This document shows positions 1-64,000 of a stretch of 64,000 nt of DNA, one piece after another. Positions within the stretch are counted from its first letter, which is position 1. Each line of letters opens with the position of its first letter. Position numbers and translations under genes: made by a program. Source of the stretch: Tricharina praecox (lineage: Eukaryota); NCBI RefSeq assembly GCF_024521635.1, contig NW_026250412.1:434001-498000 (forward strand), in the 5' to 3' direction. The notes beneath the pieces were generated by a model. The model was not told the origin of the DNA and did not search any database. It saw nothing but the letters and a program-made list of their open reading frames with translations.

Positions 1-100
1 CTACACCTCCGCTCGTCATCCATACCACCTATCACGCCCACCCCACACACCCCTTCTCCATGCTAGTATCGCTACTTCCTCTACGACGACCCTCATCGCC

Positions 101-1668
101 ATGAATTCGATCAACATCCTTGCTCCTCGCCAAAGGGACGAACTGTCAGTCCTCCTCTTCTCTTCTGTTCGCCTCATTGTTCTTCCCCGCGCACACACGG
201 GTTTTTTTTAGCTAACGTGCCGCTTCACTCTCCGCCTGCACCCAAACACCAGACACAAAGCTATACTTGCATACCTCAACTCTAATGGGCTACCGAATAC
301 GTGCGCCGCGATGCGGGAAGAGCTCGGCGTCGGTGACGAGTTCCTGGACGACGGAAAGATGAAGAAGTACGAGGGGCTACTGGAGAAGAAGTGGACCTCG
401 GTCGTGCGTCTACAGAAGAAGGTGCGCCTCCAACTCCAACTACTGCGATCGCCACCACCGGCGGTACAGCGTAGAAGGGGTTCGGGAAGCTGATATGGCG
501 TTGTACCTGTTAGATCATGGAGCTAGAATCCCGGACATCATCCTTACAAAGCGAGCTCGACTCGACCACACCGACATCTCTGGCGCGCAAGAACGTGGAC
601 CCGACCGCGTGGCTCCCCCGAGCACCTCCGCGGCATAGTCTCGACGGTCACCGCAACCCAGTCACATCTGTAGCCTTCCATCCAGTGTTCTCGGTACTGG
701 CGTCTGGCGCCGAAGACTCGACCATTAAGATCTGGGATTGGGAGATGGGGGAACTGGAAAGAACAGTGAAGGGCCACACCAAGGCTGTTTTGGATGTTGA
801 CTTTGGGGGCCCTAAAGCTGGGGTGCTGCTGGCATCGTGCTCGAGCGATCTGACCATCAAACTGTGGGATCCAGCCAACGAGTATAAGAATATCCGCACG
901 CTCACCGGTCACGACCACAGTGTATCGGCGGTGCGGTTCATCCCTAGTGCGGCCGGAGAGTATCTGGTGTCTGCATCGAGGGATAAGACCCTGCGGATAT
1001 GGGGCGTAACCACGGGATACTGCGTAAAGACCATTCAAGGCCACGCCGACTGGGTTCGGGATGTCTCGCCGTCGTTTGATGGCCGGTGGTTGGTCTCCGT
1101 TGGAAACGATCAAAGCGCCAGATTATGGGATGCATCGACAGCGGAGCACAAGGCTACATTCATGGGCCACGAGCATGTGGTAGAATGCGGCGTGTTTGCG
1201 CCCCCAGCCGCATATCCCTACCTCGCCCAAATCGCCGGTCTAAAGAAACCTCCCCCAGCCACATCGTCGTCGGAATTCGTCGCCACAGGGTCGAGAGACA
1301 AGACAATCAGGCTATGGGATTCGCGGGGTACACTACTCAAAACTCTCACTGGTCACGACAACTGGGTTCGAGCACTAGTTTTCCATCCCGGCGGAAAGTA
1401 TCTACTTTCGGTGAGCGACGATAAGACGATACGGTGCTGGGATCTGACGCAGGACGGGCGATGCGTAAAGACGGTCACCGATGCTCACAACCACTTCATC
1501 AGTTGCATACGATGGGCACCGGCACCGGCAAAGGAACCGCCACAGGCCGCCAACGGCGGGACAAGGATCAATGGTACGCTGGGCAAAGACGCGGCGGCGA
1601 AGGTGAACGTTAGATGTGTGATTGCGACGGGAAGTGTGGATATGAGCGTTAGGGTATTTGCATCATGA
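101..1668 (+). CDS. PAC1: LIS1/NudF/Pac1 dynein regulator (LisH + WD40); exons 101-144, 253-421, 514-1668
   Basis: Spliced translation [23 protein letters not shown]...[26 protein letters not shown], followed by WD40 repeats (GHRNPVT, GHTKAV, GHDHSVS, GHDNWVR). GT-AG introns at 145-252 and 422-513. Confidence 0.95.
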
Positions 1669-2456
1669 TAAAGTTGCTGTTCATGCACTCTCTCCGCTCT
1701 ACTCATCTGTACTGGGGCTCTCTTTCTGGGTCTTGTCTGTTTTCGTGGACGTTGGAGCTGGATTTCTTCATTCAATCTTGTTTCGTGTCGGTGTAGTCGT
1801 AGGTCTTCATTTCCCCCCCCCCCTTTTTACTCTTTGCTTGTCTCCGTCTTGCTTGTCCATCCCGTGCTTTTGCTTTGCGTCCTACTCTGTGTTTTGCCGT
1901 TTCTTGCTTTCCATCACCTATAATCCTTATTCACAAAATTCTTCTACCTCCTTCGTTCGAGGGTTCGATCAAAGCTTCGTTCCCACTTCTTTCTTTCTTT
2001 TGTCTTGCTTCGGGAGTTTTCTGTTGGGGGTTCATTGGTTCGTTCTGCTTTTGTTTTGGATAGGATGGATGGAATGGAATGGATGGAACTGCTCGGCCGT
2101 GCTCATGTTATGGGAATGGAAATGGAAAGGGAAATAGATTATGATGGGTTTTTTGTCTTGTTTTGCTGGTGGCTGTTGTTGGATGTTTACACTATCAATC
2201 GATTCTCATGGCACATACGGATGGACAGACGCGTGCGGATATGTTGGATATGGGGGTATTCGTTCATAGTAGATATAGCGGAAGCAAGAAGCAGGAAACA
2301 TATGCAATAGCAATTACAGTCAAGTTGTGCACATCCGCCATCTCATCTAGCAGCAAGAGTAAAGAAAAAGCAACGCGCAACCAAACCAAGGAAACAGCTC
2401 CCATCATCCAGCATACACCTCTCTCTCTCTCTCCCCTCTCTCCCCCCTCCATGCGT

Positions 2457-2997
2457 CTACCCACTAGTCTTCGTATTCAAAATCAACCCGACGATCAGGC
2501 CATAGAGACCCAGCACCTCAGCAAAAATAAGGATCAGGACCATGCCGACGAACACCTTCGGCTGCAGCAGGAACGCGCGACTGCCCGCATTCCCCACCAC
2601 GCCAATAGCGTATCCAGCGGCGAGGCCCGCCAGTCCGACGCTGAGCCCCGCAGCCAGGTGTACCACCCCCGAGAACAAGCTGTAGCTGTTGTTGGGCCCC
2701 AGGTCTCCGGCGATGAGAACGGCAATGACGAGTCCGTACACTGCGATGATACCCGACATGATGACGGAGATCAGCGACTTCATGATCAGTTCGGGTGCGA
2801 ACGTGCCGATTCCTGCGATGGCGATGCCGGCCTTGGCCGTCCCGTACGCGGCCCCGAACGAGGAGAAGATCATTGCGGCGGCCCTGATGGTTGGTGGTGT
2901 TAGTACGGGTGAAACGGAAGGGGGTGGGTGATAATTACACGCCCGCGAGGCCAAAGAATGGCGCGTGGATTGGGTTCAGCTCTGTTATGTCTGACAT
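2457..2997 (-). CDS. VMA11: V-ATPase V0 proteolipid subunit c'; one intron (2938-2884)
   Basis: [39 protein letters not shown]...[14 protein letters not shown]...[17 protein letters not shown]: four hydrophobic helices with the TM4 Glu. The GIGTF/IMKSL signature fits c' better than c. Confidence 0.88.
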
Positions 2998-3293
2998 CTT
3001 AGCAGTGGCGATGGTGGTGGTGGTGATTGAGGTGAGGCGCGTTGAGGTGGTGAGAGGTATTGTGAGGTTGGGAGGTGACGTTGTACATGGACTAGGCTGA
3101 GGCTGGTGGCTTGGCGGTATGGCGGGTGAGATATTGTGATTGGGTTGGCCGGATCACTTCATTTCTCACGACGATCGATTTGTTCAGAACACTGGTTCCG
3201 TTTCATCCGGCAATACAGGTGGTTCGGTTCTATTATCGCCACCAACTGACAGACAGTCTTTACTTTAGATCAAGTACGCAACATGTTCCAAAT

Positions 3294-5276
3294 CTAAAAC
3301 TCATCCTCTCCACTGCCCGATATGATTACGTTGTTGACCTTCAACACCATTCTACACAGCTGCGTAGCGAGTAGCAGCTGTTGACGCTTTCCGATCAGCG
3401 GGTCGATGACGAACGCTTCTCTCATGTCGTTCTGCCCAGTGCCCATGCAGTCCACTCCCAACCGGGTGTTCTTTTCCCGTACTTGGCGAGACTTGATGTA
3501 TGCTAGCGTCTCAATAGGCGAAAGACCAGAGTTCTCGGCGAGGGCCATGGGGATGTTGTCAAGAGCGGTGGAGAATGCCCGCATGGCGTATTGCTCGATA
3601 CCGGGGGTCTAAATGCGAGGTTAGCATGTCAACCCTTCTCCAGAAGGTGAACGTGTATAGAACTGACCTTGTCAGCGGCGTCGGAGACGGCAACGGAGCA
3701 AGCAATCTCGGCAGCTCCTCCACCGTATACGACACGGTTGTCCTTGACGAGGTTTCGTACGACGCAGAGAGCATCGTGGAGAGCTCGCTTCGCCTCATCG
3801 ACAATCATCTTGTTGGATCCGCGGACAAACGCGGTCACGGCTCTGGTGTTGGCACACTCCTCGATCACCAACATGCGGTCTCTTGTGGTTCCGAAAGACA
3901 GCTCCCTCACGAGACCAGCATGACCGAGCTTCTCGGCGGACAGATCCTCGAACCGGGGAACAATTCTTCCGTTGGTAGCGATAGCGATCAGCTCGATCTC
4001 AGGACCTCCGACCCACCGCACGGCAGGAAGCTTGTTCGTCAACAAAAGATGGTTCGCTTCGTCATCGAAACCCCACTGACAGATAACCAGGTTGGCACCG
4101 GTATCTTTGATCTGCTTGATCATCTCCTCGAATTTACCCTTCTCGTAGTTCTGGAGACGCTTGAACTCTTCAACGCTGGTGATGTCCAGCTTGTGTTTGG
4201 TCTTGGGCTTCGGGGGCTCAAACGCACATGTGAGGATAGCGATCTTTGCGTCCCGGACAATACGCGGCATCTGGGGGTGCGACATGTCCTTGTCGATGAT
4301 GACACCCTTGACAAGCAGCGAGTCCTCCAGCGAACCTCCGACCTTTCCGTCAACCTTGATGAGCTCGAAATCGACATCTTTTCGCTCGAGGTCGGCAACT
4401 GACAGGACGGCGTCGACAGCGATTTGGGTGAACTTGTCATGGGCCTTCGAGACACTGCGGGATAGACTATCAGCAACTAAACTAGCCACCTTGCTTCTGG
4501 AGGTGTAATGTGGCTCACATTTTGCTTCCGAGGGAAGTCTTTGCGCACTTCAGCAGATTCTCGGTGTTGTCCTTCGTAAATTCTATTGTCTCGGCAATCG
4601 CATCCAGTGTCTCCACCGCAACCTCGCAAGCAGCGTCGAAACCGTCCGCAATTCTGATGGGATGGATTCCCTTATCGATCAGGTCGCTCGCAGCCTCCAG
4701 AAGGGCACCCGCCAAAACAACAACACCGGTAGTTCCATCTCCGATCTCATCATCCTGGGAGGTTGAGAGCTCGACCAACAGTTTGGCGACGTGGTGCTCG
4801 ATTTCCATCTAATATTGTCCCAAAATCAACATCCGCGTGTGTGGGAGAGCTTCGAGGTAAATTGACAAATCCGTACCTGACTCAAGATGGTTGCTCCATC
4901 GTTCGTCACCGTAATGTCGCCATCGGGAGAGATGAGGATTTTGTCGAGGCCACGGGGTCCCTTGAGAGATAGATGTCAGCATAATCCCGAGCCCCTCATC
5001 CATCCCACCCCCCACCACCCCCGGAGCTGAAGCATACCAGTGATGATTTGACGATGTTCGCAACGGTCTTTGCTGCCAGGATATGCGACTTGATGGCTTC
5101 GGTACCGTGTTGCCGTTTCTTCTTGCCCTGACTGCAGTTACAATGCTTGTATTAGCTAGTCGTCACCTTTGAAGTTTGATGCCCAAAGCAGCTACTTACT
5201 CTTTCACAATGATGAATGGCCGTCCATTCTCATCCCGGACCATCTGAGCATTGCTCATATCAAGCTGCATAGACAT
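3294..5276 (-). CDS. CCT5: Chaperonin CCT/TRiC subunit epsilon (multi-exon)
   Basis: Starts [26 protein letters not shown]. Contains [27 protein letters not shown] and [16 protein letters not shown]. Ends [19 protein letters not shown]. Confidence 0.95.
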
Positions 5277-5612
5277 GGCGAAAGGAGACTTATGTAAAGA
5301 TCCCTCCTAGAAAATGGTGGTGGGGGGTTTGGTGGGAAAAGTGGGAGAGTCGAGATAGACTGATGGAATGCACCAAACTGACTGACGCCTCCAAAATAAT
5401 GGAGGGAAGCGGGCAAGCAACTCTTTCGAAAATTAGAATAATGTCTTGGCGCCACTTAATCGGGATAAAGTATTGGAGACCAGAGCAGAGGTGTCGCGTT
5501 GCTTTTCCAACTTCACACAACGCGCCGCGCCACACTTCAACCCCGAACCTGACCCCAATCAACCCACAGGCAACAGGCCCACCAAAAACAGTACATACGG
5601 AAAGCAGGCATC

Positions 5613-7535
5613 ATGGCAGGAGATTACGAAAACTTCGAGGGTATCTATATGGATCTCTCACGACAGCCCGGAAGGTGTCGTTTCAACGCCAGCGGGATGG
5701 GATGGAGACCTGTCGACGGCGAGATGCGGATGCTCGTCAACTCAGAGATTGCTTCTGCACAGTGGTCACGAGCAGCGAAAGGCTACGAAGTGAAGATCAT
5801 CACCCGGACCATGGGAATTGTGCAGTTGGACGGTTTTGAGCAGGATGTGTGTATTACGTTACTTCGCCGGCCGGGCGTGGTCGATTGCCATGTTGATTAC
5901 TGATGATTGCTTCCGTGAAATACAGGATTTCGACCGCGTTAAGGCCGCTCTCAAATCTTACTACAAGGTCAATCTCGAGCACCGCGAGCACGCTCTAAAG
6001 GGATGGAACTGGGGAAAGGCCGAGTTCTCTAAGCAAGAACTTCACTTCAACGTCGCCAACAAGCCCGCGTTCGAGATTCCGTTCTCGGAGGTCTCCAACT
6101 CTAACCTTGCTGGTAAGAACGAGATTGCGGTCGAGTTCGCCACAACTGAGAATTTGGTGGGCGGTCGCACGAAGAAGAACACTGCTGCTGTGGACCAGCT
6201 CGTTGAGATGCGATTCTACGTTCCCGGCACTGCCAAGAGGGGTGAGGGTGAAGACGGTGCTAGTGACGCTGAAGGAGAGGATATGAGTGCTGCTACGCTG
6301 TTCTACGATACCCTCAAGGAGAAGGCGGATATTGGAGAGATTGCTGGAGATACCTTTGCAACATTCTTGGATATTCTCTTCCTTACGCCGAGGTATTTTC
6401 TGTTCATTCTGTTTTGTCTAGGAGCTGGGACTAAACAATGCTTTCAGAGGTCGCTACGATATCGACATGTACGAGTCATCCTTCCGTCTGCGTGGTAAGA
6501 CGTATGACTACAAGATTCAATTCGAGAACGTCAAGAAATTTTTCTTGCTTCAGAAGCCCGACGAAGTCCACAGCTTGATCGTGATCGGACTCGAACCGCC
6601 GTTGAGACAGGGCCAGACCAAGTACCCGTTCTTGGTGATGCAGTTCAAGAAGGAAGAGGATATGGACTTCGACCTGAACATAGCTCCAGAAACCCTGAAA
6701 GAGAAGTACGGCGACCGGCTACAGATGCACTACGAGAACCCCGCGTACCGAGTCGTCTCAGATATCTTCAAGGGCCTGACCGGCAAGAGGATTACGATTC
6801 CTTCCAAGGACTTCGTTAGCCATCATCAGCAATCGGGGGTTAAGTGCTCCCTCAAAGCCAATGAAGGGCACCTCTTCTTCCTGGACAAGGCGTTCTTGTT
6901 TGTCCCGAAGCCAGCTAAATTTGTGCCTTTCGAGCGTGTCTCGCACGTTACTCTCTCGCGGTAGGGACCTCTATTATTCCACCACTTTTGTAATTTGCTA
7001 GCTAACATCACGGCAGTGTCGGTGGATCAGTGTCGGCTAGTAGGACATTTGATGTAACCGTCACCATGAAGGGTGGTGAAGGAGAGTACCAGTTTAACAA
7101 CATCAATCGGTGATTCCAACAACTATTACCAATCCTAAGGCCACCAGCTAATATGTTCACAGCGAGGAGCAACCATCGCTTGAGGAGTTTTTCAAAATCA
7201 AGAACCTGAAAATCAAAAACGATTTGGTCGACGATGCTAGTGCCCTCCTCGCCTCTGCCCTCGACGATGACGATATGGACGATGAAGACGTTGCTGCGGC
7301 TCGGGCTGATCGTGGATCCGCGGACGAAGATGAGGAATCCGTCGATGAGGATTTCCAGGCCGATTCAGAATCCGATGTGGCCGAGGAATATGATTCTGCC
7401 CACGAGAGCAGTGGATCAGACGGTAGTGAGGCGGGCGGCGACGCTGGCGGCAATGACGACGACGATGAGGACATGCAAGACGCACCTGTTGTCACAGAGC
7501 AGCCGGCGAAGAAGAAGGTCAAGACGAAGAAATGA
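5613..7535 (+). CDS. POB3: FACT complex subunit Pob3/SSRP1 (5 exons)
   Basis: HALKGWNWGK, LTPR|GRYDIDMY, FRLRGKTYDYKI, PPLRQGQTKYP and VKCSLKANEG motifs. Acidic C-terminal tail ends in a basic NLS-like PAKKKVKTKK. Four GT-AG introns. Confidence 0.95.
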
Positions 7536-9162
7536 ATCTAGGTGTATGTCACTGACGACGTAATGATCTTGTCTCGGCTGAGAGCTTTGCATTTGCTTTT
7601 TTGAAAACGGGGTACCTGCTGTTACCTTGGCGCTGTTTTGTACACTACACATCGGATTTGTCGCTGTGAAAAGGATGAATGTCTAATGAGCTTGGATTTG
7701 TGGGTTTACGTTCAAACTTGTGACTCTGTAGTGCACACAGCAGATCTGATTGATGTTCACTGTAACGGTATTCAGCCAGCCAAGTACCGAGATTCCCACC
7801 ACCACGATGCCGATTCTCTTCTACCGACCTACACAGTGCAATCGACCGCCGCAAATTGACTGCAGTTTTCATTATCTTCATATCCCCGCCACGCTGAATC
7901 TACAGGTAAATGCGGCATGAATATCATTGATACAGCTCGCACAAATCGACGCAAGGTATTCTGGACGATAACTTTGCGGCATATAGTAACGTTACGGTTA
8001 CATGCTACATGTAACATGACCGCCCAGCACTTGTGTCCATGTATTGCGCCGTCTTTGAAGGCAATTCAGCTGTGTTGGTTTAGTGCAGCCTTGGGAACCA
8101 ACGGACGGTGTCGGGAACAGAAAGCCTATGATGGACGGTGGGGAGGGTCGTTGCTAGATGAAGCTGAATGGAAAGTCAGACATGTGTGCGAGGTTGTTTC
8201 GATTCCCCGGATTCCAACAACCACTGTCACTCAATCGCTCGCTCGCAACGAGGGACAAATCCAACTACATAGTTAGGCGTGGTAACGCCCGCTCGATCGG
8301 TACTCGGGAGCGGTATATCCTCAAACTATGTTGATCTGCCGCTCCGTTTGTCCTGTTGTGCGAGACACAATAAATACCGACATTGGAGCGCCTATAAACC
8401 GGTGCGGGATGAAGCAGTATGCGCAGGCACGGCTTTGTTAGAGTGAGACCCGACAATGGGTTTTGCAAGGTAAACCACTGTACGACTTCCTCCACCTAGA
8501 GTAGTCTTATACTCGATATCACGGACCGGCGTAGCTCCCATTTTTCGGACGTTGGGCCTGTCTTCTCCCCAGATATGCTGCCACCCGCGGGTTGACAGGG
8601 TTAGCTAAATCAAAAGCCAACATCACAACTGTGTTGGTCCGAAATTGCCCAGAGAATTGTATATCAGGTGTCCAAGAGTTCAGCTCCGCGATGGAGGTTG
8701 TGGAAGTGCGGTAGGTACTGTAAACGAGTGATGCTCTGGCGAAGCCGGTCATCTAATGCGGAATGATACACAACGATGGAAACCGATTAAGCCGTTTACG
8801 TACGCCAAATCGACTTCCGGCCGCTCGGGACCCTGCATGAACAGTACACCTGCGGGTCTGACTGGCTAAAGCCGTGTGAGCTGAATTGCCAACGGATGGC
8901 GCAGGCTGGTGATATCGCCGCCCGCGTTGGGCTTCTCGTTGACCGAGGCAGAAAATTCGAGCAGAACTCGAGTCTCAACGTTCCCAAGAGGAATTGCCAG
9001 CTTCTCGTTTCTAGAGGGCTTCAGTGCTCAGGAAATTGTATATAATGGGGGCTTTCCGGAGGGTTTTCATGCTCATAATCCAGCAAGATCTCACCGAACA
9101 TCCTCTTCCACCACAAACAGCAACAAATTCGCTTTACCGTGCTCTCTTCTTCTTATTCCACA

Positions 9163-10330
9163 ATGCTCGTGTTCACTATCCTATTCTCCGTGCTCCCCGC
9201 GGTCCTTGCCATGACTCAGGTTGAGGCCGACAAGTGGTGCCAGGACCAGAGGGGCGCCGGCTTCAAGGCCGAGCTTGATGCTGCTGGAAACCCCGTCAAA
9301 TGCGTGACTTCGAGCGCCTCGTGCTTCGGAAACGAGTATAAGGATCCAGTGGACAACCAGACGAAGTGCTGTCCTGTCTTCCCCGTCAATTCGGCCTACT
9401 CCTTTGACGCTGTCAGCAAGGTTCGAGACAATACCTTGCCTTTTTGCTTTCGATGGTGGGCTAACTGATTGGTTATAGACCGGTGCTTGCTGCCCCAGTG
9501 ATACGAAGTGGTCCTACGACACCGTCTCGAAGGTTTGTGGCAATCCACTCTTCTACTCGCCATTCGGAAGCTGATAGATGTTTCCCCAGACCGGAGGCTG
9601 CTGCGCAACTATCGGGCACTCGTGGAAGGTCGATCCCGCCTCCGGAAAAGGAAGCTGCTGCACCGATGACAAGATCTTCAATGGATCCCAGTGCGTTGTT
9701 CCCAAGGGGCCCGATCCTCTGCCCGGGCCATGCCCCTCCCACTGCGGTACCTCTGGTGGTCCAAAGGTTGCTTTCTGTCACGGAAAGGTTGCATGTCCCA
9801 CCGAGACCGATCTCGGCATCGAATTCGGGAAGTGTTACGTCCTCTCCTTCCCCGATGGAAAGCAACTCGGCCGTCAACTCAACCGTGCCTACGAGAAGAA
9901 CGGCCGTTACCAGGACATTCCCTTCAAGGTTTGTAGCTCGAAATTCGACTGCAAGGTTACCGGTCCCGTCAAGTTTGCGGACGACTTCTCGCTCCAAGAT
10001 CAGCTCGGTATCCCGGAGGATGCCACTGGCGCGAAGGGTTGGATCAACAACTATGCCGGTGGGAACCACAAGATTTACACTGCAGACAAGGCTACCGCGG
10101 CTACTTTCAGGGGTTAGTCATCGAGTCCACTGCTTCCCCCCTCTGATATATAGTATTGACTCCTCGAAGGTCGTCCTGGCTGCATCGGAGATGGCTGCTC
10201 CATCTGTATCAACACCGACCCGAAGGGACTTGCGATTGCTTGCCCCGACACCGTTCCCGGCCTGACCTCGATTGGTAATCCCAACTACTGCCAGAGGCTC
10301 ATCTTCGAGCAGGTTGCTTGTCTCGACTGA
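9163..10330 (+). CDS. Secreted cysteine-rich protein (~331 aa, ~25 Cys); exons 9163-9420, 9479-9532, 9590-10112, 10170-10330
   Basis: Hydrophobic signal-like N-terminus MLVFTILFSVLPAVLA. Three GT-AG introns with branch sites join into one open frame ending QRLIFEQVACLD*. Repeated G-x-CC units in the N-terminal half. Confidence 0.85.
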
Positions 10331-11347
10331 GAATCTCTCAGCAGTGGACACGTGTGGACGGTGTGAATCTCAAGCTGCCTGTAGCCTATGGGTATATTTT
10401 ATTTGTCATGTTTTTGCTTTCTATTACTGCACGCTCCTTTCGTTGAAAGTTTGTACCAGGAAACATCTGTTTGTATTGAATTGGAAAAGTAGGCATTGGG
10501 CCGGGCATATCTTTGTCCAACACCAAGTGACCGCTGTGATTGAAGCTGTGCGTTCGTCCGACCACGATCAAGATACCATTAAGCGAGACACCCCTCTGGA
10601 TCGATCTTCCGTCGATAAATATAAAGGCGATTCCCCCACCATCTACATCATACAGTAGAGTACCTCCCGGCTATATCAACGTCAGGTAAGGAAGTACTCG
10701 TACATAGACCAAGCCACATACGAAGGTTGCCGCTGGCTGCTGTTGACGCGCCGAATTGAAAAAAGCCGTGGCTGGTCGTCGCTGTGGATACCGCCTGTTG
10801 ACGCCCACTCACCAATCACAACCCATACCGCCCCCCTCTGAGCTGTCCAATAAACCGACGTAACACTACATCTAGTCAAGGTGCTGCGCGGCATCACACC
10901 TTTTTTGAGAAGGCGGCGGAGAATTGCAGAGGTTGGAGACAAAAGTCCAGGCAAAGACACACAAGTGAGGTGTTCTGACTACCAGCCTCTCCACCACTCA
11001 CCAAAACAAACCCCTGCCAGACCCCCCCATATCCCACCTTCGCCCTCCTCTGCTTCCTTTTCCTCCTGTTCATACTCTTGTTTCGTCCAAACCCCCTCGA
11101 CCCCCCTTCCCCCATTGCGTCGAATTCCCGGCTCGGTCATTCGGCATTCGAAGCCAGGGCAGCGAACGAACGAACGGAAGCTATCGTGCAGTTCCCATCG
11201 AGCTATCCGCGCGCTCGGACAGCATCACAACAAAAACAAAACCACTGTCCGTCACTCGCGACACTTCCTCTGCGAGGAAGCGGTTCGGGACAAGCTTCTC
11301 TTCATCGCGCCAATTGGTGAAGAGCAAGAGCAACAACTGTCGTCACA

Positions 11348-13737
11348 ATGTCTGGTTCACCAACAATACTGGCACCGTACGCGGGCCACACCGATGCGGC
11401 CGGGAGATACCTTCTCGCGCCGTTACAGGGTCTTCCGTTCGATGAGATGGTCAGGAATGGTATGCGCCCCGCCATCCGCGACAGCCTCAATTACAGCGGG
11501 ACTAACCGTGACATGTGCACTCCGCAGGCGAAGGAGCGCGGCATCAGGGCGAGCCAGAATACTACCGTTTAATCCTCCTTCATGCGCTGTTCGCATCGTT
11601 CGCGTTCCTTGTGTTTACGCCCGCCGCTATAATATGCGCTAGGTTTCTCATCCACGGTCCCAGACCGCGACTCGCTATGGGGGGCCACATCGGTTTCCAG
11701 GTTGCGAGCGTCATATGTTTGACGGTTACGTTTATTACCGGCTATTTCGCGGTCGACAAGGGCGACTGGGGGAATAATCCACATCATGTAAGCTTGTCTG
11801 GTATCTGGATTGTCAGTGGAGGGCACGAGTTAACATATTGGTAGATTATTGGCGCTACGATATATGCCATCATGCTTTTCCAGATCTTTTTTGGCGCATT
11901 CGTTCGATGGAGGGACCCACAGAAGATTAGAGAAGCGCCCCCGCTCTACAAGATGGTAGCTACCCCTCATAATGGTATTCAATTCCTGTTTGCTGATTGG
12001 CTTGTCGGGCAGATCCATCAATGGCTCGGACGCGCGGTCTTCATGCTCGGTCTGGCGCAGATTCCCCTCGGACTATATGTCTATGGATCGCCGAAGACCT
12101 TGTTCATCCTATACGCCATATGCACCTTCCTCTTCTTGACCGCCTGGTTCGTACTAGAATACCTCAAGAACCGCAAGTGGTTTGAGCACAGATACGGAAG
12201 TGTCCGCGGCATTCCGACACCCATCCCAGAGATGTCGGAACATCAACCCAGTGAACACCGCCGCACACCAGATGTTGAGAACGGCTACACACCTGTCGGC
12301 ATGGATGAGACGCCATTGCAAACGCCCAAGAGATCCCGCTTTAGCAAGCTGTCGTGGTTCGGTAATCGCCGCAGTTCCGGAAGGCAGACCCACGATACCA
12401 TCGGGATTCCATACCAGTATGACACTGCCACGATGGATAGCAGTCGTGTGCCGAGCGCCCAGAGTCCTGCTATCGGAGGGTTGGCACCTGGGCCAGGTAG
12501 AAAGCAAGAAATCATTCCCCCGGTTCCAGCCCTACCTACACACTACGAACAGCATCACAGTTCCGGCAGTCTTCCAAGCGAGGAGTTCAGGCAGAGATAT
12601 GGAAACCCCTCTGCGTTGAAAGACACGGTTTTGAGAGACAGCACAACACTCGGTCCACCGAGGGGAGGAGGACAGCCGCAGCAGCAACAGGAAATTATCA
12701 ATATGCCGGAACCACGCATTCCCCAGTCTCCTGCCGAGTATGGACAGATAGCACCGATGTTCGGAGCCACGCCACGTTCCTCGGGGCATAGCCACAACAC
12801 CCACCAGTCGTACCAGAACTCGCCTGGAAATTTCGACCAGATGCCCGTCAGCCCTCTTTTGGGAGATGGTTATATAGAGGCAGACAACGGATTCGTTCCC
12901 ACGCCGGCCGACGACTCTCCGAGACGTCCACTCCCGCTTCCCCCACACCGCCGAGAACGATCCAACGACAGTAGTGTTAACCGATTGCCCATCGTCGATT
13001 CCCCAGGAGCTTCCAGCGCCGGTGAAGGCCAGACGATCATGGTCGGCGGAGAAACGAATGCTGGCGGCCAACAGCCCCAAGTTGCGGTCCAGGTCAAACT
13101 CAACCCTGACGGTAAATCCGTTACGGTTCGCCGGCTCCGCCCCGAAGAAGCAGAGGCAGAACGCCGGGAACGCTCGCGAGCCAGGCAAGACCGCGCACTG
13201 CAACGAGAGCTAGAATTGGAACGCGAACGACAGTTCCGGCGATCCCAGAGCAATGAGCGCAGGAGCGGTGACCGTCGACGGTCTCGACAGCCGGAGAACA
13301 TTGAGCGCCAGGAACAGCGGGTGCAGCGGGTGCAGCTCCTCGACGACGGCATCCGCACTCCAGGCAGTGGCAGTTACACGCCCAGCATTGGCGGGCAGAG
13401 TTCAACGATCGCCGGCGCATCCGGCGGACTCCTCGGACGAGTACCGGAGCCGCAAACTCCGTCGAACGAACAGACGCCGCTCAACGCCATGAGTCCGCTT
13501 GTCGGCATGCATCCCGTCACTCGCTCACCAGCGCCTCCTAATGGGCTTTCCCAAAGCCAGCGCGCCAGCGTCACCAGTGGCGGAACCACCGCGGAGAACT
13601 CGGAGATCGAGCAGGAAATTGTGAAGGAGCAGCGACGAAAGAAGCGGCGGGAAGAGAGGGCGGGGACCGCGAGCCAGTTGGGCGGCGGCGATGGAGGGTA
13701 CTATGGTCCGCAGGGGCCTGAGTCGCAGTGGACTTAA
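11348..13737 (+). CDS. Membrane protein with a cytochrome b561-like N-terminal domain and a long low-complexity C-terminal tail (4 exons)
   Basis: Spliced N-terminus has about five hydrophobic helices with His residues (LLHALF, GGHIGF, NPHH|IIG, IHQWLGR). These are followed by more than 500 aa of P/S/Q/R-rich sequence. Introns at ~11460-11527, 11788-11844 and 11956-12012. Confidence 0.8.
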
Positions 13738-14318
13738 CCCATCCGATTCCGGCTCCGAATCCGACTCGAAAAACCGATTATGAAAAATGACATGACATGC
13801 TATGTGAAATGATAGATACCGATACCCTTTCTTTCTTCCTTATATAGTTTGTATTATTTGGCGTGCATTTCGGCGTGGGCTTGGCTGGGCTGGGGCAGAC
13901 GGCAGACGGCGGGGTGGGGTGGGCTGGGGGATACACGGCATGGGATGGGCTGAAATGTGTATTTTTTTTCTTTTCTTTCGTCTTTCGTGGTTCGGGAGTT
14001 TGTTTGCTTCAAAGTTCAATGTTCCTCTGGTTTTGTTTCATTTTTTATGGCTGTGGTTTTTTTTTTTGGGACGGCGGCGGTTTTGTTATCATGCTGAGGA
14101 ACGAGCGGGCGAGTGAGCGAGAGAGGGAGGGGTAGACATGTGTAGTGAACTGTGAGTGGTGCGGGATGTTGTGTATGTAGTTTTATGAACTGGCGCGGGA
14201 GGTTGGTACGATACGATAACGAACGCGGGATGAATGGGGGCGTTGAGAAGCATAGATGATGGATCCGTCGACGGTGAGAGTGAGAGTGAATGGTGAGAGT
14301 GAATGATGGGTGTGAATG

Positions 14319-14607
14319 GTGATTTGAGGTTGCTACGATGGATCACGGGCTACCGGATATGTGGAATGGCTAGGTAGGCTAAGTCTGAATATATCCATTC
14401 AACCAAACCAAACTAAGCCGGTTGACGGTTGACCAGGCATAATCTTTTGACATTCCAAGATCCATCCATCACACCAGTATGAATTGTGACTTGAGGTTGA
14501 AAGATCACGGGCTAAGTCTGAACATATCCATTCAACCAATCCAATCCAAGCCGGTTGACCGGGCATGATGTTCTGATATTCCAAGATCCTATCACATCGC
14601 TATAAGT
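14319..14607. repeat. Imperfect tandem duplication (two copies, starts 167 bp apart)
   Basis: GTGAYTTGAGGTTG..GATCACGGGCTA..AGTCTGAAYATATCCATTCAACCAA..AAGCCGGTTGACC..TTCCAAGATCC occurs starting at 14319 and again at 14486. Confidence 0.85.
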
Positions 14608-16136
14608 ACACACAACCTGCAACAATGAAAACTCAAGATTCAATACGATCTCCTGACAACTATATCCACATATCCACATAGTAGGTATCCCGTAACACGA
14701 TAAGTATCAATAGATGATATTCCCAGAATCATTGAATCGCACACGGTCCCTGACATCAACATGAAGACCCGCTAGTAGTTAGCTAGTGCCGATCATTGAT
14801 ATGTAGCATCCCGGGTATGTTATTAATAAGGAACCCGTATGTAGAGTATCGAGTTCGCGGCCAGCAGTCGGTGACTCGGTGATAGTGACAGCGGGGTGGG
14901 GACGGGTAGTTACATGTATATCTGCCATAATCTATGGTACTAGGTGGTAGGAAGGTCGAATGCAATGATGATTCAACCAAAAAATTCAATAGCATCCCGA
15001 GGAAGCACAAAGAGACATTTTCTTGGGGGGTAGGGCGGGTCATAACCTGAGCCGATAAAGCTCGGGCTATGGACGTTTATCAGACCGCCTTCGTCGATGG
15101 AAACACGGCCACCAGGCCGCACGGGGCCACAAGACCGAGGAAAAAGCCGGCGGCGAGGGAAGACAAGAGGAGGAGGTGAAGCCTTCGTGTAGGCCCATAG
15201 GTACCGGCCTTTACCGTACCAAAGCGGGATGGCAGACGAGGACGTCGGGAGATCTACTATAGAGAATCAAAGGTCGGTGGTGGAGTGTGGGAGTGATGAT
15301 TCATGAGTCCCTCCACGGACTCGACGGTCCACGCCGGCATTTCGTATTCTGCTTTCTCGGATCCGTGGATGTACGGCGACGATGGCAGAGGGTGCGGGAC
15401 TGTCTGTCTGCCGGCCCGTTGGCCGGTGAGGCAGCACTTACCCTCACACCCGAGTACATATCTGCTTACATACCCGCTTACATAATCTAGATACCGGAAG
15501 TTTGAATTTCCGTTTGCTGGATGCTGACTGCCGAGTTCCGAACATGATCGCCCGTGCGGCGAATTTGAAAAAGAAGGAGAGACTTCTTTTCGGGCATTGC
15601 CGAGCTGCAAGCTGCAGATTTGTGGATGTGTGGAGTCGGTTTCTGACTTTTGTGGCTGCTATCGAAATCAGTAGGATTGTAAGGTGGTAAATAACATGTA
15701 TGTGGGACATCGACAGAGAATGATCTGATCTGCTCGTACGGTGCAAGTTAGAGTAGATAGAGTAAATAGAGTACGTGAGGAGGAGGACAGAGGGCCGAGC
15801 TCAAGGGTGAATAGCCAGGGTAAGAGCTACCCAGATGTACCAGTACGATACTACGATGCGCGTAGCCACGGCATCGACCTATTCCCCAAGCTCAATTGCG
15901 AACCAGTATGACCTACCCAAGTACCCAAGGAAGTAGCTACCCGATTCACGACCACGGCCCTATGGTTATTATTACCTAGTCGGTCCCGATGCTGCCCTGT
16001 TTCGGAGTCTTGGACCTGTCAGGCTGTCACAAGTTACAACGCCCAGCTCACGGTTAGTCTGTCACCCACTGTCGCGTCGCGGCGAGAGATCACGAGGCTG
16101 CATTGCGACTGGTCACCAGGCTGACGGTGACAAATC

Positions 16137-16252
16137 GTGATGGATGGACTCTTCGAGTCCCGACTCTATGATTTGAAGGGCAACCGCAACTGTTTTCTCA
16201 GTGCTGCCGGCGCCCCACATCCGCATTGCGGGGGATAGTTGCTACAGTCTGT
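16137..16252 (-). other. Copy 1 of an unidentified dispersed ~120-nt structured non-coding element
   Basis: Shares GAGTCCCGACTC, ATGATTTGAA, GGCAAC, TTTCTCAGTGCTGCCG, CCCCACATCCG and GGGATAGTT, in the same order, with 39431-39560. Strand is inferred from G-U pairs. Confidence 0.75.
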
Positions 16253-17832
16253 CATAGGTACATTGTATACTGGTATTGGCTCCGAAGGTCGGCGTACTGA
16301 GTGCTACAGATACCAACCAGCAGTTTCGGTCTTTTTCACTGAGCCCATATGTACCCATAGATCGGATAGATCGGATAGAATGAATGGGAGGGGTGTCGAC
16401 TTCGACTTCCTATGTGTGGTGATATAAACGAGCTCGCTACCAGGCAGCACTTAGCCTACTCCAGAGCCCTCCGGGCGGCTACCAAAGTGACACCACCTGA
16501 TCTCCACAGTTGTCGGAGGATGCCAGGCGGTGACGAAATGATATCCTCATGAGTAGACCTCAGGTTCCGGCCGGCATCCGCCATGGCTGTGGATCCAAAG
16601 CAGAAGTTCGTCCGTCCGTTGCGCGGATTACTACGGTATTGAGTGGCATAGCATTGCTTCCAATCCAACATAGGTAGGGAGGCATGTTACCATGTAGAGT
16701 ACATGCCGGTATTGACCTTCTCACGCGGGGGAGATGATGCTACCACCCTCTTTGTGGGCTCTGGGAACGCCTGCCCTATTCCATTCCACGGATACTTGTA
16801 TCTCCCCATCCCCCCTCCAGCGACCTATAGGTGGGAAAGTCTTCCTTCCACACAGAGACATACCACTTCTACTACCTACTCCGCTTCCACTGCACTCTAC
16901 ACACACAACCTACCTACGGCAGATACCTACATCACAAACGGAAGCACCCCATACCTACATCCAACTACCTAGAGAACCTAGCTTCACTCTATTCTTCACC
17001 TACGCGCTGTCCTACATACAAACTACACACTCTACTGGTAAACGGCCCTGCACTCCTCTGCCGGGAACAAGATCACGACGGGCTGCTCCAGCGAACGACT
17101 GCTTGTTTACTGCGGCCAAGGTGTCTCGATATTCTCATAGCAATGGATGTTAACTGTATGTATGTCAATAGCAGCTCGATGCATTTTTCGCACGACATAC
17201 GGCACATCGGCCACCACAGTCAGAGCCAGGAAAAACAAGGTGAGCAGAATTATCGATCGAGAGGTTGTGTGCACTGTGCATGTCTGGATATTATTTCCCC
17301 GCCACCACTGTCTACCTACCACCACCTCCACCCCCATCTCCCATTTCTGTACTCCACTCCATTCGCTCGCTCTCGCCTCCTCCTTCCCCGCGCCTTCCGG
17401 CAGTCTTTAGCCTGGCACTGTGTCGGGTTGCACACACATATTCTTCTTGTGTGCTGCTTACTATTCACTCTCTTCAAATAGTGAAGGGGGGGAAGGAGGC
17501 GAAGGTGGAGAAGGAGGCGAAGGGGGAGGAGGAGCAAGAAGAAGATGGACGAGGAGGTGGTGGAGAGGGAGGGATGTGTGTTCTGTGATCACCAAGGAGT
17601 CTTGATGTACTCTCGTACTACCTGTAGTTACTCGAAGCACTCGACTACCTCCCGTCCTGCATCGTTGCCTTGATACCTACCCAACTGCGAATGCTACATT
17701 CTGACTTCAACCACACACTACTACCACCCACTACATCCTACCTCTTCCTCCACCACCACTACTAACCACCAAACCCAATCCACCACACAACATAATCACA
17801 TACTTGCTGATTCATATAATAACGGTCGCGTA

Positions 17833-20800
17833 ATGCTAGAGTCTGCACGACCACACCATCCTCCAAGTTCGAGTTCGAGTCCAACTGCGGCGCCAACTAA
17901 TGGTTCCCCGCGACCCGTCGAGAACGGTCGTCACCGCAAGAGCGTAATAACCCTCGACACCCAGAACCTCACCAAGTCACCCATGTCCCCACGGCCATCC
18001 TCAGCGCACTCCATGACGAGCAGCAGCGGCACCGGCAGCGCACACCCCACACACGAGACCCCCACTTCGCCGAGCAGCGGCGGCGGCAACCATGCCCCCT
18101 CGCGGCGGCCCTCGTGGCTGACCAGTTTCTCGTCGAAATTCTCGTCGACGTCCAGCGTCGAAGTGCAAGCGGCGTCGGGAAGTAGTACGTCCGCGACCAC
18201 TTCGCCCACGGCAACCCCCGAGCCACCGAAGCCCCACAATACCCCGCCAGGGTTCCTGCTCTCGACGCTGCGCCGGCTGTCCTCATCGACCGCTCGCGAA
18301 ACGTTCGGCAGGAGAGCCTCGGTGCCCTCCGTGGGACTGTGCGACCGGGTGATTCTCAACAGGGATCAGCATCGCGAACGTTCTGAAATCCCCGAACTGG
18401 ACGGCGGCAAGCTGCGGAAGGTCTCGTTTTGCGTCGATGTCGAGGTTGCGCCGTGCCACGAGGATGTCGAGGCTCGCAAGGAGGCCCGCAGGAGAAGGAA
18501 GGAGGCAAAGGAGAAGGAGAAGGAGAAGGAGAAGGAGAGGTTGAAACAACTGATGGAAGATGGTTCTCCCGAGATCGCCAATTGCGATGGCGCTGGTACC
18601 GATGGTGCGCCGCTCGTCGCCAGCACCACCACTGGAGATGCGGAGAAGAAAGGGCGCGGGGGTGAGATGACGAATGGATCTGTAGACCCAGCATCAGGGA
18701 ACGGGGCTGCCAATGGCACTAGTAGAGATCGGCCACAAGACTCCACCGCCGCCGAGGATAACCCGTCGGCAAATCCAGACTTGGCGCCGGCGTCTGGGTC
18801 GGCGACAGACAAAGTGCCCAAGGTCCGTCGGCGAATCCACCCAAAGCCCACAACCGATCCGCTCAAGATATATACCCAATGCTGCCAGCTGCGGGAAACA
18901 AAGGTCTTGCCCGAGGTCAAGGAGCAGCTCGTCAAGGAAAACTACCCCACTGTGTTGCGGGTCATGGATCTCACCGGGCATAAATTCCAGGTTGCAGATG
19001 CGGTTACATTTGCCGACTTTTTGGCTCTGGTGCCCATCAAACGGCTGATATTGGACGACTGCGATCTCACGGATGAGATACTTCGGATGGTGCTCTCGGC
19101 GCTCTCGGCAGTCCGGCCAATTGTGGCCACCACCACCTCGGAAGAGAGTGAGGGTGAGGCAAAAGGCAAGCCGAACGGGAAAGATGAGAAGCACCACAGG
19201 GGCGTCGTTGAGCGACTGTCCCTGAAGAAGAACCCAAAGATTGGAAGGGAGGGATGGAGACACATCAGCTGCTTCGTGCATATGTCGCATTCACTGAAAG
19301 CACTCGATCTGTCCAGAATTGTTCTGCCACGGCCCATGCCTGTTCACCATACCACCCTGGGGCGGATAGTTCAATCAAAGGACCTGCCTTCCAATGATGC
19401 TACGGCGATATTCTCGAGGGCGTTGGCGGAACGGCTTTGCGGCCATGGGCTCGAAGAGCTGGTGATGGGACATTGCAGTCTGAGTTCGGACCAGCTGAAA
19501 CTCGTGATGAAGGGCGTCGTTGCCGGCGGGACGAAGCGGTTGGGACTCGAGGGTAATTCGCTCACCGACGATGGCCTGGCTATGGTTGGACAGTGGATGA
19601 AGGGCGCCGGTACTGGTGGGGCTTCCATCTGTGAGGCTCTCGATTTGTCCCACAATGATGTTCAGGTAATTTTGAAATTTGGTCCCATCTATTCCCCGCA
19701 AGAGTTAACATCAGTACAGGACCATATTGACATCCTGTCGGCATCGATCAATGAACTGTCCCCCCTATGTGCATTGAGCTTATCCAACTGCAACCTCACT
19801 CCCGCATCGCTGTCGAGCCTTCTTCCAGCACTCGCGACTCTCCCTCATTTCCGATGGCTCGATCTGTCGCGCAACCCGCGGTTGTTCTCGGAGCAGCCGG
19901 ACAGTCTCACGCTTCTTCGGAGATTCTTGCCGAAGATGAAGGCGCTGCGGAAGATTGATCTGGCGGGTACATCGATGACATCGGATCATGCCATCGCACT
20001 CTGCGAGATCCTGCCGGAAGTCAAGCAGTTGTCATTCTTCAAGATTACCGAGAATCCGTTGATTCAGTCCGGTCACGCTGGGATGGACGAGGGATCTATG
20101 GAGGAGGGCGCAGCTGTGTATACGGCACTGGTGGCCGCCGTCAAGGTCTCGAAGACAATCGTCAGGGTCGACATCGACGAAGCCGGCTCGTCCGCGGGAG
20201 AAGTCATCCACGCACTGTCCAAACGACTGCTCGCGTATTGCCTGCGTAACATCGAGTCTGGAGCTACCGAGGAGGACTGGACGGTTGACACGGCAGCCGT
20301 CTCACGGGATGGCTCGGAGATGAAGCATGCCTCGCCGGACGTCTGCGTCAATGTTGGCGATCTCGAAGAGGAAGACCGCGGTGCCAACTATGAATACGAT
20401 GGGGATGGGGTGTGGCAGGACGAAGAAAACTACGTTGTCGGCGGCACCGGTGTGGTTAAAGCACTCGGAGTGTGTCTCGGCAACAAGCCGCACCATGGTG
20501 CCCGTGCCAATTCTCTCAGTGGCTTCCCGAGTCTGCAGAAAGTGGAAAGTGCCAGTTCGATCGGCTCGTTCGGCGAGGACGAAGCGGGCCAGGAGAAGGC
20601 GAACGAGATGACCAAAGCCCTCCTGACCCGCGCTCGAAACATCAAGGCGCGCATCCAGCCGGCACTGCGGAAGGGCTACACTGGGGATATCGAGGAGTTG
20701 TCCTACAGAAGACTGCTCTTCCTGGACGAGACCCTCTACCGCGTCATCCACCGCTTTGAGGAGGAATATCCCGAATGCCGCCAGCCACTGCCATCCATCG

Positions 20801-21321
20801 CCGAGCCGCCGAGCAAGGCGTCGTCGTCAACGTCGGGCGCCCCTCTCCACAGGATAACTACCCGCATCACACGCGACGACCACGAGTTCGAACACGACGA
20901 CTCGCCGCTCTCTCCCACCACCACACACCACACACACATCCTCAAGCCGTCATCGCGCCGCGGCTCCGAGGTCTCGCTGCACTCGAAATACCTGCAGAAC
21001 GAGGAGGGCCAGATGCACAAGCTCGGGCACTACATGGCGCACGAGATCTTCTCTGACTCGCCGACGCCCAGCAGCAGCAGCCGCCAGTCGGAGGAGCCCG
21101 AAGCCGACGCCGAGGAGATGGCTGCCAGGAAGGCCCACCGCGAGAGCGTGCTGCTGGCTGTAGAGGGTTACTCTGGCGAGGAGCTGAAGCGCCGCATCAT
21201 GGAACAGGAGGGCGGCGTCGATGGGTACATCTCGAAGATTGAGGGCGAGAAGGCCGCGAGGAAGTTGAGTAGAGGCCCTAGTCCTCTGCCGCCGACGGAG
21301 AGGTCCAGGGAGAGGCGGTGA
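17833..21321 (+). CDS. RNI-like leucine-rich-repeat protein, MHP1/GIP3/HER1-like (putative PP1 regulator); in-frame intron 19666-19719
   Basis: 1162-aa ORF with LRR units (LKALDLSRI, LGLEGNSLTDDG, LSLSNCNLT, LDLSRNP), an RVxF-type motif LRKVSF, and the family-like motifs RVILNRD and IYTQCCQLRE. Confidence 0.8.
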   Translation: MLESARPHHPPSSSSSPTAAPTNGSPRPVENGRHRKSVITLDTQNLTKSPMSPRPSSAHSMTSSSGTGSAHPTHETPTSPSSGGGNHAPSRRPSWLTSFSSKFSSTSSVEVQAASGSSTSATTSPTATPEPPKPHNTPPGFLLSTLRRLSSSTARETFGRRASVPSVGLCDRVILNRDQHRERSEIPELDGGKLRKVSFCVDVEVAPCHEDVEARKEARRRRKEAKEKEKEKEKERLKQLMEDGSPEIANCDGAGTDGAPLVASTTTGDAEKKGRGGEMTNGSVDPASGNGAANGTSRDRPQDSTAAEDNPSANPDLAPASGSATDKVPKVRRRIHPKPTTDPLKIYTQCCQLRETKVLPEVKEQLVKENYPTVLRVMDLTGHKFQVADAVTFADFLALVPIKRLILDDCDLTDEILRMVLSALSAVRPIVATTTSEESEGEAKGKPNGKDEKHHRGVVERLSLKKNPKIGREGWRHISCFVHMSHSLKALDLSRIVLPRPMPVHHTTLGRIVQSKDLPSNDATAIFSRALAERLCGHGLEELVMGHCSLSSDQLKLVMKGVVAGGTKRLGLEGNSLTDDGLAMVGQWMKGAGTGGASICEALDLSHNDVQVILKFGPIYSPQELTSVQDHIDILSASINELSPLCALSLSNCNLTPASLSSLLPALATLPHFRWLDLSRNPRLFSEQPDSLTLLRRFLPKMKALRKIDLAGTSMTSDHAIALCEILPEVKQLSFFKITENPLIQSGHAGMDEGSMEEGAAVYTALVAAVKVSKTIVRVDIDEAGSSAGEVIHALSKRLLAYCLRNIESGATEEDWTVDTAAVSRDGSEMKHASPDVCVNVGDLEEEDRGANYEYDGDGVWQDEENYVVGGTGVVKALGVCLGNKPHHGARANSLSGFPSLQKVESASSIGSFGEDEAGQEKANEMTKALLTRARNIKARIQPALRKGYTGDIEELSYRRLLFLDETLYRVIHRFEEEYPECRQPLPSIAEPPSKASSSTSGAPLHRITTRITRDDHEFEHDDSPLSPTTTHHTHILKPSSRRGSEVSLHSKYLQNEEGQMHKLGHYMAHEIFSDSPTPSSSSRQSEEPEADAEEMAARKAHRESVLLAVEGYSGEELKRRIMEQEGGVDGYISKIEGEKAARKLSRGPSPLPPTERSRERR

Positions 21322-22199
21322 GAGGCGCAGTGCTGCTACTGGGGGCACGGGGCGTGGGGCGTATTTGTTGTTTTTACTCTTTGAAATGACATTGTTGCTG
21401 TTGCTGTGGTGTTGATGCTGCTTTTTCTAAGAGTATACCTTATCTTGTCTTCGTTTGTCGGTTGTCGGTTGTTTTTCTTTTCGGTGGGTTGGTTGGTTGG
21501 TTGGCTGGCGTATACGTAGGTTATGGGGTTTGGGAATCGTTTCGTTCCGTTTCGTTTGGTGGCAATGAGTTTCTTATTTTTCTTTTCCTTTTCTTTTTCT
21601 TCGAGTAAAGTAAGAATTTGTTGTTCTTCTTGAATCTTGATAGTCTGTCTGGATGAATGGACTGGGCTAGGCTGGGCTGGGCTAGGCTCGGTCGAGTTGG
21701 TGTTGGTTGATGAATGATATGACCGTGATGATGGTTTGGTTTGGTATGATACCAACGCTACAGGGAGGGATGAGGAGGGGTGGGAATGGAATATACCGCT
21801 GTGTTTTTTCACTTGCCGTTGTGCAGTGGCTGGATGTGATGTTTGTGGTGACCTTCAGTTGTTGGGTCTGTTGCTTGTGTTGCTGGCTATGCTGGCTATG
21901 CTGTTATGCCATGCTGTGGTAGGTATGCTATGCTATGATGCTACTGTATGCTGTGCTATGGACGCTATGGAAGCTATCTAATCCGTATCCCAATATCCTC
22001 CCTCCTCCCATCATTCCCCTCCATCCCATTCCATTTGCCATATACGCCGTGAACACCACCCTCTTTCCCTTACAGCCCCATATATCCCGTCACCATCTCC
22101 ACGCTCCACGCTCCCACGTCCTTCATCCATGGCACGAACAAAGTCAAGCCCACCCCGCACCCCGCACCCCACACCCCACCCCACAAAAACCCAGCTCAC

Positions 22200-22898
22200 T
22201 CACTCATTAACAAACAACCCCCAATCCCTTACTTCCAACGATCCCAGTAGCAAATCCCTCAGCTCAAATGCCCTGGCCATAGTCTCGCCCACCGCCCCCG
22301 GCCCCTCCGCCCTCGCCTCCTCCGCCGAAACGGGCACGTTAACCGTAACGACCAGATCCGTTGCGACGTTGTGCAGGCGCACGACGGTGGCCAGGATAGC
22401 CGTGTACCCTTCTCCCTCCGCGCCCTCGCCCTCGCCAACAGTCCCGCAAATACACCACGCCCTATTCCGTGTGCGCCCTTCACGCAGCTGTGACTGTGCA
22501 CCAGGCATCTGCGCGCCGGGCACATCCACAGCCTGCACCCTCACCACGCGCGACGCCCGCGGGGACACGATATCGTCCCAGTGGATCTTCAGCGCCTCGT
22601 TGTCCCTACCCCCATCGCTGTCCCTACCCCCATCCCCACTTCCATCCCCGCCCCTGCCCCCGCTTCCGTCCGTGTCTGTGTCCCCGCCGACAGCCGGAAT
22701 CGGCAAAGGCGGCTCAAGGATATCGAAGATGATCGACGTGTCTGTGCTAGTGGACTGCGGCACGAAGACTTCTTGCGTACTGGGCACTTCGCGGATGAGT
22801 GAGGCGTCGAGGTATCCTGGTGGCAGGAGGACGTGCAGGGCGCCGCCGAAGAGGGCCGTGGGGACAGGGGTTGTGGGGGTGCTCGTGGCGGTGGGCAT
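22200..22898 (-). CDS. MOG1: Mog1/PsbP-like Ran guanine-nucleotide release factor
   Basis: LFGGAL..LP..YLDASLIREVPSTQEVFV, SIIFDILE, VRLHNVATDLVVTVNVP and C-terminal LEVRDWGLF. Confidence 0.88.
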   Translation of the reverse strand: MPTATSTPTTPVPTALFGGALHVLLPPGYLDASLIREVPSTQEVFVPQSTSTDTSIIFDILEPPLPIPAVGGDTDTDGSGGRGGDGSGDGGRDSDGGRDNEALKIHWDDIVSPRASRVVRVQAVDVPGAQMPGAQSQLREGRTRNRAWCICGTVGEGEGAEGEGYTAILATVVRLHNVATDLVVTVNVPVSAEEARAEGPGAVGETMARAFELRDLLLGSLEVRDWGLFVNE

Positions 22899-23336
22899 GG
22901 CTGATTTAAGGGTGGGGGGTTTTCGGACTGGTGGGAAGGACAAGAAGGACCGTGTTGTGGTGGTGATATGGTTGTGGTTATGTGATGTTGTAGAGGGGAT
23001 TCTTCGATGGCGGCGGGGCTTGCGTTTTGCGGATGGAGGGGGGTTTTTCTATGGTGGGGCAAGGAGACGCGATGGCACGTGATCTTCCCATCCATTGACT
23101 CACACACGCGATTTTGTAGGGCGGACGAGCTTCAACGAGGTGTCACCGCTGAGTCACCGAGAATTCACGATACAAGGCGGACATGACAGCACCTCATTTT
23201 TTTACTCTACCATCCAATCATCCAATCATCCACTATCCTGCCTGTCGTACCGCATAAGGACATACATAAAGGAAGATGAAAAAAAGAACAAGCCATGCAA
23301 GAAATACAAAGGGAACTGAAATTAATTATTTTTCCC

Positions 23337-25989
23337 TTATGCGAGGTAGGTGCTGGCCGAAACGTTTCCTCCCCTTCCGGTCCAGTTGATGTGGATGTTC
23401 TCACCAGCAGGCAGCGACTCAGAGGCGTTCTCGGGCTTCACGTGGAAAGTGTGGGCACCTGTAGTCGTATATTAGCATCACACTCTAAACAACGAAGTGG
23501 GCAGAGCATACCAAAGTAATCACGCTGGGCCTGGAGCAGGTTGGCGGGCAGGTTCTTGGTCCTGTAACCGTCGTAGAACGACAAGGCGGTCGAGAACGCC
23601 GGCGTCGGGATACCGAACTCAACACCCTTGCTGACGGCACGCCTCCATCCGGCCTGGGCGTTGTGGATGGCAGTCTTGAAAAAGTCGTTGAACAGCAGGT
23701 TCTCAAGATCGGGCTCGGCACGGTAAGCCTTGGTGATGTCGGCAAGGAAGACCGAGCGGATGATGCATCCACCGCGCCACATGAGGGCGATGGCGGGGTT
23801 GTTGAGCTTCCACTTGTACTCCTTGGCAGCCTATCGGATAATTGTCGCATTAGTAAACACTCGTTTTAACCGCCGTCCAGGCCCCACACACGTGGGGGAC
23901 CTCCGGCGGGGGAAGAAGTGGGGCATCGTCTTACCTCACGAATCAGCATAAAGCCCTGAGCGTACGAAATGATCTTGGAAGCGTAGAGAGCCTGGATCGC
24001 GGATATTAGCCTAAGTCTTCCGGAAGAGAGCTGAGCGATTTTGCGAGAGCGGGTGTTGCCCCCCGCTCCCTCTCAACATCACCGAAACCTCTATCACCGA
24101 CTCCGCTGACGGAATGGAAACTAACCTGTTCGAGGTCGGCAATGGCAGCCTCCCTGTCACCAGTGAATGCGGGAATTTCAGGTCCCTCCAAGATGCTGGA
24201 AGCCCTGACACGCTCCTCCTTGATGGAGGACAGGCATCGGGCGAAGACAGCCTCTCCGATCAGAGTGACGGGCATACCCAGGTCCAGAGCGTTGATGGCA
24301 GTCCACTTTCCGGTTCCCTTCTGGCCAGCGCTGTCGAGGATCTTCTCAACGAGGGGAGCGCCATCAGCGGGGTCGTTGTACTTCATGATGTCACGAGTGA
24401 TCTCGATCAGGAACGAGTCGAGAACACCGGTGTTCCACTTGGTGAAGACATCACCGATGTCAGAGTTGCTCATGCCGTATCCGCGCTTCATGATGTCGTA
24501 GGCCTAAACCAATAGGGTCAGTCGTATGCACTCGAGGGAACGGCCAAATGTTCAACGCACCTCGCAGATCAACTGCATATCACCGTACTCAATACCGTTG
24601 TGGACCATCTTGACGAAGTGACCAGCACCCTCGTCTCCAACCCAGTCGCAGCAGGGCTCGCCGTCGGATTTGGCGGCAATGCTCTGGAAGATGTCCTTGA
24701 TGTGGGGCCATGCCTCCTCGTTACCGCCGGGCATGAGCGAAGGGCCGTAGCGGGCACCCTCCTCACCACCAGACACACCGGCGCCGACGAACCGGATACC
24801 CTTGGCGGCGAGCTCCCTGGTGCGACGGTTGCTGTCGGGGAAGTGAGAGTTACCACCGTCGATGATGATATCGCCCTGGTCGAGGAAGGGGAGGAGAGCG
24901 GCAATGAAGTCATCAACGGCCGAACCAGCCTTGACGAGGAGCATGATTCTTCGGGGAGACTTCAGCTTCTCGCACAGGTCCTGGAGCGACTTGGCTCCGA
25001 CGATGGACTTGCCTGGAGCGCTTTCATCAGCACACGTCGGACTCGACGCGGGAATCGTGCGGGGCCAAACATACCCTTGGCCTCGTTCTCGAGGAAGTGG
25101 TCAACCTTGGACACAGTCCGGTTGAAAGCAACAACGGTGTAACCTGCGCGGCTTTGTCAGTACACATAGTTCATGATCGCAGGCGATGCAGGTGTAGGAT
25201 GCGAGGCGTACCATGGTCGGCAGCGTTAAGGATCAAGTTCTGTCCCATAGAGTACCTGCATTAGCCCTCTGCACACGTTACCCCCCCTCTGGTTGAACGT
25301 CCCGGGATTGGACATCACCACGAGCGGTTGGGGAATATTTTTTTCTTCAGATTTTTTTCTTTTTTCTGGTTTTTCTTTTGACTTACCTGACCCATGACAG
25401 CCAGGCCGATAAGACCGAAATCTTCGGGCACATAGCGTCAGTAAATGGCGATGTCAAAAACAACGTCAACAAGCGCGCGGAGAATTTCTCCGTGCAAACG
25501 CCCAAGAGACATCGATTTCTCCGCGGCGTGCGACTTCGTGGGGGGTGTATGGTCGTCATCGTATCGAGAACAAGAGTTACTAACCTCCACTGGGTTGCGA
25601 ATGCGCAAGACCGCCAGTGATGGCAGCCAGTCGCGCCCTACAGTCAGCCTCGAGTTCAATATACACTCATAAAGTTCCACCAAAAGCCATTGACTGGAGA
25701 ACGTAAGAGCCCATGAATAGAGCCACCGTTGGCACCAAACACAGGCCCTCTCGTCGTTCTTCGCATCACGGAGCGGGCGTGCGAATGCAGGGGGTTGATT
25801 GAGCCGCCGCCGTCCACAGCACCAGAGGAGGGCAGAAGAAACTGGTGGGGCATCGGCACGATGACGACATGGCCACAAGCTGATGAGAGGAAGACGGAGC
25901 AACGAGCAACGAGCAACGAGCAGCGTGAAACGAGAAACGAGAAACAAGCAAAACGCACAGGATACTCACACTGCCTTAGTATCAGCCAT
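23337..25989 (-). CDS. GND1: 6-phosphogluconate dehydrogenase, decarboxylating (10 exons; exon 2 has two candidate acceptors)
   Basis: DFGLIGLAVMGQ|NLILN, GVSGGEEGARYGPSLMPGG, VKMVHNGIEYGDMQ, GQKGTGKWT, MWRGGCIIRS and LQAQRDYFG motifs. Ends SASTYLA*. Confidence 0.95.
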
Positions 25990-27625
25990 TTTGACGTTTT
26001 GAGATGTTCGGTGTGGGGTGGGTATGGGATTTCGGGTTGGATGGAGATGAGTAGAGGGAGGATAGGGAGGTTGCGGAGTTTCTAGTGGGAGGGAGGGGTT
26101 GATGGAGGGGGAGGGGTTCGCAGAGTTAAGTACGCGTTTACTGATTACTGTTCATGTAAGCCAGCCAGCCCCACGCAATGGCTTGGGAGGGGGGGAGGGG
26201 GGGGGGGTGCACGGAGTGAGGGAGGGAAGCCCGGTCCGCGGAGGACGAGGAGGGGTAAGTTGGTGGGTAAGTCAGTTGGTTACCGTTGAGTAACGCGATG
26301 TTTGGACCGACGCATAAATTAGAAGTCGGGAGAAGAAGAAAAGAAGCACCCCGGAAAAAGAGCGTGCATGGAGGATGGGTGTGCAGGTCGCAGCAAGGCA
26401 GCAGAAAGCAGCCTGAAGACATCTCCACTCTGCGTGCACTCCTCCCTGCGTATACTCGCTCGAGCTCTGGGCTCTAGGCTCTAGGTTCTGGAGCATACCC
26501 ATGATGCGAGTGAGGCTTTTACCCACCACCTCCAGCACCACCACCAACAACACCAACACCACCACTACTTCTTCCAGCTGGCTAGCGAAACGCTTCAACG
26601 TCTCAGACCTGCAACGACCGGCAAGTACGAATAGCGGCGATGTTCGATGCATTCGGGCGTCAAACTATTGACTAAACACACCGTGAAGGTTGCGGTTACG
26701 CTGTTCATGCCCACGGTGTTCATGGGCTATGCGTGCATTCATCCCAGGACCGGCGAAACCCTATGTGAGCCGACGGTCTCAGCAGTGGCCAGTGAGACGG
26801 ACACAGAGCGGATGGCCAGTCTCGATAGTGGTGGTGGTGATGGTGATGGTTGGCCCAGGATGGTGGGACACCCTGTCGAATTGAACCCTCCTCCAGCTCA
26901 CGGGAATCATGCCCTCGGTTCTTACTGGAGGAGAGTGGACCATGTGGAGGTGGAGACGGCGATGGATGGGTTGGAATACCTACATGCATTTGAGACTGTG
27001 GTGCCCGTGGTAAGTACTTACGTAGGCACTTGCACACATAGAGTGCTATCCAGAGACATCCCGCGCTTTCGCTGTCACCGCTGGCGACTGTGCCGCCGAA
27101 CCCGAGGGCGAGGGTTGTTTGTCCTCGGAGGCCCGAAAAGGCGCAGCCAGACGGCGGCCAGAGATTGCGATCGGAGACCGAACGTGGGATCGGAGAGGGG
27201 GTGCAGTTTGGGTGACAAACTCACCGCAGACCCCAAACCGGCCTTCGTTGCCGGAAGCCGCCGAGCAACAGAAAGTTTGAACCCAGGGAATCCTAGCCAT
27301 GCCTGCAGAAGCCAAAAATTACCACCCGTCGGCGTCCATCCGGCCAACCAACTATCCACTTCCCCCTCCTAGCCCAACCAACCCCCAAACCCGACCCGCG
27401 ACGACTTTGACGACCACAAAATAATCAGAATCGAGCAGGGATAGAAGTAACCCTCTCGTTTGTTCTGTCACGCTGCTCGCCTGCACTACCGGCGTCATCC
27501 ACAAACACACGACCACCCACTCCCCACTCACTCCTCCACCCTCGCTCGCATCCCCAACACCCACCCCGCCACCTTCCACCCTACAACCAAAAACAGCCCT
27601 CACACCCCCCTTCATAGCTTCAGAA

Positions 27626-28719
27626 ATGGCGGCCGCGATCAAAGCACTCAATGCTAAAATCCGTAGCAACAAGTACACCGACTACTTCTGTTCGACCCGT
27701 ACGCTACCCTGTTCTACCACTACCCCCACCACCATCACCACCAATGCCCCTCCAAGACATGAGACGAACCGTGTCTCGCGTTGTTCGCACGCAGAATGCT
27801 GATACGGCGTGACGGATTCAGACTTCTGGGGCCCAGCTTCCAACTTCGGTATCCCCGTCGCCGCAGTGATGGACATTGTTGGCAAGGACCCTGAAGTGTA
27901 TGCGACATCCCCGGAACTTGAAACGGCGGCAGCGAGAAAAGACAGCTGCGGAGACTGACGAAACTCTTGTCCGATACAGTATCTCGGGAAAGATGACTTC
28001 AGCGCTTGTGGTCTACTCCGCGGTTTTCATGCGTTACTCGATGGCTGTGACTCCTGCGAACTACTTGTTGTTCGGTCCGTACCACCTTATACCCGGCCAG
28101 CTTCTTCCCTTACCTCCGAAACTCCGACGTAGCAGAGGACAGTTATCTGACAACGAACGAAACACAGGTTGCCATTTCGTCAACGAGATCTCGCAGTTGA
28201 CTCAAGGCTACCGCTACCTCCAGTACTGGCAGTACGTTCTTCTCCTCCCACTCTGCTCCCACCTACCATCACCGTCCTCTCCACATGCGCCCCAACACCC
28301 TTCCCCCGCACTCTCTCGCTTGGTTGCCCGCTCGCCTGCTCGACGTCTGTCCTGCATTGCATGAGAACTATGACCACACATTATACAAACACTCTGTCTG
28401 CCCCAGTGTCGTCCACGCTCTCCCCACCTGGCGCAGATCTCCCGCGCGTTCACCTGCATATATGCCGTCGTGCTGTTTCCCCGCAATCATGCTTCCCCGC
28501 ACTTCACCGTCTTTCCCTTGCACCCTTCGCGTCTACACATACCTCCCTCCCTCATGCTCGATATTCCGCACCCACACACTTTATTGTTGCTAACAACACC
28601 TTCTCTTCCTCCACAGCAACGGAGGTCGCGAAAAGCACCTGGCGGAACAGGGAACCCCAAGTGCCATCAAGGACGCCGTGAACACCGCGGCCGACAAGGT
28701 CAACAAGGTCACGAAATAG
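27626..28719 (+). CDS. MPC1: Mitochondrial pyruvate carrier subunit 1 (5 exons)
   Basis: MAAAIKALNAKIRSNKYTDYFCSTH|FWGPASNFGIPVAAVMD...ISGKMTSALVVYSAVFMRYSMAVTPANYLLFG|CHFVNE. Confidence 0.93.
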
Positions 28720-28881
28720 TCCACATTCAAGCAGCTTCGATAGCATAGTCCTTTGTCCTTCCAGTTTTATTGGGTTGGGTACCATACTACGCTAGGACTT
28801 CAAACCTCTTTGTCTTCTTTGTTGTTGTGCTGGTGCTATAGAGGCGGGGCGGCGATAGAATACCACTGCGTTACGATGGAT

Positions 28882-28923
28882 AGTGGTGGTAGTGGTAGTG
28901 GTGGTGGTGGTGGTGGTGGTGGT
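28882..28923. repeat. (GGT/AGT)n trinucleotide microsatellite downstream of MPC1
   Basis: About 14 consecutive GGT/AGT triplets visible. Confidence 0.85.
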
Positions 28924-29367
28924 AGAGGAGAGGATCGATGATCTACAACTGATGATGATGATGGCCGATGGGGTGTGCGCGCAATCACGAAATATCATTG
29001 ATTCGTGTCGTGTCATAGAGAAACATCCCACTGCTCAAGTATTCGTTCCCTTCCCCTCCAAGAAACATCGTTATCGTCAAGCAAGCAAAGCAAAGCAAAC
29101 GCGGACAAGTGCAAAACAAAGACGGCACAATAACAAGCCTCAACAACCAAACCAAACCAAACCAGAACTAAACCAAGAAATGCTATGCTAGCAGGAGGTA
29201 TAAATACAACATTCCAGTACATGTATGACCCGACCACCAAGCACCAAGCACCAAGCACCAAGCACCAAGTAGCGGGATAAATAAGCATATGTAGATACAG
29301 ATCTCTCCGCGCGTTCGTTTATCCTGCCCGCTCCCCTTCCCCCGCCCGCCGGTCCCCTCCGCATCCC

Positions 29368-30414
29368 TTACTTGCCCACGCCCTTAACCGCCAGCTTCCG
29401 TCCGATATTTCCAAAACAGACGCAAGCACAGAACAGGACGCTAGCGATCCAGGTGCCGACCGCGATTGATCCCACTGACACGAGCCCGCCAACAACGAGC
29501 TCGTCGTGCAGCGCGCCGACCGGCGCCTGTATCATCTCGGGACTGATTTGCAGCAGGAATGCGGTGCCGGCGACGCCGACGAGCGACGCGAACCAGAAAC
29601 CGGAGCGCGTGCGGTCCACGAGGAACCACAGGAACGGGTTTACGAGCGCAAGTGCGAGCGAGACTTGCAGGTTCGATTGCCATGGGAGGCGGCGCTGGGG
29701 GGTGTTAGCATCCGGATCTGGGGGTGAGAGGGGGGAGGGGAGGGGGGGGGGAAGTACAATTGCATAAGCGATCCCGACGAACGCGCCAATGCTTCTAACA
29801 ACGGGGATCCACTCGGTCCTTCCGGCACCCTCATTGACCTCCTCGTCGTCGGTATCCTTCCCGTCGAGCCACGGCAGGACGCTCCCCAGGCCGACACCCG
29901 CCAGGCCCCAGAACGCGAGGTACCTTGTCGACCAGCGGTCAACGTCGACGCGCAGCGCGGCGCCCGCGCCGCCCTCGTGCAGGTGCGTGATAATCACGCC
30001 GTACGCGACGCCGAACACGAACAGGCTTGCCACTTTCAGCGCCAGGCCCGTCGCCGTCTCCTTCGATCGGTGCAGCGCCGCGTCCATGGCGGAGGAGCGC
30101 GCGGCCAGGCTGGGTTTGCGAGGGGCGAAGCCGTTGGACGGCGTGAGCGGCGTGAGCCCGTTGGTGTTAAAGTCCGCCATAGAGTTGTTGCGAGTTAGCT
30201 GCGAGGGAGTGGAGGACTCGTCGGTGTTATAGGTGCGGCCGTAGATTCCGAAGAGAGTGCTGGCGGTCAGAGAGACGGCCGACCGGTTGCGCCGAGGGGG
30301 GGCGTCCCGGTCCGCGTCTGAGGAGTAGGGGTCGAGGTGCTCCGAGTCGCCTGGGAGGTCGAAGGGGCGGCGAGGAACCGGGCGGTGCAGGAGGGGGCTT
30401 GTTGCGTCCGTCAT
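29368..30414 (-). CDS. INSIG/Nsg1-Nsg2 family ER membrane protein; in-frame intron 29757-29695
   Basis: LFVFGVAYGVIITHLH, WGLAGVGLGSVLPWLD, VRSIGAFVGIAYAI|RRLPWQS, NPFLWFLVDRT and WIASVLFCACVCFGNIGR motifs. Confidence 0.88.
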   Translation of the reverse strand: MTDATSPLLHRPVPRRPFDLPGDSEHLDPYSSDADRDAPPRRNRSAVSLTASTLFGIYGRTYNTDESSTPSQLTRNNSMADFNTNGLTPLTPSNGFAPRKPSLAARSSAMDAALHRSKETATGLALKVASLFVFGVAYGVIITHLHEGGAGAALRVDVDRWSTRYLAFWGLAGVGLGSVLPWLDGKDTDDEEVNEGAGRTEWIPVVRSIGAFVGIAYAIVLPPPLPSPLSPPDPDANTPQRRLPWQSNLQVSLALALVNPFLWFLVDRTRSGFWFASLVGVAGTAFLLQISPEMIQAPVGALHDELVVGGLVSVGSIAVGTWIASVLFCACVCFGNIGRKLAVKGVGK

Positions 30415-32877
30415 GTTGTGCTGGTTGTTTGTTTTGTGATGGGGAACGGTGGGGATGGGAAGATGGGGGGAGGTGGTGGTGGTGGTGGTGGTGATGGCGT
30501 ATGTGTGTGTGCGCTGTGTGTGAGGAGAGGACGCTGTGTGTGTGTGCGTGTGTGTGAGGAGAAAGGTGGTGGATTTATGTACGTGGTAGCGGTGCGGACG
30601 GTGGACGGTGGACGGTGGACGGTGGACGGTGGTGGGTGTCTCGGTTGTTGTCGTTCGTTCGTCGCTCACTGGTGAGGTGAGGATAGAATAGGATGGGATG
30701 GGATGGAGCGAAGGTCAGGTCACGCACGGTTTTTTTTACCGGTCAATACGGTAGTTTATGTAGCTGGATACATAGACCAATTTTGAACGTGAGATTTAGC
30801 ATACGCAATTCGTGCCGAATCCTCTCCCCGCCCCCCGCCCCCTTCAAAGAAAAAATGCCATTGTCATCGTTACCGATGAAGCGTAATAACTGCCGCATTA
30901 TTTTTTTATCCTCAGCCTTCAGTAGAGTATCCGGGGATGGATGCAGACATCGACAGAAGCTTGTGATCCCGCTGCTGTCCTCTCCGCAGCCCATCACAGA
31001 ATAGAGTACACTTCGCTACGCACGTAACGTTTCCGGACCGCACATACCGTAGGTAATTGACCGTCACCTGCGCATTTCCTACCGTACCGTCCTCGACGGA
31101 AATCCAGCGGACCTACGTACTCTACCTATCCGCCCGCTGTCGCTCGAACTTCTCGCACATTCCCTTTCCTTTCCTTTCCTCCCCGTCACCCCTTCCCCCG
31201 CCGCCGCAAAGTGAAGCCGCTTCGCAAAGTGAAGTGTTGAGGATCCACACCCACGTCGACGTCGACATCCCTGCCGATATTTTCACATGTCAACCTCTAC
31301 CTACTCCGCTTCCAGGGTTTTCGGTGGGATCGACACGGGTCCCGGTGCTGGGGGAAGGATCGGCGGGTTCTGAGAGGGGGGAGGGGGGCAGGTTGGTTTG
31401 ACATATGGGTGCTAGGTGGGGAAGGGATTGGTATCTGGAAAGAAAGATGATACGGAAATGAAAGCGAAAGACGCCTCGGGGAATGGAAAATTGCAGCTGG
31501 GTGGGCGGTGAGGGGAAGATTGGACTTGTTCTCGTTCTCGTTCTCGTATGTGCCATTGATCTACGCGGGGGAGTGGCCAAGTTCCAACAGCCTGTCAATC
31601 CGATCCGATCCATCACGACGGTACCGGTACATCTGCGAGTGAGAGTTGGTGGTGCCACGGTGCCACGGCGATAACGATGTGTGTGTGGGGGGAGGGGGGG
31701 ATTGAGTTCCGATTACCGGATTGACGGGCAGGCAGGTATCGAAGCAGGTATATAGCAGCCAAGTGTTTAAGGAGTACAATACACCGGTCGTCTTACATCA
31801 AACGCAGTATGACAACGGCTGCAGGGCAACATCAATGCGAGCTGCGAATAGCCAGGAGTGATACCCCGAGTAGATACCCCCATCTCGTGGAACTGGTTGG
31901 GCTTGATTTGCACAGTCAGCTACAGGTATATATTGTACGGCTGTGGGTTTGTAGCACCCAACGTACTCGGGTGGATATCCTGCTCTCTATATCTCCACTT
32001 CTCCACCTTTTCTTCTTTCTTCCCCTCCTCTCCCATCCATCTCATCCACCTTCGCTGCTCGAGTCATTCAAAGTCCACTCCCCTATGAAACGTGGGTTGA
32101 AGCAAGCAAGTCTGTGGAAATCTTCTATATCGAGCAACTTCAATGTCTTGCAGCGTCGGTACCTATCTGTCGCCGGCACGACCATCGTACATACCGACTG
32201 TGACCGTGACCGAGCGTTGGGCGTTGGACCTCTCGATACCTACCCAGACACGTCGGGAATCGAGAACCGGGAATCATACAGCTCGGTTGGACCTGTCCAA
32301 AAGGCGCGGACCGGTCAGTCGGTCTCCTCGGTATCTACATATCTACAAGCTTGATGTAGCCGACATTGAATCAAAACATATGTCCAGGGCTGGGCTGGAT
32401 AGACATATACCGTCCGACGTGGAGACGAAGCTTCAAGGCCCCCAGGGAGACACATTTAACCAACGAGCTCCGTTGAACTCCTTCAGACGCGGTATCTAGG
32501 AGATTTGGCCGTTGCCCGGTCCCTACACTTCCCCCCACTCATCTTTCAGAATCCAGATCTGAGGCAGGCAGAATCAAATAGGTAGCAATCGTCATACATT
32601 TATAGCATCTACATCTAGGACAGTACCGTAGGACTTCAAAGTTCAAAGGGCGGAAAGCAGAGAACCCCAAACCAAACACCAACCTGCCACCCCCCAAAAA
32701 GGATATCCCAACATCTTTCATATACGAAAAGAAAGACAAAAAACATGTGGAAAGAACATGTGGAAAGAACAAACAAACGCAAAACGTGAAAAGAAATCCC
32801 CATACAATGCCGAGAACATAAAAACAATAGGTACAACAACAAGGGAGGCATGTGTCATGTGGCGTGTGGCGTTCTGC

Positions 32878-34091
32878 CTAGATCCCAAGGTACAGCTTGC
32901 ACCGTTCGTAGACGAAGAAGCTGGTTCTATTGGCCGAGAGAGAGAAGTCAGTATGAGCGTCAAGACTCGAGAAGGACTTGGGATGGGATGGGACGAGAAG
33001 GGATTACTCACGCAACCATGGGAATGACTTTAACGTAGCCGATCGACAGTCCAACAAAGAACCCTCTGATCCCCCTCTCCCTAAAAATCTTCACCGCCGT
33101 CTCCGCAATACTGGGGAACCTCGCATCGCCCATGGCACCACCAACCTGCATCCGCCTCCGTATTACCTCCAACGGATAACTCGCCGTCTGTCCCGCCATG
33201 CCCGCGAACCCACCAGCCGCCAACTCCGCCCACGCTTTGAGCACCGGCTTCTTCGCCTTGCCGCCGGGAGTTACATACGGCGGGGAGTGTCTTGCCACCG
33301 GCAGAGAGCGCAGCCAGTCGCCAGCAATATCGTGCGTCAGGAAGGAAACGCCTGCGTACGGCAGCATGCCGAGCATTGTCGGCGAGAACCCGCGGTAAAA
33401 GTTACTGAACCCCCGGAGGACCGGGTACGACGCATGTTTTTCGCGGTAGATATTCCTGCACAGCGCGCGCAACCCGACCCTCTCCTTCCTTGTGTCGAAG
33501 GCGGAGCGCACACGCACGACTTCCAGCGGGTAGGTGAAGAACACCGATGTGACGCCCGCGAGCGACCCCGACGCGAACCGCCGCCACGACTTCTCCTGCT
33601 GCGGGTTGCGGATCAGAACACTGCGGATCTGCTCGTACGCTACGAACTTGATCGCCGCGTATGGGAAGATCCGTAGCAGTGTTGCCGAGTGCCCGCGGAA
33701 CAGCCCGAGCAGCCCGTCGTGCCGTCGGATCTCTTGTACCGCGTGGAAGACCCCCGACCAGCTGCCTGAGTACTTGAGGAATTTCGGGTTCGAGGCTTGG
33801 AAGAGGATCTTGACACGGTCTAGCGGCGCGATGAGGGTTTTTGCCTGGAAGATGTGAGTTTGTGGGCCGAGGGTAGAGGGAGTGAGCGTGGCTTACGGCG
33901 CATCCGGCGGCACCTCCGGCGAGTCCACTGCGCAGCATGTAGTCGAGGGACTGTTTATGAATCTTGTCGTTGCGCGAGGAAGGCCCCCGCGTCGTCGACG
34001 TTACCGTAGCAGCAGCATTTTCGGCGGTCTTTGATACTTGGGCGGCGACGAGGGACTGGTCGTGGCCCTTGAAAGTCAAGGCTTCTGGCAT
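32878..34091 (-). CDS. LEU5: Mitochondrial carrier, Leu5/SLC25A16-like coenzyme A transporter (3 exons)
   Basis: Three carrier signatures (APLDRVKIL, YPLEVVRVR, YPLEVIRRRMQV), plus GHSATLLRIFPYAAIKF. Last exon reads ATSFFVYERCKLYLGI*. Confidence 0.88.
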
Positions 34092-35314
34092 TCCCAACCG
34101 TAGAAAACGTGCCGCTGATCGGAGAAGATGATGGTAGTGCGATGTTGGGCTACGGCGGGACGGAGATTATCTCTAGAGTCAGTAGATTCGGAATCGATCT
34201 CGACTCCACTCTATGTCGCGTGTTTAGTGTTGGACGTCGACGTGGAAGGGACGGGTTGTGGGGAAGAAGGTGACGGTAGGTATCCGAGGCTAAGGGCTTG
34301 TATGACGTCTGCTCCGTGAATACCCATTGGCCCGCACAAAAAGCAAGCAACGGAGATGAGATGATACGTGAGGCAGAATTTCTATTCGTCTTTAGTTAAA
34401 TACCCGAAGACCTCTCTTTCGTCTGCACTCGAGACGTTCATGCTCTGGAACCTAAAGCTTGTGATCCTTTTTCGCACAAAAGTCCTCCGTGATTAGTTCC
34501 TCTGTGGCCACCCGGCTGCCTTCGGTTCTCTCCACTCCGAGCTTTCCACCTATAGAATTCAGACATCGTCTACATACACATTCTCGCCGACAGGCCGAGC
34601 CAGCCACAGAGTACGGTATGTAGATATGCTCCGCGGGGGATCACTCCGAGACGATGGACGACCGGGGAGGCAACCGCCGTTTTGAAGACATGGGACTGTC
34701 ACATGCCGCGAAGTCGGTGGGAACTTGAACTACGTATTTGTCAGCACCGCATATCGAATGTATCCATGAATGTCGGTGAATCGGAGGAAGTTCCATGCCG
34801 AACAATTTGTGCACTGAAGTATATAGTATGGTTAAACCTTTGAATTTAGCTATTGCTGAGCCTTCCGTTCTGCCTGAAAGATGCATCGTCCAGAATGCAT
34901 TGGGTGATGTATCATACGAGTTGAAATCCTTTGCTACTATTGTGAGAATTTATTCAATGAGGTACTTAGGGACATTCCTTAGACCAGCGCAAGCTTCGCA
35001 CTGGTGGTGGTATTCGTTGTTCTTGAACTTTGGGACGGCATCAAGTTCTCTGGTCCCTCGGGGGTCCCGAATCCGAACCAGCAGACATCGCGCTCTCGGG
35101 GCTCGTGCAAGAAACCTACCGACTTGGGGGACTGAGGTGGTTTATCAAGCCAGTTCTGTAGGCAGCGAAGAGTTGCAGTATCAGCACGGCAGAGAATGCG
35201 AATAGATTCTGCAAACAACGAGTGATTGTGAAGGTATAAAGAGTGTGCAAGCCAACCCAACAGAAATCGAAATTAAAAAACGCCGTGGTCCATCCCAGCT
35301 ATCCCTCCGTAAAT

Positions 35315-35957
35315 TTATTTACAAGTCTCAATCATCTTCCCCACCAGCCCCATCAATGTCTCATTCTCCAGAGCACTCATGACCCGCTCCTTATCCGCAA
35401 GCTGTTTGTTTAACTGCTTATCGGTCGTATGAGTTCCCTCCTTGCACCTAACATCGATGCGGAACCTTGGGGGCAAGGCCTGCTGCAACCGCACTACTAG
35501 ACCCAGACCTATCACCGTCGCGAGGTGGCAGTGGGTAATGGTGGGTGTAAACTCGAGGGTGACGTTTGCGGTCAGCTCGTCAGTGTTATCGCGAACCGAG
35601 ATGTGCTCCAGGTTGACCACGGCGAGCTCGCCCAGGGTGATTGGGTGTTCGGGATCGCACATTGTTGCTACGAGGTCTGTTTTCTTGCGTCAGCTAGTTG
35701 GCCCAACATAATGTGGATACGGGAAATAAGAGTATACCGTAGATCTCCTGTGCATCGATACCATCAGCCTCATCATCATCCTCACTCTCGTCCGTGCCCT
35801 CGTCGGCCACCAGGTCGGAGGTGGCGGCGAACGGGTCGGCCGCGTACGTCGGCGGAAGAAACGCATGCGCTCGCTTTGGCCGTGCGGAAGCCGCGGGCTT
35901 CCGTGTGGGAAGGTCGGCGATGCTGAGGATCGTGGGGTTGGCATTTTGCATCTCCAT
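35315..35957 (-). CDS. CIA2: Cytosolic Fe-S assembly protein Cia2/MIP18 (FAM96B) (2 exons)
   Basis: MEMQNANPTI...IDAQEIY|DLVATMCDPEHPITLGELAVV...TPTITHCHLATVIGL...NKQLADKERV. Confidence 0.92.
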
Positions 35958-36369
35958 CTTTGCTGCCGAGGTGAGGTGTGGTGATGTCAAGAGTGGATAT
36001 AGACTCGAGTATAAAGTGGTGTAACTGTAGCTACACTCTTGGGAGGCGACGGTAAATTCCGGCGCGGTCACCCCGCTATTCCTGCTAACTATGGTGGGGC
36101 AGATGGCGGCAACACACGCAAATAAATTTTGAATTACAAATTCATCGCGAGTGAGTTCGAACCGAACACGCATCTGCACCGAAGACACCACAACTGCCCA
36201 CGCTCACTCATCTGCGACCTCCTCTATTTGCTCCACCGGTAGGTATTATCAATCCTTAAATCCACTCGAATATTGCTTGAGTACTAAAGTTACTAGCACT
36301 TTCTCTCCCAGCAGAACCCGAACCCTCCTCGGCCACACCGAAACTATACACCACATACACACATCCGCA

Positions 36370-37779
36370 ATGGCCGCCCCAACAGCGACAAATCCCACCG
36401 TCGAAGACGAGCACGATGACGACAACACCCTGGACATGAACGAGATCGAGGAGATAATCGCGGACGACAGTGACCACGACCACGCCATGGACGAGGACTC
36501 CGACGACGATGCGCCCATGGACGAGGACAACGACGACGACATGCAGCTCGAAGTCGTCAATGACTCCAAAGCCTATTTCGACGGGCACAGCAGCAGCAGT
36601 ATTTTCAGCATCGCCGTCCACCCCACCGACAGCTCACTGTTCCTCACCGGCGGAGGCGACGACGTAGCGCACATCTGGACGTCCGCGCCGTCGTCGGCCG
36701 CCGATGCCGCCGTCACCCCGCGGGAATGCAAGAGCATCCGGAAACTCGAAGCACACAAGGACTCGGTCATCGCGACAGCGTTTACCGCGCCCGACGGCGC
36801 CTACGCGGTCACGGGAGGCCTCGACGGCCAGCTCCAACTTTTTTCCGCCGCCGTTGGCTGGAAGAAGGTCGACTCTGCGCAAGAGGTGGAGGAGATCGTG
36901 TGGATCGCCTCACACCCTAGCGACCCACTGGTGGCGGTGGGAACGAACGAGGGTTCCGTGTGGCTATACGATGTGGACAGCGATGCGCTCAACATCCGAC
37001 ATGTGCTGTACTCGCACACCACTTCATGCACCGCAGGAACTTTCACGAAATCCGGCACGCTGCTGTGTACCGTCTCTGAAGACGGGAGCTTCATTGCCTG
37101 GGACACGTCCTCTGGCCAGGCGATCGTGGCTCTCACATCGAACGACCAGCGGTTCGCAATCGAGGGTGGACTCTACTCCGTCGCCACCTCGCCGAGCGGC
37201 AGCGTCGCGGCCGTCGGCGGTGCGAGCGGTGAAATCCGTATCGTTGGACTCCCCATGGGCGCCGCTCCTGCCACGGGAGGAAAGCGCACTGCTGGTCGCC
37301 CGCAGGCTGGCGGCGGTGGATCCACCGGAGGAGGCCAGGCGGGTCAGATCCTTGCGGCGCTGAACACCCATTCCGAGTCCGTCGAGAGTCTTGCATTCCA
37401 CCCGACTGTTCCTCTCCTCGCCTCGGGCTCCGTCGATGGCAAGATTGGACTCTACGATGTGGCTCGTGGGTTTGCGCTCAGGAAGATGCTGGATGCACAT
37501 GTTGATGCCGTCGTCAAGGTAGAGTTCGCTCCTACCGATGCGTGGGTGTTGACTAGCTGTGGTATCGATGGCACAGTGAAGAGGTGGGATGCTAGAGCGG
37601 GCGTGGAGATTGCGAACTTGAAGGGACATCTGGGTGGTAATGGGAATGAGGGTGAGGGTGGTGTGCTCGGCTTTGTACAGACAAGGGACCGTATCATCAC
37701 GGCGGGTGATGATGGTGTTGCGCTGGTATTTGAGCTTGAGGGAGAGGCGGTCACAGGTATTTCCATTGGTGCGAGGTAA
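36370..37779 (+). CDS. SQT1: WD40 ribosome assembly chaperone Sqt1/AAMP
   Basis: Acidic N-terminus, VNDSKAYFDGHSSSIFSI, TGGGDD, HKDSV, TGGLDG and TAGDDGVALVF. Single exon. Confidence 0.85.
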   Translation: MAAPTATNPTVEDEHDDDNTLDMNEIEEIIADDSDHDHAMDEDSDDDAPMDEDNDDDMQLEVVNDSKAYFDGHSSSSIFSIAVHPTDSSLFLTGGGDDVAHIWTSAPSSAADAAVTPRECKSIRKLEAHKDSVIATAFTAPDGAYAVTGGLDGQLQLFSAAVGWKKVDSAQEVEEIVWIASHPSDPLVAVGTNEGSVWLYDVDSDALNIRHVLYSHTTSCTAGTFTKSGTLLCTVSEDGSFIAWDTSSGQAIVALTSNDQRFAIEGGLYSVATSPSGSVAAVGGASGEIRIVGLPMGAAPATGGKRTAGRPQAGGGGSTGGGQAGQILAALNTHSESVESLAFHPTVPLLASGSVDGKIGLYDVARGFALRKMLDAHVDAVVKVEFAPTDAWVLTSCGIDGTVKRWDARAGVEIANLKGHLGGNGNEGEGGVLGFVQTRDRIITAGDDGVALVFELEGEAVTGISIGAR

Positions 37780-38068
37780 AAGTAGAGGTGTTTTAAAGGT
37801 TTCATAGAAGGGTTTCTGCGCGAGTGATGCGTTATGGTGGATTTTTTTATATATATACCGGGGATTATCAATTGCAAACTTGCTGGAATAAAAGTTGAAT
37901 CGAAAGTCTTTGGTTTGTTCAATTCTAAAAATCTATTCTTGCCCCCATAAGAAAGCTTCGAGGCCTCTCTGCATCATAGCAAAAAAAAAAGCGATATTCA
38001 GCCCATTAATATAATGCACCGTAAACTCCGTTCCTAGAAACTTTTCCCCGCCGAGAAGTAAACCCTCT

Positions 38069-39266
38069 TCATTTACTAGTCAGACCCTTCCTCTGCATGG
38101 CGCCGCTGAGCCAATCCATATACTCGCTCTTCGAAGTACTGCACTTCAGCTTCTTCGCGAGCTCAGGATCCTTGAGGCAGAGCATCTCGTACTGGTCCCA
38201 TGCTGCATCCTCGTCTTGATCTATCCAGTGCAGCTTCTTCCATTCCTCCTCTTCGGCGAGACGCAATGCCTTCATAGTCGAGCTCATCTGGGACACTTCC
38301 TGGTTGACTGTCATGTGCACCGCGCGGGCCTGCGCTGGTTTCTCAGGCTCCTCGGCGTCGCGGAGAGACCTGCTTTGCGCCCTCTCTGCAGCATGTTGCG
38401 CGTCGACGTGATAGAACTGAGGTCGTAGTTGAAGGGTGGAGCGAACCGGAGTGACGTGTAGTTGGTCTGCGACAGAGGTTTAGATATGTGCAAAACAAAG
38501 ATGGAGGCGTGCAGGTAGATAACGTACCGCCCGTAAAGACCCCAACCATATACTTGGCTTCATCGGCCTGTATCTTACTTCCCAGTGTCTGTTTACTCAA
38601 TATCCTCCCCTTCTTGACCGCCTCCTGGAAGTCCACGAACATAATATCGTCCTCTTCCTCATCATCATCCTCTCCCTTAACCTTCCTCCTCTTCCCCGCC
38701 CTCGGACCGATCGCCTTCCCTGGCAACCCGCTCTCCTTCGCCTGTTGATTCTTCCTCAGCACATCACCCCAGATCCTGCCCTTTTCTTGATCGAAGTTGA
38801 TCGCGGTATTAACGGGCACATCAACTTCCACCAGTCCTGCCTTCGGTTTCCACCTCGCGTCGACGGGACACGAGCTCTGCGCCTTGTTGTACGGCTTCGT
38901 CTTTGAGCGCACCGGGTACTGGAATAGATATAGGCTCTCAGCGAGTTCCTCGGTCATGAAGATGTCATACTCGCGGACTACGGGATCCTCGTCGGATTCG
39001 TAGTCGTCGTCGTCCTCGCTGGGTGAGGCTGGCTCGGAGTCGCTGGCGTCATCGCTGATGTCGACATTGAGCCTCGGGGGTGCCGGAGCTTTGCATGTGG
39101 TAGTTGTCTCGTTGTCCTCTGAGTCGGAATAATTCGTACCTGAAGGGCCGGGACCGAACAGCGGGGTGTCTTCTGTAATTTCGGTGGCGATGGGTACTGG
39201 CGGTGAGGTCGCTGATTGCAATGTGGATTGCTTGCCGGCACGGGCGACCTTTGGTGCTGGAGGCAT
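38069..39266 (-). CDS. RPC37: RNA polymerase III subunit Rpc37/RPC5 (2 exons)
   Basis: EDPVVREYDIF, LYLFQYPVR and YMVGVFTG|DQLHVTPVRSTLQLRPQFYHVD. C-terminal AEEEEWKKL..ID. Confidence 0.88.
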
Positions 39267-39400
39267 GGTGGGGGTTGAGTTGAGTGGTGAATGGTAGGTT
39301 ACTCAGAGATGCGACTTGGATACTCTAGATGCCTTTCGAGAAGCTTGGCACGGGATTCTCCGTCAATTTCAGCCTAGTAAAGTACAAGGGTGAAAGGGTA

Positions 39401-39736
39401 AGTCGTGACCACCTCAAATTCGTCGTAAGTGTGATATATAGACTCTCAGAGTCCCGACTCCATGATTTGAATGGCAACTGCACTATTTGCTTTCTCAGTG
39501 CTGCCGAGTCAATGTTGACTCCCCACATCCGAGTTGCGCGGGATAGTTAAAATAGTCTATTTTACACCAACCAAGTTCCAACATCCATCCCCACTACATA
39601 CAAGGCGATCTCCAGCATGAGGCCTAGTATCTAGTTGATCTCCACACAAAATCTCACTTATTTCGCTGCAACCGGCCAGTGTATGGCCCTTTTAGGGCTG
39701 GCCTCCCGTACAACTGCAATGGAGACGGTCACGACT
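39401..39736. mobile_element. Putative MITE (336 bp) with terminal inverted repeats and TA flanks
   Basis: TA|AGTCGTGACCacCTCaaATT at the left end and AATgGAGacGGTCACGACT|TA at the right end. No recognisable coding capacity. Confidence 0.55.
39431..39560 (-). other. Copy 2 of the dispersed structured non-coding element
   Basis: Colinear sequence blocks shared with 16137-16252. Carries an extra hairpin, GAGTCAA-TG-TTGACTC. Confidence 0.75.
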
Positions 39737-39914
39737 TAAGGCTTCCTCCTTCTACACACCCTTAACACAAGTAACAGGACCCAACTTTTTGATACCCAGC
39801 CAAACTGAAAACACGATTCATCATCAACGCAAATCCATATCCGCCCAATTCCGCTTCTCGTAGGGTAACAAAGCAGGAGTTTTCTCAATTCGTGTCAATC
39901 GGAACTGTGGTATT

Positions 39915-41091
39915 CTATACCATCACATGGCTGAACAAGAACGACACACTCTCACCGTTGTGTGTCCGCCTACACGCCTCCGCAATCTGCATCACACATC
40001 AGCACTCGCGCCTTTCATCGTTCACCGCGGGGAACAAACCGTAGGAGCAACGTCAATCGTATCGATTTTAGGACATCTCTTCTTCTTGTCCTCATGCGGA
40101 ACAGTATCCGTAACCACCAATCTACTCAGCCTGCTGTTTGACACCTTCTCGCAGGCATCACCCGAGAGGATACCGTGTGTTACGATGGCAACCACCTCCT
40201 TCGCTCCGTTGCTCATCAGCACGTCGGCAGCTTTGCAGAGGGTTCCGCAGGTATCTGCCATGTCGTCCACCAGGATTGCGATCTTCCCGGTCACGTCTCC
40301 GACCAGCGTCATTCGGGACACCTCGTTAGGCCGTGAGCGCTCCTTGTGAATGAGGGCGAAGTTCAGGTCCAGTCGGTCGGCGAGAGCGGTGGCACGCTTT
40401 GCTCCGCCGGCGTCGGGAGAGACGATCACGGCGTTCTTGTAGTCGAAGTGTTCGCGGATGTAGCGGAGGGTGAGGGGTTCGGCGTACAGGCTATTTACTC
40501 TACTATCAGTCCTCTTGCGTCCTTATTGAGTGCGCGTGGTGAATCAGACTCACTTATCGACTGGTACATCAAAGAAGCCCTGTATCTGCGACGCATGGAG
40601 GTCCATCGTGATGACATGGTCGCACCCGGAGCGCTGAATCATATTCGCAATGAGTTTCGCTGAGATCGGTGCACGGGATTTGTCCTTCTTGTCCTGACGG
40701 GCGTATGGGAAGTTTGGCATAATGGCGGTGATGCGACGAGCAGACGCGGTCTTGCAAGCTTTGGCGATGATCAGAAGCTCCATCAGGTGGTCGTTCAAAT
40801 CCTCGCCGGGACATGTTGTCTGCAGGATGAATACATCCTCGTCGCGGACCGACTCTCGCATTATGACCGAGGTCTCTTGGTTCGAGTATTTGAATACGCT
40901 CATGTCTAGAAGCTCAACTCCCAGTCTCGTAGATGTCAGCGCATGCTTTGAACCACCGCGCTCACCGCCATCGCCACCCACCACCACCGCGCCCACCGCT
41001 AGAATATTGTGATTGCATACCGGTCTGCTACTCGCTTCGCTAACTCGGGGTGGGAGTTTCCGGTGAGAAGTTTGATTGAGTTGGAAGCCAT
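39915..41091 (-). CDS. PRS2: Ribose-phosphate pyrophosphokinase (PRS2/PRS4 type; 4 exons)
   Basis: [60 protein letters not shown] and [10 protein letters not shown]. Ends [15 protein letters not shown]. The paralogue number is tentative. Confidence 0.9.
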
Positions 41092-41603
41092 GTCTGCTTG
41101 TTGTTTGCGTTTTGCAGCAAGTGATCGCAGGTATGGACTGGCAAGAGCTTCCGAACTTTTCTTTTCTTCGACTTCCAAACGGCTTGGAACGGTTGAATTA
41201 AAGCTTCTGGTCGTGTCAGCGTTCCGCGACAATAGAACTTCTCAAGACGACCCCACAAGAGCACTCCGAACACGCACAGTAGAAAAGCACAAGCAAACAA
41301 AAAAAAAGTTATATTGGTTGGCGGGGATACGAGCTGTGGGGGGATGGAGGGGCATTCCACAAGCGGGCACGCCAGGGACTCCTCAAACCGACTAGCCGGG
41401 TAAAGAACATCACTACCCGCGCTAATCCCGTTACGCCATTCTCTTTGCGAACACGGAGAAGAGAGCTGTGGCTGTTGCTCTAAGCCATCATCGATCTGAA
41501 TCTAACAAGCTGTCCTTCCTGGAGAAACAACTTTCCAACACCACCACATACCAACCACACGCACTATCACGACGTCACGAACGAGAAATAGAATCTTGCC
41601 ATC

Positions 41604-42872
41604 ATGGTAAGCTTTTACTCAGGCAGTAGGGGGAAAAAAAGTGCAGGGTTGACTGACCAAATGTGGTATATAGACGCACACCCAAATGTCGAACCTCCAC
41701 GAGGACATGATCGTGAGCGCCCCAATCCCGGATCCACACAAACAATACCAGTATTGACTCGTATGGCCCTTTAGCATGATGCCGCTCTGGATTACTACGG
41801 CAAGCGCCTCGCAGTATGCACAATGCCCCTCCTAACCAACTGGCCAGCAAACCTTATTAAGACATCTATACACAGACCTGCTCCTCCGACAAGACCATCA
41901 AGATCTTCGAAGTCGACCGCGAGAACCACCGCCTGCTCGAGACACTACGAGGGTACACGCCGTCACCCCCTCATACTCCCATACCCACGGCTGACATGCT
42001 GTGCTCTACAGCCACAACGGCCCCGTCTGGCAGGTCTCCTGGGCGCACCCCAAATTTGGCAACATCCTCGCGAGCGCCTCCTACGACGGCAAGGTGATAA
42101 TCTGGCAGGAGCGACAAGGCCAATGGTCGAAGCTGATTGAGCACGCGAACCACCACGCCTCTGGTGCGTTTCCCCCCTCCCTCCCCTCCCTCTCTTCCCA
42201 ATCCAGCTAAACATGCCATAGTCAACGCGGTACAGTGGGGCCCGCATGAGCTCGGCGCGATCCTCGCCTGCGCCTCCAGCGACGGAAAAGTCTCAGTCCT
42301 CGAGTTCAAAGACGATGGCTCGTGGGATACCAAGACCTTCAGCGCGCACGCAATCGGCTGCAACAGTGTCTCCTGGGCACCTGCCACCACCCCCGGAAGC
42401 CTCGTGCAGACCTCGCAGCCGTCTGCGCCCGCCACTCAGCGAAAGTTCGTTACCGGTGGTAGCGACAACCTCGTCAAGATCTGGAGCTTCAAGTTTGTCC
42501 CCCCCTCCCGGACGAAGGAACTATGGAAGGATAGTTGCTGATTGATTTAGTGCCGAGGTCGGAACTTACACCGAAGAAACCACGCTCGAGGGCCACCAGG
42601 ACTGGGTCCGTGATGTTGCCTGGGCGCCCAGCATCCTCCCCAAATCCTACATCGCGTCGGCGAGCCAGGACAAGAGCGTGATCATCTGGACTGCCGAGAG
42701 CGCCGAGGGCCCCTGGACGAAGAAGGTGCTCCCCATGGACTCGGTCATGTGGCGGGTCTCTTGGAGTCTTAGCGGAAACGTGCTGGCGGCCAGCGGAGGA
42801 GATAATAAGGTTACCCTGTGGAAGGAGACATTGAAGGGTGAATGGGAGAAGGTCAGTAGTGTCGAGGAGTAA
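41604..42872 (+). CDS. SEC13: COPII/nucleoporin WD40 protein Sec13 (first coding exon is the ATG alone)
   Basis: ATG|gtaagc, then [57 protein letters not shown] and [13 protein letters not shown]. Confidence 0.95.
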
Positions 42873-43287
42873 ATTTGCGGGTTTCTTGTGTAGCATTGTC
42901 GATTTTACTTGCTTGCTTCGATAACCCTCACGAAAAACTTTGGTACCTTTTTGCAGCGAAGTTGGATGGCGGGATAATGATGGGTTGGAAAGTCTTATAC
43001 TTCTTTACTACCGATAGACAATTGTAGGCGGCGCAGCGAATATCAAAATTTGTGGGGGTTGGTTAGGTTTTTTTACGAGCTGCTTGAACCCCCTATGTGA
43101 TCAAAACAGACACCGATTCACGTACGCGCATTTGCAAGTAATGTCTTTATGTTTCGACTGCCCACGATCAATAAATCCCGCTTTTCCATCTAACATCCCC
43201 CCATCCCACCGACCACTACACTACTGAAGCACCCCATCCACAAGCCAAGCAAGGTATCTCAGACATTTCCCATAAAAGGAAGAATAA

Positions 43288-45039
43288 TTACGTGCCAGGC
43301 CCACCCAAGAGGGCAAACCGCCTCACGATGCTAGGACCAATCTCATCGTACTCGGCCTTGGTGTGGCAGTAACTCCTGAACTCGGGAGTCTGACCCAACA
43401 AACTTCCTCCGAACCATGGTCCGTGACGTTGTCGCTTGTGTGTGATGACCTGGACCTCAAGGCCGCCGGACTTGGCGCCACCGGAGCGGGCCTCTGATGC
43501 GCGGAGGCGGTCGTCGACTAGGTGGCGGATGTCGCGCTGGAGACGACGACCAAAGTCTTTGTAGAGTGTTGAACCACCCGAGAGGACAATGTTCTACCCA
43601 TGCGGCTTAGCCATAGGTTGTGGGAGTGGGGAGGGAGTGAACATACCTTGTAAAGGCCTCTCCTAACATCAATAGGAGAGGACTGAATGACATTGTCGAC
43701 GACATTGGGTAGCGGCGTCAAGAAATCACTGGAGTAGATCTCGGGATTGAAGAAGATCTCCGGCGCCAAAAAGCGCTCGTAACCCACGTCAACGGTTACC
43801 TTCTTTCCGCCGAGCTGCTCGACAACGTACTTCTGGAAGCGCTCGGGCTCGCGGTCGAAGCGCGTGAATTCCTTCACGATGTCGGGACAAACGTAGCAAA
43901 GCTCCTCCTTGATCTGCTCAGCGGTCTTGAGCGACGAGTCGGGCTCGCCACGGTCTCGTAGTAGCGATTGAACGAAGTACGTGATGTCTCGTCCGGCAAT
44001 GGGGATCGATTTGATAGATGAACCAATGACGTATCCTTCGGCCTGTGAGAGAAGTCCGGTTTAGTTCGGAGTAGCCTGTGGGAGTGTGTGCGGAGGGAAG
44101 CTTACGACTGGGATAACGTGGGTGACACCGTCTCCAGAGTCAATCACGGTTCCTGTCAAGCTCCGGTCCTGAACCTTGTTGCTGGTCCAGCTTGCGGCGA
44201 GAGCGAGCACAGCTTGGACGGCGATGTAGAGACCGGCACAGTTAAAGGATTCGAACATGATCTCGGCAGTGTTTTCTCGGGATTCCGGAGGATTGAGTGG
44301 CTAAATTGTGGATGCATTTAGCTTTGCTGCTATGTCTATCCAACTTCAAGAAGTCCAGAACATACCGGCTCGGTGAGGAGGAAGTAGTGGTCCTCGGGTT
44401 CAACGCGTAGGTACTTGAAGATGGAATTCTGCCAAAAGCGCTCCATGTGATCCTGCGATACACGTCAGCTACCAAAGAGCATACGCAAAACATCCTCCGT
44501 ATCACATACCCAGTTGTCAACCTGTCCATGCCTTATGGGGTAATTGATGCTGTATCCTGCAGTGCTTCTCCATCAGTCGTTGAGCCAACTATAGCTCCCG
44601 GGACGGGAAACCGAGCTAGCGTACCGGGACCCGCAGCTTGAGCAAGAGCTTCATCTCCAATGAAATAGTCCAAATCCTCAGTTCCTCTCTTTGCGCTCAG
44701 ATGACCGGAAGGTCCTCCTCCTCCAGTGAGATATGATGGCTTCTGAGCCACAGCTGGACGTCCCGGACCTCCGGCGCCGCCGCCGGCCGGACCCTTTGTC
44801 GCGATCGCCGTGGGGAAAACGAAGGAAGGAGAATCATTGCCGGCGAATCCTGTATACTCTTAGCTCGAGAGAAGACCGAATTGGGCTGAGGCGATGCGAC
44901 GAACCCAATTTCGAATACCCTGTGCCGCTGTTTGGAAGCTGTGTCAGTAAACGTTGATTCTGGGGATGCGTGGCCGGCGAAGCTGGAGGTGCGCGGGAGC
45001 TTACTTGTCCATGACAACGGCTGGAGTCTGAGAAGCCAT
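43288..45039 (-). CDS. ARP3: Actin-related protein 3 (Arp2/3 complex), multi-exon
   Basis: [64 protein letters not shown] and [15 protein letters not shown]. Confidence 0.96.
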
Positions 45040-46229
45040 AGCGGAGGATGGTATCTACACGTCGATATTGGAAAGCTGCAGATGACAGTTGAATGGAATC
45101 TAAGCGTGTTCGTGGTGAGCTGTTTGGAGTGTTAGGGGAGAGGCGGGGGGATGAACGTTTACGTTAGGCTGTTGCGTCGGAGGCTCCCAAAATGTCTCGG
45201 CACTGGATTGCTCCGCCTATCACTCGCACCGGCATCACCGGACTAAGCCCAAAGAGCTTTACACACATAACCCTGCGAAAGCCCCAAAGCGGGTCGTAGC
45301 ACGGGAAGCGCTGGTGGAGCATGGCTGAGCTGTTTGCTGATGCGAGATGCAACCCAGCAAGTAGATATTCAATTGGCTCTGAAAGGGGTTTTCGATAAAT
45401 GACCAGAGTAGCGTATTTGCATTTTAAGCTCAAGCTTAAGGCCATACCACTGGGACAAAAAACTAGCAGCATCAGGCGAAGCTCTTCACATAAAATGACT
45501 CGGATATTTCCGAACTCGAAAGTTGAAACTAAGAGAAGAACTTGACTTGATTGATGTAATGATACGAGAAAGATGAGAAAGACGAGGAAGAAGACTGCTT
45601 ATAATGGAAGACGGAGATGAAGCCGGAGACAGAAAATGCGACGATAGCCGTCGCCGGACTGGGCTGAGGGCTGAGGGCTTAAAGAGGCTGATTCTGGTGA
45701 GAAGCCAGGGACAATGCTAAGAAGCCACGAAGGCCATGAAGGCTGTATGCGATGCAAAGGGACAGAGAAAAGTGCCAGTGACACCGGAATAGGTAGGCAA
45801 TAAGACGCACAATGTCAACAATCGGAACAGCACTTTGGGCGTGCTAACAACCAGCCCGTAAGGATGGATGAGTATGATGTCTTCGTGAGTCGTTTGTCCC
45901 GGCAACTGTCCGCTTAGGGGTTGAGGAAGAAAGGTGTATCAACGTCGGGAACAAGATTGTCGATGGAGTGTAGGAGGAAATTGGTGATGGTTTATTCCTA
46001 GTCTAGGGAAGACGAGGCGATAGGACAAGAACAAACTCGTCCCATAGGCCTACCAGTATGTTCAATTAAGAGGCTGTGATGGTTATATTCACGAGAGTCC
46101 GCAGGAAAGTGATCCATTGGCCTCAGGCTGGGGACGTAAAAGTGCTCAGGGACCAGATCTACTTGAATCTCATTGACGTACCACTATTCGCCTATCCATC
46201 CTCCCAAGCAATTGCTAACCCGACAGCAT

Positions 46230-48163
46230 TTACGCATGCGAGTTTGTCTTCATGATCTCCTCCTCCACTATCCTAAATCCCTTCATGACACTGCCATACT
46301 CCTCCCAAACACCCTCCTTATACGCATCCCCGATCCTAACCGCGTGCGTCTCTTCCTCCCAATATCTATCCACATAATCCTCGAACGCCTCACTCCCCTT
46401 CCTCTCCAGCGCCCACGCAGCATAGTAAGACGCACCTAGCGCACACGCATTGCTGCCGATATCCAACTTATATGCACCCTCGAAGCCGCCGAGGACCTCG
46501 GCTGTAATACTCATGATAGCCGCGTTCCTGCTCCCACCACCAACAAAGTACAGTCTGCGCGGTTGGGCCTTGTGTCCGTTGTGCGCGTCGGGAGAGAGCA
46601 GTGCTTCTGAGCGCATACGCATGGATAGTGCTTGGGACTCGATAATGGCGCGGACGTCATCGTGCGGGAGGTTCCAGCCCTCTTGCGTCTCCTTGATCGT
46701 TCCGTCCGTGGCAGAGTAATTGTATCGCCAGGTGCCTTTGTTCGCGCTGGGAATGTTTTCTGGAAGCGGGAAGTAGACGCCGATTTTGGCCGGGTCTGAG
46801 GAGGTGGACCGTCCAGCGACTTGCGTCGAGTCCACGGCTTTGCCAAATTCGGCCCAGGACTTGTCAGTGACCCCTTTGGACTTGTTTATTTCGTCTCGTA
46901 CGCCTTCACGAGCAAGGGCACCGTTGCAGTAGCAGAGCATGAACATGTACAGCCCCTTGGTGGTCGGGTGGTTGAAGAGGTGGTATTCGGTTGAGGGATA
47001 GTAGGTGGGAGTGGACATCAGGAGGGTTGTTGATGTGCCCAAGGAGACGATTGCATCCAGAGGCCTCAAAGGAAGTGCAAGAATTGTGGAGGGGTTGTCA
47101 CCAGTGAAAGGCAGAATTGCACAGTCTGTAAAGTGGATATGTCAGCCTCCAGGTCGTACGTGGCCGTAAGGGAAGAACCCACCAGAACTGAACCCAAAGC
47201 GCTCAACAAACCACTTCGAGATACCCCCCAGAATACTGCCCATGTTATGCGCGACATTCCCAAGCTTTGCAGATAATCCCGCCACACCACTTTTGGAGTC
47301 TTCGGCGGTGAGGGCAAGCAGTTTCTTGTCCCAACAGTCGCCTTGGATGTCCCAGAGGTTCATTCCGCATACATCGCTGATATCAAGCGGTGCAATGCGT
47401 CCAAGGAATAGTGAACACAGGAATGAGGAGACGAGAGAGATGCGTGCAGTCTTTTCGTATACCTCAGGGTTCTGACGGTGGAATTTCTTGATCTGCGGCC
47501 CGGTGAAACGCTGCACAACCACAAGTCAGCCGGAAACTGGCCGGGAACGCTGGAGAAACGTGACTGACATGATGCGCCTTCGAGCCCGTAATCCGTGCTA
47601 GTGCTTCACCGCCACCAGTGGCTTCCTCAAATTGCTCACACTCCTTCTGCGTGCTGTGATCTTGCCAGTTCGGACTCCAAGGGTGTGTGAAAGCTCCATC
47701 CTTCAGTTGGTCGACGAGGGACGCCTTGGGATCGAGCGACGCAAGAATCTCCTCCGCTTTTTCTGACCAGTATCTGTCCCGCTTTTAGCAAGGGTCGTAT
47801 GACGGGGTAGATTCGCCATACACACTGCCATGCTGTTGTCCAGCACCAGAAATACCCTTAACGGAAGAAAAGTCGAAGCCGCTCGCCTTCATCTGAGTGA
47901 GGAGGATATCGAGCGCCTCAATCCACATGGCAACTGGTGCGTAAACCTCGTGGTCTACCTCGTTCTTGTGGACCCCGCCATGAACGCCATAGTGGGGCGT
48001 GTCTTTGTCAAAGAGGATAGCTTCCTCGTGGACTGGCTTGAGGTCGGCGGTCACAGCAAGACCTGTTCGGGACGTCAGAACAAGACTCAACTTACTCCGA
48101 TGCGGGGTTCGTACACTTCAAACCAGAGGAGGAGAGGTCGAATCCGATGTATGTTGCGGGCAT
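46230..48163 (-). CDS. XKS1: Xylulokinase (FGGY family), 5 exons
   Basis: YIGFDLS, ISGAGQQHGSV|YW, SPNWQDHST, TGSKAHH|RFTGPQI, DVCGMNLWDI, FTGDNPSTI, SLGTSTT and VGGGSRN. Confidence 0.92.
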
Positions 48164-48969
48164 AGCTGGAGCTTGGACAATCAGGGACAATGGAAGAGAT
48201 TTATTTGGTGAAAATTGTGCAACGGTATGAGCGACAGAGATCCTGGAAGAATAGATAGACAGACGGATGGTAGAAACATCGCAGTCGTGATGCACCTTTT
48301 GTACCTGCTTCTGCTGCCGTTTGATTTTCGATGGCGGTGGGAGTGCTCTAGTTTGGCTATTGTGAAAGCTCCCACTTTATCCGCGCATTTATCCGTCGCG
48401 TATCTACGGTTGTCTAGATGGGTGCTCCGCCAACTCGGGGAAAGACACGGCTGGATAGCTGGATGAATTGGATTGCTATACCAAAGAATTTGGCTGCAGA
48501 TTTTCTTCGGGCATTTGTGGGCCGTGGCTCCAGTGCGGAGTAGATTAAAAACTCGGAAATCTGGAGGATATCCGGATCCACGGACGTATGGGTACCCTGT
48601 GGACTGTGAGTGAATTGAGGCCTGGTAGATGCTGTGCAAAGGCCTCATCATCACTGTGAGCTCACATGTAGACTCCTAGGGTATTTGGGCAGTGTCTTTA
48701 AGCAGCGGGGAGACATCTCTGGAGTTGCATGGCACAAAGGTTGCATGTAACTGTTGTTGAGGATTGGCTCTGAGTCCTCGCTTGAGTCGAGGCTTATTGC
48801 GGCTCATTGCTACGAGACGTCACCACCTCACGACGCAAGACACAACAACACTCCAATCCCCGTGACCTCCAGCTCGACAAGTCGGAGCTCACCCGTGTGC
48901 AACAACCCACCCTCGGAGACGGAGAGATTCACTACTTCAATTATCGATTGATTCTACTTCTCAGGCTGA

Positions 48970-51900
48970 ATGGCTTTCGATCCGGCGTCCTTCAACCCAG
49001 CTGCGGGGTTTCCCGACTTCGCCGACTTGTCGCCCATATTCCATGTCGAACAGGTCCAATTGCAGTTCCAAGTGGCTGCTGATTTTGCTGCTGTTCAGGT
49101 CGCGAACAATGTCATCATTCTAGCTCTTGTTTCCGGAAGGCTTCTGCGCATCGATCTGGCAAATCCGCAAGACGTAGATGGTAGGGAGCATACCTCTCGG
49201 AGCTCTGTGAGGTTGTCGCGACTGACGGTTCGTTGTCAGACATCGACCTCCCAAAGAAAGCATCCGAAGTCGGCACCATTCGAAAGGTCTTTCTCGATCC
49301 TACAGCCTCACACCTCATAATATCCACGAGCCACGGCGAAAACTTCTATCTACACTCACGCTCAACGAAGCCGCGCCATCTCTCGCGATTAAAGTCGGTA
49401 CATATCGAGTGCATTGCATGGTCACCGGCGCTTCCTTCAACGTCCACGCGCGAGATCTTGGTCGGTGCACAAGATGGAAGTGTGTATGAAACCTACATCG
49501 AGGGAGTGGAAGAAAGCTTTATGCGGCGGGAAGAGAAATACTCCAAGCTCGTGTACAAGACGGCGGATGGGTCGCCTGTGACTGGACTGTGGGTGGATAT
49601 GCTACCAGGCAAGCCGGACCTACGCAGGGTGATTCTCACAACACCGAGCTCCATCATGCATTGGGTTGGCCGGATACAACGGTACGGACATGCGGACATC
49701 GCGTCTATCTTTGCAAAGTTCTTTGATTCCGAGGGTCCTAGTAAGCTCCAACAAGCTTCATTTTAAGTCAAAATATCTTGGGGGCTGAACGATGGTTAGG
49801 TGTCGAGGATTTCAGGGATAGTTCTTCGCCATACAGCATGCTTTCGATATCGCCCGAGTCCACGGACGAAGACGATCCTGCGCGTATATACGCTTGGCTG
49901 ACTGCCGCTGGTGTTTACCATGGGAAGCTCCTTACCCAGCCTAGTAGCCCTGAACTTGGTACACATGTGTTTTCCACCTCAAAACTATTCTCGAAGGCGG
50001 CAATACCCACCATGAAATCACCCATAACTTCGATAGCTCTGACGGAATACCATGTGCTTATTCTCTGCGGAACGGATATATATGCGGTCAACCGACTGGA
50101 CGACTCCATTGCCTTCCAGGAAGCAATTGTGGATCCTGGTACCAAAGTACTCGGTCTTTGCTCAGACGTCAAAAAGTCCACGTTCTGGGTCTTCACCACG
50201 GCAGAGATCTTTGAAGTGGTTGTGTCGGATGAAGACAGAGACGTGTGGAAAATATACCTGGCAGAAAAATCTTTCGATGCTGCGATGAGATTTGCTAGAT
50301 TGCCGACTCAGAAGGACCAGGTCGCCGTGGCTCATGGAGACCACCTCGTCGCCCATGGAAAGTATGTGGAGGCAGCCGGTGTGTATGGGAGGAGTAGCAA
50401 GAGTTTCGAAGAAGTTGCTCTTACGTTCTTGGAGAACGGGGAGCAGGACGCTCTGAGGACGTATCTATTGGAGAAACTCGTGACCTTAAAGCCATCTGTG
50501 AGTCCATCTGGTAAGATCTCCTCGTTGAAAATTCTAATACTATTGCAGTCTTCAATGCAGCGGATCATGGTGGCCAGTTGGCTTGTTGAGGTGTTTATGT
50601 CCCGGCTCAATTCACTTGAGGACCAGCTCTCTACTATCACCTCACATGCCCACGCGTCACAGACATCATCAGACGCCATCGCAGCTCAGCTCGCAAATGT
50701 CAAGGAGGAATACCGGCAGTTTGTGAATAAGTACAAAGGCGATCTGGACCGCAAGACCACATATGAGATCATATCTTCGCACGGGCGACAGCACGAGTTG
50801 CTCCACTATGCGAATAGCATCAACGATTACAGCTACGTGCTAGCTTACTGGGTGCAAAGAGAGAAGTGGCTCGAGGGATTGGATGTGCTGAAACGCCAGA
50901 CCGATCCTGAGATGTTTTACAAGTATTCGAGCGTCTTGATGGCCAATGTTCCCATGGAGACTGTGGACATCCTGATGCGGCAATCCAACCTGAAGCCAAG
51001 AAATCTGATACCCGCACTGCTGAACTACAACAAGTTCACGAATGTTCCCCTAAACCAGGTATGTTGCGTATGAAATTCTTGGTGTAATGATGGGTGTTGA
51101 CAGTATGAAGAACCAAGCAGTCCGTTACCTCCTCTACGTAATCCACCAGCTGGGTAGCGAGGATGCCGCCGTACATAATACCCTCATCAGCATCTACGCG
51201 TCACATCTTTCGCAGGACGAGCAGCAACTGTTGCAATACCTCGAGGCACACACCGGCGACTCGCAGTACGACTCAGACTTCGCGTTGAGATTGTGCATCC
51301 AACACGGCCATGTGCAAAGCTGCGTGCACATCTACTCGAGCATGGGGCAATACGCCGACGCGGTCGAACTGGCACTGAAGCACGGAAATGTCGAGCTAGC
51401 GAGCATCGTTGCAGATAGACCAGAAGATGATCCTGTGTTGCGCAAGAAGCTGTGGTTGTCAGTGGCAAAGAAGGTCATTGCGAAGTCGGACAGCACCAAG
51501 AAGTTTGTGTGCCCTTCTATCTTTTTACAGCGATTACTAACCGAAGGCTACCTGCAGCGCCATTGAGTTCTTACGGCGATGCGAGCTTCTCAAGATTGAA
51601 GATCTGATACCCTTTTTCCCAGATTTTGTAGTGATCGATGATTTCAAGGAAGAAATTTGCACCGCTTTGGAGGACTATAGCCACAACATAGACCAACTAA
51701 AGAAGGAAATGGACGAATCTGCTCGGACGGCGGAACATATTCGGGGTGACATCGCGTCGCTCGACCGAAGGTATGCGATTGTCGAGCCGGGCGAGCGGTG
51801 TTATGTCTGTCAATACCCGTTGTTGTCGCGTCAGTTCTTCGTCTTCCCCTGTCAACATGCATTCCATGGCGACTGCTTGACGACGGAGGTTGTTAGACAC

Positions 51901-52171
51901 TCTGGCGTCGGCAAAAGCCGAAGGATCGAAGACCTGCAGAACGGCATTCAACGCGGACTGGTCACAGGGAGGAAGAGGGAAAAAGCAGTAGAAGATCTTG
52001 ACAATCTTGTTGCATCCGAATGGTGAGTCCTTCCTATTGCTGATGGAGCGGGGAACCTAAAGGCTAACTATATACGCTACCTGCAGCATCCTGTGCAGTG
52101 AGTTTGCTATCAAGAGGATCGATGAGCCGTTTGTCCTTCCTACAGATGATCTCGCAGAGTGGGCAGTTTGA
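48970..52171 (+). CDS. PEP3: HOPS/CORVET subunit Pep3/Vps18 (multi-exon)
   Basis: AQVANN-like start, FLDPTASHLII, SFEEVALTF, LLKIEDLIPFFPDFVVIDDFKEEIC and a C-terminal RING (CYVC...FPCQHAFHGDC...CILC). Confidence 0.94.
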
Positions 52172-52701
52172 GCGGTGACGGAATTTATGTTGTTGTACGC
52201 TGTACGTAGTCAGGATATCCATGGAGCATAGTGATGATTTAGGCATTGGCGGGCGTTATGAGAGCTTGGATTTACTCTTGATTGAGGTTGCCGACGCTAC
52301 TCCAAGTCCTGCAAGCGAGTGACGGTGATGTGTATGGCTCGTCTCTTATCGTGCATGTGTCCGGCGTCCTCAATTAGTGCTTCGCTCGCGTCCCAGCCAC
52401 ACAGAGCGGGAAGAGTCCGCGTTTGGTCCCCTGCCTGACCACAGGTGCACGAACTCGACGAATTGGAAAGCTGGCTGAGAGCAGGGTCTCTTTTTCGAGG
52501 AGATCCCTTGGACAGCACGCAATCCAACTTGCCAAGATTTCCCTTGCTTAGATTTTTTTCCATGCACACTACCCCGCCAGTCCCCCCGCCGCCCCTTTAT
52601 CTTTGTCTCCCACCCGCCATTCTCTCCCTCCGTCCTCCATCTCTCCCTCCCATCCCTTAGACATCTTCTCATTTCCACCTACGAGTCGAGTTCTAAGCAA
52701 A

Positions 52702-55329
52702 ATGGTTCAATCGTAAGTCAATTGAGCCCCACTGTGATGATTGAGTTGGATTCGCTGACAGTTTGAACAGATCAGTCCTCGGGTTCCCCCGCATGGGAGG
52801 TCAGTTTACCGTTTACCGGAGTGCAATGTTTGCTGGGGATGTCGGAGGATGAAGTTGCTAACTCAATTCCTTTTCCACAGCCAACCGTGAGCTCAAGAAG
52901 GCCACTGAAGCTTACTGGTCCGGAAAGATCTCTCAGGAGTCTTTGATCGAGACCGGAAAGACCCTCCGTGCTGCTCACTGGAAGCTCCAGAAGGATGCCG
53001 GTGCCGACATCATTGCCAGCAACGACTTTTCGTTCTACGACCAGGTCCTTGACCACATCCAGATGTTCAACGTAAGCCCTTCACCGCTCAATTGACCTCC
53101 TTGACTCAATTCGCTGACTGGGTGGATGATAGGCTGTCCCCGAGAGGTACCGCAAGTACGACCTCAACGCTCTTGACGAGTTCTTCGCCATGGGTCGTGG
53201 TCTGCAGCGTGCTGCCACTGAGACGACTGCTGCTGTCGATGTTACTGCTTTGGTAAGTTGCTTCCGGGGTTTGTGCAGCTGTGTTGGACTCAATGAGTTA
53301 CCCCACCGGCTGGTCTTGCCACAAACAGAAATATTAATGGCGCTGTTCTGTACTATAGGAGATGGTGAAATGGTTTGACAGCAACTACCACTACGTCCGT
53401 CCTACTCTCCTGGACGGTCAGACTTTCACCCTGTCTGCCGACCCCAAGCCCGTCCGCGACTTCCTTGAGGCCAAGGCCCAGGGTATCGTCACACGCCCCG
53501 TCATCCTCGGACCCGTCTCTTTCCTCCACCTCGGAAAGCCTGACCGTGGTGCCTCTGTCGACCCCATCACCCTCCTCGACGCTCTCCTGCCCGTCTACGA
53601 GCAGCTCTTGATCAAGTTGGCCGAGGCTGGTGCCGAGACTGTCCAGATCGACGAGCCTGTCCTGGTTCTCGACCTTCCCCAGAAGAGCAAGGATGCTTTT
53701 GGCCCCGCCTACGAGAAGTTCGCTGCTCTCGGAAGCAAGATCCCCAAGCTCGTCTTGGCCACCTACTTCGGTGACATCGTCCACAACCTAGACGTTCTCC
53801 CCAAGACCACTGCCGGTGTCCACGTCGACCTTGTTCGTGCTCCCGCGCAGCTCGAGGAGGTCATCAAGACCCTCGGATCTAGCCAGGTCCTCTCCGTTGG
53901 TGTTGTTGATGGACGTAACATCTGGAAGACCAACTTCCAGACCGCCATTGCCACTGTCCAGAAGGCCGTCCAGGCCCTCGGCGCTGAGCGTGTCATCGTT
54001 GCCACCTCTTCTTCCCTCCTCCACACTCCCCACACCCTCTCTTCCGAGAAGAACCTTCCCACCGAGGTTGCCGACTGGTTCTCTTTCGCCGCCGAGAAGG
54101 CCAAGGAGGTCACCACCATTGCCAAGGCTGTCACCGCTGGCCCCGCTGAGCTCAAGGCTGAGCTCGAGGCCAACGCTGCCTCCATGAAGGCCCGTGCCAC
54201 ATCCAGCCGCACCAACGACCCCGCCGTCAAGGAGCGTCAGTCCAAGATCACCCCCGAGATGTACAACCGCAAGTCTGCTTTCCCCGAGCGTATCGCCTCC
54301 CAGCAGGCTCACCTCAACCTCCCCCTCTTTCCCACCACCACCATCGGTTCTTTCCCCCAGACTAAGGAAATCCGTATCAACCGTCAGAAGTTCACCAAGG
54401 GTGACATCACTGCCGAGCAGTACGAGAAGTTCATCGAGCAGGAGATCGAGCTCGTCGTCCGCGAGCAGGAGGCTCTTGGCCTCGATGTTCTCGTCCACGG
54501 AGAGCCCGAGCGTAACGACATGGTTCAGTACTTCGGTGAGCGCCTGAACGGTTACGTCTTCACTACCCACGCCTGGGTCCAGTCCTACGGATCCCGTTGC
54601 GTGCGTCCCCCGATCGTTGTCGGTGACATCTCGCGCCCTGCTCCCATGACCGTCAAGGAGTCCAAGTACGCCGCCTCGATCACCGACCGCCCCATGAAGG
54701 GTATGCTCACTGGTCCCATCACCTGTCTGCGGTGGTCGTTCCCCCGTGACGACGTTCACCAGTCCGTCCAGGCCGAGCAGCTCGCTCTTGCCCTCCGTGA
54801 CGAGGTTGTTGACCTCGAGGCTGCTGGTGTCAAGGTCATCCAGGTTGACGAGCCTGCTCTCCGTGAGGGACTTCCCCTGAGGAAGGGTGCCGAGCGTGAG
54901 GCGTACCTCGACTGGGCCGTCAAGTCGTTCCGTCTTGCCACCACCGGTGTCGAGAACAACACTCAGATCCACTCGCACTTCTGCTACTCTGAGTTCCAGG
55001 ACTTCTTCCACGCCATCACTGCGCTCGACGCCGATGTTCTCTCGATTGAGAACTCCAAGTCGGACGCTAAGCTCCTCAAGGTCTTCGAGGACGAGGCTTA
55101 CCCCCGTCACATCGGCCCCGGTGTCTACGACATCCACTCTCCCCGTGTTCCCTCAGAGGAGGAGATCAAGACCCGCATCGAGGAGATGTTAACCTACCTC
55201 AAGCCTGAGCAGCTGTGGATCGACCCCGACTGTGGTCTTAAAACCCGTCAATGGGCCGAGACCCGTGCCGCTCTGAAGAACATGGTCTCTGCTGCCAAGT
55301 TCTTCCGTGAGAAGCACTCCAAGGCTTAA
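52702..55329 (+). CDS. MET6: Cobalamin-independent methionine synthase (5 exons)
   Basis: MVQS|SVLGFPRMG, MVKWFDSNYHY, PTTTIGSFPQT, HGEPERNDMV, WVQSYGSRCVRPP, HFCYSEF and PDCGLKTR. Strong C-ending codon bias. Confidence 0.97.
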
Positions 55330-55691
55330 TTTGTCGGTTCCTTGTGTTTTTCACGATTTTAATTTGTAGCATCTCTAGGATAGGGGTTGTGAGGTAGGAA
55401 GGATTCAACATCGGCGTTTTGTGGTGCAAAAAGTCCAACTTTTATTGCGGATTTCGATTTCTTTTCATTTTCATTTCAGGGTATGGGTTGGAAAAGGGTT
55501 TTCTCGTCTGGGTGCATTTCGATCTCTTCGGTTCAGCCATTGTTACCATCAACTGGTAAACACTCTGATAACTTGTAATAGTTATCCTGAAGAATAATAC
55601 AACAATTGTTCTTCCTTCGTACGCTCGTGCTGCATGTCTAGCATGCTCGTGTTTGTGCTGTGATGTGTCTCCCTTCTGACCTTGACCTCCT

Positions 55692-56472
55692 TCACCCCAG
55701 ATTTGGCCAGTCGTTCAACAGCTTGACCACCTGCGGCACCTCCAAATGATCCCGAGTATTCGCCATCCGATGGCACCACTCCAGTTTCTGATCCACCCAC
55801 AGGAACTCCCCACCATTCTATGCAAGTGTATATCGCATCAGCACCCATCCCACCCATGCCACCCACTCCCTCCCTCCCTATGTATATAGGTTCTCATCAA
55901 CCACTCACCCTGGCAAAGTTCCCGCCACTAAACACGCCGCCTTTCAGGCCACCGACAACACCGTTCCAGATCCCGGTCAACACGGGTGTGGTGATGTACT
56001 CTGGCTTCTTTGCGCCGAGCCCGAACGACTTGTGCATCCCCAGCGCGCTGTACACCGCCCCGCTCGGGTCGCTGTAGATGTCCCATGGCGCCCCCAGATC
56101 GGCTTTGTACCCGGCGATCTGCGACGGCGAGCCGCACCCGATTATTATCAGCTTCTTGCCATGCGCGGCCAGTGCAGAGGGGGATAGTAAGGGCGCGGAG
56201 ATGAGGGTGCGGATGTAGCTGTGGGGTGTTAGTCCAAGGGGAGAGTGGTGGGGGAGGGGAGGCGGGGGGGAGAGGGAGGGGGAGGGGGACTCTTGACAGT
56301 TGCCGCAGTAGAAGTGTCGGATGAAGATGGTCAGTATGTAGTCTGGCTGGCCTGTGGTCAGCAGCTGCGGCAAAGTTGTGGCCGCCCCCGTGTGGTCGTA
56401 GACGTTCAGCTTGGAGAGCTTTTGGAGCGCTGTGGCGGGTGGTAGGGCGTCGGAGGTCAGTGTGGTGGACAT
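55692..56472 (-). CDS. AhpC/TSA-like (peroxiredoxin-like 2 / AAED1-type) thioredoxin-fold protein (3 exons)
   Basis: IFIRHFYCGNCQ (CxxC), IIIGCG, IYSDPSGAVYSALGM and GGNFAR|NGGEFL..WCHRMANTRDHLE. Confidence 0.85.
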
Positions 56473-57618
56473 TTTGTGCGCGCGGAGGCAGGTTTGCGTG
56501 TGGTGACGAGGGGGAGGTGGACGAAGTTCTTGTGTTATCGTCGGCGACGGACGGTGACGCTGACGCTGACCGAGACGCTGGCCGAGACGGGGCCGCGGTT
56601 GTTTCATCTTCGATGGTGGTACATACAAAGGTGGGTATGTCAGCGCTGACGTGAAGCAGCCCCTCAGGGCCTCAGCTGGATCTGAGACTGGGGAACTGGG
56701 GATCCGCGATTCACGTGGGATAGGTGCCATGGCATAGATATCTGGAGAATTATATTGCCGGAATGTCGGGTGCCGCCGATGTCAGAGGCCGGCACGGTAC
56801 GCAAGCAGCCGTGCTATCTATCTAGCGATTCTAGCCTGCTTCGATTCACGTGTAGTTATAGTAGAGTGTCGGATCCTCTGCCCAGTGCCCAGTGCCATAG
56901 CCTCACTCCCTGCTGCCCATCCATCCTCCGCGCGATCTTCCCCGCCACAAAGCTTCGCCATCTCGCCATCGCATCAGCTCTACTCGGGCCGGCGGGGTTC
57001 CGAAGCATACTCTGGAGGAAGGAGACATTGGGCAGGCGGAGCAGCGTTCCGGTACCGGGCAAAGCCCCAGAAACCAGAATACCTACTGTAGGAGCCCATG
57101 GGTTCGGGAGCAGGATGAAGTATGGAACTCATTATTTCCAAGGAGGAGGAGCAGGGAACCTTCCACGACGCCTAACAGAATTAGATATCGGAATCCGCAA
57201 TTCTCCATGCTCCGTTCTCGAAGACCGCGCAATCGCACGTCTCCCGAGTCCTTACACGTGCTTGGCGCCACTATCCAATCCAAGTCTCCCACTTCACCGC
57301 GTCACTGGCATTCCATTCGTGACAGGGGTGGCTGGCTGGCTGGCTGGCTGGATAATCGAAGACACCTGTTTTCGATCGCTCTGTCTGAGAAAAACCTTGG
57401 ACGGAACGGAAACGAGAAATAGAGTATCTAACTACTTGCTGCGGCCTGCCTGCTTGCTGTTCTCTTCTCCTCCTTCTCTCCCGTACCTCTCATCGCCCGC
57501 GCGAAATCCTCACAAACCCCCCTCCCACCACCGCCAGCAAGCCCGCGCAAGCGACACGCACGAATCGAAACAAGCCTAAACGTAGCTCGCCACCTAGCCT
57601 CCACCTCCACCCCTACAT

Positions 57619-58855
57619 ATGTCCACCGCGCCGTTTGCCTCTCCGTCATCACCGGCTGCGGCCTTCGCCGGGCAAGCCCGCGGAGCGCGGCCGCGCCGCC
57701 CATCGTTTACAGAGTCGTACATGAACTCGCGGGCGCCGCTGGGGGCGCTCGCGGCAACGGGCGACGCAATCGGCAGTGCGCCGTCGCTGGCAGACCTGCG
57801 GCGGCACAGTGTTGAGCGTCGGAGGAGCTCGGGCGCCGCGAGGCGCGCAAGCTCCGTTAGTGCCCTTGGGACGTCCGCGAGTCCGCCTATTGCTGAGAGG
57901 AGGAGTGAAGATACTCGTGGGGTGGGTGGGCTTGTTGTTGTTGCTGCGGTGGAGGGGGGTGGGGTGCAGCTGGGGGAGGGTGTGGAGAAGCGTAATGGTG
58001 TCGGGAATGGGGAGGTGGAGAGTGGTGATGATGACGATGACGAAAAACCCGGCTGGTGGGCGGTCACAGTCAGCGGCCTCAAGGCGTTCTGGAAGTTTTT
58101 CAAAACGTGGACGGGATTCTTCGTGACGATTTACATGCTCAACGGTACGTACATCCCCCCCCCCATCCCCCCCCCAGCACTAACGCAGCAACACAGTAAT
58201 CGCCTGGGGCGGCATGCTCTTCCTCCTTCTCTGCAACGCCTCACCCGCAATGTGCCACCCAACCTGCAACGACCTGCAGTCACCACGGCGGATCTGGATC
58301 GAAATCACCTCTCAAATCCTGAACACGCTGTTCTGCCTGACGGGGTTCGGGCTGATCCCGTGGCGCTTCCGCGACCTGTTCCACCTGCTCAACTGGCGCC
58401 TCAAGGGTAACAAGATGGGCTACATCAAGCTGCAGGAGATAAACCAGGACTGGTACCGGCCCAAGGCTTCCACTGCCTCTGCCGCCGCGCAGGACGAGGA
58501 GGGGGCCGCGCAGGACGGGGAGGAGGAAGAGGAGGAAACCCTGACCGGCCAACATGCGCCCCCCACCGGCAGCTGGAAGCTCGACTACGTCATCTGGCTG
58601 TACGTCTGGAATACGTTCTTCCAGGCGTGTCTGAGCGGGTTCATGTGGGGGATGAACCGGTATGACCGCCCGAGCTGGAGCACGGGGTTGTTTGTCGCGC
58701 TGTCGTTTATTGTGGCCGGGTTGGCGGGCGGACAGGTGTGGTGGGAGACCAGGAAGGTCAAGAAGATTGAGGGAGACCGGAAGAAGGAGGAGAAGAAGAA
58801 GGCGTTGAAGGAGGAGAAGAGGGAGAAGGAGAAGGCGAGGGCTAGGGCTGAGTAG
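57619..58855 (+). CDS. DUF2985-like membrane protein; intron ~58145-58197
   Basis: GFFVTIYMLN|VIAWGGMLFLLLCNASPAMC, RRIWIEITSQILNTLFC.TGFGLIPWRFRD and MNRYDRPSWSTG. Confidence 0.82.
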
Positions 58856-59696
58856 ATGATTTGATACCCACCTGGGAAGTACACATGCGTTTTTGGTGTT
58901 TTTGGTTGGCATGGTGGCATTGTGGCATTGTGGCATGGCATGGCATGTGGGATGCAACAGCGATGATACCGATTGTAATTCTAGTTTTCCTATTCTTCTG
59001 TGTCTTTTCTATGTCTTTTTTGTGTCTTTTTTTTGTTCTGCGGGTGTTGGGATGGTACATACATATGGGGTTCAAGAGAGATGGGTTTTTGGTCCGGATA
59101 CCGAGTTCGTTCTCCGTATATCACTCGTGCATACACGTAAAATCACGATACTGCGCGCGTTGGGAGCTCAGGAAACGGGAATAAAGGAGGAGGGCGCTGA
59201 AGTCGGGGAGCCGGGATCACTCCCGCTGTTCCTCGCCACACTATGTACGGTATCTTTCATGGCATCTCCTGATGGAGAGGCAGGAGCGGAATGTATCTTT
59301 TCCCAGCATTATTTCCCTAGTGCGTTCTACATATACACGTATCGATGCCAGATGAGGCAGGCCATGGCGGAGGATAAGTAGCTGGGGGAAGCTAAATCGG
59401 CCCGCTTGACGAAAGTTGAGCTGGAGTCTGGACAGTGGACATGGAAACCGAAACGGAGTGTGTATATTGCCATGATCTAGCCACATCTCAGGCCGCATGC
59501 GATCAATGATTAAACAAACCCCCCCAAAAAGGCCCACTGCTTGCGGCGTAGATGGCAGGACATCATTAACGGAGTCCAAGTGCCTGCGTTCGATGCTCCA
59601 ATCTCAATCCCGATATCTCACTCGTGCCCCAGTCCCAATCTCAGTCCAATCCCAGTCTCAGTCCCGTCCAGTCAATCATTTCCAGCGTTCATTCCA

Positions 59697-59809
59697 TACT
59701 TAGGTGTTACTTAGGTATTACTTAGGTGCTACTTAGGTGCTACTTTACTTTACTTTACTTACAAAAAAATCCACGGCATGAGCTGAGCAGGTATCAATAT
59801 CAATCAATC

Positions 59810-59855
<46 letters not shown>
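59697..59855. repeat. Compound simple repeat: (TACTTAGGTRY)x4, then (TACTT)x4, then a (TCAA)n tract
   Basis: 11-mers at 59697-59740, 5-mers at 59741-59760 and a TCAA run at ~59793-59855. Confidence 0.9.
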
Positions 59856-59858
<3 letters not shown>

Positions 59859-60036
59859 ACACACCATTCGCATAAAAGAACCGACTTTAGAAATCAAATA
59901 CAACACAAAGAATTATATCCCTATTTACGCCAACGGGGACAGAAAGAAAAGAAGAAAAAAAAAGAAAAAAGCGCACACCGTCGTCCAATCTTCTTACAAC
60001 CCCCCACCCTAATCACCACTCCACGCATCCACGCAT

Positions 60037-62503
60037 CTAAAACATACCAAACTTCTTCTTCTTCTTCTTCTTGTCCTCCTCGTAGTACGGACGGTTAGGC
60101 TTATGATGCACGGTGAGCCCGCCCATCTCCTTTACTGGGGGCGCATGGGCTTGCGGTGCCGGTGTCGCTGGTGCAGCAGGTCTATGGACAGGCTGTGGTG
60201 GCGGTGGTGGCGCAGGCTTTGGGATTACCGGATCGGGGTCCGTGAGATGCTTCGGTACCGTCTTTACCGGGACATCGGCCGGCATCTTGAGTTTGTCCCG
60301 CGATTCGGATAAGCCCTGGAGTTGCGAGAGGAAGGAATTGGGTGATATCATGTGGCTGGTGCCGAGGAATACGTCACGGAGAGAGGCGCGGGACATTTCG
60401 TAGCAGACGCGCGCTTCCGAGAAGGTTGCGCCGCCGGCCATGAATACAATCACACGTTGGCGGGGCTCGATGATGGAGTTGCGGGATTTGGCGGCCCAGG
60501 TGGGTTTGGCGGAGCGGAGGGATTGGGAACCCGAGTCGGTGGAGCTTCCGGTACTCATAGATACTAGTTCGGGCTTGATGTAGGGGAAGATCAAGGGGTC
60601 CAGAACGCCAGATTTGTGGTCCTCGAGCATCTGCTTCATCGCGGTTGCGTACCGTGAGAAGTCGTTGGGCTCTTCGTCGGCTCCGGGTAGAGGCCGGGGT
60701 TTCCGGAACCTGTTGCGGTTGGGTGTGGGATCTTTCAGAGGTTTGGTGATGCGGGCGCCGAGGAGGTGGAGGGAGCGGACCACGCGCTCGTCAATGCGCC
60801 GTAGGACCGAGTGGAAGATCAGCTTCTGAAGGTCGCCTTCCAGCAGGCCGTCTTTGAAGAGTAAGTAGAGTATTATCAAACGTAATCGCTCAGGAGGTCT
60901 TAGATGCAGTTAGCAAGTGAGCATTGCTGCGATCGCAACAGAGAGCTTACCCTAGAGCCGGATCATCCAGGAGTCGGACAAGAGTATCGGCAGCATTTCG
61001 TGGTGGACGACCGGTTTCATCCAGTCCAGTCGAGAGTGACTATTCACAACGTAAGTGACAGACCATGATGGAGACACTCGATTATCAAGAAGATACCTGT
61101 TCTAAAAGCGCAACCTCCGGCAACTTCTTCGTTTCAAACTGACCCATACATTCCTGGGCCATAGTCAAATGTAACGAGTACATATCCTTCTGACCCTGGT
61201 ATTGCGGCAAGCTAGCCATCATATCCCTGATGGCGTACAGACTTGTCGACGACTGGCTGTCGACGAAGTTCTTGTTGTCTCCCAAAAACTTATCAAAGTC
61301 GGCCATCAGCTGGTCGATGGTATCCTTCATGTGTTGATGCCTGTTGGCAACCCAGACCTGGTCCTCGTCGCTGATGGTCATCTCCTTCTCCTCCGACTCC
61401 CCCGTCGAGGTCGTTATGTCCACCTTGTACGTGATCGTATCCCCTTCCTTGATGTCGAGAAGATCCTGTGCCATGGCCTGATACGTAAACTCGTGCAGGA
61501 ATGGCGCATACAGGTCCATGGATCTGTCTACGATGAACAACACACCACGTGGGCGATTTCCCGCGGGTGGCGGGAACTCCGGGTGTCTCTTTGTGTATTC
61601 GTCCAGCTCTTCCTGGACATTCTTTGCCAAAATCTCCGACAGTACGCGTGCCTCGTGCAACATAAACCCCGGAGGTCGGTAGTATCGGATTGTGGGATAC
61701 TCTCCGAGCGATACACACGCACACACGATCTTACGCGCCATGTCGGCGAGATGCTGCGACACCAAGCCCCGACACTCCGGGTGGTATAGGTTGAAGAATG
61801 AGGTGGACTCGCGCATGGTAAAGAGATGGGACTCGCGGGGGAAGAAATCGATCGAGAGGACACGTTCGCCGCGTATGAAACCACGAGCTGGGGAATTGAG
61901 GATTTGCTGCCGCAACTGATTATCGAGCTCTGTGTCGTGCCATTAGCACTAACCTCGAGCTCCCCCTCCCCTCAAATCCCGTATGCATACCAGAAGTCCA
62001 CAACAGATGCGCAGCAGTGTACCGTGGCCGTTCCCGCGCAAAGTCGGAGATCAGGCACTTCACCGAGAAATCGTCTGGCGTGAGGATATAGATACATTCC
62101 ATGGGCTGTGGCACGCGCTTCTCCTCGATCTTCCTCACCTCTGTTGATCCCGCCCGACATCCATCAGCACTCTTTGCCAACACTCGACGACAGTAGCGGC
62201 GGCGTACGTACCCGACACTTTCTCGTCCAAAATATGGTGCTCCTCCATCACATTCGTCAACAGCCTGTAGCTCTTTTCGTCGGTGACGACACATCGCCAC
62301 TATCCACACTCGTTAGTATGGCAAGGAGAATGTCGAGGGCAGGTTGGGTAGGTAATGCGGACCGTATTCGGGGGGTTTGTAGTCCGTATGGCCTCAATGA
62401 CAGCTGAGGAAAGGCACCATTAGTTTGACAGATTCCCAGGGGAGGGTGGGGGATCTTCAAGGTATGTCGTACCGTTCTTCTGGATCTCTAATAGAGAGAC
62501 CAT
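60037..62503 (-). CDS. SEC1: Sec1/Munc18 family exocytic SM protein (multi-exon)
   Basis: [17 protein letters not shown]...|[43 protein letters not shown] and [11 protein letters not shown]. Basic C-terminus [10 protein letters not shown]. Confidence 0.93.
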
Positions 62504-63587
62504 GGTTTCGGAATCTTGTGCTCTCTCTTGCCGACGAGGAAGGGGAGGAGAGCTTCTCTAGCGAACAAAGAGCTTGTGAGGGGGCGGTAAGAGTTCGTGG
62601 ATCTGTCGTTGGGGAAAGCAGCTCCACTGAGGGGTTCCGAGGTTCTGGGCGAGAGGAAGGGTAGGAGGGGGTCGTAAAAGGATACGGGATGGGATTATCG
62701 TTACAGGAGCAGGCAGACAAGGTGAGTAAGGAATAGGACACTAGTAGTGTAGAGTAGAGTGCTCCAGCCAATTAGAGTAGGTCACAAGCAGATCTCCGTT
62801 GAGTTGACGCCAAGATTATTCTGAGAGCCGCTGGGATGAAACGGAGGAACCCAGTAATAGAGAGAGGAATGAGATATTCTATATATCATGTATGATATCA
62901 ATATTTCATGATTGATTGATCAACCTAAAGCGATTCTAGAGTTCTCTGAAGCGTTCCAAACGTGGAGAACACGCGGAGAGGATAATGTTTCTATTTAGGT
63001 TCTGGCCATTGCATTGTTCTCACCTGATACTATGGATCAGCCGCTCGCTGGCATGGCCGCGGAAACGTATCGATTTCAGCCCGCGAATCCACGGCCATTT
63101 AAGTGAAACGGCGAATGACGTTTACAACCCATTCCGCATCTCCCCCATACGTGTTAGAGTCCACTCAAAAATACGAATTGGATCAATTGATATCAAACAG
63201 CGGAAGAGAGTACCGAGTCGGCGATACCCAGTGGCCAATGGCCATCTTGCCAGTGGGGACCGCTGAGAATGTCTTGGGCCGACGAGTTCCGATCATTTCA
63301 AGAGCACAGCAGTTTCAGATGCTATCCACACGTTTGTATCTAACAGTTCAAGCTAATTGACATAGCGAAACGGTAGAAGCCCAGCCCACTTCTCCATTAT
63401 TTTTTGTTGCTAAGAACAAAAAGAAAAGCCCTTCATCGCCCATCATCATTAACGCTACACTTAAAGGCCGTATTACATCCTAATGTAGTTCTCCACACCC
63501 ATTTTCCTATGAAACTCCCCAAATTCCGCTCGCTCACTCGCGATTCTATGCGAAGGGTTGATCCGCCGCGCAAAGGATTTTCATGCT

Positions 63588-64000
63588 TTAAGCAGTCAAG
63601 ACACGAAGCCTATGTTAATCTATCAGTTCATCTGGAAATCAAAAGCAGCGCGGACGCTTATATCCCTTCATACTGCCAGCCAGCCAAACAGGCGGGGCAC
63701 GGAAGAGTAGTCGTCTGAGGGATTTGAAACTTACGTGTTGGTGTGGCCCAAACCACCTCTCCAGCCCTGGACGGCAATGACAGTGCTGCCGCCCTCCAAG
63801 ATACCCAGACCCTTAGCTTTGTCCATGCCCCACTTCAACCGCTTGTCAACATCCTCCTGCCAGATAACATTGTTGAAATCGGGCTTCTGCTCGGGGTAGT
63901 GGAAGGGGTACACGCCACGCGACAAGTGCGAGTAGCGGGCAGCAGCGGCGTTGCGAGTGACCATAATGATCGGGCAGGTCGGGCTGTACTTGGAGATAAG
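63588..64000 (-). CDS. PYK1: Pyruvate kinase, 3' part (runs off the window end); last intron ~63734-63610
   Basis: [31 protein letters not shown]...[12 protein letters not shown]...[19 protein letters not shown]. Confidence 0.93.

Follow-up and report, generated by a model that had tools for sequence, protein, structure and literature searches.

A discrete non-coding repeat of about 115–130 nt, present twice in 64 kb of Tricharina praecox DNA, considered as a drifting DNA repeat and as a folded RNA

To our knowledge, very few lineage-specific structured RNA classes have been catalogued in filamentous ascomycetes apart from universal ones and the TPP riboswitches. Two fungal motif surveys are reported to give only 15 and 17 candidates (PMC5640933; Gao et al., 2021, PMC8216456). 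On the RNA side, one of the closest described systems is formed by the fungal variants of the HDV ribozyme, 230 of which are presented as dispersed, multi-copy, structured non-coding elements of ~100 nt in Pezizomycotina, with variable gene neighbors and mostly missed by standard searches (Li and Breaker, 2017; PMC5640933). On the DNA side stand the unclassified short interspersed or MITE-like repeats of fungi: ~120 bp long, non-coding, located near genes, rich in hairpins and with copies diverged by ~20%. The element described here shares these features with both.

It occurs twice in the window, by which we mean the whole 64,000-nt stretch of T. praecox DNA that was analyzed. When each copy was compared with the window by blastn, positions 16137–16250 (copy 1, 114 nt) and 39431–39558 (copy 2, 128 nt) aligned colinearly on the same strand, with 73.4% identity over 128 gapped columns (E 1.5e-18); both copies are non-coding and lie ~23 kb apart, and the next-best blastn match to either of them within the window, at E 0.03, is a chance match to coding DNA. 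An nhmmer profile of the pair retrieved these two copies only from the window (E 3e-47 and 9e-41, next E 2.1), as did a covariance model run with its filters off (next E 0.58), and two candidate partial copies, at 7481–7508 and 62810–62896, were rejected as sub-threshold and, on reading, due to chance. The repeat search delimits two ungapped blocks common to both copies, one of 52 nt (85% alike) and one of 38 nt (82% alike). Across the 110 ungapped columns there are 20 substitutions, accompanied by an 11-nt and a 3-nt indel, so that the copies have diverged by ~18%; a slightly wider trim of the alignment counts 12 transitions and 9 transversions. The longest identical run is 16 nt, which by our own estimate is about what uniform decay would leave at such divergence.

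The copies have sharp common boundaries. Compared over 120 and 300 nt to either side, the flanks resembled each other no more than shuffled sequences, which scored at least as high as the real flanks in 215/500, 249/500, 80/200 and 66/200 trials; a continuation of homology beyond the boundaries was rejected on this ground. The earlier note on this DNA, made from the letters alone, had proposed a repeated ~120-nt element in one orientation with dissimilar flanks; the blastn match, the nhmmer search and the flank shuffles all agree with it, and the BLASTN/nhmmer check that it suggested returns exactly two copies within the window. The repeat and its boundaries are thus directly observed: it is a discrete unit of ~115–130 nt that belongs to no catalogued RNA or mobile-element family.

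We tentatively favor, as the explanation of this unit, a low-copy, hairpin-rich DNA repeat that was copied by a small mobile element or by local duplication and is now drifting. A non-coding unit of ~115–130 bp would have been duplicated as DNA, either as a small non-autonomous mobile element or through local ectopic duplication in the chromosome arm; its copies would then have drifted ~18% apart, acquiring two indels, with no demonstrated function; and their short helices would be inherited palindromes, mostly derived from GACTC/GAGTC, rather than RNA helices under selection. The mode of copying and the neutrality of the repeat are what we infer here, from the sharpness of the boundaries and the unrelated flanks and from the fact that no hallmark of a small-RNA class is kept in both copies. 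That two copies lie within 64 kb likewise suggests a multi-copy family or a local duplication.

Like MITE-like fungal repeats, copy 2 carries a short inverted repeat near its ends (ATAGACT...AGTCTAT). It differs from them in that this sole inverted repeat is only 7 bp long, is degraded in copy 1 and starts 7 nt inside the left boundary rather than at the left end, in that the 2–8 nt flanking either copy are not duplicated, and in that the window holds no autonomous relative or transposase; a MITE was rejected on the first two grounds. Solo LTRs have TG...CA ends and a 5-bp duplication, and Helitrons a 5′ TC, a 3′ CTRR after a hairpin and insertion between A and T; we found no TG..CA end, no 5-bp duplication and, on both strands, no CTRR at either 3′ end. 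A tRNA, a tRNA-derived SINE and a 5S rRNA were set aside as well: there is no Rfam 5S match, ARAGORN finds no tRNA gene in the window, reading reveals neither an A-rich tail nor a target duplication, and a B-box-like TTCGAGTCC in copy 1 reads TCAGAGTCC in copy 2. The subterminal position and shortness of the inverted repeat and the lack of target-site duplication, A-rich tail and tRNA-like part all argue against a mobile repeat, as do the absence of any transposase, reverse transcriptase or integrase among the 100 window ORFs scanned against Pfam and a copy number that is not apparently high. The earlier note had offered the alternatives of a multi-helix RNA and the structured core of a small mobile element: its discrete, unassigned unit stands, its mobile-element core is conceivable, though without the inverted-repeat and target-duplication hallmarks, and selection on an RNA fold is only weakly indicated.

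The copy number was approached through assembled sequence data. We compared positions 16040–16350 with the Logan contigs of four soil-metagenome runs at a likeness of at least 80%. The surroundings of copy 1 occur in DNA contigs of runs from one study; runs X1, X2 and X3 yielded one contig each, in every case the locus itself, and X4 yielded none. Because only the locus itself matched, a young, high-copy family is unlikely, and the absence of further copies at this likeness in the organism's runs is another difference from MITE-like repeats. As copy 2 also went unmatched at 80%, relatives ~75% alike would be missed, and the result bounds close copies only. Elsewhere, a 20-letter pattern taken from the best block drew 40 loci from metagenome contigs, which we checked by blastn, nhmmer, the covariance model and alignments of the best four; their likeness is confined to the pattern and represents chance. 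A two-block pattern drew 7 contigs of bacterial metagenome-assembled genomes from prokaryote genome contigs, none matching the model beyond 31 nt and together about as many as we estimate to be expected by chance. Pattern scans of viral contigs gave no match, and four element strings of 12–15 letters, searched in full-text literature, led only to unrelated papers on mouse and human.

The contig from run X2 differs from the window at 2 of 311 nt, both within the element: C>T at 16185 and A>G at 16225 on the plus strand, each giving the base found in copy 2. On the simplest reading these are two recent changes in the lineage of the window; gene conversion between the copies could also account for them. 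That both differences fall inside the element suggests that it is not under tight constraint.

A protein-coding origin was rejected. Substitutions are distributed 8/6/6 by codon phase, the 11-nt indel shifts the sole shared reading frame, the other frames contain stops, and the best alignment block, read as codons, has three changes that are all non-synonymous; the lack of a coding signal is therefore seen directly. A spliceosomal intron or introner was rejected too: on the plus strand, GTGATG and GTGATA would make poor 5′ sites and no branch site accompanies them, and the minus strand offers none.

The window is gene-dense and 54% G+C. Its ORFs carry Pfam domains of WD40, V-ATPase/ATP-synthase c, TCP-1, SSRP1/Pob3, 6-phosphogluconate dehydrogenase, Mog1, INSIG, mitochondrial carrier, MPC, RPC5, PRPP synthetase, FGGY kinase, Vps18, cobalamin-independent methionine synthase and Sec1 proteins. 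Copy 1 sits between two plus-strand genes in a gap of 3.9 kb (13738–17673) that is unusually long for the window. None of the 30 ORFs (55–216 aa) in this gap has a Pfam match below E 0.089, on which ground transposon remnants around copy 1 were rejected. The gap may hold a long leader or a promoter belonging to the LRR-protein gene (17830–21318), or else unannotated non-coding transcripts. Copy 2 lies in a 755-bp spacer between two minus-strand genes, namely a ribose-phosphate pyrophosphokinase (PRPP synthetase) ORF ending at 40025 (PF14572 and PF13793) and an RPC5-like gene whose ATG is at 39266 (PF04801, 1.1e-18); it is ~465 nt past the PRPP-synthetase stop. The closest named relatives of the RPC5-like protein are in Sphaerosporella brunnea and Wilcoxina mikolae (65% identity), followed by Pyronema, Geopyxis, Ascodesmis, Morchella and Tuber; all of these genera are Pezizomycetes, a result pointing to a Pezizomycete source. 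Since the two copies share neither the function of their neighbor genes nor a position relative to them, a common role in an untranslated region or promoter is not apparent.

This setting bears on the idea that the unit is a cis-acting DNA element, either a cluster of GACTC/GAGTC binding sites or a boundary or insulator, kept for protein binding. Copy 2, 165–292 nt upstream of the RPC5-like ATG, occupies the expected place of that gene's promoter or 5′ leader, and both copies contain the array GACTC-N3-GAGTC-N2-GACTC, three sites in 20 nt by pentamer count (16147–16166 in copy 1 and 39441–39460 in copy 2), to which the insertion in copy 2 adds two more pentamers as GAGTC-N6-GACTC; the pentamer is otherwise under-represented in the window, with 118 sites observed against 168 expected, or ~1 per 540 bp. 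We nevertheless consider protein binding an improbable explanation: a colinear likeness of ~115 nt far exceeds the needs of a cluster of binding sites, the first start codon downstream of copy 1 is 1.6 kb away and no minus-strand gene lies below this copy, and the neighbor genes are functionally unrelated, with no known factor linked to the motif. For the array itself, three readings can be offered: a bistable RNA design, protein half-sites in a cluster, or palindromes spread via template switching. The reuse of one pentamer three times within 20 nt, and the fact that the insertion in copy 2 is another such palindrome, make the palindromes look inherited or mutational, in keeping with a drifting DNA repeat.

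The main rival to a drifting DNA repeat is that the copies are paralogous genes, or a gene and a pseudogene, for a lineage-specific small structured RNA transcribed from the minus strand, which we regard as possible, if unlikely. Such an RNA would comprise an outer stem, a multi-helix junction, a variable arm and then a 3′ hairpin, and could serve as an RNP scaffold, a processing element or a ribozyme. The triple GAGUC/GACUC/GAGUC supplies the 3′ strand of P1 (the outer stem) and both strands of P6 (the terminal hairpin), so that mutually exclusive pairings are possible and the RNA would be permitted two exclusive conformations. Sharp boundaries between unrelated flanks, which also suit a DNA repeat, are what paralogous RNA genes would have, and the surroundings are gene-dense and free of transposons. 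A more specific form of this rival, a new Pezizomycete-restricted minus-strand RNA gene present in few copies per genome, with a three- or four-way junction, an expandable arm, a 3′ hairpin and a switch between two folds, and a candidate riboregulator, RNP scaffold or self-cleaving RNA, strikes us as somewhat more doubtful again.

The fold that we tested was the minus-strand model of the earlier note, 27 pairs in five helices, drawn from the same two sequences. The elements on which it was built are all present: GACU/AGUC; CUAU/AUAG in one copy and CUAU/AUGG in the other; the CCC.CGCA...UGUG.GGG segment; GGCAGC/GUUGCC; the invariant UUCAAAUC; and the terminal hairpin GGACUC-NNN-GAGUCY. Its variable arm is also real, in that the 11-nt indel creates, in copy 2 only, the near-palindrome GAGTCAATGTTGACTC (39506–39521), which reuses the GAGTC/GACTC pentamer, forms the GAGUCAA..UUGACUC hairpin and appears in the minimum free energy (MFE) fold of copy 2. 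The indel thereby adds a self-contained hairpin exactly at the junction, as in the expansion arms of real RNAs, which speaks against a plain DNA repeat. The second indel (3 nt, 39482–39484) affects the GGCAGC/GUUGCC hairpin, in its loop region.

Counted as 27 pairs in each of two copies, the minus-strand model pairs in 54/54 cells, counts that favor the model because it was derived from the sequences being scored. Mirrored on the plus strand, the same model pairs in 48/54 cells, since six cells that are G-U on the minus strand become A-C; the asymmetry noticed at first sight is therefore genuine, and it involves four pair columns in four helices rather than the three helices initially given. 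RNAalifold also assigns a better consensus energy to the minus strand (−24.65 kcal/mol) than to the plus strand (−19.9 kcal/mol). Against this, 25 of the 27 pairs are invariant, the other two change on one side only (U-A to U-G and G-C to G-U) and none is compensatory, so that there is no covariation in the model; RNAalifold found no compensatory pair on either strand. Nor is the strand settled. The alternative outer stem that the earlier note thought would favor the plus strand does exist: it is the 7-bp inverted repeat described above, which pairs better on that strand and is perfect in copy 2 only. On reading, a plus-strand helix (ACUGU/AUAGU in copy 1, ACUAU/AUAGU in copy 2) undergoes a one-sided G-U to A-U change of the same kind as those on the minus strand.

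Energies give the shared fold little encouragement. The best structures holding all model pairs reach −27.3 and −28.1 kcal/mol in copies 1 and 2, against MFE values of −37.0 and −37.7 kcal/mol, which places the shared fold ~10 kcal/mol above the optimum of each copy. MFE z-scores relative to shuffles are ordinary (minus strand, −1.5 for copy 1 and −2.1 for copy 2; plus strand, −0.3 and −1.7), and the interiors of the two MFE folds differ. Only with trimmed ends do both copies yield P1 and P6, at a probability of 0.98 in copy 1 and ~0.5 in copy 2. Neither copy gives P2 or P3 a pair probability above 0.03; of P5, no more than the outer four pairs are predicted, in copy 2 alone, and part of this helix is at or below 0.03. 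The MFE fold of copy 2 trades P1 and P6 for a long outer stem because the pentamer is repeated.

The positive signal for the minus-strand fold comes from where the copies differ. Both indels, both strain differences and all but two substitutions lie outside the helices of the 27-pair model, the exceptions being the two changes to G-U; the strain variant at 16185 is unpaired in the model and that at 16225 falls in a loop, and the 23-pair RNAalifold consensus has one substitution in its helices. As a null, substitutions matching the real ones in number and kind were placed at random in either copy (400 replicates per copy), and such patterns reached the real minus-strand consensus energy in 3.75% and 1.75% of cases; the structure conservation index (SCI) of this strand is 0.67, against 0.52 for the null. 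A second null preserved the clustering of the substitutions by rotating their mask through the alignment; 5/109 and 1/109 rotations did as well as the real pattern. The plus strand behaved inconsistently in the same tests (62% and 2.5% for random substitutions, 45/109 and 4/109 for rotated masks). This avoidance of the minus-strand helices counts against a freely drifting repeat; it is the sole positive signal for the fold, and a weak one. The claim of the earlier note that the differences preserve structure is supported by the one-sided changes and by this weak permutation signal, at ~1–5% of nulls, and opposed by the absence of compensatory pairs and by the unfavorable shared fold.

The case for a structured RNA is accordingly weak. 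With no compensatory pairs, a disfavored shared fold, ordinary MFE z-scores and conflicting evidence on the strand, little points to selection on the fold, and two copies are too few to tell a folded RNA from a drifting DNA repeat. If the unit is such a repeat, it adds one more unclassified short repeat of a soil ascomycete, and with it the caution that two aligned sequences may pair in all helices and keep their indels to loops with no covariation behind them. Should the minus-strand RNA be real, a lineage-specific structured RNA would be added to those of filamentous ascomycetes.

Searched with Rfam 15, a check that the earlier note had proposed, the whole window has no match at gathering score, and this absence of a catalogued family is again a direct observation that tells against a small RNA. 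In E-value mode, the 601-nt and 141/154-nt stretches around the copies returned noise only (E 0.76–8.5). The best near-misses, on the plus strand and covering the first ~70 nt, scored 13.9 bits (gathering 43) and 17.7 bits (gathering 75). ARAGORN, Rfam, a descriptor search and reading concur with the earlier statement that the element matches no tRNA, 5S, snRNA, C/D snoRNA, hammerhead or HDV ribozyme. Features of small-RNA genes were looked for in the form of promoters, terminators, boxes and Sm sites with a conserved 3′ hairpin; none is kept in both copies, and there is no T-run terminator and no shared TATA, which again goes against a small RNA gene.

Box C/D snoRNAs are marked by a C box (RUGAUGA) toward the 5′ end and a D box (CUGA) toward the 3′ end, along with a short terminal stem. 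The element recalls them in its near-misses, snoR66 (RF00202) and TtnuCD31 (RF02305) on the plus strand, in its roughly fitting size, and in copy 1, where the 5′ GUGAUGG of the plus strand resembles a C box and an internal AUGAUUUGA a C′ box. It departs from them in that the C-like GUGAUGG is GUGAUAU in copy 2 and in that a terminal stem of the snoRNA type is missing; the class was rejected because the plus strand has no 3′ CUGA (AGUCUG and AGUCUA stand there) and the minus strand has CUGA only centrally. Box H/ACA snoRNAs consist of two pocket-bearing hairpins, a hinge with the H box ANANNA and an ACA 3 nt from the 3′ end. The plus strand shows ACA in copy 1 and AUA in copy 2, 3–4 nt before the end of homology; this class was rejected because ANANNA is missing from both hinges and the 5′ hairpin, whose 6-bp stem carries a loop of 3 nt, lacks a pocket.

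Sm-class snRNAs are defined by an Sm site (A, a run of U, then G) flanked by stem-loops, a 3′ terminal hairpin that is conserved and a recognition sequence specific to the class. Likeness to them (U1-like) lies in a helix-closed junction of stem-loops and in an AUUUG found 10–20 nt past the minus-strand 3′ boundary at both loci, beyond which copy 1 has a 7-bp hairpin. Unlike in an snRNA, the flanks that bear AUUUG are not homologous, no 5′ splice-site or branch-site recognition sequence is present and Rfam has no snRNA match; the class was rejected because the 3′ hairpin exists in copy 1 only (z −1.26, against +0.30 in copy 2).

A hammerhead ribozyme requires CUGANGA, stem II, GAAA, stem III and a cleavage triplet. 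The sequence CUGAGAAA recalls the letters of the hammerhead core, and it has no stem II between CUGANGA and GAAA; with no Rfam hammerhead match either, this class was rejected. More broadly, the unit might be a self-cleaving ribozyme of a known class missed by profiles, whether hammerhead, HDV-like (fungal variants included), twister, pistol or hatchet. Its dispersed copies with variable neighbors do resemble the 230 fungal HDV variants (PMC5640933), but no ribozyme family was returned for the 141- and 154-nt stretches even at E values up to 10, and the nested double-pseudoknot strand order of the HDV type is not in both copies and matches no HDV-type Rfam family. We searched for that order with our own descriptor (P1-P2-P3-L3-P3′-P1′-P1.1-P4-J4/2-P2′, with J4/2 carrying C), which is distinct from the published consensus of the fungal variants: copy 1 has no solution on either strand, the minus strand of copy 2 has two, using the copy-specific insert and flank, and 45/200 shuffled sequences also yield one. 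A known ribozyme thus appears very improbable. The probability that is left beyond the four readings weighed here (drifting DNA repeat, small structured RNA, cis-acting element and known ribozyme) is assigned to none of them.

Several further features of the window were seen along the way. By eye, CAAAT(T)CGT, which on the minus strand reads as the Sm-site-like ACGA(A)UUUG, stands to the left of both copies, at 16128–16136 and 39413–39430; in copy 2 an insertion of 7–8 nt intervenes before the repeat, and the flank alignment test is not significant. The gap that contains copy 1 also holds a tandem duplication of ~85 nt at 14377–14589, with a period of 126–133 nt, in which 14377–14426 and 14510–14559 are 92% alike and 14426–14463 and 14552–14589 are 87% alike. 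About 100 nt downstream of copy 1, at 16351–16380, there is a short tandem repeat of GATCGGATA in ~2.5 copies. An imperfect 34-nt inverted repeat (74% complementary; 39382–39415 and 39722–39755, ~300 nt apart) brackets copy 2 and has no counterpart around copy 1. Finally, intergenic G-rich tracts, composed of G runs with interspersed A/T, occur at 26085–26282, 29720–29752 and 56228–56288, where G-quadruplexes may form.
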